DNA of 64,000 nucleotides from assembly GCA_965205975.1 (NCBI GenBank), contig OZ242195.1, positions 5,216,001 to 5,280,000 on the forward strand. Reading direction: 5' to 3'. A program made the position numbers and the translations under genes. The notes below the pieces were generated by a model, which made no database searches, was not told where the DNA came from, and saw only the letters and a list, made by a program, of their open reading frames with translations. This document shows, in pieces, positions 1 through 64,000 of this stretch. The number at the start of each line of letters is the position of its first letter. Within the stretch, counting starts at the first letter, position 1. The DNA is from Candidatus Latescibacterota bacterium (GTDB lineage: Bacteria; Latescibacterota; UBA2968).

Positions 1-2
1 GA

Positions 3-1457
3 TCATTGATCTGCGCTATTGGATGGCTGACGTTGTGTATTATGGTGATTTTGCGGAAGCAGTGGGTGGAGAATGAGCGGTTGGAATATCCGCTGATGAA
101 TGTGAGTATTAAGATGGCTGCCGGGTCAGATGATGCGGAGGGGATTGCGCACATGGTTCGGCAGCGTGGGTTTAAGGTTGGTTGTTTTCTGGGTGCTATA
201 GCTGTTTTGTGGAATATTGTGACGTTTTTTTATCCTTTGATACCGCGTTTGCCCACGACGCCAAATGCCGCCAGTTGGTTGCGCTGGATGGAGGGCGCGC
301 CGACGTTCTGGGTGCAGATCAGCATTTATATTATCGGCTTTGCGTATTTTGCGCGGGTGGAGGCGCTGTTCAGTTTTTGGGTGTTTTTTGTTTTGACGGG
401 TATTGAGATGTCTGTGTTTGACCGTCTCGGTGTGGGGTCTTCTGTTGGTCAGGGGGGATTGGAGGCGGTTCGGTCTCAGAGTTTTGGCGCGTTTGTGATG
501 ATTGTGCTGGTGAGTTTGTGGATGTCGCGGGGGCATTTGAAGGCGGTATTTCGGAAGGCATTTAAGGGTGATGCCGAGGTCGATGATTCTCGGGAGGTGT
601 TGTCTTATCGGACAGCGGTGTTTGGTCTGGGGATTGGGCTTCTTTTTGTGGGGGGATGGTTGCATTTGGCGGGTATGGAATTGAAGGTGCTGGTGCTTTA
701 TATGTTTTTTGCTGTGGTAGCCTATATCGGCTTGTCGCGGATTGTGGCTGAGATGGGGTTGCCCTATGCAAATATTTCGGATACGGCACTGAATTTCGCG
801 CCTATTTATATTTTGGGGTCGCGTGCGATTTCAGCACCTTCTATGGTGAGTCAGGGTTTTATTTATGCGCTTTTTGCTACAACGCGCGGGTTTCTCGGTC
901 CGCCTCTGGCGCAGACGCTGAAGTTGACGAGTGGGTTGAAGTTTCGGAGGAATCGCTTGATCGGTGCGATTGCGATTGCATTGGTGTTGGGGTTTTTCGT
1001 ATCTATCGGTGATACGGTTTACACTGCTTATCGGCACGGCGGATATAACCTGGGGGGGTTGACGAGGGTGGCGGGCGTTCGGAATAATTATCAAAGAGCT
1101 GTGACGTGGATCCGCAATCCAAAACCGCCGGATTGGGACAGGCTCACGTTTGCCGGGTCTGGGATGGCGATTGTGTTGCTGTTGACCTTTTTGCGCTATA
1201 ACTTTATCTGGTGGCCTTTGCCCGCTGTTGGTCTGGCGCTACAGGGTATGTATATGGCGCGTCGTCTGGTGTTTCCGGTTTTTATGGTGTGGGTCTATAA
1301 GTCGCTTATTCTGAAGTTTGGGGGCGTTGGGATGTACCGCAGGGGGCAGCCGTTTTTTATCGGTTTGATGGTGGGCTATGCTTTTGCGGTGTTTTTTTCA
1401 ACTTTGATCGATCATCTCTTTTTTTATGGGCACGGTCATGTTGTGCATGATTTTTGA
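3..1457 (+). CDS. Polytopic membrane protein, DUF6785/DUF6784-like putative transporter (5'-truncated by window edge)
   Basis: Many TM segments; 'LRKQWVENERLEYPL' and 'RYNFIWWPLPAVG...KFGGVGMYRRGQPFFIGL' motifs typical of this family; frame open at window start. Confidence 0.75.
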   Translation, partial: SLICAIGWLTLCIMVILRKQWVENERLEYPLMNVSIKMAAGSDDAEGIAHMVRQRGFKVGCFLGAIAVLWNIVTFFYPLIPRLPTTPNAASWLRWMEGAPTFWVQISIYIIGFAYFARVEALFSFWVFFVLTGIEMSVFDRLGVGSSVGQGGLEAVRSQSFGAFVMIVLVSLWMSRGHLKAVFRKAFKGDAEVDDSREVLSYRTAVFGLGIGLLFVGGWLHLAGMELKVLVLYMFFAVVAYIGLSRIVAEMGLPYANISDTALNFAPIYILGSRAISAPSMVSQGFIYALFATTRGFLGPPLAQTLKLTSGLKFRRNRLIGAIAIALVLGFFVSIGDTVYTAYRHGGYNLGGLTRVAGVRNNYQRAVTWIRNPKPPDWDRLTFAGSGMAIVLLLTFLRYNFIWWPLPAVGLALQGMYMARRLVFPVFMVWVYKSLILKFGGVGMYRRGQPFFIGLMVGYAFAVFFSTLIDHLFFYGHGHVVHDF

Positions 1458-1479
1458 GAGAAATCGATAGGAGGGAATA

Positions 1480-2376
1480 ATGGGAAAGAAAAGGATTAAC
1501 AGATGTATCGAGCTTCTCGAGCAGGGCGAGTATCTCTATTATACGGGTGCTGGCCCTCTTACGTATGAGAATGGGAAGAAGCAGGCAAAGACGTGGGCGG
1601 ATTTTTTGATGGTGGATTACGAGCACAATCCGTTTGATGTGGTTGGTTTGCGCGCTTTTATGAAAGGGCTGGTGGATGGCGGTCCCACAAATTCGGGGCA
1701 CCGCACGCCGACTGTGTTTGCGACGCTGCCGTCCAATTGTCGCACTGTGCATGAGGTTCGCGCCAATGCGTGGCAGGTCAGGCATGTTTTGAGTTCGGGG
1801 GTACACGGTATTTTGCATACGCATGCGCGGCAGGCCGATGCGGTGAGGGCGTTTGTCGAGGAGTGCAGGTATCCGTTTCAGACGGCGGGACTGGATCGCG
1901 GTTTGGTGCAGGGTCAGCGCGGGGCGGGCGGTCAGGGATATGCCGCGGGTATCTGGGGGCTTAAAGGACCGGAGTACACGCAGGTAGCGGATCCATGGCC
2001 TCTGAATCCAGATGGGGAGTTGATGCTGGGGCTTAAAATTGAGGACAGGGAGTGCGTTGCGAATGCCGAGTATATATGCAAGGTGCCGGGGCTGGCATTC
2101 GCGGAGTGGGGACCGGGAGATATGGGCATGTCCTACGGTTTTGCGGATGCACACGATCCGCCGTATCCGCCGGTTATGGAGGAGGCGCGAAGTATTGTGA
2201 AGGGTGCGTGCGATGAGAATGGGATTCATTTTTTGTGTTCGTGGAAGGATTCTTCAAAGAGTGCGGAGGAAAATATTCGGTTTTTGATGGATTGGGGCGT
2301 CAGAATTCTCTCTGGCGGCGGAGAAGATCAGGCGCGTATTGGTCGCGCGATTTCAGGTAGGAAGATGCCTGTGTGA
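1480..2376 (+). CDS. HpcH/HpaI aldolase/citrate lyase family protein
   Basis: 'MVDYEHNPFD', 'LGLKIED', 'WGPGDMGMSYG' motifs; SD GGAGG upstream. Confidence 0.8.
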   Translation: MGKKRINRCIELLEQGEYLYYTGAGPLTYENGKKQAKTWADFLMVDYEHNPFDVVGLRAFMKGLVDGGPTNSGHRTPTVFATLPSNCRTVHEVRANAWQVRHVLSSGVHGILHTHARQADAVRAFVEECRYPFQTAGLDRGLVQGQRGAGGQGYAAGIWGLKGPEYTQVADPWPLNPDGELMLGLKIEDRECVANAEYICKVPGLAFAEWGPGDMGMSYGFADAHDPPYPPVMEEARSIVKGACDENGIHFLCSWKDSSKSAEENIRFLMDWGVRILSGGGEDQARIGRAISGRKMPV

Positions 2377-2404
2377 GTGTATTCAACCTATTTTAGGAGG
2401 AACT

Positions 2405-3400
2405 ATGGCAGAGTCAACCGAACAACCTGTAGGCGGAGAACCGACCATTACGCGACAGCTCTCGTTTCACGGTCGGGGCGGTTCTTTATTTGGCATTCAT
2501 ATCGTGAATATTTTGCTCGCGATTATTACGCTGGGCATCTACTATTTCTGGGGCAAAGTCAGGGTTCGAAACTACATGCACAGCCAGACCGAATTTGAAG
2601 GTGACCGCTTTGCATATCACGGAACTGGCAAAGAACTTTTTATCGGCTGGCTGAAAGCAATGGGTTTTATGATTGTGATCGTTGGAATCTCTTTTGGCAT
2701 ACAGCTTTTCGGTAAAAGCCTTACCTCGCAGATCATCGGTACACTCATCTTGTATGTGGGTATCCTCTTTTTGCTTTTCCCCGTTGCCATTGTCGGTGCC
2801 TGGCGTTACAAGTTGAGTCGTACGTCGTGGCGGGGGATTCGCTTTTCTTTTAGAGGCCATACGCGCGAATTTTTCCGCATCTATTTTCCCGGCATGCTGC
2901 TTACTCTGATCACATTGGGCTTTTACAGTCCCTATTTTGAAGTGCGCCTTCGAAAATTCCTGGTCAATCAATCTTATTTTGGCAATGCCCAATTCCACTT
3001 TGATGGCAATGGTCGAGATTTGTTTTGGGGCAATTTTTGGGCCATTGTCCTGGCCATTCCCACGCTGGGGATTTATCCTTTCTGGTATGCTGCCACCCGA
3101 CACAGATATTTCTGGTCACGCACGACATTTTCAACAGCGCAATTTCGCTCCACCATGTTGGGTGGTGATCTTTTTGTGTTTCACCTCGTCAATGGTCTGT
3201 TGCTTATTTTCACGCTGGGATTGGCACAGCCCTGGGTGCTTGTGCGCAGTGCGCGATTCACTTTTGAACGGATTCTTCTCGAAGGGGATCTCGACCTCGA
3301 TGCCATTGAGCAAGACGCACGGGATGCCTCGGCTACTGGAGAAGGCATGACTGATTTTCTGGATACGGAATTTCTGGATATCGATTTGGGGCTCTTGTAG
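2405..3400 (+). CDS. yjgN: YjgN/DUF898 family inner membrane protein
   Basis: 'FHGRGGSLFGIHIVNILLAIITLGIYYFW', 'RTSWRGIRFSF'; AGGAGG before ATG 2405. Confidence 0.85.
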   Translation: MAESTEQPVGGEPTITRQLSFHGRGGSLFGIHIVNILLAIITLGIYYFWGKVRVRNYMHSQTEFEGDRFAYHGTGKELFIGWLKAMGFMIVIVGISFGIQLFGKSLTSQIIGTLILYVGILFLLFPVAIVGAWRYKLSRTSWRGIRFSFRGHTREFFRIYFPGMLLTLITLGFYSPYFEVRLRKFLVNQSYFGNAQFHFDGNGRDLFWGNFWAIVLAIPTLGIYPFWYAATRHRYFWSRTTFSTAQFRSTMLGGDLFVFHLVNGLLLIFTLGLAQPWVLVRSARFTFERILLEGDLDLDAIEQDARDASATGEGMTDFLDTEFLDIDLGLL

Positions 3401-4506
3401 TGGACACATTGCGACAGGACAGATGGGATGGTCGCTATTTCGACGGGTATAGTACGAATCCCCATCGTGTTTCCATCACCATTTCCAATGCGGGACTTGA
3501 GATTGCAAAGACTGATGGTACTGTTTTCCACTGGTATTTTCATCAGATCCGGCTGTCTCAGGGGGCTTATACAGGTGAGCAGGTGCGCCTGGAAAAAGGG
3601 GATGAAATGCTCGTTGTTGACGATCCCGTTTTTCTTCAGGCTATTCACTATATTGCACCGAATCGCAGTCGTTTTCACAATCCGCGTTTCCGCAGGCACA
3701 GAACGGCACTCACAGTGCTATCTGCTGTGGCAATCATTGTCATCGGTCTGGTGCTCTATTTTCGTGGCATTCCAACGCTAACGGATCTTGTGGTGGTTTA
3801 TTTACCCGTCCGCTGGGAGGAAGAACTCGGTGCTCAGGTCGTTTCATTACTCGCTCCCGAAAATAGGCGAATTGACGATCCAAATTGTCAGAAAGCCATT
3901 GAACGTATTGCCGATTCGCTCATGGAAACCGAACAGTCATCCCCCTACCGTCTGCATATTATTTTAAAGCGAGATCCAATTATCAACGCCTTTGCAGCAC
4001 CTGGGGGATATATTGTCATACACGATGGATTACTCAAAAAAACCAAATCGCCCGAGGAACTCGCCGCTGTGCTCGCACACGAAATTCAGCACATCCTTCA
4101 GCGCCATTCAACGCGGGCAATTCTCCGCGAATTGTCAATTGGCATGCTCCTCTCTGCCCTGTCGGGGGATGCGGGCGGGCTGCACTACGCGCTTGAAACA
4201 GTGCATACATTGGGCGGGTTGCGCTTCCGACGTCAAGATGAAGTCGAAGCTGATCAAAAAGGCATGGAAATGCTTCAGAAGGCCAAAATTGATCCCAAAG
4301 GCATGGTTGTGTTTTTTGAAACACTAAAAAAAGAAGTGGGAGATATTCCCCGTTTTTTGAGCTATGTATCAACCCATCCTCGCACCGAAGAACGCATTGA
4401 AAGGTTGCAGCAGATAGCCGACCAGAGCGATTACGAATCTGTTGCCCTCTTACCAGACACTGACTGGTCAGAGATTCAGAAGGTGTGCGCCAGAAGGCCA
4501 AAATAG
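3400..4506 (+). CDS. M48 family zinc metallopeptidase (usual YjgN partner)
   Basis: 'INAFAAPGG', 'VLAHEIQH', 'EVEAD', 'STHP' motifs; overlaps yjgN stop. Confidence 0.85.
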   Translation: MDTLRQDRWDGRYFDGYSTNPHRVSITISNAGLEIAKTDGTVFHWYFHQIRLSQGAYTGEQVRLEKGDEMLVVDDPVFLQAIHYIAPNRSRFHNPRFRRHRTALTVLSAVAIIVIGLVLYFRGIPTLTDLVVVYLPVRWEEELGAQVVSLLAPENRRIDDPNCQKAIERIADSLMETEQSSPYRLHIILKRDPIINAFAAPGGYIVIHDGLLKKTKSPEELAAVLAHEIQHILQRHSTRAILRELSIGMLLSALSGDAGGLHYALETVHTLGGLRFRRQDEVEADQKGMEMLQKAKIDPKGMVVFFETLKKEVGDIPRFLSYVSTHPRTEERIERLQQIADQSDYESVALLPDTDWSEIQKVCARRPK

Positions 4507-4578
4507 GAGACACATGGGGAGATTGTGGATCAGCTCAAAGCGGTCGTTTTGGACCATCGCGCCGGTTGAGGTCTATAG

Positions 4579-5835
4579 ATGAGCGAAGAGACAGAGATAT
4601 TGATTGTTGGCGGTGGGGCAATCGGTGTTTGCTCGGCTTATTATTTGAATGCTGCGGGTAGAGATGTCGCGCTGGTTGATAAAGGCGATATTTGTTCGGG
4701 GTGTTCGTATGGGAACGGGGGGCTTGTTGTGCCGAGTCACAGCATACCTCTGTCCGCTCCGGGAGTGGTGTCTCAAAGTCTGAAGTGGATGTTGAATCCC
4801 GATAGTCCGTTTTATATTAAGCCGCGACTGGACCGGGATTTGATTTCCTGGTTGTGGCATTTTCGCCGTGCGTGCAATGAGACGCATGTTGCGAGGGCTA
4901 CGCCTGTTATTCGGGCGATGAATATGGCGAGTGTGGCGTTGTTTGAAGAAATGGCAGCGATCGAGGGCATGGATTTTGGGTTTGAGAAGCGGGGGACGAT
5001 TACGGCGTATAGAACCGAGAGGGGTTTGGCAAAGGCGGTTAAAGATGCGGATTTTTTGTCGGAGGTGGGAGTTGAGACACGGGTTCTCGATGCGGATGAG
5101 ATTGTGGGATTAAATCCCGGGGTTCGGATACGGGCGATTGGGGGGATATTTTTCCCCGAGGATGCCCATCTCGTGCCGCATCGCTTTGTGCGTGGGCTGG
5201 CGGAGTACGTCGGTGGAAAGGGCGTTCGCATTCACAGGGAAACAGAGGTTCTGGGGTTTGAGATTTCGCACGGTCGCGTGCTTGCTGTGAAGACGACTCG
5301 GGGTGATTTCCGGGCTGAGCATATCATTTTGGCGAGTGGGTCGTGGTCGCCTGTGATTGCCAGGGATCTTCATATCAATCTGCCTATTCAACCTGCCAAG
5401 GGGTATAGTATTACTTTTAAGCGGCCTGATGTTTGTCCGACAACGCCATTTTCTCTGGGGGAAGCAAAGGTCGGTATTACACCTATGGGTGATATGCTGC
5501 GGTTTGCGGGTACGCTCGAATTGGCAGGTCTCGATTTTTCGATCAATCAGCGGCGCGTGCAGGCTATTCTCAAGGCTGTGCCCGACTATTTTCCCGATTT
5601 GAGTCCCGATTATCTCGATATGATAGAAATTTGGTGCGGTTTGCGGCCCTGCACGCCCGATGGGGTGCCATTTCTCGGTCGCGCTTCCGGGTTTGAGAAT
5701 GTGATCGTGGCTGCAGGTCATGCGATGATTGGCATTTCTCTGGGGCCTGTTACAGGGAAGTTGGTGGCAGAACTGGTTTCCGATGAAGTACCTTCTATTG
5801 ATCTGTCTGCACTGAAAGTGGATCGGTTTAGATAG
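4579..5835 (+). CDS. FAD-dependent D-amino acid dehydrogenase (DadA/DAO family)
   Basis: GxGxxG 'IVGGGAIG', 'SYGNGG', 'PAKGYS', 'GLRPCTPDGVP', 'GHAMIGISLGPVTG'. Confidence 0.85.
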   Translation: MSEETEILIVGGGAIGVCSAYYLNAAGRDVALVDKGDICSGCSYGNGGLVVPSHSIPLSAPGVVSQSLKWMLNPDSPFYIKPRLDRDLISWLWHFRRACNETHVARATPVIRAMNMASVALFEEMAAIEGMDFGFEKRGTITAYRTERGLAKAVKDADFLSEVGVETRVLDADEIVGLNPGVRIRAIGGIFFPEDAHLVPHRFVRGLAEYVGGKGVRIHRETEVLGFEISHGRVLAVKTTRGDFRAEHIILASGSWSPVIARDLHINLPIQPAKGYSITFKRPDVCPTTPFSLGEAKVGITPMGDMLRFAGTLELAGLDFSINQRRVQAILKAVPDYFPDLSPDYLDMIEIWCGLRPCTPDGVPFLGRASGFENVIVAAGHAMIGISLGPVTGKLVAELVSDEVPSIDLSALKVDRFR

Positions 5836-5862
5836 GCTGTGTTATTTTTTGAGAGGTGAAAT

Positions 5863-7632
5863 ATGGTAAAGATGTTGCTGCGAGATGTTGCGATGTCCGA
5901 TCTGGCGGAGATTTACGAGCGAAATGCAGATCGGTCCCCCGCGCCGTATCTCAAAGATGCAGAGGCGGTGGAGCGGGCGAGGGGATTGGCGAAGAAGAAT
6001 GGGGTGTGGGATGATTTGAACGAAAATCTGGATGGGAGCCGGGAGATTCCCGTGTTGAAGCGGTCGGCTTTCCGCAATTATCAGCGGGTTGGAGATCGCA
6101 ATTTGCCGCAGACTGTAGCGGGTAATCGCAGGCGCGAGTTGGAGCGGGCAGCGATGGCTTTGTGGCTGGGACATCCCAATGCCGATGTGGATTATTTGCA
6201 GGATTTGCTCTGGGCGTATTGCGATGATCATACCTGGGTGATGGCCGCGCACGAAGGTCGTGCTATTGATCTGGGATCGGCTGCGTTGGGCGCTGCGTTT
6301 GCAGAAATTTTGCATGTTCTGGGTGATCAACTGGAAGAAGAAGTGGTAGCGCGCGTTTCGCGGAAGATTGAGGAGCATATTTTTGAGCCGTTCTGGAATT
6401 ATAGGCATCTGGATTTCTGGAAGACCGTGCGGATGAATTGGAATCACGTTTGCAATGGCGAGATTATCCGCGCTGCGCTTTATCAGATTGAGGATCCCGT
6501 GGTGCTGGCGCATATGACCCACGCGGCGATTGTGAATTTGACGTATGCGCTGGATGGCTTTACAGATGATGGCGGGTGCGAAGAGGGGCCGGGGTATTGG
6601 GAATACGGCTTTGGGCATTTTTTGTACGTTGCCTATGCGCTGTATTTGAAGACCAATGGAGAACTGAATTTGATGGTGGATGAGACCGGCAAGATTCATC
6701 GGATATGCGAGTACCCGCTTGCGGCGCATATTCGGGGTGCGTTGCGCTCGACGTTTGCGGATTCGAGTCACGGATATACGGGTGCGCGGTCTGCTATGAT
6801 TGTCAATGCGTTTTTTGATATGCCCGAGCTATACGCCCTGTGTGATAAGCATTCGGATAATACTTTGAAGGTGCGGGATATGCACAGCATGGCGATGTAT
6901 TCCGGGTTTGAGGTGGAGATAGAGGCGGATGATCGGGATTATGTTTTGCCCGATTTGGGACAGGCGAAGTTGCGAGGGGTGCCAGGGAAAGAGCAGTTGA
7001 CGCTGATGTGTCTGGCGGGGAATAATGGGGTGCCGCACAATCACAACGATATCGGCAGTTTTATTGTGCATCGCGGGGATGCGCTCTGGTTGACGGATCC
7101 CGCGGGTCCTGCTTATAGTCGAAAAACTTTTGGTCCCGATCGCTACGATATTCTGTTTTGCAATGCGCTGGGTCATTCTGTGCCCGTGATCAATGGGCAG
7201 TTGCAGCAGCCCGGCGGCGAGTATTTTGGTACGCTGGAGGTGGAGAATTTAAATGGCGAGGGGGAAAAACGCGCGGTGATAGATATGACGCATGCGTATC
7301 CCGAGGGTACGGTGAAGAGTCTGACGCGCACTTTTGTGCTGAATGGAAATGTGCTGACGATGGAAGATCACTATGTGTTTAACGGTGTGCCGCAGACGCT
7401 TGAGGAGGGGTTTATTACGTTTGAGGATGTGCAAGTTGCCGGGGATTTGGTTCAGATTGGGCCCGAAGGCGAGGGTCTTACACTTTCTGCGGTGGATACA
7501 CCGGGCACATTTTCGGTCAAGCGATTTGAAGAGGAGTCAAAAGAGGGACGTACAGATGAGGTGGTTACTCGCGTGATTTTTACGCCCGCAGAGCTATCGC
7601 AAGACTTCTGTTTGCGGTTTGCGATGGGGTGA
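5863..7632 (+). CDS. Heparinase II/III-like protein
   Basis: 'NWNHVCNG', 'DGGCEEGPGYWEYG', 'HNHNDIGSF', 'HSVPVING'. Confidence 0.8.
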   Translation: MVKMLLRDVAMSDLAEIYERNADRSPAPYLKDAEAVERARGLAKKNGVWDDLNENLDGSREIPVLKRSAFRNYQRVGDRNLPQTVAGNRRRELERAAMALWLGHPNADVDYLQDLLWAYCDDHTWVMAAHEGRAIDLGSAALGAAFAEILHVLGDQLEEEVVARVSRKIEEHIFEPFWNYRHLDFWKTVRMNWNHVCNGEIIRAALYQIEDPVVLAHMTHAAIVNLTYALDGFTDDGGCEEGPGYWEYGFGHFLYVAYALYLKTNGELNLMVDETGKIHRICEYPLAAHIRGALRSTFADSSHGYTGARSAMIVNAFFDMPELYALCDKHSDNTLKVRDMHSMAMYSGFEVEIEADDRDYVLPDLGQAKLRGVPGKEQLTLMCLAGNNGVPHNHNDIGSFIVHRGDALWLTDPAGPAYSRKTFGPDRYDILFCNALGHSVPVINGQLQQPGGEYFGTLEVENLNGEGEKRAVIDMTHAYPEGTVKSLTRTFVLNGNVLTMEDHYVFNGVPQTLEEGFITFEDVQVAGDLVQIGPEGEGLTLSAVDTPGTFSVKRFEEESKEGRTDEVVTRVIFTPAELSQDFCLRFAMG

Positions 7633-7651
7633 GTTCCTGGGAGGATTCGTT

Positions 7652-8467
7652 ATGTATAGAGCTTCTTATGATGGTAGCAATAAGAAGGTGATGTGGCAGG
7701 AGATGTGGCGGCATGAATTTGAGGACGCTTTGGAGCGCGATCCCGTGGTGATTGTGCCGGTGGGATCTGTGGAGCAGCACGGGCCGCATTGTCCGATGGA
7801 TGTGGATATTTCGGCGCCGTTCTATATGGCGGTGGCTGTGGCGCAGCGCGTGGATGATTTTCCCGTGATTGTCGCGCCGCCGGTGTGGTCGGGGTTTACG
7901 CATTATAATATGGGATTTCCCGGTACGATTAATTTGCGTTTGGAGACGTTTCAGAATTTGCTGGCGGATATTTTTCGCAGTATTTATGCCAATGGGTTCA
8001 AGCGGATTATTTCCGTGAATGGACACGGGGGCAATGCCGCGCCCTGTCGCGCTGTTTCGTGGCAGGTGGCAGAGGAGAATATTTTTACGCTGTCATTTAG
8101 CTGGTGGGATATGGTGGATAAGGAGTTAAGGGAATGGAGTGCGACAAATGAAGGCGTGGGGCACGCTGGGGAGTGGGAGACGGCTGTTCAGCTTCATTTG
8201 CGCGAACATCTCGTCGATAAGAGCCGTATTGATAGCGATTTGACGGGGACGAGGCCGTTTAGCGATGAACTATCGTTTGCGGAGTTTGCCGAGCGGAGGC
8301 GGGATACGAAAAAGGATACGGGTATTATGGGCGATGCGTTTGCCGCGAGCGCGGAAAAGGGTGCGCGCATTTTTGAACTGGCCTGTGAGCGCCTGGAAAA
8401 GCTGGTGCGCGAATATCACGAGTTGCCCGTGCGAGAATACCGGGAGTTCGGGTCTCACTGTATTTGA
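7652..8467 (+). CDS. Creatininase/creatinine amidohydrolase family protein
   Basis: 'PVGSVEQHGPH', 'NGHGGN', 'GHAGEWET'; GGAGG before ATG 7652. Confidence 0.85.
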   Translation: MYRASYDGSNKKVMWQEMWRHEFEDALERDPVVIVPVGSVEQHGPHCPMDVDISAPFYMAVAVAQRVDDFPVIVAPPVWSGFTHYNMGFPGTINLRLETFQNLLADIFRSIYANGFKRIISVNGHGGNAAPCRAVSWQVAEENIFTLSFSWWDMVDKELREWSATNEGVGHAGEWETAVQLHLREHLVDKSRIDSDLTGTRPFSDELSFAEFAERRRDTKKDTGIMGDAFAASAEKGARIFELACERLEKLVREYHELPVREYREFGSHCI

Positions 8468-8483
8468 AAGAGGGAGTACGACG

Positions 8484-9431
8484 ATGTCAGAGCTAAGAGT
8501 GGGGATTATCGGTGCAGGGGGTCACGCACAGAGCCACTTCAGGATGATCCAGGACGAGCCGGAAATGGCGTTGGTTGCGGTTGCAGACCTGGATCCAGAA
8601 AGACTGGCGCACACGCGAGAGACGCACGGCGTGACGTCCCTTTTTACGGATTATCGGGAGATGATCGAGAAGGTGCAATTGGATGTGGTCTATGTTGTGA
8701 CCTTTCCGGGGCCATTGCCCGACATTGTGATTGACTGTCTGGAGGCAGGGCTGCACACTTCGGTAGAGAAGCCGCCGGGCATCAGTTCGGATCAGACCCG
8801 ACGGATGATGGAGGCAGAACGGCGATCCAGCGCCAGGGCGATTGTTTCGGTGAACCGGCGGTACATTCCAGAAGTGTTGGCGATTCGGGCCATGCTGCAA
8901 GATCGAGGCGGACCCGTTCATGTGGCGGCGACGTACAACAAGCCGCATATTGGGGACAAGGTCCGGGATGTCGGACATCTTATCCGATTGGACGCGATCC
9001 ACCATGTGGATCTGTTGCGATGGCTGGCAGGTGACGCTGTCGAGGTTTACTCAGAGGCGTGGTCTGCGCCTTCCCACCCTGCCGAGATGCGCCACAATGC
9101 TGTGATCAAGTTCGAAAGCGGATGCCGGGGTGTGATGATGAGCCACTACGCTGTTGGATACCGCATTCAGCGGTTTGAAGCGCATGCGGAAGACTTCAGC
9201 GCGTATGTGGATCTCACGAGTGGCCCCAGGTGTGAGATCTATGCTGACGGAGGGCCGTTCGAGGGCGAGTTAGATCTGGAATCGGTCGGCGGTCCCGACT
9301 TTAACGAGACCCGGCATTTCGTGGCGTGCATACAAAACGATACGCAGCCGTGGAGCACGCTTGAGGATGCGATCAAGACGATGATGTTGTGCGAAGCGAT
9401 TGAGGCGGGACATAAAGGTCAACTGGAATGA
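8484..9431 (+). CDS. Gfo/Idh/MocA family oxidoreductase
   Basis: 'VGIIGAGG', 'VEKPP', 'DAIHHVD'; SD before ATG 8484. Confidence 0.85.
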   Translation: MSELRVGIIGAGGHAQSHFRMIQDEPEMALVAVADLDPERLAHTRETHGVTSLFTDYREMIEKVQLDVVYVVTFPGPLPDIVIDCLEAGLHTSVEKPPGISSDQTRRMMEAERRSSARAIVSVNRRYIPEVLAIRAMLQDRGGPVHVAATYNKPHIGDKVRDVGHLIRLDAIHHVDLLRWLAGDAVEVYSEAWSAPSHPAEMRHNAVIKFESGCRGVMMSHYAVGYRIQRFEAHAEDFSAYVDLTSGPRCEIYADGGPFEGELDLESVGGPDFNETRHFVACIQNDTQPWSTLEDAIKTMMLCEAIEAGHKGQLE

Positions 9432-9454
9432 TTTTTTGGGCCAGGAATAGATGT

Positions 9455-11632
9455 ATGAAAAAAGCAGTTCTTCATTTTCCGCCTTTTGCCTTTTATCTGT
9501 GTATATCTGCGTTCATCTGCGGATGCTTTTCTTCTGTCAGCTATGCTTCTTCTCCATACGAAGACATGGGGGCACGCGATAATCTGTACGCTGCCGCAAA
9601 GCAAGCATTAAATGTGGGCGAACCGCGTACTGTGCGAATGATCTACTTTTTGCCGAATGACCGCCCGTTTCAGCAAGCAGTAGTTGATTCAATGAAAGTG
9701 ACAATTCGCCAGATACAGACGTTTTATGTCGATCAGATGGAGGCACATGGCTATGGTCGCAAGACCTTTCGCTTTGAAACCGATGCACAGGGCGGTCCAG
9801 TGGTCCATCGCGTGGATGGGCAGCATCCCGATAGTCAGTATCTCGACAATACATTTAACACTTTATTTGCCGAGATTGGACAAGCGTTTGATGCCACACA
9901 GAATATTTATTTTATTGTTGTTGACAATAGTACGAATCGAATTGGGCAGGCGGCCGGTAGTGCAAGACTGATGGGAAAAAATGGTGGCATTTGCTTCGTG
10001 CCTATCGGATTTCACTGGACAACGGCGGCCCATGAACTCGGACACACTTTTGATTTGCGTCACGATTTCAATGATGATACGTACATTATGTCGTATGGTC
10101 GCGAAGGACGATATCAATTATCTGCGTGCCATGCGGAATTTTTGTCTGTGCATCCCTATTTCAATCCCGATATACCAACTGAAGAGGCGCAGCCACCAAC
10201 TATCGAACTCGTTTCGCAGACTGGATATCCAGCCAGTTCAAAGAGCGTTTCTATCCAACTCAAAGTCAGCGATGCGGATGGGCTGCATCAAGTGATCTTA
10301 TTTATTACAACAATCCCCCCTCATTCTGCTACTGGATCTTATGAAGTGAAGTCGTGTCGTGGATTGGCAGGTGAAAGAGATGCCATTGTTGAATTTGATT
10401 ACGATGGCGTTATTCCATCTGATAGCAGCACGAGTCTTTCTGATCCTGTCGAGCATCGGATTTATGTCGAGGCTGTTGATTCTTTTGGGAATGCTGGCAA
10501 TACGCGTTTTGAGCTATTTGATATTTCGACTCAGCGCAATCACATCGCTACCCTTGAAGAACATACGGGGAATGTCTATTCGGTGACGTTTTCACCTGAT
10601 GGCACCACTCTCGCTTCTGGGTCAGGGGATCCCTCTATCAAGCTATGGGATGTTGCGACACGGACAAATATCGCCACGCGTACACGATTTACGAGTAGCG
10701 TTTATTCAGTGGCGTTTTCACCCGATGGGGCCATTCTCGCTTCTGGGTCAGGGGACACGGTTACTCATCTGTGGGACGTTGCTACGTGGGCAATAATTAC
10801 CACGCTCCAAGGACATACGGAGGCGGTCAATTCAGTGTCATTTTCACCCGATGGGGCTATCCTTGCTTCCGGGTCAGAGGATCGCACAGTCAAGCTGTGG
10901 GATGTTGCGACACAGACAAATTTTGCCACGCTTGAAGGACATACGGAGGCGGTCAATTCAGTGTCATTTTCACCCGATAGTGCCATCCTTGCTTCTGGAT
11001 CAGGGGATCGCACAGTCAAGCTGTGGGATGTTGCGACACAGACAAATTTTGCCACGCTTGAAGGACATACGAGTGGCGTTTATTCAGTGTCATTTTCGCC
11101 CGATGGGGGTATCCTCGCCTCCGGGTCATGGGATGACACAGTCAAGCTGTGGGATGTTGCGACACAGACAAAAATTGCCACACTTGAAGGGCATCGGGGT
11201 AACGTCTATTCAATATCATTTTCACCCGGTGGCAGAATCCTCGCTTCTGGGGCAGGGTCATGGGATCGCACAATCAAACTTTGGGATGTTGTCACGGGGA
11301 CAAACATCGCTACGCTTACGGGGCATAGGGGTATGGTCCGGTCAGTATCATTTTCGCCCGATGGGGCCACCCTCGCTTCTGGGTCATGGGATGACACAGT
11401 CAAGCTGTGGGATATGTCTCTGTATATCACCTCTCCTACGCCAGCCTCTGCATCCGACTTTGATGGTGATGGTACTGTTGGCTTTGCTGATTTTTTGCAG
11501 TTTGTGGAACTGTTTGGGTTAAATCAGGAAGATGAGGCGTATCAAGCGCGATTCGACTTGAATGGGGATGGTGTGATTGGGTTTGGGGATTTTCTGATTT
11601 TTGTCAACGCCTTTGGTGAGAAGGTGTCATGA
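9455..11632 (+). CDS. Secreted multidomain protein: zinc metallopeptidase domain + ~7 WD40 repeats + C-terminal paired EF-hand (dockerin-like) module
   Basis: Signal peptide; 'AAHELGHTFDLRHD' zincin motif; repeats 'GH..V.SVSFSPDG..LASGS.D.TVKLWD'; 'DFDGDGTVGFADFL...DLNGDGVIGFGDFL'. Confidence 0.85.
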   Translation: MKKAVLHFPPFAFYLCISAFICGCFSSVSYASSPYEDMGARDNLYAAAKQALNVGEPRTVRMIYFLPNDRPFQQAVVDSMKVTIRQIQTFYVDQMEAHGYGRKTFRFETDAQGGPVVHRVDGQHPDSQYLDNTFNTLFAEIGQAFDATQNIYFIVVDNSTNRIGQAAGSARLMGKNGGICFVPIGFHWTTAAHELGHTFDLRHDFNDDTYIMSYGREGRYQLSACHAEFLSVHPYFNPDIPTEEAQPPTIELVSQTGYPASSKSVSIQLKVSDADGLHQVILFITTIPPHSATGSYEVKSCRGLAGERDAIVEFDYDGVIPSDSSTSLSDPVEHRIYVEAVDSFGNAGNTRFELFDISTQRNHIATLEEHTGNVYSVTFSPDGTTLASGSGDPSIKLWDVATRTNIATRTRFTSSVYSVAFSPDGAILASGSGDTVTHLWDVATWAIITTLQGHTEAVNSVSFSPDGAILASGSEDRTVKLWDVATQTNFATLEGHTEAVNSVSFSPDSAILASGSGDRTVKLWDVATQTNFATLEGHTSGVYSVSFSPDGGILASGSWDDTVKLWDVATQTKIATLEGHRGNVYSISFSPGGRILASGAGSWDRTIKLWDVVTGTNIATLTGHRGMVRSVSFSPDGATLASGSWDDTVKLWDMSLYITSPTPASASDFDGDGTVGFADFLQFVELFGLNQEDEAYQARFDLNGDGVIGFGDFLIFVNAFGEKVS
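10811..11188 (+). repeat. Near-identical 126-bp tandem coding repeats (WD40 blades)
   Basis: Units start at 10811, 10937 and 11063 (ggacatacg...), 126 bp apart. Confidence 0.9.
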
Positions 11633-11689
11633 TTTGCGCCTTCTGGGGTTAGGCATTTGAATCCAGGTCTTTGATAAAGGAGATTTTCC

Positions 11690-12601
11690 ATGCGTCGCTT
11701 CACGCGTACACCTTACTACAGTGGGCCGGATGATCCGGCTATTGGCGAGGTGCGGGGTACGCTTGCCCTGGGTGAAACCGTTGTTATTGAGACGATTGGT
11801 GGAGCCGACAATGATTTTGAGGCTGCTGGTGAGGTTCGTGCGGGGATGATTACTTCTGGAGAAAGCCACCGCCGATACGCCCGTCGTGGTGGTCCTTTTC
11901 GCATTGAGGGAATTGCGCCGGATGACTGGGTTGCTATTGAGATTATCGATATTGAGGTGGGGCCTTACGGTTTTTATCGCAACGGAGGGCCGAACTGGGG
12001 CAACTGGCGTTGCGTGGCGCCTGTGCGGGATGGGTTGATCCATTTTCCGCCGGATTTTGTGGTGCCGGTGCGTCCCATGGTTGGCGTGGTTCAGTTGGAA
12101 CCGTGGGCTGCCCATTCGATTGACCACGGCGGCAATATGGATTTTAATGCGATTCAGCCAGGTAGTACTGTGCATATTCGCGCCCAAAAGCCCGGGGGGT
12201 TGCTCTCTCTGGGCGATGTTCATGCGCGGATGGGCGATGGCGAGTTGACTGGTGCTGGTGTGGAGATCGATGCGGCGGTTACTATAAAGGTGGATCGCTC
12301 TCCCGGGTTTCCCAATAGCAGTCCGGTGGTGGAGACGACTACGGTGGTAGAAGCTGCTGAGGAGTATCTGACCAGTGCCCGGGCGACTGAGTGGGGCGAG
12401 GCTCTCAGGCTGGCATGGCTGGAGATGGTGGCGCTGATTATCGATCGCTACGATACGACGTACGAATACGCCAATATGATTGTGGGCACGATTGGCGATG
12501 CGCGGCCCGGCTTTGCTACGGGCTATATGGGTAGCTATGTCACATGTCAGATTGCAGTGACTAAGGAATTGCGGCGCACCGGGATGCCGTATGAGGCGTA
12601 G
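11690..12601 (+). CDS. Acetamidase/formamidase family protein
   Basis: 'GPFRIEG', 'PVRPMVG', 'HGGNMD', 'LSLGDVHARMGDGE'. Confidence 0.85.
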   Translation: MRRFTRTPYYSGPDDPAIGEVRGTLALGETVVIETIGGADNDFEAAGEVRAGMITSGESHRRYARRGGPFRIEGIAPDDWVAIEIIDIEVGPYGFYRNGGPNWGNWRCVAPVRDGLIHFPPDFVVPVRPMVGVVQLEPWAAHSIDHGGNMDFNAIQPGSTVHIRAQKPGGLLSLGDVHARMGDGELTGAGVEIDAAVTIKVDRSPGFPNSSPVVETTTVVEAAEEYLTSARATEWGEALRLAWLEMVALIIDRYDTTYEYANMIVGTIGDARPGFATGYMGSYVTCQIAVTKELRRTGMPYEA

Positions 12602-12639
12602 GGGTTTTGAGGTTTACAACATTTATGAAAGGATTTGCT

Positions 12640-13413
12640 ATGTATTTGTACGGGATTCGCAATGCGAGTTTGAATATGGATTGGGGAAAAGACGCTTTTG
12701 CCACAGCAGGGGATATTGGGTTTGATGGGGTAGAGATTGTGCTGCGAGAGGAGGAGCGGTTGGATTGGCTTTTGAGCGCGGCGGGTCGGGAGGAGGTTGG
12801 GCGATGGGTTGAGGAGACGGGTGCGCAAGCGTGTTCTATCAGTTTTGCTCTGTTTCGAGAATACAAGGGGAATGAGGAAGATAAGGCTGTGCGCGACCGC
12901 GTAGTGGAGCTTGTGCAAAAGGGGATTCGCGCATGTAAGGGAATGGGCGGTGTCGGTATTTTGCTTCCGTATTTTGATGCGGAGAATCTCGATATGTCGA
13001 GCGTGCATGCAGAATTGCTGATTGAGGACATGAAGCGATGCGCCCCTGTCGCTGAAGACGAGGGTATTAAAGTTGCTCTGGAGACGAGTTTTTCACCGGG
13101 GTTGTTGAGGACGATTTGCGATGGCGTGGGGTCTGAGATGGTGGGGGTGTATCAAGATACGGCCAATGCGCTGCAATACGGGTACGATTCGGTCGATATG
13201 CTCGTTGATTTATCTGAACACACACAATTGATTCATATTAAAGATACGCGGCGTTCTGATCTGGGCGAGGGCGATGTGGATTTTCCCGCGTGTCGAGATG
13301 CGATTGCACAGATCGGTTATGAGGGTTGGCTGATTTTTGAAACGCCAGGGGGGGCTGACCCTGTGGCATCGGGTAAGAAGAATTTGGTGTTTGCAAAAGA
13401 GATGTTTGGGTAG
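12640..13413 (+). CDS. Sugar phosphate isomerase/epimerase (xylose isomerase-like TIM barrel)
   Basis: 'GFDGVE', 'VALET', 'DTAN', 'IHIKD', 'LGEGDVDF', 'GYEGWLIFE'. Confidence 0.85.
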   Translation: MYLYGIRNASLNMDWGKDAFATAGDIGFDGVEIVLREEERLDWLLSAAGREEVGRWVEETGAQACSISFALFREYKGNEEDKAVRDRVVELVQKGIRACKGMGGVGILLPYFDAENLDMSSVHAELLIEDMKRCAPVAEDEGIKVALETSFSPGLLRTICDGVGSEMVGVYQDTANALQYGYDSVDMLVDLSEHTQLIHIKDTRRSDLGEGDVDFPACRDAIAQIGYEGWLIFETPGGADPVASGKKNLVFAKEMFG

Positions 13414-13415
13414 GC

Positions 13416-13508
13416 TGGCAGAGGGAGGGGGACTCGAACCCCATGCGAAAATTCGCACGCGGGCTTGTGTTTTGCTGCCCGCGGCCCACCTTGGACCGTT
13501 CACCCCCT
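13416..13508 (-). ncRNA. tRNA-like RNA copy A (93 nt): 8/4 allo-tRNA-type cloverleaf, long V-arm, encoded CCA, 12-nt non-canonical anticodon loop
   Basis: Reverse complement: AGGGGGTG AA CGGTCC-AAGGT-GGGCCG CGGGC-AGCAAAACACAA-GCCCG C GTGCGA-ATTT-TCGCAT GGGG-TTCGAGT-CCCC CTCCCTCT G CCA. Confidence 0.85.
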
Positions 13509-13527
13509 GCATTGATGCTGTTATTTT

Positions 13528-13613
13528 TGGCAGAGGGCGAGGGACTCGAACCCTATGCGGTTGCCCGCACCACCGACCAGTGTCGGGCGGCCCCCTTGGA
13601 CCGTTCGCCCCCT
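13528..13613 (-). ncRNA. tRNA-like RNA copy B (86 nt): 8/4 allo-tRNA-type cloverleaf, long V-arm, encoded CCA, 4-nt loop in place of anticodon loop
   Basis: Reverse complement: AGGGGGCG AA CGGTCC-AAGG-GGGCCG C CCGAC-ACTG-GTCGG TG GTGCGG-GCAA-CCGCAT AGGG-TTCGAGT-CCCT CGCCCTCT G CCA. Confidence 0.88.
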
Positions 13614-13653
13614 ACCTATCTATTTTGACAGAGCTACGCGCTCAAGAGTTTCT

Positions 13654-14625
13654 TCAAAGATGAGGACGCAGTTCGCCCAGGGATTGTTCCCCGGGTTGGA
13701 TATATTCTACGGCTGGGCTTTCGACGCGTCCATAGGCATTCCATACTTTGAATCCGAGTAAAGAGAGAAGGTCGGGCGATGCCTCGGCGAGGACTTCGGG
13801 TGCCGTGCCTATGGTAAAATTTTCCTGTGGGCGGAACTGGGGACCACAGAATGTGGTGAGTATGGCCCAGCGCAGTTGGTCGCTTATATTGGCTCCCGTG
13901 CCGTGCCAGATGCGTCCGTCGAGGAATCCAACTGTGCCGGCTGGACCTTCGAGGGCGACTGTTTCGATGGCGTTGTCGTCGGGGTTGTCTGGGCGTCGTC
14001 CCCACAGGTGGCTGCCGGGGACGATGCGGGTGCCGCCGTTTTCTGCTGTGAAGTCGCCGATCATCCATACTACGTTGATGACGACGCGGGGCCAGATGGA
14101 TGCGGCATCGGGTTCATCTGTTTGCTCTCGGGTGATAGAGCCTGCGGGTAGATGCGTTCGGTTCGGGCGCGTTGGCATGGGCATCCACCATTGGTCTGTG
14201 TGCAGGCGCATAGGAACGCCGCCGGGTTTGGCGATGTTGGCCGAATGGCTCGATAACAGATAATCATTGCCCAGTGCGTGATCTATGATGTTGCGAACCC
14301 CTGAGTGTAATAGCATGTCTTGAAATACCCGACCTTTGTTGATCAGCATCCACACGCGCTGGTTGACGCCTCCTGCCGATTGTGTAAACGCCCCTGCGCG
14401 TACATGCCCGTTTTTATTTTTAAAATCCCCCCAGTTCTGTTTTGCACCCCCGTCTTCAAATGCAAGCCCGCGTTGTTTTTCGGCAATGGCCTGTTCTTTT
14501 AGACGGGTTTTAATTTTTGAGAGGTCTTCCGCATTGAGCGCGTTGGCGAGCAGGCCATAACCACAGGTGTCGAGTTGGGTTTTGACCTGTGCGAGATTTT
14601 CGGTTGGTTGTGGAAGTTCAGACAT
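13654..14625 (-). CDS. Phytanoyl-CoA dioxygenase (PhyH) family Fe(II)/2OG oxygenase
   Basis: 'LHTDQ' HxD, 'DFTAENGGTRIVPGSH', 'IWHGTGAN'. Confidence 0.88.
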   Translation of the reverse strand: MSELPQPTENLAQVKTQLDTCGYGLLANALNAEDLSKIKTRLKEQAIAEKQRGLAFEDGGAKQNWGDFKNKNGHVRAGAFTQSAGGVNQRVWMLINKGRVFQDMLLHSGVRNIIDHALGNDYLLSSHSANIAKPGGVPMRLHTDQWWMPMPTRPNRTHLPAGSITREQTDEPDAASIWPRVVINVVWMIGDFTAENGGTRIVPGSHLWGRRPDNPDDNAIETVALEGPAGTVGFLDGRIWHGTGANISDQLRWAILTTFCGPQFRPQENFTIGTAPEVLAEASPDLLSLLGFKVWNAYGRVESPAVEYIQPGEQSLGELRPHL

Positions 14626-14637
14626 GCGTATTCCTCA

Positions 14638-15936
14638 TTATCGGGGTAAGATGCCATACTGGCGCAGGGTGCTTTCCAATGTGGGGCGACTAAGGCGGAT
14701 TCGGTCGTCGTTTAGCAAATAGGAGAAGACATATCCGAGGCCGAGCATAAAGATCCCGATTAAGAAGCAATATATGACTGCGCGGTCGGGGTATTGGTCT
14801 TTCAGGTACCCCACGTAGAGTGGGCCAAAGATTCCCGCTGCTGCCCAGGCGGTTAGAATTGCCCCGTAGATGTTGGACATTTTTTTGCTGCCAAAGACGT
14901 CGAGAACAAAAGATGGCATTGTGGCAAAGCCGCCGCCAAAGCACAAGAGGACATAACAGACGAGCGCGGAAAAGATCCAGGGGTTGCGCTCTGTCATTAA
15001 GATGCCGAAGACGATCATCTGGCTGGCGAGTAAGATTCTGAAGACGCCAACGCGACCGATGCGATCCGATAGCAATCCCCAGAAGAGCCGCCCCACGCCG
15101 TTGCACAGGGAACTGACGGCGATGAGCGTGGCGCCGTACTCGGCGAGTGTTACCGGTTCCAGGGATGGATCCGCAAATCCCCAAACTTCTTGCAGGAGTT
15201 CCGACTGAAAGCTGATGACGGAGATGCCCGCGGCGATGTTGAAGAAGAATACGATCCACATGAGGATAAATTCAGAAGACCGAAGATAGGGTGCGACTGT
15301 GTCTTCGTATTCCAAGGGGTCATCGTCAGCAACGGGTACAACGGCGGCCTTGGGATCGCTCAGCACAAAGCTGGAGGGCAAGAGGATACAGGCAAATACA
15401 ATGCCGAGCCATAAGAAAATGAGGGTCAGGTCCGACTCTGTTCGCAGCACGAGAAAAGGTGCCAGCACTTTGCTCAAGAGAAATGCACCTACGCCGAATC
15501 CCATCACGACGATGCCTGTCACCAGACCCTTGCGATCTGGAAACCACTTTGCCGCGGTTGCAACTGGCGTTACATAGCCAAGCCCAATTCCCGCACCGCC
15601 GATAACGCCGTATCCCAGGTAAAAGAGTGGGATAAAGTCTATGTGAAGGGCGAGGCTCGCGATCATATAACCACCGGAAAACATGACGCTGCCCGCGACT
15701 GCGAGTTTGCGGGGTCCGAATCGCGGTAGCGTCGCGCCTGCCCAGGCCGCGGATGTGCCGAGGGAAAAGATCGCGATACTAAAAGCCCAGGCGGTTTCTG
15801 TGAATGTCCAGCCGAGTTGCCTGACCAGAAGCGTTTGAAAGAAGCTCCACGCGTACACGGTGCCGAAACAGAGTTGCAGGAGCGTGCATAAGAGCGCGAT
15901 GACTGAACGCGGAATCTGTATTTCTCGGTTTGGCAT
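14638..15936 (-). CDS. MFS transporter, OFA (oxalate/formate; monocarboxylate) family
   Basis: 'GTVYAWS', 'GLGYVTPVATAAKWFPDRKGLVTG', 'NGVGRLFWGLLSDRIGR'; ~12 TM. Confidence 0.88.
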   Translation of the reverse strand: MPNREIQIPRSVIALLCTLLQLCFGTVYAWSFFQTLLVRQLGWTFTETAWAFSIAIFSLGTSAAWAGATLPRFGPRKLAVAGSVMFSGGYMIASLALHIDFIPLFYLGYGVIGGAGIGLGYVTPVATAAKWFPDRKGLVTGIVVMGFGVGAFLLSKVLAPFLVLRTESDLTLIFLWLGIVFACILLPSSFVLSDPKAAVVPVADDDPLEYEDTVAPYLRSSEFILMWIVFFFNIAAGISVISFQSELLQEVWGFADPSLEPVTLAEYGATLIAVSSLCNGVGRLFWGLLSDRIGRVGVFRILLASQMIVFGILMTERNPWIFSALVCYVLLCFGGGFATMPSFVLDVFGSKKMSNIYGAILTAWAAAGIFGPLYVGYLKDQYPDRAVIYCFLIGIFMLGLGYVFSYLLNDDRIRLSRPTLESTLRQYGILPR

Positions 15937-15952
15937 TTTTATGTGTCCAGTG

Positions 15953-16056
15953 GCGAATCAACGAATCAACGAATCAGCGAATCGAAGCTCGTAGTGATTT
16001 GGGGTGGCTGGGCGGGATTCGTCTATTCGTCTATTCGTCTATTCGTCTATTCGTCT
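15953..16056. repeat. Dispersed short-tandem-repeat element: (RCGAATCA)x4 ... GGGGTGGCTGGGCGGG-(ATTCGTCT)x5
   Basis: Read directly; the right half recurs at 27516-27570. Confidence 0.85.
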
Positions 16057-16750
16057 CTTTACCCTCAGAAACATAGAGGAAGAGGTTGGCGAGGTGTCCG
16101 ACCTCGTCGTCGCGCGATAGCAGTTTGTCGTCCGAGGCTCCATTTTCACCGCGTGCGCGACCCACTGCATAAGCGAGGAGATCGCCGAGGGGATTCGCCG
16201 CGAGGTTGACGAGCCATATCGCAGCAAAGAAGCCTACCACGAGTATGATGCAGATGAGATAGACCTGTCTTCCGATTGCTCTTTGAATTTTTAGCGCAAT
16301 CAGCCCCGTGTCCATGCCTACGTGAACCGTGCCGGCGATTCCTGCCAGAATCGGACTGCCAACCTCTACGAAATCGCCCATTCCAGGCAGATTGCGTTCT
16401 ATGGCTTCTGTCTTGAATGGGTCGTCTGTTCGAATGACTTCGGGAATGCCGGGCACGAATGTGTGGGCGAGAAATTCACCTGATTCATCTGTAATATAGA
16501 TGTATTTGATGCTCTGGATTTCGACAAACTGATCGATGAGAGACTGCAAAGCCGCGAGGTCCCGATTTAAGAGAATATCGACACTGGAGTCGGCGATGGT
16601 CTTCGCGATGTTTTTGCTGTTGTTCTCGTATTCTTCTGACAGGTGTGTATCGACTGTGTAAATACACAGGGCGGATGTTGACAGGCTGATCACACCAAAT
16701 AGCGCGAAGATTCCGAACCGCGTTTTTTGAAAGAGTTTTTTGATTTTCAT
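16031..16750 (-). CDS. Two-TM sensor-like protein with extracytoplasmic domain and terminal HAMP, no output domain
   Basis: TM - periplasmic domain - TM - 'NPLGDL...RDDEVGHLANLF' HAMP pattern, then stop. Confidence 0.75.
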   Translation of the reverse strand: MKIKKLFQKTRFGIFALFGVISLSTSALCIYTVDTHLSEEYENNSKNIAKTIADSSVDILLNRDLAALQSLIDQFVEIQSIKYIYITDESGEFLAHTFVPGIPEVIRTDDPFKTEAIERNLPGMGDFVEVGSPILAGIAGTVHVGMDTGLIALKIQRAIGRQVYLICIILVVGFFAAIWLVNLAANPLGDLLAYAVGRARGENGASDDKLLSRDDEVGHLANLFLYVSEGKETNRRIDE

Positions 16751-18108
16751 TTTATGCCAAACCTGTCTTCCCAGTTATCCAGCGTGACAAAACGGCCGTT
16801 TTCGACAACGGTGTAATAGACTCGCTGTAGCCCCTGTCGTCGGTCTGGACCAAAAGAGACCTGTTCCCCGATGCCCAGATCAAAATCTCGAATGCTGAAG
16901 ACCGCGTCTTCGAGCTGGCTTCGCTGCGGGTCGTCGCCGAGGCGGCGCAGAATTTCAACCATCAATTTGGCGTTGAGAAATCCCTCGAGGCTGACAAAAC
17001 TTTGCGCAAAGGGTGTGTAGTCTTCTTTCACCAGTTCTTCGGGTGGTTGAGGGGCGTATTGTTGCATCATTTCGCGGTACTCTTTGACAGCTGGCGTGGA
17101 TGTTTCTTCGTAGCTGGGCACGACCTGGGAGTTTACGAGCAGTTGCGTGTATGAGTCGCTGTTGTCCTGTCCTTCGGTGAGAAGTTTCAAGAGGTTTTCA
17201 CTTCCGACAAAGGACAGGTTGGCAATTGGAACCCGCAGGCCCAGGTCAACGGCGTCGCGTGCAAAGGCCGCACATGCCGCATAGGCTCCTATGCAGATCA
17301 CCGCTTCTGGGTCTGATGCTTTCAGTATTTCGACCTGTTTTCGCATGCTGCCGGTGAATTTTTCTCCGCGGCTGTACGTCGCTTCGCCCACTATTTGTTC
17401 TCCGTGCTGCTTCAGGGCACTTCTTACGCCTGCCCATCCACTGCGACCATAAGCATCGGCTTGATAGAATACGGCAATGCGTTTTCGGTTGATGCGAACA
17501 AAATTATCCACGAGACCAGCGGTTTCCTGGCGGTAGGAAGCGCGCAGATTAAAGGCGAAGTCGCCATAAGGCGGTTCTCGCTGGGGTTGCGCGCCAGTGA
17601 ATGGAAAGAATAAGAAGATGTTTCTGTCCTGGAACTTTTTGAGCATGGGGAGCACGCGGGTTACGGTGGGCGTTCCGACATAACCGAAAAGCAAAAATAC
17701 TTCGTCTTCCAACATCAATTTCAGGGTGTTTTTGACGGAGGGATCGGGCTGGTAGCCGTCGTCATAGGTTTTGAGAACGACTTTGCGTCCCGATATGCCT
17801 CCCTGCTGATTGATGTGTGTGAAATACGCACTGGCACCGCGATACAGTTCAATGCCCAAACCCCGGGATGGGCCGGAGAACGCTGCGGATATGCCGAGTA
17901 TAATCTCGGTGTTGGTCACGCCAGATGATGTCTGTGTCATGGTGTGCCTCCTTGTTTGTGGTTCAAGCTGGCCGGTGTTGGCGACCGCTATCAGAGTTTT
18001 CAACCATGGGGCGATCGCGCAACAGGCAAGGCCGGAACGGATGAGTGCTCTTCTCGTTATTGGTTTCATACGGGATGTGCTCTTTCGCTGACGCCCGGAC
18101 CTGATCAT
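16747..18108 (-). CDS. Branched-chain amino acid-type (LivJ/Peripla_BP_6) substrate-binding protein, Tat-like signal
   Basis: 'ITRRALI' twin-Arg; 'INQQGGISGRKV...YDDGYQP', 'GYVGTPT', 'FNLRASY'. Confidence 0.85.
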   Translation of the reverse strand: MIRSGRQRKSTSRMKPITRRALIRSGLACCAIAPWLKTLIAVANTGQLEPQTRRHTMTQTSSGVTNTEIILGISAAFSGPSRGLGIELYRGASAYFTHINQQGGISGRKVVLKTYDDGYQPDPSVKNTLKLMLEDEVFLLFGYVGTPTVTRVLPMLKKFQDRNIFLFFPFTGAQPQREPPYGDFAFNLRASYRQETAGLVDNFVRINRKRIAVFYQADAYGRSGWAGVRSALKQHGEQIVGEATYSRGEKFTGSMRKQVEILKASDPEAVICIGAYAACAAFARDAVDLGLRVPIANLSFVGSENLLKLLTEGQDNSDSYTQLLVNSQVVPSYEETSTPAVKEYREMMQQYAPQPPEELVKEDYTPFAQSFVSLEGFLNAKLMVEILRRLGDDPQRSQLEDAVFSIRDFDLGIGEQVSFGPDRRQGLQRVYYTVVENGRFVTLDNWEDRFGIK

Positions 18109-18905
18109 TCTTCAAGCGTTGGGCGATTTAGCCGCGTGTGATAGGGCGGTTCCATGACCGCGCGCTGCCGTTCGTTTGCCCATTCGGGTATGTCATAGGC
18201 GCGTACATACGCCATGTTGCCGGCGGTGTAGCGGGTGAGCGTTGACCGCCGTGGATGATCCGCTTTCCAGGGCAGGGTGCCGTGTGTGACGGCTTCGGTG
18301 AAGATGATTGCGTCGCCTGCCTTACAGGTGATCTGGCGGATGTGTTCCAGGTGGTTCTGGTAGAGACGCATTTCTTGTGGGCAGGGATAATTGCTTTTGT
18401 GCGATCCGGGTATGAGAGAGAGACCGCCATCGCCTGCGTTGACATCTGTGAGTTGGATAGAGACGACGGTGAGGCCGTTGTGCATTTTGCCATCTTTGAA
18501 TATGTAATACTGGTTGGGGTCAAATCCGGGTCCAGAGGAGCCGTGAAACCGATGGCCTTCGGCGCCTTTGTCCATCCAGAGCAGAAACATCTGGTGATCG
18601 ATGCGAAAGCCTTTGCCGAGTATTTCGTTGAGATAGGGCACAATGCGGGGATGCGCCAGCATGTCGCGGAAGGGATTGCACCAGGGTTCATCCCAGTGGA
18701 TGAGGCTGCCGAGTTCGCCGCGACCATGCGTGCCTTCAAGCGCGGGTGAGTCGCCGTCGAGACGTTGTTCTCTCGGGCGAACACGCCCTTTGTCGAGGTG
18801 GCGGTCAACCGCTTCGTTCGCCAGGGCGAGTTCGTCTTTGGTCAAGACGTTTTCAACGACGAGATACCCGTTGAGGTCAAAGAGATATTTTTCGTCTTCG
18901 TTCAT
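18105..18905 (-). CDS. Phytanoyl-CoA dioxygenase (PhyH) family protein
   Basis: 'EKYLFDLNGYLVV', 'DGGLSLIPGSHKSN', 'FTEAVTHGTLPW'. Confidence 0.85.
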   Translation of the reverse strand: MNEDEKYLFDLNGYLVVENVLTKDELALANEAVDRHLDKGRVRPREQRLDGDSPALEGTHGRGELGSLIHWDEPWCNPFRDMLAHPRIVPYLNEILGKGFRIDHQMFLLWMDKGAEGHRFHGSSGPGFDPNQYYIFKDGKMHNGLTVVSIQLTDVNAGDGGLSLIPGSHKSNYPCPQEMRLYQNHLEHIRQITCKAGDAIIFTEAVTHGTLPWKADHPRRSTLTRYTAGNMAYVRAYDIPEWANERQRAVMEPPYHTRLNRPTLEE

Positions 18906-18930
18906 GGTGTTAGGCTTCTTGTTTTAGGTT

Positions 18931-20376
18931 TTAATTTATCAGACTCGCATATGCCTCTCGCCCTTGGCGGAAGAGGTCTTTGACTTCGTCGCGTTGCTGG
19001 TCTGTGTTGTAGCGGCCATAGGTGTCGATCCATTTGAGCGCGTCTTCGATGCCGTTGAGAAAATACTGCGCAGATTCGTTGCGTTCGGCAGGTGGGCGTC
19101 CGCAGGCAAAATAAACCGGGCTGCTGTGTGCGTAGATCGATTGGTCAAAGCTGTCGCGCTGGTTGCCCCAGAGCCGGGCTACGACCCAGCCGTCGCGGTC
19201 GATATTTACCCGATGGCGAATGGCGCCCTCGCGTTTGCCTTCGGGATAGTTTTCCCTGTGAATGATGTGCCCATTCATCGCGATTTCGGCGCAGTGAATG
19301 GGGTAATAGGATGTGAATGTGGATTCTATGTCGAGCGAGCCGCCTGAAGGCAATTCAACTGTGGCACCCATGGGGTGATCGTTTGCGTTCAGGTCAATGG
19401 CGGGACCATTGGTGATAAAGGTGTTGCCCGATTTCATACCGGTTATCCAGTTTTCGTAGGAGAATGCACCTTTGGTGTTGACATAGACGCGGTTGTTGGA
19501 GCAGACGAACCAGTCGGTGCCGGTGGAGGCGGGCAAGGCGATGCCGCAGTTGAGCAGTTTGTACCACAGGTCGTATTCGGGGTCCATCCAGAAGGGATCG
19601 AACAGGTTGAAGGCGTCCAGTTTGCCCAGTGCCGCAGCAATAGGGGCTTCCATGCCGCGACCGTTGTGACACCATATTACAATACCACCTTGATCGCGGG
19701 CTTCGTCACAGCAAAAGCACAGGGGGGGATAGTCGGGGTCGAATTGCGCTGTGAGGATGTGGCCGCGGCTGACGGGTTGGATGAGGTTGCGGATGTTGAG
19801 GAACATGACGTGCCCATATCCGAACCCCCAGGGCGAGTTTTCGCCGTAGTGGCGGTTTTCTTCGCCGATGTCGAGTACGTGATGTGCGGTGGTAAATTCG
19901 TTCATTACGCCGATGGGATATTTGTTGCTGGCGTAGGGGAGTTGCCTTCTGTCGAGGACGCTTACGACGGTGACGTTGTAGCCTTCCACGCTGCAGTCAA
20001 TGGATAGACGGTCGTCGGGGCGGGTTTCTTTTTCGTCGTAGTGGATGTGCGTGTTGCCCGGATACCAGTTGTTTTCCTGGGGGATATACCAGCGGTTGAG
20101 GGTGATTTCGACGTCTTTGACGCCGTTTTCGGGCATTTCGACCACGGTGCGGATGGGTTCGTATTCCGTGCCGCGTTCGACCAGTATGTCGGTGCGCCCG
20201 CGTGAGGCTTGAACTTCAAATTCGCCATCGCAAAAGAAGAAGGGCGTGCCGGGACCGCGCTTGAGCATGGCGTCGCGCGGGTGGCAAAAACGACCGTTGG
20301 CGGTCAGGACGTGTACTTTGGCGTTGATGTGTTCGCCTGTGGTGCTGTCGATAATATGTCCGTGCAGGGTGCCCAT
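18931..20376 (-). CDS. CehA/McbA family metallohydrolase (PHP-like)
   Basis: 'VERGTEY', 'WYPGNTHIH', 'WYKLLNCG...STGTD', 'GNTFITNGP', 'AHSSPVY'. Confidence 0.78.
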   Translation of the reverse strand: MGTLHGHIIDSTTGEHINAKVHVLTANGRFCHPRDAMLKRGPGTPFFFCDGEFEVQASRGRTDILVERGTEYEPIRTVVEMPENGVKDVEITLNRWYIPQENNWYPGNTHIHYDEKETRPDDRLSIDCSVEGYNVTVVSVLDRRQLPYASNKYPIGVMNEFTTAHHVLDIGEENRHYGENSPWGFGYGHVMFLNIRNLIQPVSRGHILTAQFDPDYPPLCFCCDEARDQGGIVIWCHNGRGMEAPIAAALGKLDAFNLFDPFWMDPEYDLWYKLLNCGIALPASTGTDWFVCSNNRVYVNTKGAFSYENWITGMKSGNTFITNGPAIDLNANDHPMGATVELPSGGSLDIESTFTSYYPIHCAEIAMNGHIIHRENYPEGKREGAIRHRVNIDRDGWVVARLWGNQRDSFDQSIYAHSSPVYFACGRPPAERNESAQYFLNGIEDALKWIDTYGRYNTDQQRDEVKDLFRQGREAYASLIN

Positions 20377-20460
20377 AGAGAACTCCTGATTTAGGTGTAT
20401 CTAAACAGAAAATGATCGGCTCAGGAATTGGATGATGGACTTGATAAAGAGATGAGTCAT

Positions 20461-21447
20461 CTATATTTCTTGGTCAAACTTGTCAACGATTTTTTTTGCG
20501 AGAGATTGAAAGTCCTCAAAGCAACTCCTGACCGCCTTTTGTTGCGCGCCGATAGCACCGTCTGCTGGTTTCAACATGAACATAGGTTTTTTTCCCTCTT
20601 GTGCATAGGGCATGAGTGAACGGTAGTCTTTCAAGTGCGCCAAAAGATATTTATCGGTATCTATCGTCGGTGTTGTGGAGTTGCTTTTTTCCAGGACAGA
20701 TTCCCTGTATTCCACAGGTATCTTGTCAATCCATCTTTGGAAGGCTTGTACCGGACGATCTAGTCTGATGGTGTGTCGCATGACAATGTAACCGAGAGGT
20801 TTCATGTCGCCGCTGGGTAGGCTGATATCCATATCTACCGGTTGCTCATTAATGCGTTTTTTCCATGCCGATCTCCATTCTCTCAAAATCTCTCCTACAT
20901 TTCCTAAGCCTTGCAAAGAGAACAGGTCGGGCGCAAGTGGGATAATAATATGGTCGCTGGCTATCAGCGCAGCTCGGTTAATAGCACCGAGATTCGGCCC
21001 GACATCTAACAATGCCAAATCGGCTTCAAATTGTTCACCGGCACTGGCTATCAGCCGCGCAAAGGCAGTTGTTACGCGAAAGGCGCGTTCTTCTCCGTCC
21101 AAACACTTTGACCATCGCTCTGAGAGTTCTCCTTCGCGCTTGGAAAGAGCAAGGTCGCCGACCAACAGGCCGATCCGTTCATCGATTTTTTCTATATGAG
21201 GTTCCGCGGTAATGTCGCCTGTTCCTTTGAACAAGGGTGCTATGTCTCCATCAATGGTTTTTGGCGGGGTCTGCCAAATTTCTTCCAGTCTGTTTTCTCT
21301 TAGAAACATCCCGCTCAGATTGGCTTGGGGATCCAGGTCGGCTGCGATGACGCGATGCCCGACTTCATTGAGCATCCATGCGAGGTGATAAACAAGGGTA
21401 GTTTTACCTACGCCACCTTTATTGTTAAAAAACGCGATGGTTTTCAT
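20461..21447 (-). CDS. ParA/Soj-family (SIMIBI) ATPase, orphan
   Basis: Deviant Walker A 'NNKGGVGKTT', 'DLDPQANLS', 'DVGPNLGAIN'. Confidence 0.88.
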   Translation of the reverse strand: MKTIAFFNNKGGVGKTTLVYHLAWMLNEVGHRVIAADLDPQANLSGMFLRENRLEEIWQTPPKTIDGDIAPLFKGTGDITAEPHIEKIDERIGLLVGDLALSKREGELSERWSKCLDGEERAFRVTTAFARLIASAGEQFEADLALLDVGPNLGAINRAALIASDHIIIPLAPDLFSLQGLGNVGEILREWRSAWKKRINEQPVDMDISLPSGDMKPLGYIVMRHTIRLDRPVQAFQRWIDKIPVEYRESVLEKSNSTTPTIDTDKYLLAHLKDYRSLMPYAQEGKKPMFMLKPADGAIGAQQKAVRSCFEDFQSLAKKIVDKFDQEI

Positions 21448-22643
21448 TGACGTTTCCTTATTTCCGCAAGGATGACCGTATCCTCAACTTCAAATTTCAA
21501 CTCAGGGTTGCCATTTTCCTCCAATGCTTTGTACGCTGTCGAAATGCCTATGCCAAAACGTTGCATAAATCCCATATTCTTCATTGCTTCGGCGATGGTG
21601 GGATTGCGATATGCAGTAATATTTAGCGTCCTAAAATTTTCAAAATTCTCTTTTGTTACTTCGCCATAAACCGAACCCGGACTGATAATTTCTACTCTGT
21701 TGGCAAACCAATAAATTCGCACAGGCGTATTGGTGCTGTCGTAGTTTCTGTGGATTACCGCATTTCGGACCAACTCGCGCAGTGCCTCGTACGGATAGTC
21801 TGGCTCTTCAATATGTGTTTCTCCACGGGTGTTCAGAGCAATAGCGATATTTCGTTTCAGCAGGCTGTCTATTTCGCGTAATTGATCCGGTAATGGGCCA
21901 GAGATTACAGTCTGATCGAGAATGGGATCCGTCACCTGATTTCCTGCATAACGGACAAACTGAATATATGCACCCGGAAACCAATAGGATGGCTCTTTAC
22001 CCAACATGAGTATTGCCGTCACTGTTGGCGTTCTGTCTTGAGTCGTCAAACGGAGTGCTCGCAATTGTGCTTCACGGTCACGGTCATTGGCTTCCATCAC
22101 CTCGGGTGGTATAGCAGAGGGCAGGTATTCATTTTCAAATTTCCATATATCCAGATCTTCTTCTATAGATGTGTTTTTCACCCCTTGCATATCAAACGGC
22201 AAATTTCCCCATTGTCTTTTCTCCGTTAAGCGACGCTCTTCATCAGATGTTGCCTGACCGCGTCTTGGGCCAATACGTATCCAACATCTACCATCAACCT
22301 TCACTGGAGGATTATCGGATGGTTTGACCTGTATCACGGCGATTTCGCAACCATTCAGAATTTTCTTGTCAACTTCCATAGATGGAAAGGGGAGAATTTT
22401 GCCGTCATTTCGCAAACCACCGAGTGTCTGTAATAATTGATCATCAATCGTCAAGCCTGCACAACTTCCGTCATCTTTGATGCCAACAAAGATCAGGCCT
22501 GGCTTCCTGTGATCGGGCATGTCGTTGGCAAAGGCGCAGATCGCTTGACGAAATTTATCGAAATCTGTGGTTGCTTGGGTAAATTCCACCCGGTCACTTT
22601 CCCCTCTCTGGATTATCGCAGACAGTTTGTTGTCACTCAGCAT
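21444..22643 (-). CDS. Schlafen/AlbA_2 domain protein with RecG-C-like (HATPase_c_4) C-terminal domain
   Basis: 'GESDRVEF...ICAFAN...GLIFVGIKDDG'; 'YPYEALRELVRNAVIHRNY', 'RVEIISPG', 'RNPTIAEAM', 'GIGI'. Confidence 0.82.
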   Translation of the reverse strand: MLSDNKLSAIIQRGESDRVEFTQATTDFDKFRQAICAFANDMPDHRKPGLIFVGIKDDGSCAGLTIDDQLLQTLGGLRNDGKILPFPSMEVDKKILNGCEIAVIQVKPSDNPPVKVDGRCWIRIGPRRGQATSDEERRLTEKRQWGNLPFDMQGVKNTSIEEDLDIWKFENEYLPSAIPPEVMEANDRDREAQLRALRLTTQDRTPTVTAILMLGKEPSYWFPGAYIQFVRYAGNQVTDPILDQTVISGPLPDQLREIDSLLKRNIAIALNTRGETHIEEPDYPYEALRELVRNAVIHRNYDSTNTPVRIYWFANRVEIISPGSVYGEVTKENFENFRTLNITAYRNPTIAEAMKNMGFMQRFGIGISTAYKALEENGNPELKFEVEDTVILAEIRKRQ

Positions 22644-22676
22644 TATATGCTCCAGATTGTATTATAGGGCTGTTTA

Positions 22677-23096
22677 TTATAGATCGAGCTTGTCTGCAAA
22701 TGCCAGCATTTTTGCTTCAACCTCCTGGGCAATCGGTTGTAGTGTTTCCTGATTGATCTCGATCTGCTGAATCCTTTCATCCACATTTGTCGAGAGACAA
22801 AAACGCAGGTTGTGTGTCAGATCGTGCATCGCGTGCTCAATATGGTCTCGAACCGTCCCAGGAGGGTACATCCACTGTCTTGCCCGGGTCTGTTTCAGGT
22901 TGATGTGGCAATGACCTTTCCCGCCGTGTTTTTTTGCCTCGCCAAAACAATCCAGACGCAAAACTTCCTGATTGTAAGCATATACAGATGCTGCGGGTCC
23001 GTAACCGGCGCGGTCGTTCCGCCAATAGACTTCCAGCCGCACATCGTCTTGTATCGGATATGTAGTCCGATCTTGTCTGCCTGGTTGTGTGTCCAT
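22677..23096 (-). CDS. Hypothetical protein (139 aa) with 'LRLDCF...GHCH' motif
   Basis: SD AAGGGAG before ATG; compact ORF co-oriented with neighbours. Confidence 0.65.
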   Translation of the reverse strand: MDTQPGRQDRTTYPIQDDVRLEVYWRNDRAGYGPAASVYAYNQEVLRLDCFGEAKKHGGKGHCHINLKQTRARQWMYPPGTVRDHIEHAMHDLTHNLRFCLSTNVDERIQQIEINQETLQPIAQEVEAKMLAFADKLDL

Positions 23097-23291
23097 GTCA
23101 TTTCTCCCTTATTGTGACCTGTTACGGTCTGTGAGCAGCATGGTGGATGGCGTATTTTGTGATAGTGCATCGAAAAAAAAGCCATTGATATCGATCTTGA
23201 GCTTGTCATTGCGACATGGTGTTGAGCCGCCACGCGGCAAGCACAACGAAGTAATCCAAGATGCATCAGATTTTGAACATGTCAATGTAAT

Positions 23292-23855
23292 TCATGAAGT
23301 GATTGCATGTTCTGATAGTTTGCCGACAAATTCATTAGCCGGTAAAATTTCGACCTCATCGACAATTTCGCGTGATAAAGCACCTTTCAGTTCATTGGAT
23401 AAAGGATCTTTCAGATTGCGAAAAAATCTTGCATCCCTTGTCGAATATCTGCCACTAACCACGAGCCAGAACTTGTAATTTTTTGCTTCCAGCAGTTCTT
23501 TCGCGTCTTCGCATACCGCAGATAGGCGACATAATACGAGCATTGATCCATAAGCTTTTAGTCGGTTTTCCTGGCGGATGTACCTGTCGATAAATTGCTT
23601 TTGATCGGTACTTTCGAGATAATGATATTCGTTTTGCAAATTCCTGTGCTGATCTATGAGTCTGGTTTCTTCGATCAAGATAATAGTATCGTCCTTGCTG
23701 AGCAGAAAATAATCACAGCAATTACAAGAACCTAAACCAACATCTTTCCGCATATCAGGTTGCGGCGATTCGCCATCCATGCGGTATGCACGGTGGTCTG
23801 TAAGAGGTGTACCAGCAAGTTCAATCGGTTCGAGGAATTTTTCGAGATCAATCAT
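23292..23855 (-). CDS. Hypothetical protein, putative PD-(D/E)xK-like nuclease partner of the upstream ATPase
   Basis: 'NCCDYF....IILIEET' D...E pattern; ATGA overlap with the ATPase gene. Confidence 0.65.
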   Translation of the reverse strand: MIDLEKFLEPIELAGTPLTDHRAYRMDGESPQPDMRKDVGLGSCNCCDYFLLSKDDTIILIEETRLIDQHRNLQNEYHYLESTDQKQFIDRYIRQENRLKAYGSMLVLCRLSAVCEDAKELLEAKNYKFWLVVSGRYSTRDARFFRNLKDPLSNELKGALSREIVDEVEILPANEFVGKLSEHAITS

Positions 23856-25234
23856 ATCCCCTCAATGTACAGATCAGAGAAGGGCTTGGTTAATTCGTGC
23901 ATGATCTTTCCCATCTTTGTTTCAAAATCCTCTTTGACTTTATCTCTGTTGATAGGAAATTGGTTGAGCGCAATGAGTTGCTCATCGTCCGGGTTCTTCT
24001 TTACATGAACGTCCAGCCATTGGAGGATATCTACACTGTGTGTGGCAATCACGACATTTACACCCTGGCGGGACAATTCGAAGAGGCTTTCTGCCATGGC
24101 GACCTGCCATGCCGGATGCAGATGTGCTTCTGGCTCGTCAATAAAGAGAAACGTCCCTTTGTCCAGTACCTTGCGCTCAATCAACAATGCCAGGATGCCG
24201 AGGTTGGCGATTCCCATAGCGGTGACAGACAATGAGAAATTGTTGCCATTTTCCTGGAAAGATAAATTGCCGGTTGTTTCGGAAATTGCAATCTTTCCGC
24301 CTATGACATTTTTTCCGATCAACTTTGCATATACATCCGGGAAAGCCATTTCTCCGGTATATTCATACTTCAATTCTCTAGCAAGATCATAGAAATATTC
24401 AGGAACGCCACTGAGTCTTTCTCTATCTCCGAAATGCACAGGGTAATCCCGTATGTCTTCCAACGCAGTTTTCAATTTCCAGTAAATAGGTGATTCGAGG
24501 TAGATTGCTCTGGAATAATCTTGTAGTTGTCGAAGATCGAAATGTTCATTGCTAAAATAAATACGGTTGCCATTCTCAAATGCAAAACTGCCAATATTAT
24601 CAATATCAACTTGAGACTCGCTTACTTGCAGTGTTCTGATATGTGAAAGATTAGGCACTTGAAAATTCTGAATCAAATTTTGAGAAATCCTGTCCTGTAC
24701 ACCATGTATAAGAAACTGATTGACACCTATTTCTTTAATATTTTCGAATAGTTCGCTTAGTTTCCTCAATAAACTTTCTATACTCTCTTTTTCTTTTTCA
24801 AAGCCTGTAGGCATGATTCTGGCTGGCGATAACCATCTTTGTTCAAGCACCTCATATAATTCATGCATTTTGTTTACAGAATTGACGGCAATCTGAGACA
24901 ACCGCCATTCAATTTTTTCAGAAGAATCAATAGAAAAAGACCTGGCTATATCTTCAACTTTGCGAATCTCATCGTCCAGTAGCGGTAGTAGCGAATCTTC
25001 ATCCTTATAACCTAAGGCCTCTATCCTACCCAAACTCCGTCGCAGCGAATTTAGCAGACTGTTGACGTACACTATGGCATAGTCCGCGTTCATTGCGTTA
25101 AATATTGAATAGAGGAGTTTTGATACAAAACTTTTGCCCGTATTGTTTGGTCCAGCAAACACAGTGAACTGGCCGATGCAGACTTCTGAATCTTCGAGTT
25201 TACCGATATTCTTGATTTTTACTTTGAAAGCCAT
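23852..25234 (-). CDS. ABC-superfamily ATPase (AAA_15/AAA_21, OLD/AbiEii-like)
   Basis: 'IKNIGKL', Walker A 'GPNNTGKS', Walker B 'FIDEPEAHLHP', 'IATHS'. Confidence 0.88.
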   Translation of the reverse strand: MAFKVKIKNIGKLEDSEVCIGQFTVFAGPNNTGKSFVSKLLYSIFNAMNADYAIVYVNSLLNSLRRSLGRIEALGYKDEDSLLPLLDDEIRKVEDIARSFSIDSSEKIEWRLSQIAVNSVNKMHELYEVLEQRWLSPARIMPTGFEKEKESIESLLRKLSELFENIKEIGVNQFLIHGVQDRISQNLIQNFQVPNLSHIRTLQVSESQVDIDNIGSFAFENGNRIYFSNEHFDLRQLQDYSRAIYLESPIYWKLKTALEDIRDYPVHFGDRERLSGVPEYFYDLARELKYEYTGEMAFPDVYAKLIGKNVIGGKIAISETTGNLSFQENGNNFSLSVTAMGIANLGILALLIERKVLDKGTFLFIDEPEAHLHPAWQVAMAESLFELSRQGVNVVIATHSVDILQWLDVHVKKNPDDEQLIALNQFPINRDKVKEDFETKMGKIMHELTKPFSDLYIEGI

Positions 25235-25333
25235 GGCAGGTTTGATTGATAAGTTGGATGTATGCTTTGTGTTGTTTGTTCAGGGTACTGCCAGAATTCC
25301 ATAAAGTTAAGATACATATCTCAGGATACAAAG

Positions 25334-25376
25334 AAAAGCCCCGCTTTGACCATTGTTTTTTTGAGCGGGGCTTTTT
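25334..25376. terminator. Intrinsic terminator downstream of the GHL10-like gene (bidirectional form)
   Basis: AAAAGCCCCGCT-N18-AGCGGGGCTTTTT. Confidence 0.7.
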
Positions 25377-25391
25377 GTATTTGAGCGCTGG

Positions 25392-26975
25392 CTATTGGTT
25401 GCCCGTCTGGGAATGAGATCGTATCCCGCATTCTATGTGATCGACGACGATATCTTCTTCGATATTCTCCGCGGATTTTGCAATGGTCAGGCCCAGGTGG
25501 TTGTCGCCATAAATAAATGGCGGGTTTGATAATGCGATTGTACATGATGGGGATTGGTCGTCATTGGGCCAGGTCCATTTCAGATCTTGAGATGGGATTT
25601 TGGTGCCGTTGATGTCAACTGTGAGTGCGTCGTCTTTTGACAAGCCCTGTACAAAGAAAGTGAGGGTGTTTTCTGAAGGGATGGGTTCTGAGGGGAGATG
25701 TTCACACAGGCGAAATCTGAAGGTGTCTCGTTGTCCCATTTTTTGACGAGAGAGGACGAGTTCTTCTTTTACATAAACCTCGCCCAAACTTTTGCTATTT
25801 GCCCAGAGTGAACGGAACGTGTAGTGTCGATCTGGACCGATGCTTTGCGGGTCTTTTAATTCTTTGAGGTCGTTCATCGCCGCTGGATACATTGCGGGGA
25901 TTTTTGCGCCATTAGTTCCCGGGGGTTCAAACTGAGGTCCCCAGTGAAAGAAGTAATTTTGGGTCGAAAAGCCATCGGCACCTGCGGCGTAGAAGTTTTG
26001 CAATGCGGCGCGGTATTGGGGCATGTCCATGAGAAATTCTGTATCGATACTGAGTCTGGGTTGTACCTGGGGATAGACATAACAGTTGTGTTGTCGGGCT
26101 ATTGATACAAAGTCTTCGTATTTTTCGTTGAAGTCAGTGAATCCAAAATCCCCAGGTGCGACATAGTCGATCAGTCCCTCTTCGATCCAGGTGGGGACGT
26201 CTAAGCTCAGGTTTTTGCAGCCCGCCATTTGCTGGGGTACGCGTACGCCGAGGATGAGGTTCCGTTCTCTGCCTGTTGGGGAATGGGCATTGTCCAGCAT
26301 ATTGCGGACTTGTCGGATAAAGCCGGTCATGGTGCTGTGACTGTGTGATAGTTCAGCTCTGGGAAAACATTCTGCGAGACGGGTGAAGTTAAATTCTATG
26401 CCGTCTATGTCGAAGCGATTGGCGACTTCTTCCATGATGGCGAGGAGAAAGGCGCGTACTTCGGGTATGGCGTAGTTTAAGGAGCATCCGTATTTGCGGC
26501 TTTCGGGCGATGCGCGTCTTGTGGAGGGTTTGTATTCTCTGAGTACCCATTCGGGTTTTTCGTCGCAGAGTTTTTTGAAAAATTCCGTGTGGTGGCCGTG
26601 GCGGTCGTTCATTCGAAAGCCAGCGATAAATTCCATGCCCTGCTTATGGCATTCGTCGATATAGACTTCGACGGGCATGATTCCGCTGTCCATGATGGGT
26701 ATCAGGCGCTGGTGCTGGTGCCGGATGTCGTAGGGGCATTTGTCGGTTCGCCAGAACATGGTCATTGCTTCGGCGAAGATTTCCTGTACGAGGGTGTCGA
26801 TACTTCCCGCAGAGGCGTAATTGCGAACGATCTGACGCAGTTCTTCGGGTTTGGCCGCAGGGACGACGCTGAGGTGGCTGGTGGTGTTTGAGGGGTCGCT
26901 GACGTAGATGAGACGGCGTGTGCCACGGGGTTGCAAGTGGCCCAGGTGCGGAGATGATGTTTGTGGAGTTGGCAT
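25392..26975 (-). CDS. Glycoside hydrolase-like TIM barrel protein (GHL10-like)
   Basis: 'ECHKQGMEFIAGFRMNDRH', 'LNYAIPEVR', 'FDIDGIEFNF', 'DVPTWIEEGLIDY'. Confidence 0.72.
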   Translation of the reverse strand: MPTPQTSSPHLGHLQPRGTRRLIYVSDPSNTTSHLSVVPAAKPEELRQIVRNYASAGSIDTLVQEIFAEAMTMFWRTDKCPYDIRHQHQRLIPIMDSGIMPVEVYIDECHKQGMEFIAGFRMNDRHGHHTEFFKKLCDEKPEWVLREYKPSTRRASPESRKYGCSLNYAIPEVRAFLLAIMEEVANRFDIDGIEFNFTRLAECFPRAELSHSHSTMTGFIRQVRNMLDNAHSPTGRERNLILGVRVPQQMAGCKNLSLDVPTWIEEGLIDYVAPGDFGFTDFNEKYEDFVSIARQHNCYVYPQVQPRLSIDTEFLMDMPQYRAALQNFYAAGADGFSTQNYFFHWGPQFEPPGTNGAKIPAMYPAAMNDLKELKDPQSIGPDRHYTFRSLWANSKSLGEVYVKEELVLSRQKMGQRDTFRFRLCEHLPSEPIPSENTLTFFVQGLSKDDALTVDINGTKIPSQDLKWTWPNDDQSPSCTIALSNPPFIYGDNHLGLTIAKSAENIEEDIVVDHIECGIRSHSQTGNQ

Positions 26976-26996
26976 TTGGTCCGTCCTTGTTTGCGT

Positions 26997-27431
26997 TTAT
27001 GCTGTGTGTTGCGGTTGTGCGCCATCGGGTAGTGGGGGAACGTCGATGCCTGCCTTCGGCAGGGTGCCAATCATTTCCTGCTGCGGGTGTGCTACAAAGC
27101 CAGCAGCACAGCAGTAGATCATTTTTAGGGGTACATTGCCCGTGTTGGTGAGTTGATGATATTCTCCCGGGGGAATGTACACGGCTTGACCGGCTTTCAG
27201 GGTTTGTTTTTCAGTGCCGAGGCACATTTCGCCTTCGCCTTCGATGACGAAGTAGATTTCTTCCTGTGCCTGATTGTGCCAGGGTACCTGCCCTCCGTTG
27301 GGTTCGAAGGTGACGAATCCAACGGAGAATTCCTCTGTGGGGATGGGGGTGCCAGTGCCTGCAACAGGCTGTGTTCTTCTGCGTGCGGGAAATTGTCGGC
27401 CTTCAATCTCGCGCAGGTCTGAGATGGTCAT
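26997..27431 (-). CDS. Cupin domain protein
   Basis: 'GGQVPWHNQAQEEIYFVIEGEG', 'IPPGEYHQLTNTG'; GAGGAG before ATG 27431. Confidence 0.85.
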   Translation of the reverse strand: MTISDLREIEGRQFPARRRTQPVAGTGTPIPTEEFSVGFVTFEPNGGQVPWHNQAQEEIYFVIEGEGEMCLGTEKQTLKAGQAVYIPPGEYHQLTNTGNVPLKMIYCCAAGFVAHPQQEMIGTLPKAGIDVPPLPDGAQPQHTA

Positions 27432-27474
27432 ATACTTACTCCTCGTCATTACACGACAAGGTGAATCTACAAAG

Positions 27475-27570
27475 CCGTCATTGCGGCATGATGTTAGCCG
27501 CAATCCAGAGGTTTTGGGTGGTTGGGCAGGGTTCGTCTATTCGTCTATTCGTCTATTCGTCTATTCGTCT
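27475..27570. repeat. REP-like palindrome (CCGTCATTGCGGC...GCCGCAATCC) followed by GGGTGGTTGGGCAGG-(RTTCGTCT)x5
   Basis: Read directly; second copy of the element at 16001-16056. Confidence 0.8.
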
Positions 27571-28159
27571 AATCGGCTGCGACTGTTTCGCGGGTTTTTA
27601 TTTTTTCGCGCTCTGCGATGAGCAGGTTCATCCAGTGTTTCATATACTGTCCGTGGTCGTTCCACACGCGGCCGCTGACCAAATTGCCGTCAATGACGCA
27701 CGGTTCATCGACGAAGATGCCGCCGCAGACTTCGAGGTCAAATTGGCATTTCCAAACGCAGGCCATGCGTCGCCCTTTGACTACGCCTGCGCGACACGGG
27801 ATTTCAACGCCGTGGCAGACGCTGGCAACGGGTTTGTTGTGTTCAAAGAAATAGCGCGTGATGCGAATGAGGTCGGGGTCGTCGCGAATGTATTCGGGGG
27901 CGCGACCGCCAGAGAAGAAGATGCCGACATATTCGGAGGGGTCAACGTCTCGAAAGGCGATGTCTGCGTTGATCGAATACCCTTTCCATTCTTCGGTGAT
28001 GTCCCAGCCAGGGGAGATTTCGTGGAGTACCATTTGATAGCGCCGCTTGTCTGGTCCCGCGACAACGGGGGTGAATCCGTCTTCCTGTATTCTGAGAAAT
28101 GGGTATAGCGTATCGACGGTTTCTGTGGCGTCTCCAACGATGATGAGAACTTTGTCCAT
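27569..28159 (-). CDS. DJ-1/PfpI family protein
   Basis: 'SGGRAPEYIR', 'KPVASVCHG', 'DGNLVSGR'; AGGAG before ATG 28159. Confidence 0.88.
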   Translation of the reverse strand: MDKVLIIVGDATETVDTLYPFLRIQEDGFTPVVAGPDKRRYQMVLHEISPGWDITEEWKGYSINADIAFRDVDPSEYVGIFFSGGRAPEYIRDDPDLIRITRYFFEHNKPVASVCHGVEIPCRAGVVKGRRMACVWKCQFDLEVCGGIFVDEPCVIDGNLVSGRVWNDHGQYMKHWMNLLIAEREKIKTRETVAAD

Positions 28160-28249
28160 GACGGTCTCCTTTAAAAGGTGATAAGGTACCGGGTAAATTA
28201 GCCTCTTAAAAATAGAAATCAAACGGTTTTTATTGCAATGTTCAAAAAT

Positions 28250-28283
28250 AAAAAAGCGACCGGGGGCAAAAGCCCAGGGTCGC
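28250..28283 (-). terminator. Intrinsic terminator after ino1
   Basis: Minus strand GCGACCCTGGGC-TTTT-GCCCCCGGTCGC-TTTTTT; a second hairpin lies at 28302-28329. Confidence 0.7.
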
Positions 28284-28343
28284 TTAAAATATAAGATAAA
28301 CACAGTGCCTGCCAAATGGCAAGCACTGTGCAGGAGAGAGGTT

Positions 28344-29429
28344 TTACTCTTTTAAGCCGTACTGGCGAATAAAATCACTCGTCATTTCGCGAGCTTGATC
28401 GTCGCTGAATTGTTTGGGAGGCGATTTCATCAGGTAAGACGAGGGTCCCATCAAGGGGCCTTTGAGGCCGTGGTTGAGGGCGAGTTTGCAGAGCCTGACT
28501 GCGTCGATGACTACGCCCGCTGAGTTCGGTGAGTCCCAGACTTCGAGTTTGAGTTCCAGGTTGAGTGGTACGCCGCCAAAGGTTTCGCCTTCCATGCGGA
28601 TATGACACCATTTGCGGTCTTCCAGCCAGGGGATGTGATCGCTGGGACCAACGTGAATATTGTCTTCTCCCAGGTCGTAATCGAGTTGAGAGGTGACGGC
28701 TTGTGTTTTGGAGATTTTTTTCGATTCCAGGCGTTCGCGTTCGAGCATGTTGTAAAAGTCGGTATTGCCGCCAAAATTGAGTTGATACGTTTTGGTGAGT
28801 TTGACGCCGCGTTCGCGGAACAGGCGGGTGAGCACGCGGTGGGTGATGGTGGCGCCGACCTGTGATTTGATGTCGTCGCCGATGAGGGGCAGGCCGCGTT
28901 TTTCAAAGCGCTCGGGCCAGTGTCCGGCACTGGCGATAAAGACGGGCATGCAGTTGACAAAAGCACATCCGGCTTGGAGGACTTGTTCCACATACCACTT
29001 CGTGGCCTGTTCGCTGCCCACAGGAAGGTAATTGACGACGACATCTGTGCGCGTGGCTTTGAGGACTTCGGCAATGTCAACGGTGTCGCCTTCGGCTTTT
29101 GTGATGACTTGATCGAGATATTTGCCCAGTCCATCGTGGGTCATGCCGCGGTAAACGGGAATGTCGAGGTGGGGGACATCGGCAAATTTGATGGTGTTGT
29201 TAGGGTGTGCAAAGATGGCTTCGCTCAAGTCTTTGCCCACTTTTTCCGCGTTGACGTCAAAGGCGGCAGAAAATTCAATGTCGCGGATGTGATAGCCGCC
29301 CAGGTTGGGGTGCATCAATCCGGGGATGAAATCATCTTCAGAAGCGTTTTTGTAGTATTCGATGCCCTGTACAAGGGAGGATGCACAGTTGCCTACACCG
29401 ATGATGGCGACTCGGACTTTGGAGGACAT
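28344..29429 (-). CDS. ino1: myo-inositol-1-phosphate synthase
   Basis: '[12 protein letters not shown]', 'YLPVGS', '[15 protein letters not shown]', '[10 protein letters not shown]', 'VWDSPNSAG'. Confidence 0.95.
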
Positions 29430-29525
29430 AATTCTTCTCCTTGCGTGAAAAGAGTTCATAAAATATTGTCGGACAAATGTCTGTGATTTTTTCTTATTAG
29501 ACAAATCAATAATTGCTATATTATA

Positions 29526-29542
29526 TATAGATAAAATCTATA
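29526..29542. promoter_or_regulatory. LysR-type operator palindrome between divergent ino1 and lysR
   Basis: TATAGAT-AAA-ATCTATA, containing ATAG-N7-CTAT (T-N11-A). Confidence 0.65.
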
Positions 29543-29568
29543 GATTCCATTCTGGGTTGGAGCGAGAT

Positions 29569-30492
29569 ATGAATCTTTATCATTTGCGTTATTTTTTGTC
29601 TGTTGCACAAACCGGGAGTTTTAGCCAGGCAGCACGGGAGATGCATGTGACTCAGCCAACGGTGAGTAGTGGTATTGCTGAATTGGAAAAGACTATGGGG
29701 GTGAGGCTTTTTAACCGGGGTGGCAAGCGCGTGGCGTTGACAATGGAAGGGCGCACGCTGGTGAATTATGCGATGCAGATTCAGGATCTGGTCGAAGAGG
29801 TAGAAGACCACTTGCAGCGGCGCGATGTGTTGCCGGGGGAGGGGTTTCAGTTTGGCGCGATTGATGCGGCTGTGACGTATTTGTTGCCGGATATTTTGAA
29901 GGATTATATGCGCGCTTATCCCAGTGTTTTTCTGTCTGCACAGGTGGCACCGTCGCGTTATCTGGTAGATGATCTGCTGATGAATCGCTCAGAGTTTGCG
30001 GTTATTTCACTGCCTTATGATCATCCGCGTGTGGAGACGGTGTCGATTTATCGGGATTCTATGCCGCTTGTGGTTGGGGCATCTCATCCTTTTGCTGTGC
30101 GAGAAAGCGCGACTTTGCAAGAGGTGGTGCAAGAGCCTTTGATTTTGTTTCACACCGATTCCATATCGCGCAAAATCGTGGATGAGCGATTTGCAGAAGC
30201 AGGTGTGTCTCCCGGCGTGGTGATGGAGATGCGAAGCCCGGAGGCGATGCGAAAGCTGGTGGAGGTTGGTGTTGGGATTTCGTTTTTGCCTATGCTAACT
30301 GTGCAGGAGTCTCTGGATGCCGGGGCGTTAAAGGTGGTGGATGTGGAGGGGGTGGCATTTAGCCGCGAGATCGGGGTGGCGTGGCGGCGAGGGCGCTATT
30401 TTAGTGCGGCGATTCGGTATTTGATTGAGGCGATTTTTGAAGCATACCAGGGGCTGGAGGTCTGGCAAGAGAAGGTGGGAGGTGCAAAATGA
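29569..30492 (+). CDS. LysR family transcriptional regulator
   Basis: 'LRYFLSVAQTGSFSQAAREMHVTQPTVSSGIAELEKTMGVRLFNR'. Confidence 0.92.
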   Translation: MNLYHLRYFLSVAQTGSFSQAAREMHVTQPTVSSGIAELEKTMGVRLFNRGGKRVALTMEGRTLVNYAMQIQDLVEEVEDHLQRRDVLPGEGFQFGAIDAAVTYLLPDILKDYMRAYPSVFLSAQVAPSRYLVDDLLMNRSEFAVISLPYDHPRVETVSIYRDSMPLVVGASHPFAVRESATLQEVVQEPLILFHTDSISRKIVDERFAEAGVSPGVVMEMRSPEAMRKLVEVGVGISFLPMLTVQESLDAGALKVVDVEGVAFSREIGVAWRRGRYFSAAIRYLIEAIFEAYQGLEVWQEKVGGAK

Positions 30493-30497
30493 GTATG

Positions 30498-31667
30498 CTA
30501 AAACTTGAATGTTTTGCGTTCGGTTTGTTCAAGGGTTTGTTCGATGAGGGGGGCGAGGTCGAGCTTGGATTCGATTTCGCGGACTTTTTCCAAATTGGCG
30601 CGCGTTTCGGGGTGTTTGGGTACAAAGACAGAACAACAATCCTCGTAGGGTTCGATGGAGATTTGATATGTGCCAATGCGCCGTGCTTCGTTGATGATTT
30701 CTTCTTTGTTGTCACCGGCTAATGGACGCAAGATGGGTAGCGGGGTAACATCTTCGATGGCGCGCATGTTCGACAGGGTCTGCGAGGCGACCTGTCCGAC
30801 GTTTTCGCCTGTGACAAGTGCGAGGGCATCGACTTTTTGGGCAATGGCTTCTGCAATGCGCAGCATGGCGCGGCGGTAGAGAATGACGCGATAGCTCGCA
30901 GGCGCTCGCATCATGATGTGGCGTTGAATTTCGACAAATGGCACCAGGTACAGGTCCGATACGTATTGATGCCGGGTGAGGAGTCGCACGAGGTCTTCGG
31001 TGTTGCGCTGGGAATTGCGATTGGTATAGGGCTGACTGTGAAAATGCACATAAGTCAGTTTGACACCTCGTTTCATAATTTTGTAAGAAGCCACAGGTGA
31101 GTCAATTCCCGAAGAGATGAGGCTTACTGCGCTTTCATTGGATCCGACGGGTAAACCCCCTGGTGCCGGAATTTTTTCGGCGTAGATAAATATGCGTTGT
31201 GGGGCAATTTCAATAAAACAGGTGAGGTCTGGATTGTCCATCAGGACGCGGGCACCCGACAGGGTTTGAATATGCTTGCCCACATCCCGGTTGATTTGAT
31301 CCGAATTGAGGGGAAAGGTTTTGTCGCCACGTCTGGTGACAATTTTGAATGATTCGAAATCGGTTTTTTGTGCAAGTGCCCAGGTAGTTTCTCGAATGGC
31401 TTCGATATTGCGTTTGGCCACGACTGCTTCGGAAAAGTTGGCGATGCCAAAGACTGTTGAGAGTCGTTCTCGGATAACATCTATCGGCGATTCTGAGGTG
31501 AGTGAGAGCATCATGCGGCCCGATAGGCGCTCGAGTTTTCCACAGGGCACGTCTTTGAGTGCGCGGTTGATGTTGGTCATCAGACGCCGTTCAAATTTGC
31601 CCCGGTTTTTGCCTTTGAGGCCAATTTCGTGATAGTGTATGAGTATGAAGCGGGCGTTGGTCGTCAT
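30498..31667 (-). CDS. thiI: tRNA 4-thiouridine synthase ThiI (no rhodanese domain)
   Basis: 'YHEIGLKGKNR', THUMP domain, 'GGLPVGS', PP-loop 'SSGIDSPVA', 'GQVASQT', 'EDCC'. Confidence 0.93.
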   Translation of the reverse strand: MTTNARFILIHYHEIGLKGKNRGKFERRLMTNINRALKDVPCGKLERLSGRMMLSLTSESPIDVIRERLSTVFGIANFSEAVVAKRNIEAIRETTWALAQKTDFESFKIVTRRGDKTFPLNSDQINRDVGKHIQTLSGARVLMDNPDLTCFIEIAPQRIFIYAEKIPAPGGLPVGSNESAVSLISSGIDSPVASYKIMKRGVKLTYVHFHSQPYTNRNSQRNTEDLVRLLTRHQYVSDLYLVPFVEIQRHIMMRAPASYRVILYRRAMLRIAEAIAQKVDALALVTGENVGQVASQTLSNMRAIEDVTPLPILRPLAGDNKEEIINEARRIGTYQISIEPYEDCCSVFVPKHPETRANLEKVREIESKLDLAPLIEQTLEQTERKTFKF

Positions 31668-31675
31668 GAGATGGG

Positions 31676-33244
31676 TCAGGAGTTAAGGGCTAAATCGCGC
31701 TGGAGTATAACGAGGGTTATGTCGTCGGTGCGCCGCGCTTTGCCAATAAAGGATTTGACATCGGCTACGAGGTCGGCAATCAGGTCTGTGGGTGTCCGGT
31801 CTATGGATGCGCGTTCGAGACAACGGACAAATCGGTCGTCGTCAAAGAAGTTGCGTTTGGCATTTTGGGCTTCGACAACACCATCGGAGTAGAGCACGAG
31901 GCGATCACCGGGCGCGAGTGTTAAATGTTCAACGCGATAGGGAGTTTGGGGGCGTATAAGTGCCGGGATGCCAAGGGGATATCCCGCTAGGTCGATAAAT
32001 TGAGATTGATTGGATAGATGGATCGGTGGACAATGTCCTGCGCTTGCAAGCGTGACTTCGCCGGTGGGTACGTCGAGCACGGCGATGCAGCAGGTGATAA
32101 ATGTGGTCTGGTCAATCTGACCTTCCAGTGAGTCATTAAGACCGTCGAGAATATCGGCTGGCGCAACGCGATTTTGGCATTCATAGCGGAGCATTTCATT
32201 GAAACGCACGGCGGTCACGGCTGCTTCCATGGCTTTGCCAGAGACATCGGCAACGACTATGCCGAGTTTTGTTTTTTCTTTATCCAACCAGCGGTACGTA
32301 TAGTAATCCCCGCCGACGCTGTTGGCGGGAATACAGGTTCCGTCGAGTGCATAACCAGGCAGGTCGGGACTGGATTGCGGCAATAGACCCATTTGCATGT
32401 CGTGTGCTGTTTGCAATTCATCGCGCATTTCGGAAAATTGTTGTTTGTAGCTTTCCCACTGTCGCGCTTCTTCGCAGAGGGTCTGGTTGTAGGCCGATGC
32501 AAAAATTCCGAGCGCGAGGGGCTGAAAGAGGACGAAGACACAGAATGTGGCGAAGGTATTATCGACGATGTTCTCGACGAGTATCACTGAGCCGACAAGA
32601 ATTCCGAGCGCGGTGAGTATAAGCGCGCAGTGGCGAAAGAAACCGTAGCGTTCAACGGCTTTGCGGCTTTCGACATAGGCTTCATCAATGTGTACCCCGC
32701 GGTCTGCTGCCAAAAGATAGATATAGAAGCATTTGACAACAAAAATGAGGCCGGGTAAAAATAAGAGGCAAGCTGCCGGAATGACGGCATAATAAATAAT
32801 ATTTTTATCTTCTAAAAATCTTCCAATGTTTTCTGGTGCAGCGGGGATATCCCAGGTCGTTTCTCGGGCGACGACCTGTTTGAATGCATTGAGCAGGAAT
32901 GCAAAGAAATCACTGTTCACAAAAACCAGCACTACAATGAGGGCGAAGCCGAGAATAAAAAACAAAAAAATAAAAATATTCATCGAAAAAAAACGGACGA
33001 AACGAATGATCTGCCCAAATAGATCTTGCATACGGGGTTTTGCTCCTTGCTGCGCGCGCAAGATCATGATGGCAAAGCCAGCATATAAGCTGCCCAGGAG
33101 CAAAGTGCCCGATATCGCACTCAGGAGTATTGCCAAAAATGAAGCGAGGAACAAAATGGGCAGGTGGCTCGCCCAGGAGGATATGCTGTCGTTGAGACAG
33201 CGAAAGAATTGGAGATTTGCCCGAACGGGGATGTCGAGAGCCAT
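31676..33244 (-). CDS. Membrane-bound PP2C/SpoIIE (RsbU-like) serine phosphatase
   Basis: N-terminal TMs; 'VGGDYY', 'VADVSGK', 'SAGH', 'LYSDGVVE', 'DDITL'. Confidence 0.88.
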   Translation of the reverse strand: MALDIPVRANLQFFRCLNDSISSWASHLPILFLASFLAILLSAISGTLLLGSLYAGFAIMILRAQQGAKPRMQDLFGQIIRFVRFFSMNIFIFLFFILGFALIVVLVFVNSDFFAFLLNAFKQVVARETTWDIPAAPENIGRFLEDKNIIYYAVIPAACLLFLPGLIFVVKCFYIYLLAADRGVHIDEAYVESRKAVERYGFFRHCALILTALGILVGSVILVENIVDNTFATFCVFVLFQPLALGIFASAYNQTLCEEARQWESYKQQFSEMRDELQTAHDMQMGLLPQSSPDLPGYALDGTCIPANSVGGDYYTYRWLDKEKTKLGIVVADVSGKAMEAAVTAVRFNEMLRYECQNRVAPADILDGLNDSLEGQIDQTTFITCCIAVLDVPTGEVTLASAGHCPPIHLSNQSQFIDLAGYPLGIPALIRPQTPYRVEHLTLAPGDRLVLYSDGVVEAQNAKRNFFDDDRFVRCLERASIDRTPTDLIADLVADVKSFIGKARRTDDITLVILQRDLALNS

Positions 33245-33249
33245 AACAA

Positions 33250-34659
33250 TCAGGGTTTTTCTTTGTTGAGTTTGTATTTGCGGTACAGGTGGCGAAATTG
33301 GTCGTAGCTGAGTTTGAGTTGTTTGGCGGCGTCGCGCTGGTTCCAGGAGACTTTATTGAGGATGCGTCGCAATAGACTCAGTTCAAAGGATTGCACTTGT
33401 GATTCAAAGCTGTCGTTCAATTCGGGTGATTGGGGTGCTTGTTGCGAAACTTCGGGGGGCAAATCGCCCGGTTCAATCTCTGTCCCTCGGGCGACACAGG
33501 CCGCGCGTTCGGCTGCAAATTTGAGTTCGCGCACATTGCCCGGCCAGCGATATGTCATCAGGCGTTCTATTGCCGCATCGGAAAAATCGCGTTTTTGAAG
33601 GCCCGGTACTTCCTCGACGATTTGCGCGACAAAATAATCGGCTAATGCGGGAATGTCTTCGAGGCGTTCGCGCAATGGGGGCATGTGCAAAACTTCAAAG
33701 CGCAATCTGTCGTAGAGGTCCTGACGGAATCGACCTTCGGCAATTTCCGTTTCGAGATCGGTATTCGTGGCGGCAATAACGCGAACATCGACAAAAATGG
33801 GGGTCGCACTGCCCACGCGCTGGATTTCGCTATATTCAATGGCGCGCAATACGTTTTGCTGAAACTCGGGGGTGGTGTTGCCAATTTCATCGAGGAATAG
33901 AGTGCCGCCACTCGCGGCTTCAAATTTGCCCGGGCGGGCTTCTGTCGCGCCTGTATAAGCCCCTTGTTCGTGTCCAAAGAGTTCGCTTTCGAGCAATTGG
34001 TCGGCAATGGCGGCGCAATTGACTTTGACAAAGGGACGGTCTTTGCGGTCACTGCCATAGTGGATGGCAGCGGCGACGAGTTCTTTGCCCGTTCCGGGTT
34101 CGCCTGTGATGAGCGCGGGCCTGGGGATGGGGGCTACGGTTTGCGCTCGCTGAAGAATTTGCTGGAGTTTGGGGCTGGAGCCGATGATTTGATAACGCTT
34201 GCCAAATTCGTCCCGGTAGAATTGGTTTTCGCGCCCCAGGTCCTGAACTTCGGCTCGCAGTTGGGCGTTTTCTCTGAGTGCTTGATACACGCGGTCGAGT
34301 TTTTCAAGGCTGAGTTCGATTTTGTCTTCTATATAAAAGTCTTTTTCAATAAAGTCTGTTGCGCCCAATCGCAATGCAGCTACGGCAGTATCTATTGTGC
34401 CCTGGCCGGTAAGCATAATGACGGGAAGGGCGGGAACCGCTTCGAGCATTTGCGGTAAAATTTCGAGGCCATCGGGTTCATTGGGACCGTAATCGAGGTC
34501 GAGAATGGCCAGACTAATCTGATCGGGATACTGTTTGAGATATGTTAGAGCTTCGCGCCCTGTCGAAAAGGCATGGACAGTCCGCGTGTCGTCTCGCAGG
34601 CTTCGAATTAGCATGTCGAGGACTTCGATCTGGTCGTCAGCAACGATAATTTCGGTCAT
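33250..34659 (-). CDS. Sigma54-dependent response regulator: receiver + PspF-like AAA+ + HTH
   Basis: REC 'VADD...ILDL...LTG...FIEK'; 'GEPGTGKE', 'GAYTGA', 'LFLDEI', 'WPGNVREL'; PspF-like 'LRAIEY', 'DLYDRLRFEV', 'NQRDAAKQLKLSYDQFR'. Confidence 0.9.
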   Translation of the reverse strand: MTEIIVADDQIEVLDMLIRSLRDDTRTVHAFSTGREALTYLKQYPDQISLAILDLDYGPNEPDGLEILPQMLEAVPALPVIMLTGQGTIDTAVAALRLGATDFIEKDFYIEDKIELSLEKLDRVYQALRENAQLRAEVQDLGRENQFYRDEFGKRYQIIGSSPKLQQILQRAQTVAPIPRPALITGEPGTGKELVAAAIHYGSDRKDRPFVKVNCAAIADQLLESELFGHEQGAYTGATEARPGKFEAASGGTLFLDEIGNTTPEFQQNVLRAIEYSEIQRVGSATPIFVDVRVIAATNTDLETEIAEGRFRQDLYDRLRFEVLHMPPLRERLEDIPALADYFVAQIVEEVPGLQKRDFSDAAIERLMTYRWPGNVRELKFAAERAACVARGTEIEPGDLPPEVSQQAPQSPELNDSFESQVQSFELSLLRRILNKVSWNQRDAAKQLKLSYDQFRHLYRKYKLNKEKP

Positions 34660-34681
34660 GGGAGAAATATTGAAAAGGGTC

Positions 34682-35950
34682 TTATTGAATAAATTCTTCT
34701 GCTATAGGATCGCGCGAGGTGTCGGGAACGCTGTGTTGCAGACCAATGCTGTCTTGTTGTGTTGAGACTTCAAAATCGACAGGCAGGTCAATGCGAAAAA
34801 CCGCGCCTGCGCCCGGGCGACTGATCACGCGTAGCGTGCCGCGGTGTGCCGCTGCAATGCGAGAGCAGATGCTCAGCCCATATCCATTGCCCCTTTCCCG
34901 CGTTGAAAATCCGGGGTCAAATATACGGGTTTGCAAGTTTTCGGGAATACCGGGACCATTGTCTTCCACTTCAATATATACCGAACTGCGCTCTGTGTCG
35001 GCGCCGACCTGTACTGTTACCACGCCATTGTCTTCAACGGCTTCGATGGCGTTGAGGGTCAGGTTTGTGACGGCTTCAGATAACATGCCTGCGTCCGCTT
35101 TTACCTGAGGTACATGAGGTTCGGCTGCAAATGTGAGTTCTTTTTGCCCTGCTCGTGCAGAGAGTTTATGGGTTATTTTTCCAATGAGTTGAGGCACATC
35201 GACCAGCGCGAGATTCATGGTGTCTTGTTTCATAGACCGCAAGTAGGCAACCCATTGGTTGTAGATGTGTTCTTGTTCGTGTGCGATGTCTTTTAGATCA
35301 TCCAGGCCGTGTGTATCTGGCGGTAAATTGCGTATGGCGCGGCGCATTCGGCTGCCAGAGAGGCCCATCAGATTTTTGATGCGGTGGCCGTGCGTGTAGA
35401 GGCTTTCATAGACTTGGGCACGGCCCAGGTCTATGAGTTCGAGAGATAGGCGGGCGAGAATACCCGGTGCTCTAACGCCAAATTCTTCGGTGATGCTTTC
35501 GTATTCGCGTTCCATTTGTGTCGAACTCATGTGGTGAAAGAGCAGCCGAGCGAGATTGCCATAGGGCAGCATGTAATCGGGTTCGAGGTGTATGGCGATT
35601 TTAAACTCGCCAAGTGCCGATAAAATTTGCCCATTTTGCATGAGCAAAACGCCCAGGTTGTTATGCCCGGGCGCGAAGAGTGGATCGGCTTCTAAACCCC
35701 GGCGATAAACGGGAATCGCTCGAGATGCGTTTTCAGGAAAGTCATCGAGCAGGCTGCCCAACAAAAAACAGACGCGGTCAATGAGGGCTTGTTCACCACC
35801 CCGGTTATCGACAGACAAAATGTATTCGAGGTGTTCAACCGCTTTTTTGTAGTCGTCTGAACCCGGTGCTGCCCCGCGAGCGTGTTGCAGGGCCGTTTGG
35901 AAACGGGCTTCCAGATCCAGATCGGAGATTATGTTCAGGGTGTTGGACAT
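34682..35950 (-). CDS. Cytoplasmic sensor histidine kinase with N-terminal TPRs
   Basis: TPR 'GHNNLGVLL', 'YGNLARL'; H-box 'GHRIKN'; 'NLTLNAIEA', 'DNGPGI', 'GNGYGL'; no TM. Confidence 0.88.
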   Translation of the reverse strand: MSNTLNIISDLDLEARFQTALQHARGAAPGSDDYKKAVEHLEYILSVDNRGGEQALIDRVCFLLGSLLDDFPENASRAIPVYRRGLEADPLFAPGHNNLGVLLMQNGQILSALGEFKIAIHLEPDYMLPYGNLARLLFHHMSSTQMEREYESITEEFGVRAPGILARLSLELIDLGRAQVYESLYTHGHRIKNLMGLSGSRMRRAIRNLPPDTHGLDDLKDIAHEQEHIYNQWVAYLRSMKQDTMNLALVDVPQLIGKITHKLSARAGQKELTFAAEPHVPQVKADAGMLSEAVTNLTLNAIEAVEDNGVVTVQVGADTERSSVYIEVEDNGPGIPENLQTRIFDPGFSTRERGNGYGLSICSRIAAAHRGTLRVISRPGAGAVFRIDLPVDFEVSTQQDSIGLQHSVPDTSRDPIAEEFIQ

Positions 35951-35972
35951 GGCTGTACTTGCGCGTTGTCGC

Positions 35973-37559
35973 CTACGCCTCTGCGTCTTCTGAAGTATCG
36001 GATTTGCCGTTTTCCCCTGCCGTTTGTTCGCCGTTCATTTTGCCCAGAAATTCGGGTAATTCAAGCCCGGCCAGACGCGCCAGATCGTGCATAGGCGGTA
36101 TGGCACCCATGAGGCGTTGTCCCAGGTTGGACATGCCACTCTCGCCATTGCCGCTATCCCAGACCATTACTTTGTCGATGGGTAAGTTGCTAATGGCTTC
36201 TGCCTGGATGTTGGCGACTTCGGTGAGGCGTTCGATGATCAGGAAGGCCGCTGCTGCCTGGTCGTTGCTGCCACAGGCTTCAACGAGTTGTCTGTATCCT
36301 TCTGCTTTGGCGTTGAGGATGGCCTGAGTCCCTTCGGCTTCTGCCTGTTTTTGTGCGAGAATGGCAGCGGCTTCACCTTCGGCAATAAGTCGTAGCTGTT
36401 CTTTTTCGGCTTCTGCTTGAACGACCTGGCGTTGTTTTTCGGCTTCTGCCTGAACGACGATTTCTGCGCGTAAGCGCGCTTCTTCGCGCAGTGCTCGGGC
36501 TTCTTCGGCTGCTTTTTCAGCGGTTTCCTGCGCGACGCGAATGGCGCCGTCGGTGGCTTTGGTCGCTTCTTCTGATTTTCGGCGCGCTTCTTCTTCTGCC
36601 ACGCGTTGTCCTGCGCGATAGCCGGCTGTTTTTGCTTCTGCTTCTGTTTCTGATTGTACGGCTTCTGCTTCGAGAGCCGCGACATTTTGGCGTTTGTCTC
36701 GCCCGGCCTGTGCTTCGCCAATTTCGGCTTCTGATTCGAGTGCGGCAACTTGTCGTCGTCTGTCGCGTGCAGCTTCAGATTCACCGATTTCGGCTTCTGA
36801 TTCGAGTGCGGCAACTTGTCGTCGTCTGTTTCGCGCGGCTTCTGCTTCGCCAACTTCGGCTTCTGATTCGGCTGCGGCGACGTCCCGACGGCGGTCGCGT
36901 GCGCGTTCGGCCACGCCGACCTGTCCGTGTCGTTCTTGTTCGGCTACGTCGATAGATGCCTGATTCACGGCTTCAGCCGCTGCTTTTTGGCCGATGGCTT
37001 TGATGTAGCCGCTTTCGTCGTCGAGGTCTTTGATGTTGACGTTGATAACGGCCAGACCAATTTTTTCCATTTCAGTGGAGACGGCGTCATTTACTTTGGT
37101 CATGAATGCCTGCCGGTCCTGATTGATTTCTTCGATTTGCATGGTTGCAATGACTGCGCGCATCTGGCCGAGAATGATGTCCTGTGCCTGACTCTGAATT
37201 TGATCGCGGGAAAGGCCCAGGAGGCGAATGGCCGCGTTTTGCATGATGCCGGGCTGATTGGAGACGGCTGCTGTGACTGTGGTGGGCACGGATACGCGGA
37301 TGTTTTCCTGTGATAGCGCGTTGTCCAGGTCGATGGGCACGACAAAGGGTTCGAGGTCTAGGTACTCGTAATCCTGCAAAAGGGGCAGGACAAAAGCTGC
37401 GCCACCGTGTACACATTTTGCGGCTGTGCCACCTCCCGTTTTGCCGTAGATGACGAGGATTTTGTTGGATGGACAGCGCTTGTAACGCGAGATAAATGTG
37501 AGGAACAGCAATAATACAACGGCTGATAGGATGACGATGAGAATGAATTCGGTGGGCAT
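35973..37559 (-). CDS. Flotillin/SPFH domain protein
   Basis: N-terminal TM, 'RYKRCPSNKILVIYGK', SPFH domain, long Ala/Glu coiled coil. Confidence 0.92.
   Translation of the reverse strand: MPTEFILIVILSAVVLLLFLTFISRYKRCPSNKILVIYGKTGGGTAAKCVHGGAAFVLPLLQDYEYLDLEPFVVPIDLDNALSQENIRVSVPTTVTAAVSNQPGIMQNAAIRLLGLSRDQIQSQAQDIILGQMRAVIATMQIEEINQDRQAFMTKVNDAVSTEMEKIGLAVINVNIKDLDDESGYIKAIGQKAAAEAVNQASIDVAEQERHGQVGVAERARDRRRDVAAAESEAEVGEAEAARNRRRQVAALESEAEIGESEAARDRRRQVAALESEAEIGEAQAGRDKRQNVAALEAEAVQSETEAEAKTAGYRAGQRVAEEEARRKSEEATKATDGAIRVAQETAEKAAEEARALREEARLRAEIVVQAEAEKQRQVVQAEAEKEQLRLIAEGEAAAILAQKQAEAEGTQAILNAKAEGYRQLVEACGSNDQAAAAFLIIERLTEVANIQAEAISNLPIDKVMVWDSGNGESGMSNLGQRLMGAIPPMHDLARLAGLELPEFLGKMNGEQTAGENGKSDTSEDAEA
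36655..36920 (-). repeat. 66-bp (22-aa) tandem coding repeats in the flotillin coiled coil
   Basis: atttcggcttctgattcgagtgcggcaacttgtcgtcgtctgt at both 36721 and 36787. Confidence 0.85.
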
Positions 37560-37574
37560 GGGACCTCCTTTGGT

Positions 37575-38180
37575 TCAGGATTGAATGGGTTCGACTTCAA
37601 CGGTGGTTATGTCGAGTGTTCGCAGTACGCGAACCGGCGTTTTGTTATGGATGTGCTGCCCGTCTTTGCTGCGCGCAGAGACATAGTTGACAGCCCCGCT
37701 TTCCATCACGCGAATTTGACCGGCACCATTTTCGGGGATGTCGATATAGACTTCGCCTTCATTGCCGATGCAGGATGATAGGTTTCGGTTATGCGATTCG
37801 GAGAGTTGTTGCACTTTGTAGAAGAAGTACGCAACCAGGACCATCCCCGCGCCGCCCCAGACGAGGCCGCGAAGAACCGACTCTTCGATTGAGAGGCCCA
37901 GGTCGAGGTAGAGTGCGCCCGCCCATCCAAAGAGCATGCCAAAGGCGATCACAGAGCGCAGTGAGAGCAGTTGAAAGGTTGCGACACCGTGATCATAAGG
38001 ACTATTATCGACATCTGGGCCTGCATCGTTGGCATTGAAGTCGTCGGCAAGGCTATCTGCGGAATCGCCCAGGCCGATGAGTGTCGTGATAAATTGCCAG
38101 AGAAACAAAAGGGTGAAGAAGACAGCACAGCCATAGAATGCCTGATTGAGAGGCGCGAGTTCTGTCCACCATGCCTGCAT
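37575..38180 (-). CDS. NfeD-like (YqiJ/YuaF-type) membrane protein with OB-fold, flotillin partner
   Basis: 3 TMs, 'IGNEGEVYIDIPENGAGQI'; GGAGG before ATG 38180. Confidence 0.82.
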   Translation of the reverse strand: MQAWWTELAPLNQAFYGCAVFFTLLFLWQFITTLIGLGDSADSLADDFNANDAGPDVDNSPYDHGVATFQLLSLRSVIAFGMLFGWAGALYLDLGLSIEESVLRGLVWGGAGMVLVAYFFYKVQQLSESHNRNLSSCIGNEGEVYIDIPENGAGQIRVMESGAVNYVSARSKDGQHIHNKTPVRVLRTLDITTVEVEPIQS

Positions 38181-38229
38181 ATTAACCTCCAGAAATTTTG
38201 CGCGTTCTATCAACTGATCTTTATGTTCC

Positions 38230-38390
38230 TAACTGACGTTATGCAGAGGCACACTATAATGTACCTGTCATTCTGAGCCGTAACGCAGTGGAGGCGAAGA
38301 ATCTCTTACCAACACAGGTGGAAGGGATGCTTCGGCTCCGTTCCACTCCGCTCAGCATGACAAACACCCAGACCTGCGTAACATCAGTTA
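38230..38390. mobile_element. MITE-like element (161 bp) with terminal inverted repeats enclosing a TGTCATT/ATGACA REP-like palindrome
   Basis: TAACTGACGTTATGCAG (38230-38246) / CTGCGTAACATCAGTTA (38374-38390); inner TGTCATTCTGAGC (38266-38278) / GCTCAGCATGACA (38350-38362). Confidence 0.72.
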
Positions 38391-38432
38391 CTAAATTTGT
38401 CTATGCAAAGTACGAAAAGCAAGGGTTATTTC

Positions 38433-39023
38433 TTATCCAGGCTGTAAACCGAGTTTGCGAAATTCGTTTTTGAGCTGGCGGCGGGCGCGGCACAGCCAGG
38501 TTTTGACGGTTCCAAGCGGAACGCGAAGCGCCTGTGTGATTTCTTCGTAGGACCAGTCCATGACGTAGCGCAGCCACATGGCTTTGCGATAGCGTTCGGG
38601 TAAGTTTTGAATGCTTTTGTGGACCAATTGTATGCGTTCGCGTTTTTCGACTATTTGGTCTGGTAGCGTGCCAGGTATGATGTCGCGGATGACGTTGCGA
38701 ACGACTTCGGGGTCTTCGGTTTGATAGACCCAGTTTTGCCGAACTTGTTGCGAGCGCAGGTGTGAGCGATAGACGTTGAGGGCAATTTGTGTGAGCCAGG
38801 TCGAAAATGCCGCCTGGCCTTTGAATGTGTGGAGCGAGCGATAGGCGCGGAAAAATGTGTCTTGCATCAGGTCGTCAACAGTGTCGCGGTCCGAAATGCG
38901 CTGTGCGAGGGTGCCGTAGATCTGACTTTGATATTTGTGGTAGAGCGTTTCAAATGCCCGGCGGTCACCCGAGATGGATGCGCGAATCAGGTTTTGATCC
39001 TGTGTTTTCACTTTTTTCTCCAT
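38433..39023 (-). CDS. ECF RNA polymerase sigma factor (RpoE/SigW-like)
   Basis: 'GDRRAFETLY', 'DLMQDTF', 'FSTWLTQIALN', 'SYEEI...VPLGTVKTWLCRAR'. Confidence 0.9.
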   Translation of the reverse strand: MEKKVKTQDQNLIRASISGDRRAFETLYHKYQSQIYGTLAQRISDRDTVDDLMQDTFFRAYRSLHTFKGQAAFSTWLTQIALNVYRSHLRSQQVRQNWVYQTEDPEVVRNVIRDIIPGTLPDQIVEKRERIQLVHKSIQNLPERYRKAMWLRYVMDWSYEEITQALRVPLGTVKTWLCRARRQLKNEFRKLGLQPG

Positions 39024-39081
39024 TCGTTAAGGTAATTTGTTTATTGCTATTCTTTTGTTTGTGACAAGACGGATTTTTCCG

Positions 39082-39252
39082 TCAGTCTCTTTTGATCAAG
39101 CGATAACCGATTCCAATACATATAACGGCGATGGCGAGTTTGAGCAGGAGAAAGAGTAGCCCAAATAGAGAGCCGATGAGCGGGAAGAGAACCTGGATGG
39201 CGATAATGCCACCGATGATGATGAGTACGATGCCGATGAGTTTTGCCAACAT
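39082..39252 (-). CDS. Small 2-TM membrane protein (56 aa; absent from the ORF track)
   Basis: Own translation MLAKLIGIVLIIIGGIIAIQVLFPLIGSLFGLLFLLLKLAIAVICIGIGYRLIKRD; AAGGA SD. Confidence 0.8.
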   Translation of the reverse strand: MLAKLIGIVLIIIGGIIAIQVLFPLIGSLFGLLFLLLKLAIAVICIGIGYRLIKRD

Positions 39253-39298
39253 GGGGTGTCCTTTTTATTTGTGAGGTTGTCCGTCAATTTGGTTTAAG

Positions 39299-39520
39299 TT
39301 AGCGAGAAATAGGCGATCGCTCGAATTTTTCGTCAATGGTGATGAGGATGTCCTGAATGTCCGTAAGCCTGCGGTCGAGTTCGTCCATTCGTTCATTCAA
39401 ACGTTTTTCCGCATCGCTGGGGATAGAGCTTCTGGTGCGGCGGTTGATGAATTTGTGTGCTGCTGATACAATGGCTCCTACAACGATGATCATCGATATA
39501 CCAACAAAGAAATCAATCAC
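39299..39520 (-). CDS. Small TM + coiled-coil protein (PspB-like architecture), paralog 2
   Basis: GTG start with GGAGG; 'PSDAEKRLNERMDELDRRLTDIQD'. Confidence 0.78.
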   Translation of the reverse strand: MIDFFVGISMIIVVGAIVSAAHKFINRRTRSSIPSDAEKRLNERMDELDRRLTDIQDILITIDEKFERSPISR

Positions 39521-39530
39521 GGTGCCCTCC

Positions 39531-39734
39531 CTATTTTCTGCTGAGTTTTTCGTCAATGGTGATCATGACGTCTTGTATATCTGTGAGCCTGCGGTCGAGT
39601 TCGTCCATTCTCGCGTTGATCCGTTCTTCCGCATCGCTGGGGACGGATCTTCTGGTGCGTTGTTCAACGTATTTGTATGCTGCTGATGCGAGAATGATCA
39701 GCGCTACCATTATTCCAATTTCAAACATTACCAT
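39531..39734 (-). CDS. Small TM + coiled-coil protein (PspB-like architecture), paralog 1
   Basis: ATG with GGAGG; 'PSDAEERINARMDELDRRLTDIQD'. Confidence 0.78.
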   Translation of the reverse strand: MVMFEIGIMVALIILASAAYKYVEQRTRRSVPSDAEERINARMDELDRRLTDIQDVMITIDEKLSRK

Positions 39735-39755
39735 TATTTTCTCCTCCCACACACA

Positions 39756-40427
39756 TTAAAGTTCATCGACGGGTCTCGCGCGGTATTTTTCATCCCAGCG
39801 TTCGATTTCCGGAAAGTGGTAAACGACCAGGCCCGAATCTGAGATTCGCATTTCCGCATGACCACTTATGGTTAATTCTCGCAGGATTTCTTCGGTTTTT
39901 TCAACTGTTATTCTGGTGTCCATAGCAGCTTCTGTCACGGTGAGGCTGCCCCCTTTGTCCCGGGCGAGACGGAGTATGCGGTGCTGATTTTTGGCATGTG
40001 CTTTTTTGTCTCCCGATCTTTTGACCCGGCGACCTGCCCACCATATAAGTTGAGAGAATACGATTAGAGCGAGACCACCGCTGAGTTCTTCGTGCATGAA
40101 TGGGTTTGTACCATCGGCCCAGGGAGGGTATTGTATCAATACCGTGAGTACGAGCAGGAGGCCGCAAAATCCCATAAGTGCAGCCATTCCTATTAAGCCA
40201 TAAGCAAAGAGATAACGCATGGCACAACTCCCATCGGTGGCGAGGTCAGAGAGACGGTCGGGCACGCGCTTGAATGAATGGGTTGCGGTTTGGAAATCAC
40301 TGCCCGCGCTGTGAACGCGCGCCTCCCAGTTTCCCTTCCATTTCTTTTTTATTTTTCGCTCCGCATTGTTGACCGCGTGGTCAATTTTGTTGGCGATTTC
40401 ATCGGCGAGTTTTTCCAGGTCACGCAT
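39756..40427 (-). CDS. Membrane protein with 2 TMs and C-terminal winged-HTH-like domain
   Basis: 'ILRLARDKGGSLTVTEAAM...SDSGLVVYHFPE'; overlaps pspA stop. Confidence 0.72.
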   Translation of the reverse strand: MRDLEKLADEIANKIDHAVNNAERKIKKKWKGNWEARVHSAGSDFQTATHSFKRVPDRLSDLATDGSCAMRYLFAYGLIGMAALMGFCGLLLVLTVLIQYPPWADGTNPFMHEELSGGLALIVFSQLIWWAGRRVKRSGDKKAHAKNQHRILRLARDKGGSLTVTEAAMDTRITVEKTEEILRELTISGHAEMRISDSGLVVYHFPEIERWDEKYRARPVDEL

Positions 40428-41097
40428 CTTTTTGTCCCATTTTCTTTTTTAGCGCACTGAGTTCGTCTTCTACTGTGCTTTTGCGCTCGAGTTTGGAAAA
40501 TTCTTCTTCCAGAGAGGGGTCAGCACTCGCCATTTCTTGATGGGCTTCGGCTTCGGCTTCTTCGGTTTCGATGCGCTGACGGAATCGTTCAAAGCTCGAA
40601 AAAGCGTCTTCACCCACTCCTGATAGGCCCCTGGCGATTTGCTTGCGGGCTTCGGCTGCACGGCGGCGAGCAATCAGGGTGCCCTGGCGGGTGCGGGCTT
40701 CGTCGAGTTTAGCTTTGAGTTGGGTGAGTTGTTGTTTGAGTTGGGACGAGGTTTTACGGCTTTCTTCGAGGGCTACTTCGAGGTCGTGCGTGGCTTCCTG
40801 ATTTGCAGCTTTGCGCTCGAGGGCGCGGCGGGCAAGGTCGTCTTCGCCAGATTCAACAGCTAATTCCGCCTTTTTTTGCCATGCTTCAATCTGATCTTGT
40901 TTTTCGAGATATTGTCTTTCCAGGCGTTTTTCATTGGCAACAGCCGTGCCGACTGAGGCAGTGGCTTTGTTGACGGCTTCTTCCATTTCCAGAATCATCT
41001 GGCGGATCATTTTTTCCGGGTCTTCTGCGCGGGTAATCAGGTCGTTGACGTTGGCTTTGACGATGTCAGCCATTCTATAAAAAATTCCGCGTGCCAT
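40420..41097 (-). CDS. pspA: Phage shock protein A (PspA/IM30, bacterial ESCRT-III)
   Basis: 'GIFYRMADIVKANVNDLITRAEDPEKMIRQMILEMEE', 'DDLARRAL', 'VEDELSALK'. Confidence 0.93.
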   Translation of the reverse strand: MARGIFYRMADIVKANVNDLITRAEDPEKMIRQMILEMEEAVNKATASVGTAVANEKRLERQYLEKQDQIEAWQKKAELAVESGEDDLARRALERKAANQEATHDLEVALEESRKTSSQLKQQLTQLKAKLDEARTRQGTLIARRRAAEARKQIARGLSGVGEDAFSSFERFRQRIETEEAEAEAHQEMASADPSLEEEFSKLERKSTVEDELSALKKKMGQKDA

Positions 41098-41166
41098 GAT
41101 CTGCTCCTTTCACAAGGTGCTGCATTTATGGGGATTCTGATGTTTTTTGTTGTCGCACTCTTTTTA

Positions 41167-41182
41167 TGCAAAGTTTATGCCA
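41167..41182 (-). promoter_or_regulatory. Sigma54 (-24/-12) promoter of the pspA operon
   Basis: Minus strand TGGCATAAACTTTGCA = GG-N10-GC, 70 bp upstream of pspA ATG; AT-rich tract at 41191-41231. Confidence 0.85.
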
Positions 41183-41430
41183 GGCGTGCGATATGATATT
41201 AAATGTTGTTTTATATATATATAGATGTTTTTGAGAATTGGGTTGGGTCGATAAAGTTGGTGAAAATTCCCATGTGTTCTGGCGAAAGAGACCAAGTTTC
41301 TCATTTTTAGTCGAATATTTTTAGAGGGTCATATCTTGTCTTTTTTTTCTAAAAGGTCTATTATCTATCGGTTTTGTCGCAAGTTGGTCTCAAATACCAT
41401 CACTTTTTCCCTCTACATACTGAATTTTTT

Positions 41431-42903
41431 ATGTTTCGATATATCCGAGTGTCTTTATTGGCTTGCTTCCTTTTGTCGTGTGCGGCACATGCGCCCGCTT
41501 TAACAGAGACTTATGTGGTGCAAAGAGGGGATTCTCTGTGGGAAATTGCCGATCGGTTTTCCATGAGTGTGACCGAACTCAAGCGGAGCAATGGGTTAAA
41601 GTCGCATCACATTTATCCCGGGCAAAGACTGCTCATTCGCTCACAAGGACTTCGCTCTCGTCCTTCCAGTGGGGTAGAATACGTGGTGAGAAGGGGAGAT
41701 TCGCTTTCTAAAATCGCCGTGCGGTATTCTATGAGTGTGACCGAACTGAAGCGGATCAATGGGTTGAGGTCGAATAATATTTATCCCGGACAAAGGCTTC
41801 GCACGCGTTCTTATACTGTGCAATCGTCTCGTACTGTGCAATCGTCTCGCTCCCGTCCATCTTCTGGCTATGTAGAAATGGACTATGTGGTGAGAAGGGG
41901 AGATTCGCTTTCTAAAATTGCCGCGCGATTTTTCACAGATTTGGCCGAACTTAAGCGGAGCAATGGCATCCGGTCGGATCGCATCTATGTGGGCCAGAGG
42001 TTAAAGGTACGGACTCGGCTGCAAAAGATCGCAATAGATAATGGACCGTATTATTTTTCTCGTCCCAAAGCCGCTGTGCAACGCAGTCGGGGATATCGGG
42101 AAGTGTCCTCCAAAAAGCCGATTGAAGATTATAGGAGTGCTCAAAATTTGATGGGCGTGTTTAATGCAAGTATTAATTCTGATATGCGTCGAGATGGCGG
42201 ATCATTGAAAGGCTGGCGCATTGTACTCGACCCGGGGCACGGTGGACGCGATCCGGGTGCTATTGTTTCCAATTTAGATGGCAATAATCGTTCGGTTTAT
42301 GTGGTCGAAGACGAATTTGTTTACGATATTGCGTTGCGTTTGTACCAAAAACTGAGGCTTGCAGGTGCCGAGGTGGAGATGACGGTGATTAGTCCAAATC
42401 ATCTCATTCGGGAAAATAATCCGCCTGCAAGGACGTTTGTACACGAACAAAACGAAGTCTATAACGATGTAAGTGTCAACAGAAGAAATAGTTTTTCAGT
42501 GCGTCCGGGGCTTGACAATATTGTACAAAGGGTAAAAATAGCCAACCGTTTCTTTGCAAGGCGCGGGAAGACTCTGTTTATATCCCTGCATGCAGACAAC
42601 ACTCCCAATCGTCCAAAGGGTCCTCTGGTTATTTATTGGAGCAGGCGCGGGAAGATCGATTCCCGGTCCCGGTTATTTGCACGGATTATGGAAAGGGCAC
42701 TCGATCTGCCAGATGTGTCGGCACAAATTGGGGGGCGCAATCTGGCGGTGTTGCGGGGCAATCTGGCGCAGGCAGAAATTCTGGTGGAGATACGCAATGT
42801 ACACCATAAAGGCGAAGCATGGGCATTGCGTTCTCACAAGATACGCGATTCAGATGCGGATCGCATTTTTCGCGGGATATTAAATTACGCGAAGAGGTAT
42901 TAG
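41431..42903 (+). CDS. N-acetylmuramoyl-L-alanine amidase (Amidase_3) with three LysM domains
   Basis: 3x 'YVV.RGDSL..IA....N.....IY.GQ.L'; 'IVLDPGHGGRDPGA', 'FISLHAD', 'LVE'. Confidence 0.9.
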   Translation: MFRYIRVSLLACFLLSCAAHAPALTETYVVQRGDSLWEIADRFSMSVTELKRSNGLKSHHIYPGQRLLIRSQGLRSRPSSGVEYVVRRGDSLSKIAVRYSMSVTELKRINGLRSNNIYPGQRLRTRSYTVQSSRTVQSSRSRPSSGYVEMDYVVRRGDSLSKIAARFFTDLAELKRSNGIRSDRIYVGQRLKVRTRLQKIAIDNGPYYFSRPKAAVQRSRGYREVSSKKPIEDYRSAQNLMGVFNASINSDMRRDGGSLKGWRIVLDPGHGGRDPGAIVSNLDGNNRSVYVVEDEFVYDIALRLYQKLRLAGAEVEMTVISPNHLIRENNPPARTFVHEQNEVYNDVSVNRRNSFSVRPGLDNIVQRVKIANRFFARRGKTLFISLHADNTPNRPKGPLVIYWSRRGKIDSRSRLFARIMERALDLPDVSAQIGGRNLAVLRGNLAQAEILVEIRNVHHKGEAWALRSHKIRDSDADRIFRGILNYAKRY

Positions 42904-42907
42904 GATA

Positions 42908-45094
42908 TTACGGAGAAAATCGCTTTAGGCGCAGGGCATTGGTGACAACGGAGACAGAAGAGAGGGCCATAGCAGCTGCGGCGAGCATGGGACCACCCAG
43001 GGGATTGAGCAGGCCCAGCGCAGCAACGGGAATTAGAAGGGTGTTGTAGGCAAATGCCCAGAAGAGATTTTGGCGAATGACGCGCATGGTTTGTCGCGAT
43101 AGCCGGATAGATGTGGCTATGACCGACAGGTTGCCCGACATGAGGATCATGCCCGCGCTTTCTATGGCAATGTCTGTGCCCGAACTCAGGGCGATGCCGA
43201 CATTGGCCTGGGCGAGTGCAGGGGCGTCGTTGATGCCATCGCCAACCATGCCCACGTTTACATTTTTTTTCTGGAGTTGCGCGATTTTTTGAGCTTTGTC
43301 CTGGGGTAGAACTTCGGCAAATACCTGATCGATGTTGAGCTGTTGTCCAATGGCTTTGGCCGTGCGCGCATTGTCGCCTGTCACGAGGGAGACTTCAAGG
43401 TTCAGATGCTGGAGGTCATGAACGGCTTGCGCGGCGTCGGCTTTCAGGTTGTCTGAAATAGCGATGAGGCCTGCGGGCTGATCATTGACGGTGACGAATA
43501 CGGTGGTTTTGCCCTCGGCTTCGAGTTTTTCGGCTGGATATTTTGCGCGGTCAGATATGGTGCGTGGGTTGCTGAGTACGACGCGCTGTCCGTCAATTGT
43601 GGCGGCGACGCCAACGCCGGGCAGGGCTTCAAAATCTGTGGTTGGATGCAGGGAAAGATTGGCTTCTTGCGCGGCGTGAACAATGGCTTCGCCAAGGGGA
43701 TGTTCCGATCCTTTTTCTGCAGAGGCTGCGAGTGTGAGTATGTGATCGGGATGGTAATTTTTTGCGGGGATAATATCGGTGACAGTGGGTTTTCCCTCTG
43801 TTAGTGTGCCTGTTTTGTCCAGGACAATGGCATTGAGGCGGTGTGCATTTTCGAGCACATCGCCTCCTTTTATGAGGATGCCGAGTTGCGCGCCCCGTCC
43901 TGTGCCGACTGCGATGGCTGTGGGCGTGGCCAATCCCATTGCACAAGGGCATGCGATGATGAGGACGACTACGGCATTGATGAGGGCGGTTTCGATCCCA
44001 GAGCCAAAAATCCACCACAGGGTACAGGTCAGCAGGGCGATAACGAAGATTATCGGGACAAAGATGCTGGCGACGCGGTCGGCGAGGTGTTGTATGGGCG
44101 CTTTGGACCCCTGCGCTTGTCGCACGAGATCGATGATTTGAGACAAGACGGTATCGGCACCGATCTGTGTTGCTTTGAAGATAAAACTGCCGGTTGTGTT
44201 GCGCGTGCCGCCTGTGATTTTGTCGCCTGATTGTTTGTCAACAGGTAAGGATTCGCCCGTGAGCATGGATTCGTCAATTGCGGATTGTCCATTTTGTATG
44301 AGGCCATCGACAGGGATGTTTTCACCGGGGCGAACGCGAATGTGGTCACCGACCTGGATGTGTTCAACGGGCGTTTCAACATCCCGTCCGTTGCGAACGA
44401 TGTGGGCAGTTTTCGGGCGCAGGTCGAGGAGTTTTCGGATGGCGGAGGATGTTTGGCTCCTGGCGCGCGTTTCGAGCAAACGACCGAGCAGGACAAGTGT
44501 AATGATCATGGCAGAGGTGTCGAAGTAGGTCTGGATATTCTGCGTGCCGAGGGGGATAAAGGTTACTGCGGCGCTGTAAAAGTAAGCGGCGAGAGTTCCC
44601 GCAGCTATCAGGCTGTTCATGTCGGCTGTGCGATGGCGCAGCGCAGCCCATGCCCCTTTGAGAAAACGCCAGCCACACAAGAATTGAACTGGTGTGGCCA
44701 ATGCAAAGAGCAATATGTGAATATAATGGGGAGGTATGTTCGCTCCCCATATGGTACGGGTCATGCCCGTCGCCATGATGAGTGCAGAGAGGATTGCGGC
44801 GATAGTGAATAGAGAACGCAGCTTGCGATATTCGATTGTGCGTCCGATTTGATCGGCGTCTTCCGAAGTGTGAGGGGAGGCTTCGTAACCGGCACTGGAG
44901 ACGGCATCCACGAGTGTGTTTATGAGGACGGCTTTGTGGTGAACCGTGGCCTGATGGGTGGCAAAGTTGACCTGGGCATCTGCGACGCCGGGGATGGTTT
45001 TGAGGGCATCTTCAACTCGCGCCACACACGCGGCACAACTCATGCCTTCGATGGAGAGGGTCAGGGTTTGCATGGGGTGTTCGGTTTTTGTCAT
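42908..45094 (-). CDS. copA: Copper-translocating P1B-type ATPase
   Basis: 'GMSCAAC', 'TGES', '[11 protein letters not shown]', 'DKTGT', 'SEHP', 'GDGIND', 'YN', 'MALSS'. Confidence 0.92.
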
Positions 45095-45114
45095 GGGTAG
45101 TGGTGAATGCTATT

Positions 45115-46233
45115 TTATTTGAGGTTTTCGGGGTTTAGTCCTTTGAGGTCCTCTACGACAAAACGCCCGTCTTTGCGAATGCACTCGTCATCGAAGTAGA
45201 TTTCTCCACCGCCGTATTCGGGAGTTTGGATGAAGACCATGTCCCAGTGTACAGCAGAGCGGTTGCCGTTGTCGGCGTCATCTTGATAGGCATTGCCAGG
45301 TGTAAAGTGGAATGATCCCGATATTTTTTCGTCGAAGAGAATATCGAGCATAGGCGATGTGATATAGGGGTTGAATGCGATGGCAAATTCGCCAATATAA
45401 CGCGCGCCTTCATCGGTGTTGAGAATATCGTTGAGTTTGGCGGTATTGTTCGAGGTCGCGTCGATGATTTTGCCCGCTTTAAAGGTCAGTTTGATATCTG
45501 AGAATGTCGTACCGCGATAGATGGTGGGGACGTTGAAATGGATGTGACCATTTACGGAGTTTTTAACCGGAGCAGTGAAGCACTCGCCATCGGGGATGTT
45601 GCGAAGCCCCGTACACGGTCTGACCGGTATGTCTTTGATGCTAAAAGATAGATCGGTATCGACTCCGGTGATGCGCACGCGGTCGGTTTGTTCCATGCGT
45701 TTTTTAAGGGGTACAACAGCTTCGGCCATTTTGCCATAGTCGAGCGTGCAGACGTCAAAATAAAAATTTTCAAATGCTTCGGTACTTTGTTGCGCCTGTT
45801 GTGCCATCGAAGGCGTGGGCCATCGCAAGACCACCCATTTTGTGTGCGGTACGCGGATGGCAAAATGCACGGGTTTGAGCCAGTGTTTTTCGTAGATATC
45901 CATCGCGGTACTGGATACATCTGATAATTCTGAGATGTTGCGGCTGCCGCGCAGACCGATGTAGGCCTGTACGCGCTTCATTCGGTAGGCTTCATAATCA
46001 CCTGCTTGTTGCATGGTGGCGATATCGCCTGCATGGATGAGTTCGCGTTGGATGCGGTTATTTTTAATGGATGTTAGGGGAATGCCGCCAACTTCGCGCA
46101 CTTTGCGAATGAGTGCAATGATCATGTCTTCGGGCATGTCGTAGCCCTGAATGAGGACGGTTTCACCCGCTTGTAACTTCGTGGAATGGCGAATTAGGAC
46201 ATCGGCGAGTTTTTCAAGTCGGGGATCTTGCAT
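45115..46233 (-). CDS. Aminopeptidase, peptidase M29 (AmpS/AmpT) family
   Basis: 'MQDPRLEKLADVL', 'NIPDGECFTAP', 'GEFAI', 'LFDEKI.GSFH', 'SAVHWD'. Confidence 0.9.
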   Translation of the reverse strand: MQDPRLEKLADVLIRHSTKLQAGETVLIQGYDMPEDMIIALIRKVREVGGIPLTSIKNNRIQRELIHAGDIATMQQAGDYEAYRMKRVQAYIGLRGSRNISELSDVSSTAMDIYEKHWLKPVHFAIRVPHTKWVVLRWPTPSMAQQAQQSTEAFENFYFDVCTLDYGKMAEAVVPLKKRMEQTDRVRITGVDTDLSFSIKDIPVRPCTGLRNIPDGECFTAPVKNSVNGHIHFNVPTIYRGTTFSDIKLTFKAGKIIDATSNNTAKLNDILNTDEGARYIGEFAIAFNPYITSPMLDILFDEKISGSFHFTPGNAYQDDADNGNRSAVHWDMVFIQTPEYGGGEIYFDDECIRKDGRFVVEDLKGLNPENLK

Positions 46234-46324
46234 AAAATTTCCTCGGAAGGATCGCGGTTGATGTTGATATAAATAGAAAAATAACACATAATATGTTTGT
46301 AATCCATATTTTTTATAGAGAGTT

Positions 46325-46351
46325 GTAGGGGCGGTGCCCCTGTGCCCGCCC
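46325..46351 (+). repeat. GTAG-type REP palindrome
   Basis: GTAG-GGGCGG...CCGCCC. Confidence 0.65.
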
Positions 46352-46365
46352 GTTGGGTATATCAC

Positions 46366-47139
46366 ATGAAATTTAGACCGTGTATTGATTTGAAAGATGG
46401 CCGGGTTGTACAAATCGTGGGGGGCACGTTGCGCGATGGGAATACCCAGCACACGGTGACGAATTTTGAGACCGAGCGTTCTCCTGCGGATTATGCCCGG
46501 CTGTATCGCGAGGATGAATTTTTTGGAGGCCATGTAATTGCGCTTGGTCCGGGCAATGATGCGGCGGCATTGGAGGCTTTGTCGGCATTTCCCAGGGGTC
46601 TGCATATGGGTGGGGGTATCACGCCACATAATGCGGAAAAATTCTTGCAGGCAGGCGCGAGCCATGTGATTGTGACGTCTTATGTTTTCCGCGATGGGCA
46701 AATTGATATGAGGCGGTTGGATGAGATGATACGGGCTGTGGGTAGGGAGCGTTTGGTTCTAGATTTGAGTTGTCGAAAGCGCGATGATAATTATGTTGTT
46801 GTAACGGATCGCTGGCAAAGATTTACGGATGTGACTGTCGGCGAGGAGATATTGCGTACGTTGGCCGGTTATTGTGCTGAGTTTTTGGTGCATGGGGTTG
46901 ATGTAGAGGGCAAACGCGCAGGTGTAGAAGAACCTTTGGTAGAAATATTGGGCAGATGGTCACCCGTGCCGGTAACTTATGCAGGTGGCGTGCGCGAACT
47001 ATCGGATTTGCACCGCGTCAATGTGCTGGGCCAGGGACGGGTAGATCTGACTATTGGCAGTGCGCTGGATATTTTTGGGGGCGATGTGGCATATCGAGAT
47101 GTTGTAGCATGGATGAGAAGTGTGAAGGAAGAAGTGTGA
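46366..47139 (+). CDS. hisA: ProFAR isomerase HisA, eukaryotic (His6)-type
   Basis: 'FRPCIDL..G.V.QIVGGTL', 'GASHVIVTSYVF', 'LVLDLSCR', 'EFLVHGVDVEG', 'DLTIGSALDIFGG'. Confidence 0.9.
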   Translation: MKFRPCIDLKDGRVVQIVGGTLRDGNTQHTVTNFETERSPADYARLYREDEFFGGHVIALGPGNDAAALEALSAFPRGLHMGGGITPHNAEKFLQAGASHVIVTSYVFRDGQIDMRRLDEMIRAVGRERLVLDLSCRKRDDNYVVVTDRWQRFTDVTVGEEILRTLAGYCAEFLVHGVDVEGKRAGVEEPLVEILGRWSPVPVTYAGGVRELSDLHRVNVLGQGRVDLTIGSALDIFGGDVAYRDVVAWMRSVKEEV

Positions 47140-47148
47140 AGTGTGAAT

Positions 47149-47204
47149 GTAGGGGCGAAAAATCTTTCGCCCGTTGTTGTAGGGGCAATCCCTCGTGGTT
47201 GCCC
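47149..47204 (+). repeat. Two tandem GTAG-type REP palindromes
   Basis: GTAGGGGCGAAA-AATC-TTTCGCCC and GTAGGGGCAA-TCCCTCGTGG-TTGCCC; preceded by AAGTGTG heptamers. Confidence 0.72.
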
Positions 47205-47232
47205 GCTTTTGTAAGATACAGGAAGAAGTGCG

Positions 47233-48222
47233 ATGGATCGGTTTAAGGATATCGGAGAGTTCGGTTTTATTGATCGCATTGCCGCGCACGCACAGCGCGA
47301 TCGGGTTCTGTGTGGGATTGGGGATGATTGCGCTGTTATGGCTGCCGGGCAGGAGCGCGTGCGATTGGTGACGGTTGATGCCATGGTTGAGGGCGTACAC
47401 TTTGTGCCACAGGCACCGCCAGAAGGCGTGGGGTACAAATTACTGGCCGCGAGTTTGTCCGATGTGGCCGCTATGGGCGGGAAACCGACTGATGCTGTTG
47501 TGGCGGTTAGCGCGTCAGGTGATTGTGATGCGGGATATGTGGAGCGAATTTACAACGGGCTTTTTGCCTGTGCAGATCGATTTGATGTGGCTGTTGTGGG
47601 CGGTGATACAACGCGCACGTCTGGTGCGCTGGTTTTGAGTTTGACGCTTACGGGTGAGATGGCGCGAGATCAGGTGTGTTATCGGTCTGGCGCACAAGTG
47701 GGTGATGCGGTCTATGTATCGGGGACGTTGGGCGATGCTGCAGGTGGTTTGGGAGTGGTATTGGGTGACGTGGATCTGCCGGGCAAGGTGCGGACAGCGT
47801 TGTTACAAAGGCATTATCGACCCGAGCCGCGGTTGGATTTGGGACAGGCGTTGGCGGAAACAGGTGCGGTGACCGCAATGATTGATGTGTCGGATGGGTT
47901 GGCTTCAGATTTGAGCCATATTTGTCGACAAAGTGGCGTGTCGGCTGTGATTCGAGCCGCGGCGATTCCCTTGTCGCGGGCGTTTGTAAAATTTTGTGAA
48001 GTGAGTGGCAAAGAAAAATCGGATCTCGCACTTACTGGTGGGGAAGATTTCGAGTTGCTATTTTCTGTGTCACACACACAGGTCGATAAGGTGGAGGCAT
48101 TGGCGTATTCGATTTGCCGCATTGGCGAGATTGTGGCTGGCGACGACAGTGTGATGATAGAAGGTGAGGATGGAAAGCGCGTGCCATTAGAACAACTGGG
48201 TTATGATCATTTTGAGAGCTAA
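47233..48222 (+). CDS. thiL: Thiamine-monophosphate kinase
   Basis: 'GEFGFI', 'GIGDDCA', 'SLSDVAAMGG', 'VGGDT', 'IDVSDGL', 'GGEDFELL'. Confidence 0.93.
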   Translation: MDRFKDIGEFGFIDRIAAHAQRDRVLCGIGDDCAVMAAGQERVRLVTVDAMVEGVHFVPQAPPEGVGYKLLAASLSDVAAMGGKPTDAVVAVSASGDCDAGYVERIYNGLFACADRFDVAVVGGDTTRTSGALVLSLTLTGEMARDQVCYRSGAQVGDAVYVSGTLGDAAGGLGVVLGDVDLPGKVRTALLQRHYRPEPRLDLGQALAETGAVTAMIDVSDGLASDLSHICRQSGVSAVIRAAAIPLSRAFVKFCEVSGKEKSDLALTGGEDFELLFSVSHTQVDKVEALAYSICRIGEIVAGDDSVMIEGEDGKRVPLEQLGYDHFES

Positions 48223-48560
48223 TTGTTGACCACGCGTTGTCGCTGGCGTTTTTTTTCCGAGCGCTGGCGTTTTTTTTCAAGGCGTTTTTCGATTGAAGAT
48301 CGGTTGGGGCGGGTTTTAATACGCGGTTTGCGCTTTTTGTTGCGCTCGTTCAGGCGGTTTTGCAAACGCTCGAGGGCGAGTTGTTTGTTGCGGTGTTGTG
48401 AGCGGTGTTCTGTGGCGATGACTACAATACCCGTGGGTATGTGGATTGCGCGCACGGCGGTTTCAACTTTGTTGCGATGTTGGCCGCCGGGGCCAGACCC
48501 GCGCATGGTTTGAAATCGAACATTCTTCAGGAGCGCGTTGTTGTCGGTGTTTTTGGACAT
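48219..48560 (-). CDS. arfB: GGQ peptidyl-tRNA hydrolase with basic tail, ArfB-like ribosome rescue factor
   Basis: 'RGSGPGGQHRNK', 'RSQHRNK', tail 'RKPRIKTRP...RLEKKRQRSEKK'. Confidence 0.8.
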   Translation of the reverse strand: MSKNTDNNALLKNVRFQTMRGSGPGGQHRNKVETAVRAIHIPTGIVVIATEHRSQHRNKQLALERLQNRLNERNKKRKPRIKTRPNRSSIEKRLEKKRQRSEKKRQRQRVVNN

Positions 48561-48570
48561 TTTGAATTAT

Positions 48571-48634
48571 AAAAAAATAAGCGGTCAGTTTTTAATGATC
48601 ACCCATGAGACGTGATGGCGCAAAACTGACCGCT
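48571..48634 (-). terminator. Intrinsic terminator after the S1 gene
   Basis: AGCGGTCAGTTTT / AAAACTGACCGCT stem followed on the minus strand by a T-run. Confidence 0.65.
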
Positions 48635-48647
48635 GAATTTTAATAGC

Positions 48648-49925
48648 TCAGGCCAGTCCTGCACGACGAAGGGCGTCGGCCATGGCATTGTCGCTTTGAG
48701 ACTCTTGCGTTTGCTTGGATTTGAATGCGGCCATATCCTCAATTTCCGCAGTTTGCCTATCTTGTTCTTCGATGGCGCGCATCGAAAGTGAGATGCGTTT
48801 TTTATCCGAATCGATTTCGCGGATCAAGGCTTTGACTTCTTGACCGGCTGAAACGACTTCGCTGGGGTTTGAGATGCGTTTTCTCGAAACGAACTGCGAG
48901 ATGTGGATCAGCCCCTCAATACCGGGTTCAATTTCGACAAAGGCACCAAAGTTTTGGATTGAAACGACTTTGCCTGTGATGATGCTGCCCGATTGGTAGC
49001 GCTCTGCTACCGTATCCCAGGGGTCTTTTTCCAGTGCTTTGATGGAGAGCGATATACGCTCATTTTTTTTCCCCAAATTTTTGAGGCCGATTATTTTGAC
49101 GCGCACTTCTTCGCCTTTTTTTAAGACGCTGCGCGGATTTTCTACGCGGGTGTGGCTGATTTCCGAGACGTGTACCAGGCCTTCAACGCCTCCGAGGTCA
49201 ACAAAAGAGCCGAAGCGTTCTATACGTGTAATAGTTCCCGTTCTTTCTTCACCTTCCGAGAGTTGCTGGCGCATCTCGTCGGCTTTTTTGCGGTTTTCTT
49301 CTTCCAGATAAGCGCGGCGTGAAACGACGACATTGTTGCGTCCCCGCAGTTCAACAATTTTGAAGTTGTGGGTTTGGCCTGCATACGAAGCCGGGTCGTC
49401 GCAATATCCCGTGTCAATTTGCGACATGGGGCAGAATGCGCGAAGGCCGCCGATATTTACCACAAGGCCTCCGGTGTTGAAGCCAGTGACTTTGCCGGCG
49501 ATGGGCATGTCGTTTTGATGTGCTTGACGCAGGAGTTGACGGCTGGAAACGCGCAACGAAAATGCCAGGCGTATTTCGCCATCGGTGTTGGCGACGAAGG
49601 CTTCGATGGTATCGCCAGTTTTATATTTTAATTCGCCCGATTCGTCGCGAAGTTCTTGAATGTCTATTGATGCTTCACTGCGTCCTCCAAAGTCGATAAA
49701 TGCTGTAGAGTCACCGATTTCGCGGATGGTTCCGGTGATTTTATCGCCAGTAGAGACTTCGCGGTAATTTTGCTTATCGCTTTCTTCGAGCAGTGTGGCA
49801 AATTCGGTATCAGGTGTGTCTTCAGCGTATTTTTTGTCGAGTTCTTCGACAGTGGGCGCGTCGTCTGAAGGGGCAGGAGATGGTTTATCGCCAGCCGTTT
49901 CGCCTTTTTTTTCGAGGGTGCTCAT
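48648..49925 (-). CDS. rpsA: 30S ribosomal protein S1-like protein (four S1 domains)
   Basis: 'FGSFVDLGGVEGLVHVSEIS', 'FGAFVEIEPGIEGLIHIS', 'RISLS'. Confidence 0.8.
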   Translation of the reverse strand: MSTLEKKGETAGDKPSPAPSDDAPTVEELDKKYAEDTPDTEFATLLEESDKQNYREVSTGDKITGTIREIGDSTAFIDFGGRSEASIDIQELRDESGELKYKTGDTIEAFVANTDGEIRLAFSLRVSSRQLLRQAHQNDMPIAGKVTGFNTGGLVVNIGGLRAFCPMSQIDTGYCDDPASYAGQTHNFKIVELRGRNNVVVSRRAYLEEENRKKADEMRQQLSEGEERTGTITRIERFGSFVDLGGVEGLVHVSEISHTRVENPRSVLKKGEEVRVKIIGLKNLGKKNERISLSIKALEKDPWDTVAERYQSGSIITGKVVSIQNFGAFVEIEPGIEGLIHISQFVSRKRISNPSEVVSAGQEVKALIREIDSDKKRISLSMRAIEEQDRQTAEIEDMAAFKSKQTQESQSDNAMADALRRAGLA

Positions 49926-50123
49926 AGTTTGTGACCTGTGGAATTGTTTTCGAGGGACGGGGATTATTAGACAGAACAAATAATCTATAAAGGATACCGA
50001 AAATAAGCAACCAAATTTTCCTCCTCAGGTGGGCGTTTAAATTCACTCGGGTCTTGTGCCTTCCAAAAAAAAGTGACATTTTGATCTATGTGATGTGTTA
50101 AAAAATAAAGCGATGGATTGTTT

Positions 50124-50591
50124 ATGGACGTCGAAATATTATATCAAAAATACGGTCCCATGGTGTTGCGGCGATGCCGGCGGTTGTTGCGAGATGAAGA
50201 TCGCGCCATGGATGCGATGCAGGATGTGTTTGTGCGGGTATTGCAACGCGGGGATCATCTGAAAGCGATCTATCCGTCGAGTTTGCTGTATCGCATTGCG
50301 ACTAATGTGTGTTTGAATCGCATTCGTGACCAGCGGCTCGATCTGCCGGGCGATGAGGTGTTGATGCATATTGCGGGGATGGAAGATCCAGAACCTCGAT
50401 TGGATGCCCGGGCGATGTTGGACCGGCTTTTTGCGCGGCATAGAGATTCGACGCGAACAATTGCGGTTTTACATTTTGTGGATGGGTTAACATTGGCGGA
50501 AGTTGCTCAAGAGGTGGGGATGTCGGTTTCTGGGGTGCGAAAGCGGTTGCGGGGGTTGCGAGAATCGCTGGAGAAGTTGGAGGAGCTATGA
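50124..50591 (+). CDS. ECF sigma factor (short)
   Basis: 'LYQKYGPMVLRRCRRLL', 'DAMQDVF', 'LLYRIATN', 'DGLTLAEVAQEVGMS'. Confidence 0.88.
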   Translation: MDVEILYQKYGPMVLRRCRRLLRDEDRAMDAMQDVFVRVLQRGDHLKAIYPSSLLYRIATNVCLNRIRDQRLDLPGDEVLMHIAGMEDPEPRLDARAMLDRLFARHRDSTRTIAVLHFVDGLTLAEVAQEVGMSVSGVRKRLRGLRESLEKLEEL

Positions 50592-51346
50592 CGGGACAAC
50601 GCGGTGATTGGAAACTGGAGCGTTTTCGGCTGAATGAACTGCCGGACGAAGAAATGAGAGCCATTCAAAAGGCGCTGGATGCGGATCCGAATTTGAGAGC
50701 ACGCCTGAAGGCATTGGATGGGACAGATCGAGAGGTTCACGAGTCCTATCCGGCTGATTGGGTGGCACAGCAGGTGGCGCGTCGATTGGAGAGACGAGAG
50801 GTGCCGAGTATATCGCGGTTCGATCCGCGTTTTGCATTGGCCGCGGTGGTGTTGCTCGCCATTGTTTTTTCGATCTTTGTCCCGGGGCCTGAAGCGCCGC
50901 CGACCTGGGATCGAAAAGGTATGGATGGCATTCGGTTAAAAGGCGTAAAACCGGATTTGTTGCTATATCGAAAAAGGGCGTCTGAGGTTGAACAATTGGC
51001 GGATAGCAGTGTGGCTTATGCGGGTGATTTAATTCAGATTTTTTATCGCGCAGCGGGCAAGCCTTTTGGGGTGATTGTGTCTGTGGATGGGCGCGGTACT
51101 GTGACGCGGCATTTGCCTGCATCGGGAACAAGAGCCGTGCGCTTGATACAGGGCGATCCCGTGTCTCTGGATTATTCTTATGAACTGGATGATGCCCCGA
51201 AGTGGGAACGGTTTTATTTTTTGACAGCAGATGCGTCTTTTGACGTGCGCGATGTGGCGCAAGCGGCAGAGGGCAGTCCCGATTCATTGCGGGTGGGAAG
51301 AGAAATTGAGCAATTTGCCATTACGCTTTACAAAGGGGGCAGGTGA
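50588..51346 (+). CDS. Putative anti-sigma factor, single TM, extracytoplasmic DUF4384/ActD-like domain
   Basis: ATGA overlap with sigma; N-terminal helical domain, TM, 'IRLKG', 'GDLIQI.Y', 'SYELDDAP..ERF'. Confidence 0.7.
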   Translation: MTGQRGDWKLERFRLNELPDEEMRAIQKALDADPNLRARLKALDGTDREVHESYPADWVAQQVARRLERREVPSISRFDPRFALAAVVLLAIVFSIFVPGPEAPPTWDRKGMDGIRLKGVKPDLLLYRKRASEVEQLADSSVAYAGDLIQIFYRAAGKPFGVIVSVDGRGTVTRHLPASGTRAVRLIQGDPVSLDYSYELDDAPKWERFYFLTADASFDVRDVAQAAEGSPDSLRVGREIEQFAITLYKGGR

Positions 51347-53094
51347 TGTTGCGCCATTGGACAGTGTTATTGGTATTCGGTTTGCTGTTATGCGCTCAGG
51401 GAATCGAGGCAACACAAGTTGTGCGGCGGTGGGTGCTGGCAGTGGGTGCCAATGATGGCGGTGCGAGGCGCGAGACTTTGCGGTACGCTGTGTCAGATGC
51501 TCAAAATTTTGTGCAGGTTATGGAAACAATGGGCGGTGTTGATACCGGTGTTTTGTTATCCGATCCGCGCATTGACGACCTTGAGGAGGCTTTGCACGCA
51601 TTGCACAATCGGGTCTCATCTGCAGAAGCTGTGCGGAGAGAGGTGATTATCTATTATTCGGGACACGCCGATGAAAATGGTCTTCGTTTGGGGGAATCGC
51701 TTTTTTCCTACGCGCGCCTTCGCAATGCGATGGATCGGATGGATGCCGAGGTGCAAATTGCTATTTTGGATGCCTGTGCTTCCGGTGCGATTACGCGATT
51801 GAAGGGCGGGCGACGGCAAGAAGCGTTTATGGTGGATGTGTCGTCGGATATGCGGGGGTATGCGTTTTTGACATCGAGTTCCGAAGATGAAGCGGCGCAG
51901 GAGTCAGATGCGATTGGGGCGTCATTTTTTTCGCATTATCTGGTGTCGGGATTGCGCGGCGCAGCAGATGTGACCGGGGATGGGCGCGTCACGTTGAATG
52001 AGGCCTATCACTTTGCGTTTCAAAATACATTGGAGGGTACGGAACGCACACAAGGCGGGGCGCAGCATCCGGCTTATGATATCAAGATGACGGGTACGGG
52101 CGATGTGGTGATGACGGATGTGCGGCAAACGTCGGCGGGATTGATTTTGGCAGAGGCGCTTCAGGGGCGATTTTTTATTCGAAATGCCAATCGACAGTTG
52201 ATTGCAGAGTTGTTTAAGCCCGCTGGGCGGCGCGTTGAGTTGGGGCTGGAACCCGGTACGTATCGCGTTCACATGGCCCGCGAGATCCAATCGGCTACAA
52301 CTTCGGTCGAATTGGCGATGGGACAACGCGAGATACTCGACGAAGATCATTTTGAAATTATTGCGCGAGAACGCACCACAATGCGGGGTGGGATTAAATA
52401 TAGCGTAAAACGGTCTCGGGTCGAATTGCGCGGGGGGTATTGGAATCCAATCGGAAGATCTACGACAAGTACAAATGGGTTGGTACGGCAAAGTGTAGGG
52501 AGCGGATTGGTGCAGCAAAATGTAGAGAATCTGATGGGGTCTGTCGCTTATATCTATCAACTCAAAGAAAATCTGGCATTGATGGTTCGATGGGCTGGTT
52601 TGATTGCAGAGGCCAAAAACAATGCAGGTGTTCTGGGTACGTCCCAGAGTGTTGTCATTGTTATGCCTCTGCTTTTTGGAGCAAGGTACTGCTGGTCTTT
52701 GGCGCCATCCCCTTTTCGCCCATATCTCGTCGCAAGCGTGGGATCCTATTTTTTGCAAGATGTTTGGCAAGATGATCAAGGTATTTGGCAAGATGAGCGA
52801 GAAGATGATGGAGAAGATGATGGAGAAGATGATGATGAAGACGATAGAGAATATACAGGACAATTGGTGCAAGAGGTGAGGGGGCACGCCACTATCGGAA
52901 CGTATGTGGGTGGCGGTGTTAATTTTGCCATTGGAAGGTATTTGATGCTCGGCGCAAGTGCTGGCTATCATCTGATTGCAAATTTTGCAGAGCCAATAAG
53001 AGGTCGCAAAAATTTTAGTGGTCCGGAATTGAGCATCAGTTTGAGTTTGCTGTGGGGTAAAGATGTGGGTAAGGCCAAGAGTATCCGCAGATGA
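51346..53094 (+). CDS. Secreted caspase-family (peptidase C14) protein with C-terminal outer-membrane beta-barrel-like domain
   Basis: Signal peptide; 'LRYAVSDA', His 'YYSGHA', Cys 'LDACASG'; C-terminal alternating beta strands ('PFRPYL..SVG', 'YVGGGVNF'). Confidence 0.85.
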   Translation: MLRHWTVLLVFGLLLCAQGIEATQVVRRWVLAVGANDGGARRETLRYAVSDAQNFVQVMETMGGVDTGVLLSDPRIDDLEEALHALHNRVSSAEAVRREVIIYYSGHADENGLRLGESLFSYARLRNAMDRMDAEVQIAILDACASGAITRLKGGRRQEAFMVDVSSDMRGYAFLTSSSEDEAAQESDAIGASFFSHYLVSGLRGAADVTGDGRVTLNEAYHFAFQNTLEGTERTQGGAQHPAYDIKMTGTGDVVMTDVRQTSAGLILAEALQGRFFIRNANRQLIAELFKPAGRRVELGLEPGTYRVHMAREIQSATTSVELAMGQREILDEDHFEIIARERTTMRGGIKYSVKRSRVELRGGYWNPIGRSTTSTNGLVRQSVGSGLVQQNVENLMGSVAYIYQLKENLALMVRWAGLIAEAKNNAGVLGTSQSVVIVMPLLFGARYCWSLAPSPFRPYLVASVGSYFLQDVWQDDQGIWQDEREDDGEDDGEDDDEDDREYTGQLVQEVRGHATIGTYVGGGVNFAIGRYLMLGASAGYHLIANFAEPIRGRKNFSGPELSISLSLLWGKDVGKAKSIRR

Positions 53095-53116
53095 ATATGT
53101 GGATAAGGAGGAAATC

Positions 53117-55351
53117 ATGTGGAAACGAAAGCTATATACCCTATTCCTGGTGCTGTTGATTTACCCGTTGCCAGTGTCTGCACAGGACACAAATACCGCA
53201 CCTTCTGCCGATTTTGACGGAGATGGTATGGTAGGTATCCCCGACTTTTTGTTATTTATAGATCACTTTGGGGCAATGCGTGGGGATGGGAGATATGAAG
53301 CGAAGTATGATCTGGATGGCAACGGTGTGATAGGGATTCCAGATTTTCTGATTTTTGGGGATAGCTTCGGCAAGGAAATACCTTCATCTGATCGTGGTGC
53401 CGATGAGGGGATAGTCTCCATTCCAGATGCCAATCTGCGTGCTGTGGTTGAGGACAGTCTGAGCAAGGCGAGCGGCGCGCCGATTACCAGCGCAGAGATG
53501 GCGAGTTTGACGCGCCTTGAGGCTCCGGATAAGACCATCAGCGATTTGACTGGTCTCGAGTTTGCAACCAACCTCACATGGCTGAGTCTTGCCCGCAACA
53601 GTGTCTCAAATGTATCCGCGCTGTCTAACTTGACCAATCTGACACAGCTATATCTTCAGGGTAACGACCTGTCGAATGTGTCTGCGTTGTCTAACTTGAC
53701 TGCTCTTACACGGCTGAGTCTTCAGGATAACCGCATTTCAGATGTGTCTGCACTGTCTAACTTGACCGCGCTGACCCGGTTATATCTTCATACCAATCGC
53801 ATCTCAAATATATCTACCCTATCCAACTTGACCAATCTGACCTGGCTGAGTCTTGCCCGTAACCGCATCTCAGATATATCTGATCTATCTAACTTGACTG
53901 CCCTGACCCGGCTGTATCTTCAGGATAACCGCATCTCAGATATATCTGATCTATCTAATTTGACCGCCCTGACCCGACTGAGTCTGCATACCAACTCCAT
54001 CTCAGATATATCTTCATTGTCTAATTTGACGGCTCTAACGCAGCTATATCTTCGTACCAACAGCATCTCGGACCTTGCCCCCCTGGTCGCAAACACGGGA
54101 CTGGATACGGGAGATATGGTTGATGTGAGGGGCAATCCTCTGAGTGCGACATCAATCAATACGCATATTCCAGCACTTCAGGGCAGAGGGGTTACGGTAG
54201 AGTCGGATGCGACTGAAATAGTGTCTATTCCCGATGACAACCTGCGTGCTGTGATTGCAGATAGTCTTGGCAAAGCGAGCGGTGCGCCGATTACCCGTGC
54301 AGAGATGGCGCGTTTGACGCGCCTTGAGGCTCCAGATAAGACCATCAGCGATTTGACAGGTCTCGAGTCTGCAATCAATCTGACATGGTTAAGTCTTGCT
54401 CGCAACAGTATCTCGGATATATCCGTACTGTCTAACTTAAGGAATCTGACACAGCTATATGTTCAGGACAATGACCTATCAGATGTATCTTCGTTGTCTA
54501 ACTTGAGGAATCTGACCCAGCTAAGTCTTCAGGATAACGACCTATCAGATGTGTCGGCACTGTCTGACTTGACTACTCTGACACGGCTATATCTTCATAC
54601 CAACCAGATTACAGGTGTGTCTGGGTTGTCTAATTTGAGGAATCTGACCACGTTAGATCTTCAGAGCAATAGTATTTCAGATATATCTGCGCTGTCTAAC
54701 TTGACCAATCTGACCTATCTGAGTCTTGCTCGCAATAGCATCTCGGATATTTCTGGGTTGTCTAACTTGACCAGTCTGACCAGGTTATATCTCCAAGGTA
54801 ACAGCATCACAGATATATCTTCATTATCTAACTTGACCAATTTGACCCGGCTGAGTCTGCATACCAACAGCATCACAGATATATCTTCATTGTCTAATCT
54901 GACTAATTTGACACAGCTGTATCTTCGTACCAACAGCATCTCGAACATTGCCCCACTGGTCGCAAACACCGGACTGGATACAGGAGATATGGTTGATGTA
55001 CGAAGTAATCCCCTGAGCGCGACATCAATCAACACACATATTCCGGCACTTCAGAGCAGAGGGGTTGCGGTAGAGTTTGACATGGGTAATCAGGGTAATC
55101 AGGGTGGACAGAACAATCAGGGCAATAAAGACGATGACGATGATGATGACGACGATGATAAGGATGATGATAAGGACGACGATGATGACGATGATGACGA
55201 TGACGATGATGACGATGATGATAAGGATGATAAAGACGATGATGACGATGATGATAAAAGAGATAATAAGGACCGTCGCAGTCGCGCTGAACGTACTTCT
55301 TCAGGGAAAGTCAGTAGTAAACAGCCTGCGTCAAAAGAATCGACAAAATAG
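53117..55351 (+). CDS. Secreted internalin-like leucine-rich-repeat protein with N-terminal paired EF-hand module and Asp-rich tail
   Basis: AAGGAGG SD; signal peptide; 'DFDGDGMVGIPDFL'; two 'IPD.NLRA' caps with 22-aa LRRs 'LSNLTNLT.L.L..N.ISD'. Confidence 0.9.
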   Translation: MWKRKLYTLFLVLLIYPLPVSAQDTNTAPSADFDGDGMVGIPDFLLFIDHFGAMRGDGRYEAKYDLDGNGVIGIPDFLIFGDSFGKEIPSSDRGADEGIVSIPDANLRAVVEDSLSKASGAPITSAEMASLTRLEAPDKTISDLTGLEFATNLTWLSLARNSVSNVSALSNLTNLTQLYLQGNDLSNVSALSNLTALTRLSLQDNRISDVSALSNLTALTRLYLHTNRISNISTLSNLTNLTWLSLARNRISDISDLSNLTALTRLYLQDNRISDISDLSNLTALTRLSLHTNSISDISSLSNLTALTQLYLRTNSISDLAPLVANTGLDTGDMVDVRGNPLSATSINTHIPALQGRGVTVESDATEIVSIPDDNLRAVIADSLGKASGAPITRAEMARLTRLEAPDKTISDLTGLESAINLTWLSLARNSISDISVLSNLRNLTQLYVQDNDLSDVSSLSNLRNLTQLSLQDNDLSDVSALSDLTTLTRLYLHTNQITGVSGLSNLRNLTTLDLQSNSISDISALSNLTNLTYLSLARNSISDISGLSNLTSLTRLYLQGNSITDISSLSNLTNLTRLSLHTNSITDISSLSNLTNLTQLYLRTNSISNIAPLVANTGLDTGDMVDVRSNPLSATSINTHIPALQSRGVAVEFDMGNQGNQGGQNNQGNKDDDDDDDDDDKDDDKDDDDDDDDDDDDDDDDKDDKDDDDDDDKRDNKDRRSRAERTSSGKVSSKQPASKESTK
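55129..55273 (+). repeat. (GAT/GAC)n low-complexity tract encoding poly-Asp with interspersed Lys
   Basis: Read directly. Confidence 0.9.
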
Positions 55352-55371
55352 GTCGTATAAATTCATTACAG

Positions 55372-55402
55372 AGAAAAGCCAGACAAAATGTCTGGCTTTT
55401 CT
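55372..55402 (+). terminator. Intrinsic terminator ending the ECF-caspase-LRR operon
   Basis: AGAAAAGCCAGACA-AAA-TGTCTGGCTTTTCT. Confidence 0.75.
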
Positions 55403-55621
55403 TGGGGTTATAGGTGGCGTTCGTCGAGAATACCTCTGCCATCACTACTTTATCCGTGCCTACTAATCTACCAATACCTTTGATGCGGACTTTGCCTCAG
55501 GTCACAGTTAGAGGAGATGATGCTTTTCTTATTCGCCTATTTTTGTTATGTTATTATCGGATACCGGTGAAAACGCTAATAAGCATTATTCTTATTTAAC
55601 TTTTGAAAATAAGGGGGGATT

Positions 55622-56821
55622 GTGGCACCTGGCATTGATGGGAAACGCCAATCCCATGGTAGCTTGGTTCAATGTTCAGGCGGTTACTACGCGTTTGTCC
55701 CGGCACCCCTTCCACCGCCAATTGCCTGGGATGAGGAACTCGTCACTGCACTTTCCCGCGCTGACCGGGCGATAGGCTGGCTCGCTGGCGAAGGCCGGCG
55801 GATGTCGAACCCGCATCTCTTCATCAAGCCATTCCTGCACAGGGAAGCAGTGCTGTCGAGTCGCATTGAGGGCACCAGGACGACTCTGGGCGAATTGCTC
55901 GCTGCACAGGCCGGGGCAAAGGTCGCGCAGAGTTCTGCGGATCTGCATGAGGTTGCCAACTACGTCGTCGCACTGGAATACGGCATACAGCGTCTGAACA
56001 CGTTGCCTCTGTCGCTGCGTCTCATTCGAGAAATCCACGAACAACTTATGCGGGGCGTAAGGGGTGATACTGCTGCACCAGGCGAATTTCGAAAAAGCCA
56101 GAATTGGATCGGTTCGCCCGGCAGTAGTCTGGTCAATGCGACATACGTGCCTCCACCGGCTGATGAATTGATGGAATGTCTGTACGCCTTCGAGCACTTC
56201 CTTCACGACGATACACTGCCTCCCCTGGTACATGCTGCGCTTGCCCATTCTCAGTTCGAGGCCATTCACCCGTTTTTGGATGGGAATGGGCGCGTTGGAC
56301 GCCTGCTTATTACGCTCCTGCTTGTCGAACGAGGGGTCATGCCCTCACCGCTTCTGTACTTGAGTGCCTACTTAGAAGCCACGCGCCAGGAGTACTACGC
56401 ACGGTTGTTGGGCGTAACTCAAAATGGGGAGTGGGAGGCATGGTTGATATACTTCCTACGAGGTGTGGCGATCCAGGCCGAAGATGCTATTGGTCGGATT
56501 CAACGCATTGACGAGTTGTTCCAGCACTGGTCAAAGCAACTCGCCGGAGTCCAATCGGGACAAGCAGAGAAGGTGTTGGAGTTCTTTGTCGAAAATCCCT
56601 TCTGGACTGTGAGCAAAATTGCGGAAACGCTAAAGGTCGCCTATACCACGGCCCGGCGTGCTCTGGACCGGCTGGAGGCGGCAGGTATCGTCATGTCTGT
56701 TGGGACGGCTAAGCGCAACCGGGTGTACTGTGCACGAGCCATGCTTGATATCTTAGAGGCACCGTACATTGTGGGGATGGATGACTCCGAAGGGGAAGAT
56801 TTTAATGTGAAGAGTTATTAA
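55622..56821 (+). CDS. Fic family protein (N-terminal autoinhibitory helix, C-terminal wHTH)
   Basis: 'HPFLDGNGRVGR' Fic motif; 'SSRIEG' inhibitory motif. Confidence 0.92.
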   Translation: MAPGIDGKRQSHGSLVQCSGGYYAFVPAPLPPPIAWDEELVTALSRADRAIGWLAGEGRRMSNPHLFIKPFLHREAVLSSRIEGTRTTLGELLAAQAGAKVAQSSADLHEVANYVVALEYGIQRLNTLPLSLRLIREIHEQLMRGVRGDTAAPGEFRKSQNWIGSPGSSLVNATYVPPPADELMECLYAFEHFLHDDTLPPLVHAALAHSQFEAIHPFLDGNGRVGRLLITLLLVERGVMPSPLLYLSAYLEATRQEYYARLLGVTQNGEWEAWLIYFLRGVAIQAEDAIGRIQRIDELFQHWSKQLAGVQSGQAEKVLEFFVENPFWTVSKIAETLKVAYTTARRALDRLEAAGIVMSVGTAKRNRVYCARAMLDILEAPYIVGMDDSEGEDFNVKSY

Positions 56822-57917
56822 TCAGACGGCGGACGACTTCGGCGGGGTCGTCAGTGAGGGCGAGGAGGTCCATCTGTCGTTGTGCCCAGGTGGGTTTGTG
56901 AGCCATGTCGAGGACGTGTTTGAGATAGGGTACGCAATTGAGCTGTTCGGCCATGGGGAGCAGTTTTTCGACGAGTTCCTCGGTTATTTGCGGGACGGAT
57001 TTGAGGTTGTGAGAGGTGGAATCGACCAGTTGTGCATCGATGCCGTACCGCGAGGCGTGCCACTTGTTTTGACGGATGAGCATGGGGTGGCTGTCGTGTT
57101 GATAGATTCCCCGGTCAATTTCGTCGGACAGGTTGCAAATTAAACACTGTATGAGTGCGACCAATCCCAATGTGTCTTGGAGAGATCCGGGAATATCGCA
57201 AATGCGGACTTCAACGGTGCCAAATGCGTGGTGGGGGCGCACGTCCCACCAGATTTCTCGGATGGATTCGATATAGCCGGTGTCGATGAGGTGGTTGATG
57301 AGCCAGACGTATTCGCTCCAGTTGCGCATTAAGGGGGGCAGCCCAGCGGTAGGGAGGCCCTCCATTATTTTTGATCGCCACGAGTGCAAGCCCGTGACCC
57401 GACCCTCCCAGAATGGGCTGTTGCAAGAAAGCGCCAACAAGACGGGCAAATAGCGCAGTATTCGGTCGCAGATCATGATGGCTTTGTCGCCGCTGTTGAC
57501 GCCTACGTGTACGTGGAGGCCAAATGTGACCAGTTGTCGGGCGGTGTCCTGGAGAAGGTTGACGAGGCCCATATATCGGTCATTGGGGGTGATTTTTTGT
57601 TCGCGCCAGGTGGAAAATGGGTGTGTGCCCGACCAGTAGAGTTGGACATTCTCGGCGGCCGCTACGCTGGATAGCGTCTGGAGTTTGGGCTTGAGGTCGG
57701 CTTCTACATGGCTGACACTTTTGCATATATCGGTGTTGATTTCGACATAACACTGCATTAGTTCGGGCTTGATTTTGTCGGCATATTCGCCGGGAATGCG
57801 ATTGAGTATCGCGGCGTTTTTGCTGCACAAAGCCATGGTGTTGGCATCGACCAGAGCCAGTTCTATTTCCACGCCGAGGGTGGGTTGAGTACTGGGATTA
57901 AATTCAAGTCGGGTCAT
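56802..57917 (-). CDS. ybdK: Carboxylate-amine ligase, YbdK/GCS2 family
   Basis: 'TLGVEIEL', 'GTHPF', 'GLHVHVG', 'NSPF', 'WWDVRP', 'TVEVRICD'. Confidence 0.88.
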   Translation of the reverse strand: MTRLEFNPSTQPTLGVEIELALVDANTMALCSKNAAILNRIPGEYADKIKPELMQCYVEINTDICKSVSHVEADLKPKLQTLSSVAAAENVQLYWSGTHPFSTWREQKITPNDRYMGLVNLLQDTARQLVTFGLHVHVGVNSGDKAIMICDRILRYLPVLLALSCNSPFWEGRVTGLHSWRSKIMEGLPTAGLPPLMRNWSEYVWLINHLIDTGYIESIREIWWDVRPHHAFGTVEVRICDIPGSLQDTLGLVALIQCLICNLSDEIDRGIYQHDSHPMLIRQNKWHASRYGIDAQLVDSTSHNLKSVPQITEELVEKLLPMAEQLNCVPYLKHVLDMAHKPTWAQRQMDLLALTDDPAEVVRRLINNSSH

Positions 57918-59124
57918 GGCTGTCTCCGTTCTTTTTTCGCGATGGATCGAAATAGTTGACGACGCTGCGCGCGAGTATTTTGGCACCTATGACCAGGGCG
58001 CATTCATCAATGTCAAAGTCGGGTGCATGCAAGGGCGGGGCACTTCCCCGGGTGGGCATGCATCCCAGGCGAAACAGACTGCCGGGCACATGGTCGAGAT
58101 AATTGGCAAAGTCTTCGCCCCCCATGCTCGGTTTGGCAATGGTCTGAACATGTGTTTGGCCCAATAAATCGATGGCATTTTGGCGGATCAGTTCGGTTAG
58201 CCCGGGATCGTTATTGACCGATGAGGGGCCGGTGAGAAAGCGGACATCAATTTGCGTGTCGGTGAGATTGGCCATGCCATTGGCTATTTTGAGAATGTGG
58301 TCCATGGCATGGGCTTGAGAACTGCCACTGAGGGTGCGAAGGGTGCCTCGAAGCAGGGCCTGGCCGGGTATGACGTTGGGATTTTCGCCTGCAGAGATAT
58401 GCCCAATTGATATGACAATCGGTTCGTAGGTATCTACATTGCGCGGCAATGATTGATAGAGCGCAGTGATGACCTGAGCAGCAGCGATGATGGGGTCTCG
58501 CGTTTCCCGGGGGCGCGCGGCATGTCCGCCCCGGCCCTGGATGCAAACTTCTATTTCGGCACAATTGGCTGTGAGTACGCCCTGGCGTGTGCCCACAGTA
58601 CCTGTTGGACGCGAGGGGTCGAGGTGAAGACTGAGCAGGCCACAGACGTTTTTGAGGGCACCAAAGGCGATCATGTCCTTGGCACCGCGATTGGTTTCTT
58701 CCGCAGGTTGAAAGATGGCGCGCCAGTGGACAGGCCACGGCAATACCTGGTCGCATTCCAGAAGGCCCAGGACAGCACCGAGCACGGTGGCTGTATGACC
58801 ATCGTGTCCGCAGGCGTGCATCACGCCGGGTACGCGACTGCGGTAGGGCGCGTTTTTGGCATCTTGTATGAGTAGCGCGTCGATATCGGCTCGCAGGCCT
58901 ATACGCGTGTTTTCCGATGTATTGTCGGCTATAACGCCACAGCCTCTGGGTCCCGTCTGTACATGGCATTCGGTTTGTTGTAACAATTTGACGAGATAGC
59001 GCGTGGTTTCCACTTCGCGACCGCTGGGTTCGGGATACATGTGCAGATCGCGGCGGACGCGTACAATTTTTTTGCGTTGTGCGTCAATGGCACGGTCGAG
59101 TTTTTGTGTCCAGGTATTGGGCAT
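57904..59124 (-). CDS. M20D amidohydrolase
   Basis: 'RRDLHMYPE', 'RADIDAL', 'MHACGHDGH', 'FQPAEE', 'GGHAARP', 'GEDF'. Confidence 0.9.
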   Translation of the reverse strand: MPNTWTQKLDRAIDAQRKKIVRVRRDLHMYPEPSGREVETTRYLVKLLQQTECHVQTGPRGCGVIADNTSENTRIGLRADIDALLIQDAKNAPYRSRVPGVMHACGHDGHTATVLGAVLGLLECDQVLPWPVHWRAIFQPAEETNRGAKDMIAFGALKNVCGLLSLHLDPSRPTGTVGTRQGVLTANCAEIEVCIQGRGGHAARPRETRDPIIAAAQVITALYQSLPRNVDTYEPIVISIGHISAGENPNVIPGQALLRGTLRTLSGSSQAHAMDHILKIANGMANLTDTQIDVRFLTGPSSVNNDPGLTELIRQNAIDLLGQTHVQTIAKPSMGGEDFANYLDHVPGSLFRLGCMPTRGSAPPLHAPDFDIDECALVIGAKILARSVVNYFDPSRKKNGDSHDPT

Positions 59125-59291
59125 ATTTCTAAAAATACTGATAATTTTTTTTTTGCGCTATAAATTGTTTTAAGTGGTTCGCATGCTCCTGCAATACCTG
59201 TTTTCTCTTGACTTCCTGTCGTGTATGATTGAAATTAGGTCGTCATTTTTGTAGTAATAGATAACCGAAAATTATTTCTAAGGAGCGTGTT

Positions 59292-59525
59292 ATGTGGCGA
59301 CGACAAGAAACAAATCGCGATTTTTTTTGGATTGGAGTCGTAGTTGGCCTTGCTGCCATTGGCCTCGCCGTTGTGGGATTTTTGTTGGGAACGGAAATGG
59401 GACGAAATACGCGCACGAGATTGGGACAGACCGTTCAGCGCGTGCGTAGCCGTATCAATGGTTCGGCAGAATCCAATGGTTCAACAGAATCTCAGGAATC
59501 ACCCGCTGAAGAATATATAGATTGA
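59292..59525 (+). CDS. Small single-TM protein (YtxH-like architecture)
   Basis: AAGGAG SD; Gly-rich TM then 'GRNTRTRL'. Confidence 0.7.
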   Translation: MWRRQETNRDFFWIGVVVGLAAIGLAVVGFLLGTEMGRNTRTRLGQTVQRVRSRINGSAESNGSTESQESPAEEYID

Positions 59526-59586
59526 AAAAAATCCCGGGTGTGTTTCTGGATTGAACTACCCGAGTGGTTAACCGATAAGAGGTGAG

Positions 59587-59630
59587 ACGCAAGAAGTAAA
59601 ACGCGAGGGCGTTTTACTTCTTGCGTTTTT
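59587..59630 (+). terminator. Intrinsic terminator
   Basis: ACGCAAGAAGTAAAACGC-GAGG-GCGTTTTACTTCTTGCGT-TTTT (perfect 18-bp stem). Confidence 0.75.
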
Positions 59631-59637
59631 ATATGTG

Positions 59638-60123
59638 ATGAATTTGCTTTATAAACCCGATGGATATCCCATTTATGTCGTTGTGGAAAATGTTCGTTCA
59701 CTGTTTAATGTGGGCGCGATTTTTCGCTCGGCAGATGGGGTTAATGCGTCGGGGGTTTATTTGACGGGATTTACGGGATGTCCCCCGCGCAAGGAGATCA
59801 GTCGCGTGGCGTTGGGCGCAGAAGAGACGGTGCCCTGGTATTATGAACGGGATACGGCAAAGCTGATCGGCGATTTGCGCTCGCAAGGTGTACAGGTGGT
59901 TGCATTAGAGCAAACGCCAGATAGTGTCGATTTTCGAACTTTTTGCTATCGCTGGCCGGTGGCTGTGATTTTGGGCCATGAAGTGACGGGTGTGCGTCCC
60001 GAGACACTGTGTTTGTGCGATAGCGTTGTTCACATTCCGATGTTGGGAACAAAAGTGTCTCTAAATGTGTCTGTAGCTACAGGGGTTATGCTTTATGAAT
60101 TGTTGTCCGTTTTTGAGAAGTAG
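59638..60123 (+). CDS. SpoU/TrmH family RNA methyltransferase
   Basis: 'NVGAIFRSAD', 'LGHEVTG', 'IPMLGTKVSLNVSVA'. Confidence 0.9.
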   Translation: MNLLYKPDGYPIYVVVENVRSLFNVGAIFRSADGVNASGVYLTGFTGCPPRKEISRVALGAEETVPWYYERDTAKLIGDLRSQGVQVVALEQTPDSVDFRTFCYRWPVAVILGHEVTGVRPETLCLCDSVVHIPMLGTKVSLNVSVATGVMLYELLSVFEK

Positions 60124-60220
60124 CCAGTTACCCAGCCCCACTGTCCCCCAAGGCAGGGTTGGGTGGATGAGACTGACAACCGATAACTGACAACTGATAG
60201 CTGAGAAAGGACGTATCCCG

Positions 60221-61423
60221 ATGAGTTTACGCTTTTGCGCTGTGCTTTGTATGCTTATGGTCTTGAACGGGGAGGGTCTGCGGGCTGAAACGAACGTGTT
60301 TTGGGTGGCTAATGGTCCTATGGCATCGGATTTTGATGGCGATGGCGAGGTGACGTTTTCCGATTTTTTGCATTTTATCAATAATTTTAATGTGAATTCA
60401 GAGGATGAGAGCTATGACCCTCGCACGGATTTGAATGAGGACGGGGTCACGAATTTTAACGATTTTTTGGCATTTAATTCTTCTTATGGTCAAACAGAGA
60501 CCTCTGATGAACCGAGCGGAGATCGATATATTATTTATGTGGCGGATGTAGATGATAGTTCGGTTATGGCACTGGATTCTGATTCACACCTGATACTTGA
60601 TTATATGCCCTACCGCGGTCCGGGTGGGGTGATAGTATCTGAGGATCAGCAGTCGATTTATGTGACGGAGGTATTTGGGTTTTTCAAGATGGATACGCGC
60701 CATGAGGTGGAGTTTAGCGTGCCTGTTGAATCTCGGGGTAAAGCGGTGCTGAGCCTGGATCAGACGCGGGCTTATGTGGCTGATCAGGTACAGGACCTGG
60801 TTCGGGTGGTGGATGTGGTGAATGGCGTTACCACAGATTCTATCCTGGTGGGAAATCGGCCAATTGACGTCGCGCTCTCGCCCGATGGCACAAAGTTGTA
60901 TGTGGCAAATCAAACAGATCGAAATGTGGTCGTTGTCGATTTGGCAACGATGACGGTTACGGCGAGGATAGTTATTGGTGATATTCCGTTAGAGATTTCA
61001 ATTACGCAGGATGGCGCGCGCGCTTATGTAACAAATTGGAGTCGCGGTGTGATTTCTGTTTTGGATCTCAATACCAATCAGGTAGTGGGTGCGCTTCAGA
61101 TTGATCAGGAGGGTTCGTTTGGCGCAGAGTTTTCGCCCGATAGAAAATTATTATACGTGAGCGCGCAGGGCGTGTTATTGGAAATTGATGTAGAGCACAA
61201 TTTGATTGTTCGCACATTGCGATTGGGGAATGATTCGACGGTACTCGGGGTTTCGCCCGATGGCTCTCGGGCTTATGTTGCAACGCTTGTGCAACAGGCT
61301 GGGGGACCGGGACTTACAGTGGTGGATTTGGATGAGTGGAGGATTCTCGGACGGATACGGGGGTTCTTTTTCCCGAGGCAGATCGCGTTTCGGACTGTGC
61401 CGAGGATGACGGGATCTCAGTGA
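60221..61423 (+). CDS. Secreted YVTN/YncE-type beta-propeller protein with N-terminal paired EF-hand module
   Basis: Signal peptide; 'DFDGDGEVTFSDFL...DLNEDGVTNFNDFL'; 'SPDGTKLYVAN', 'AYVTN'. Confidence 0.85.
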   Translation: MSLRFCAVLCMLMVLNGEGLRAETNVFWVANGPMASDFDGDGEVTFSDFLHFINNFNVNSEDESYDPRTDLNEDGVTNFNDFLAFNSSYGQTETSDEPSGDRYIIYVADVDDSSVMALDSDSHLILDYMPYRGPGGVIVSEDQQSIYVTEVFGFFKMDTRHEVEFSVPVESRGKAVLSLDQTRAYVADQVQDLVRVVDVVNGVTTDSILVGNRPIDVALSPDGTKLYVANQTDRNVVVVDLATMTVTARIVIGDIPLEISITQDGARAYVTNWSRGVISVLDLNTNQVVGALQIDQEGSFGAEFSPDRKLLYVSAQGVLLEIDVEHNLIVRTLRLGNDSTVLGVSPDGSRAYVATLVQQAGGPGLTVVDLDEWRILGRIRGFFFPRQIAFRTVPRMTGSQ

Positions 61424-61454
61424 GGTGAGGGTATGATTTGATGTATAAAAGGAT

Positions 61455-61481
61455 AAAAAGCGACCTTAATGGTCGCTTTTT
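61455..61481. terminator. Bidirectional intrinsic terminator between convergent genes
   Basis: AAAAAGCGACC-TTAAT-GGTCGCTTTTT. Confidence 0.78.
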
Positions 61482-62182
61482 TATTTTTCGATATTTTCCG
61501 CAAACAGGTCGAGACATTCTGCCATGAGGATATTGATGCGTTCAAATTCGTGTTGATTTTTGAGTATTTCGTGGGCGGGCTGAATATAGGGCGCATCGAC
61601 GATTTCGTGCCCACAGTTATCAATCAATGCCTGGGCAGCGTCGGGCGTTGTTTCCAGGTGGAATTGCAATGCGAGGATCTGATTGCCTACCGAGAATGCC
61701 TGATTTTTGCAGGCAGGGCTTTTGGCGAGATGAGTCGCGCCAGTGGGGAGGTCATAAGTATCGCCATGCCAGTGAAAAACTTCGCCAGCATTGGAGAGTA
61801 CCTTTTCTATTGAACCGCTGGGCACCGCTCGCACGCCTTCAATGGAAAACCAGCCGATTTCTTTGTGGTTATTGGGATAGACTCTGGCTCCGAGTACTTC
61901 GGCGATGAGTTGGGCGCCCAGGCAGACGCCCAGTATCTGTGTACCGGAATTGATCGCCTGTTTCAAAAATGCTTTCTCTTGTATGAGCCATGGGTGGTCG
62001 CGTTCGTCATAGACGCCCATGGGGCCGCCCATGACGACGAGTAGATCAATTTCATCGGCTGAAGGCAATGCCTCGTCGGTAAAGAGGCGCGTACGAGAAA
62101 TTTGAATGCGACGCGCTTTTGCCCAGGATGCAATGCTGCCGAGGCCCTCGAATGGCACATGCTGGAGATAGTGTAATTTCAT
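61481..62182 (-). CDS. Type 1 glutamine amidotransferase (GMP-synthase-like, stand-alone)
   Basis: 'QHVPFEGLG', 'MGGPMG', 'GVCLGAQL', 'HWHGD', 'QFHLE'. Confidence 0.9.
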   Translation of the reverse strand: MKLHYLQHVPFEGLGSIASWAKARRIQISRTRLFTDEALPSADEIDLLVVMGGPMGVYDERDHPWLIQEKAFLKQAINSGTQILGVCLGAQLIAEVLGARVYPNNHKEIGWFSIEGVRAVPSGSIEKVLSNAGEVFHWHGDTYDLPTGATHLAKSPACKNQAFSVGNQILALQFHLETTPDAAQALIDNCGHEIVDAPYIQPAHEILKNQHEFERINILMAECLDLFAENIEK

Positions 62183-62186
62183 GATT

Positions 62187-63185
62187 TTAAGCAATGTCAA
62201 CGGGTTGTTGCGTTCTGATGGACTCGTAGATGGCGTCCATTGTTTTCATATTGCCAATGCTGTTTTCGGGCGGGATGCGGTGCGGTTGCCCGGTTTCGAG
62301 GCAATCGCACAGATGGTGGAGTTGGTTCAGGAATTGAAAGACGGGTTCAAATTCATGGGTTTCAACGCCATCGCGGGTGTGAACTTCAAGGGTCGTGGGC
62401 TGGTTTTCGTTGTTCCAGGCGCGTTCTGTTCGCAACATGCCATCGGTGCCCGAGATTTCAAAATATTGTGAGGAGGCCATTTTGAAGCTAAAGGTGAGCT
62501 GTGCGGTGACATGATTGGGAAATTCGTAGATGGCGATAATTGTTTCATCCACTTCTCGACCAAATTCTCCCGTGGCATAGACGCGGGTGGGATCGGCGTT
62601 GGCAATAAAGCGGGCATGATGGGTATTGTAACACCCCAGATCATAGACTGCACCTCCGCCTTTTTCTTTGTTGAAACGCCAGTTGAGTTCGGGTTTTCGG
62701 CGGTCGTCTGAAACGCCCGTGCAAAAGGTGCTGCGAATATTGCTCAGGAGTCCGATTTGTCCGCTGTCGAGAATTTCTTTGGTTTTTAGATGTACGGGGT
62801 GATGGCGAAATTTGAAGGCTTCGGCGAGGAGGATATTGTTGGCTTTGGCGCAGGCGACCATTTCCCGGCATTCTGCAGCGGTTTGTGTGATGGGTTTTTC
62901 ACAGAGGATGGCGCGGACTTTTTGCGATTTTGCAATTTGATTGCTCAGGCTGGCGTGATAGCGGCCCCAGGTGCAGATGATGGCGATGTCGAGGTTTTCA
63001 TTGTCGAGCATCAGGTCGAGATCGGTATAACCTTTGCGGATGTCAAATTCGCCGCGATATCTCTCAACTGCTTCGGGCAAGACATCGCAGACTGCAACGA
63101 TTTCTGCGCGGTCAGATTGTGTAGCCGCCCGGCCATGAGCGCGCGAGATACCGCCAGCACCGACAATTCCAATGCGATAAGACAT
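62187..63185 (-). CDS. Gfo/Idh/MocA family oxidoreductase
   Basis: 'IGIVGAGG', 'LCEKP', 'GGGAVYDLGCY'; CAGGAG SD before ATG 63185. Confidence 0.88.
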   Translation of the reverse strand: MSYRIGIVGAGGISRAHGRAATQSDRAEIVAVCDVLPEAVERYRGEFDIRKGYTDLDLMLDNENLDIAIICTWGRYHASLSNQIAKSQKVRAILCEKPITQTAAECREMVACAKANNILLAEAFKFRHHPVHLKTKEILDSGQIGLLSNIRSTFCTGVSDDRRKPELNWRFNKEKGGGAVYDLGCYNTHHARFIANADPTRVYATGEFGREVDETIIAIYEFPNHVTAQLTFSFKMASSQYFEISGTDGMLRTERAWNNENQPTTLEVHTRDGVETHEFEPVFQFLNQLHHLCDCLETGQPHRIPPENSIGNMKTMDAIYESIRTQQPVDIA

Positions 63186-63207
63186 GTAAAACTCCTGAAA
63201 AAGATTC

Positions 63208-63822
63208 TCAGCCCAATGCATCCAATATATGTCGCGCAACAGATTCAGCCAGTTCAGCAGAGCCTTCTTTTGAAAAATGTACATTGGCGGGGAGTTGTAT
63301 ATCGTCAAGGCGTTCCATAGCATAGGTATAGAGGTCATGTGTGGGAATGCCGTGTGCAGCCATGACTTTTTGTGCGATGGCGTTGTATTCAACTTCGTCG
63401 CCGGGTTTGCGGATGGACGCGCCTTCGGGAACCGGTGTGGTGGCGCACCAGATCAGTTTGGCACCGGTTTGTGCGAGGCGTTTAACCAGGGTGTCGAGGT
63501 TTTGTTCGTATTGGTCGGCAGGCACTTGATGTTGGCCCTGTGGGGGATCGACGCGCTCACCCTGTTCTGTCATATAGACGATGTCGTGTAAGCCCCAGTT
63601 GAAGTGGATGACATCCCAGGAACCATCACCGAGCCAGTTTTCGATTTCTTCTGTGCCGCGCTTTGTCGGTCCGCAGTTGGTGAGCGGGCGGTGGAGATTG
63701 GCTTTGCCTTTGAGCAGTTCGCGCACGGGCACGGTATAGCCAATGGAGATGGAGTCCCCAATGATCAATACGCGAGGAAGGCCGGGGTCGTCTTCAATGG
63801 GTTCGAATGCTGGGTTATTCAT
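63208..63822 (-). CDS. SGNH/GDSL hydrolase family protein
   Basis: 'IIGDSIS', 'FNWGLHD', 'NVHF'. Confidence 0.85.
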
Positions 63823-63844
63823 GTGGTTCTCCTTTTTATGGGTC

Positions 63845-64000
63845 TTATGCGTTGTGCCATGCGTCTTCCCAGGGTGTACCTTCGAGCGATTCTGCGGCGA
63901 TATCCTGGGGACCGCGTTTGAGCACTTGTTCTTTATATTTTTCGATGCTCAATTTGTCGGGCGATAAGGAGGTTTCTTTGCTGATGGCGCGGGTAAATGC
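63845..64000 (-). CDS. C-terminal fragment of a gene running off the window (unknown product)
   Basis: Open frame [11 protein letters not shown]...WEDAWHNA* co-oriented with the downstream operon. Confidence 0.55.

Follow-up and report, generated by a model that had tools for sequence, protein, structure and literature searches.

Tandem tRNA-like RNAs without an anticodon loop belong to a conserved family in Latescibacterota and keep alanine- and serine-type charging marks

The window analysed here, a 64,000-nucleotide stretch of the genome of a Candidatus Latescibacterota bacterium (contig OZ242195.1), contains two small tRNA-like RNA genes in tandem on its minus strand. These genes, TL2 and TL1, are separated by a short spacer and sit between convergent genes, a PhyH-family gene on the minus strand and a xylose-isomerase-like gene on the plus strand, the stop codon of the latter falling 2 nt from the 3' end of TL1 (Table 1). 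The coordinates given for the pair in the earlier note on this DNA are exact. The last two bases of the spacer are G and C, for which pairing with C74 and G73 of TL1 is possible. The host genome consists of one contig of 5.56 Mb and is 98% complete; a full set of ordinary tRNAs, plus tRNA-Sec and tmRNA, is encoded elsewhere in it. Public runs containing this stretch are mostly labelled as sponge metagenome. At positions 9428-11632 (+) the window also encodes a eukaryote-like repeat protein (734 aa) with a large WD40 beta-propeller region; proteins of this kind have often been noted in sponge symbionts. In RNA-library contigs of a relative (runs X13 and X15), position 20376 is joined to 22676 with 97 other letters between them, a junction that indicates that ~2.3 kb of the window (20376-22676) is absent or replaced in that relative.

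Table 1. Features of the TL locus, with the tRNA-Sec and tmRNA genes of the same genome
Feature	Position	Strand	Description
PhyH-family dioxygenase, 323 aa	13654..14625	minus	upstream of TL2; Pfam PF05721, E 5.7e-20
Stretch from PhyH-family stop codon to TL2	13614..13653	minus	40 nt
TL2	13613->13528	minus	tRNA-like RNA gene, 86 nt
TL2 acceptor	13613-13606 with 13539-13532	minus	8 bp; G3 at 13611, U70 at 13534
TL2 AA linker	13605-13604	minus	
TL2 D arm	13603-13588	minus	6 bp + AAGG loop
TL2 anticodon-arm hairpin	13586-13573	minus	5 bp + ACUG tetraloop
TL2 variable arm	13570-13555	minus	6 bp + GCAA loop
TL2 T arm	13554-13540	minus	4 bp + UUCGAGU
TL2 G73	13531	minus	
TL2 CCA	13530-13528	minus	
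TL2-TL1 spacer	13509..13527	minus	19 nt, A/U-rich
TL1	13508->13416	minus	tRNA-like RNA gene, 93 nt, in tandem with TL2
TL1 acceptor	13508-13501 with 13427-13420	minus	8 positions, U7.U66 mismatch; G3 at 13506, U70 at 13422
TL1 D arm	13498-13482	minus	6 bp + AAGGU
TL1 anticodon-arm stem	13481-13477 with 13464-13460	minus	5-6 bp
TL1 anticodon-arm loop AGCAAAACACAA	13476-13465	minus	12 nt
TL1 variable arm	13458-13443	minus	6 bp + AUUU
TL1 T arm	13442-13428	minus	4 bp + UUCGAGU
TL1 G73	13419	minus	
TL1 CCA	13418-13416	minus	
Xylose-isomerase-like TIM barrel, 268 aa	12607..13413	plus	convergent; Pfam PF01261, E 5.4e-35
tRNA-Sec	C1:3425281-3425378		outside the window
tmRNA	C1:160399-160783		outside the window; ARAGORN

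Both RNAs begin with AGGGGG(C/U)G and end with C(G/U)CCCUCU-G-CCA, and the elements that the earlier note had read as a mixture of alanine and serine identity (A1-U72, G2-C71, G3.U70, G73 and a long variable arm, of 6 bp with a 4-nt loop) are all present in each, together with a genomically encoded CCA. MFE folding returns the same five helices in TL1 and TL2. For TL2 the minus strand folds at -46.7 kcal/mol versus -35.3 for the plus strand (z -2.4 versus -0.4), for TL1 at -42.9 versus -35.7 kcal/mol (z -1.9 versus -0.6), and the G.U pairs of the minus-strand fold become C-A mismatches on the plus strand. The acceptor/T stack is of the 8+4 kind, with an AA linker after the acceptor, and the elbow is intact, with a G18G19-type D loop and a canonical UUCGAGU T loop. 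An 8/4 rather than a 7/5 register is assigned because G8-C65 is kept in 38 of the 42 distinct family members introduced below, with one A-U compensation, and because a fifth T-stem pair would be U-C. This is the fold of the so-called (8/4) allo-tRNAs (Mukai et al. 2017, Nucleic Acids Res, PMC5389517; reviewed in PMC7609411), and here the earlier reading was incomplete: its Ala/Ser elements stand and prove conserved among homologues, but the allo-tRNA architecture of 8-bp acceptor, 4-bp T stem and 6-bp D stem went unrecognised.

TL1 and TL2 are unable to decode, because the anticodon arm ends in a tetraloop in TL2 and in a 12-nt loop in TL1. Run on the window, ARAGORN called neither a tRNA nor a tmRNA, and at gathering thresholds no Rfam family matches either RNA; in a permissive Rfam search the best match was tRNA-Sec (RF01852), at 31 bits for TL1 and 17.5 bits for TL2 against a cut-off of 47.

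A DNA search recovered the TL pair, or TL2 alone, across the genus, in arrays of 1-3 copies whose order varies. Seventeen TL2 orthologues are 95% identical, with compensations at C7-G66/U7-A66 and in the D stem already apparent in a plain MAFFT alignment, and TL1 copies are identical or 98-99% identical in five genomes of the genus. We built a covariance model (R1) from the 17 TL2 orthologues, which scores TL2 at 108 bits and TL1 at 71.5 bits, and searched 61 relatives with it, taking 46 bits or more as a strong match. Strong matches occur in 18 of the 21 genus genomes (the window's own counted) and also in three other genera, which belong to the same family or order; a neighbouring genus gave none in 15 genomes. 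When 151 genomes sampled evenly over the phylum were searched, R1 matched 20 of them at E 1e-6 or better, all from one family. A pattern scan of a genome collection gave, among the matches listed, 80 loci with DNA, 24 of which match R1 at E 0.001 or better; one of these (L133) carries the 105-nt paralogue described below, and the other 23, scoring 26-34 bits, are taken from their scores as ordinary class II tRNAs, four of the 80 loci having been checked with ARAGORN. A scan of metagenomes for the family gave seven loci and a scan of viral sequences none. The TL RNAs are a conserved family of one clade, probably Latescibacterota from sponge-labelled samples.

Several other loci came to light in these searches. 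The window's own genome carries a third paralogue of 105 nt (C1:690063-690167 (-), locus L215 ~4063-4167), for which ARAGORN likewise gives no call. This paralogue has the same acceptor as the TLs, AGGGGGUG...CACCCUCU-G-CCA; its acceptor and T stems stack 8/4, and its variable arm is 11 bp long. The loop of its anticodon-like arm, CUUCCAAA, has 8 nt (9 nt in 5 of the 12 orthologues) and is closed by a stem with tandem G-A/A-G; the paralogue is 97% identical in 12 genus genomes. One TL2-type copy within the genus (L030 1456-1569, genome G020) bears a 27-nt insertion in its T loop, for a total of 114 nt; the insertion may form a hairpin of its own, and the copy could be either disrupted or an insertion-bearing variant. 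In a Pseudomonadota MAG (L130 2001-2565) three direct copies of the 3' half of a tRNA-Ser(UGA) gene, comprising variable arm, T arm and acceptor, lie behind that gene, the kind of trace that repeated integration into a tRNA attachment site leaves; these are unrelated to the TL RNAs.

The five helices all covary. Covariation was assessed over 37 R1 matches (32 distinct) in an alignment fitted to the model, a fit that favours the structure; controls with slid partners, which are ~50% paired, and the compensations in the MAFFT alignment point the same way. Over the 32 distinct sequences 98.4% of cells are paired and both partners have changed in 17 of 29 pairs, with compensation in 6/6 pairs of the D stem, 5/5 of the anticodon stem and 2/4 of the T stem, and none of 500 shuffles reached any observed measure of covariation.

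When the anticodon arm is folded alone in the 42 distinct members, loops of 4, 5, 6 and 8-12 nt are obtained. Two 7-nt MFE loops arise solely within irregular bulged arms (L198 and L190), and a regular 5-bp stem with a 7-nt loop occurs in 0/42 members, which bears out for the family the non-decoding character that had been proposed from two copies. Three loop classes are found within the genus: the TL2-type tetraloop, which is in every array; the TL1-type 12-nt loop, in six genomes with the window's own counted; and a third type with a 6-nt loop, AUUCUG. The A/C-rich TL1-type loop is carried on different stems, as GCAAAACACAAG in this genus, GCAACACAAAA and GCAACACAAAG in another genus and GCAACACGAAG on a metagenome contig, and this recurrence across genera on differing stems suggests that the loop sequence itself matters. 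Antisense pairing was sought genome-wide, and sites complementary to 9-11 nt of the TL1 loop were not enriched, 31-34 of 100 shuffles being at least as high.

The acceptor end is conserved in a different manner. For these counts 49 matches were reduced to 43 distinct sequences and, after removal of one unrelated 37-bit match, to 42 members. Pair 2 (G2-C71) is invariant (42/42) and a single pair type is kept at the other five of the first six pairs in 39-41 members: A1-U72 in 39, G3.U70 in 40, G4-C69 and G5-C68 in 41 each, and G6-C67 in 40; 41 members carry G73 and 35 carry CCA. Where G3.U70 is missing, in two members, A3-U70 stands in its place; both of these also lack CCA and so look like decayed copies. 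Position 3:70 is never G-C. Elsewhere in these RNAs the two pair types replace each other freely (a pair of the variable arm is GU in 28 and GC in 4, and one of the D stem is CG in 12 and UG in 11), so the wobble at 3:70 is being kept as such. The homologues thus conserve G3:U70, and its lack of conservation among them was what the earlier note had named as a refutation of its reading. The acceptor end is under sequence selection beyond the maintenance of a helix, a pattern that would fit a sequence-specific reader of this end, with D and anticodon stems left to covary freely. Immediately upstream, bases -2/-1 are G followed by C or U in 40 of 48 family copies, including the window's two (13614-13615 and 13509-13510 (-)), whereas sequence further upstream is unrelated between loci. 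These bases could pair with C74 and G73 and so extend the acceptor helix; they could belong to the mature RNA, or serve as a start site or as a signal for processing.

It might be argued that the TLs are decaying pseudogenes of an allo-tRNA or of tRNA-Ser, functionless and with anticodon loops lost by mutation. Degenerate copies do exist (the two A3-U70 members without CCA, the T-loop insertion of 27 nt in L030, and 7/42 members without CCA), and the lack of a call from ARAGORN and Rfam is what such relics would give. Decay is, however, hard to square with compensatory changes in every helix and 98.4% pairing over 32 distinct sequences, with 95% identity of the TL2 type in 17 species, or with a family kept in four genera with loop sequences conserved on differing stems, and we regard it as very improbable. 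The TLs are real, selected, non-decoding RNAs of the allo-tRNA kind.

Directly 5' of TL2 lies a block of ~35 nt that is conserved throughout the genus (GAAAC..TTGAG..CAG..TGTCAAAATAG..GGT, from 18 aligned upstream regions), and it is kept with the array in L016, L023 and L026 despite differing sequence further upstream. A hand reading finds in it an extended -10-like motif, TGnCAAAAT, which is not decisive, and a scan for consensus promoters upstream of TL2 found no sigma-70-type site; we take the block as a putative promoter or leader for the array. In another genus, a G+C-rich hairpin and U-run directly 3' of the family copies in G030:C96 and G025:C905 appear to mark a discrete gene. Two studies supplied RNA-library contigs covering the TLs of a relative at 95-99% identity, though such contigs show neither strand, ends nor transcription, and gaps in their cover of a 20-kb stretch carry no meaning. 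Among 14 copies (13 dispersed ones and the window), as read from ORF tables, 8 lie behind an ORF on the same strand, 9 have a convergent ORF ahead of them and 3 have a divergent upstream ORF, so that these last three need a promoter of their own.

This arrangement invites another explanation, that the TLs act in cis as punctuation or insulators, providing RNase P/Z cleavage sites or stabilising transcript ends at the 3' end of the PhyH-family gene, with no role as free RNAs. TL2 begins 40 nt after a same-strand stop codon and TL1 ends 2 nt from a convergent one, the counts of same-strand and convergent ORFs given above are of the kind it would call for, and one 118-nt RNA-library contig runs from the end of the PhyH-family gene into TL2. 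The three copies with a divergent upstream ORF do not fit, the upstream block moves with the array into different contexts, and none of G3.U70, G73, CCA and a conserved loop sequence would be needed for punctuation. It seems improbable that these RNAs serve only to mark transcript ends.

G3:U70 is the main determinant for AlaRS, and G73 with a long variable arm is a mark of SerRS substrates; neither enzyme reads the anticodon. Because the TLs combine these marks, we infer that AlaRS and/or SerRS would charge them with Ala or Ser. Such charging is plausible by analogy with published allo-tRNAs: G3:U70 allo-tRNAs whose anticodon was made CUA inserted Ala in E. coli, and the one with G73 inserted Ser as well (PMC5389517). 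The reading that we favor is that the TLs are conserved 8/4-fold RNAs without an anticodon loop that mature like tRNAs, are charged by AlaRS and/or SerRS and never decode, a proposal that we hold to be about as likely as not. Under it, maturation would be of the RNase P/CCA type; the body of acceptor, T, D and variable arms would be the part read by charging enzymes; the freed anticodon arm would be a variable module specifying a partner; and the charged L-shaped RNA would act outside decoding, as an amino-acid donor or a charge-dependent ligand. A mature RNA that retained the -2/-1 bases would have its discriminator buried, which would argue against charging. The genome's own tRNA-Ala has G1-C72 and A73 where the TLs have A1-U72 and G73, so the efficiency of AlaRS on the TLs may be low.

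The genome encodes one AlaRS (C1:576286-577908, in an 871-aa frame) and one class IIa synthetase of 431 aa, the size of SerRS and probably that enzyme (C1:3969942-3970469), and no dedicated paralogue of either enzyme was found in it. Nor did Pfam searches of the window flanks and of 28 ORFs around 13 dispersed copies in other genera reveal a recurrent neighbour family; PQQ_2 propeller genes lie beside three dispersed copies, which look like orthologous loci. Candidate partners sought by co-occurrence fared no better. A stand-alone DUF2156/LPG_synthase_C protein is present in 53 of 61 relatives, including 15/15 genomes of the genus without the RNA, and SelA in 57/61, so that neither protein tracks the RNA; neither a CDPS nor a FemAB-like Acetyltransf_6 protein was found in the genome. 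The stand-alone DUF2156 gene lies in an apparent operon elsewhere in the chromosome (L214 6221-11279; G000:C1 ~3617220-3622280, minus), in the order CCA-adding/poly(A)-polymerase-family enzyme, proteins of 202 and 362 aa without Pfam match, a BpsA_C polyamine-synthase-like protein and DUF2156, an assembly that hints at tRNA-dependent aminoacylation of a small molecule. This DUF2156 protein, of aminoacyl-tRNA transferase type, is not tied to the TL RNAs, because it is widespread in the order.

An uncharged role must also be weighed, in which the TLs are structural tRNA mimics whose L-shaped, tRNA-Ser-like body titrates a tRNA-binding protein, be it an acceptor-targeting toxin or a processing or modification enzyme; such a mimic would leave translation undisturbed because it does not decode. 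Elbow, acceptor and CCA would serve any tRNA-recognising protein, the G-Y conserved at -2/-1 could seal the acceptor end, and allo-tRNAs have been reported close to toxin-antitoxin systems (PMC5389517). One family copy in another genus (L196 2027-2680, G030:C96) has a convergent nucleotidyltransferase/HepT-like toxin-antitoxin pair at a distance of 89 nt; the orthologue of this copy is at L197 5626-5760 (G025:C905). A toxin-antitoxin neighbour was, however, seen for only 1 of 13 dispersed copies scanned and for none in the window, neither neighbourhood nor co-occurrence yielded a candidate partner, and the strict preference for G.U over G-C at 3:70 points to AlaRS-type recognition. We therefore consider a mimic unlikely, if well short of negligible, and return to the chargeable RNA in what follows.

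Allo-tRNAs are odd adaptors capable of mistranslation. The TLs differ in that decoding has been removed and the charging marks kept under sequence-level selection, in a chromosomal, vertically kept family. It is tempting to speculate, tentatively and with considerable doubt, that a serine-type tRNA was turned into a family of anticodon-less, chargeable RNAs of dual (Ala/Ser) identity, with loop classes that address different partners, serving as aminoacyl carriers or charge sensors outside the decoding center. If charged, the TLs would provide a bacterial example, beside tmRNA, of an aminoacylated RNA without an anticodon; if uncharged, they would be a clean case of a tRNA decoy. Either outcome bears on the purpose of allo-tRNA-like genes, and a compact, translation-inert 8/4 scaffold may interest tRNA engineers.

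A class II serine tRNA is the most likely ancestor of the TL family. Over its last 26 nt, TL2 departs from the tRNA-Ser(UGA) genes of class-level relatives at a single position (C72 to U72), and those genes carry a GCAA variable-arm loop like that of TL2. Relative to tRNA-Ser(UGA), G1-C72 has become A1-U72, A3 has become G3, creating G3.U70, and the partner of C65 has shifted from position 49 to position 8, turning 7/5 into 8/4. From this comparison, G73 and the long arm would be inherited and G3.U70 derived and then fixed. The TLs thus share with class II tRNA-Ser its G73, G2-C71 and long variable arm with a GNRA-type loop, and with the tRNA-Ser(UGA) of related families a nearly identical T arm and 3' acceptor strand. 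They differ from tRNA-Ser, which is 7/5 with G1-C72 and A3-U70, in being 8/4 with A1-U72, G3.U70, a long D stem and no anticodon loop.

Among other known RNAs, tmRNA is anticodon-less, has G3.U70 and CCA, and is charged by AlaRS. It differs from the TLs, which are five-helix cloverleaves without a coding part, in having no D stem, A73, a tag reading frame and a need for SmpB; ARAGORN finds no tmRNA in the window, and the real tmRNA lies elsewhere. An 8-bp acceptor, a 6-bp D stem, a long variable arm and G73 are shared with tRNA-Sec, an assignment we rejected on scores below the 47-bit cut-off, an acceptor/T stack of 12 rather than 13 bp and the lack of a UCA loop. The Y RNA YrlA has a tRNA-like domain and works with Ro. 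A YrlA-type module was likewise rejected, as no TROVE/Ro gene was found in the 98%-complete genome and control genomes were matched by the same search. The tRNA-Other of B. cereus is also a small tRNA-shaped RNA outside ordinary decoding, but it retains an anticodon loop and is charged by LysRS (PMC5389517).

The closest likeness is to the (8/4) allo-tRNAs and is one of fold; the TL acceptor and T arm resemble the local tRNA-Ser(UGA), so that common descent with the published set would not follow from it. Shared features are the 12-bp acceptor branch split 8/4, a tRNA-Sec-like D arm (in the TLs of 6 bp with a 4-5-nt loop containing GG) and a long variable arm with G73 (G73 or U73 in the published set) (PMC5389517). 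Polycistronic and irregular copies also occur among allo-tRNAs, and inactive allo-tRNA-UAU species are documented (PMC5389517). In contrast, the published allo-tRNAs have anticodon loops, with 35 anticodons, where the TLs have tetraloops or loops of 5-12 nt; several of them decode in E. coli; and the hosts named for them are Clostridia, Proteobacteria and Acidobacteria, the TL phylum not being among those (PMC5389517). The TLs therefore show three of the defining allo-tRNA features and lack one, the 7-nt anticodon loop. In the article texts searched there was no description of such anticodon-less RNAs. Mixed Ala/Ser charging of allo-tRNAs with G3:U70 and G73 is already known from published work (PMC5389517); what the TLs add to it is a family in another phylum that is inherited vertically, covaries and lacks an anticodon.
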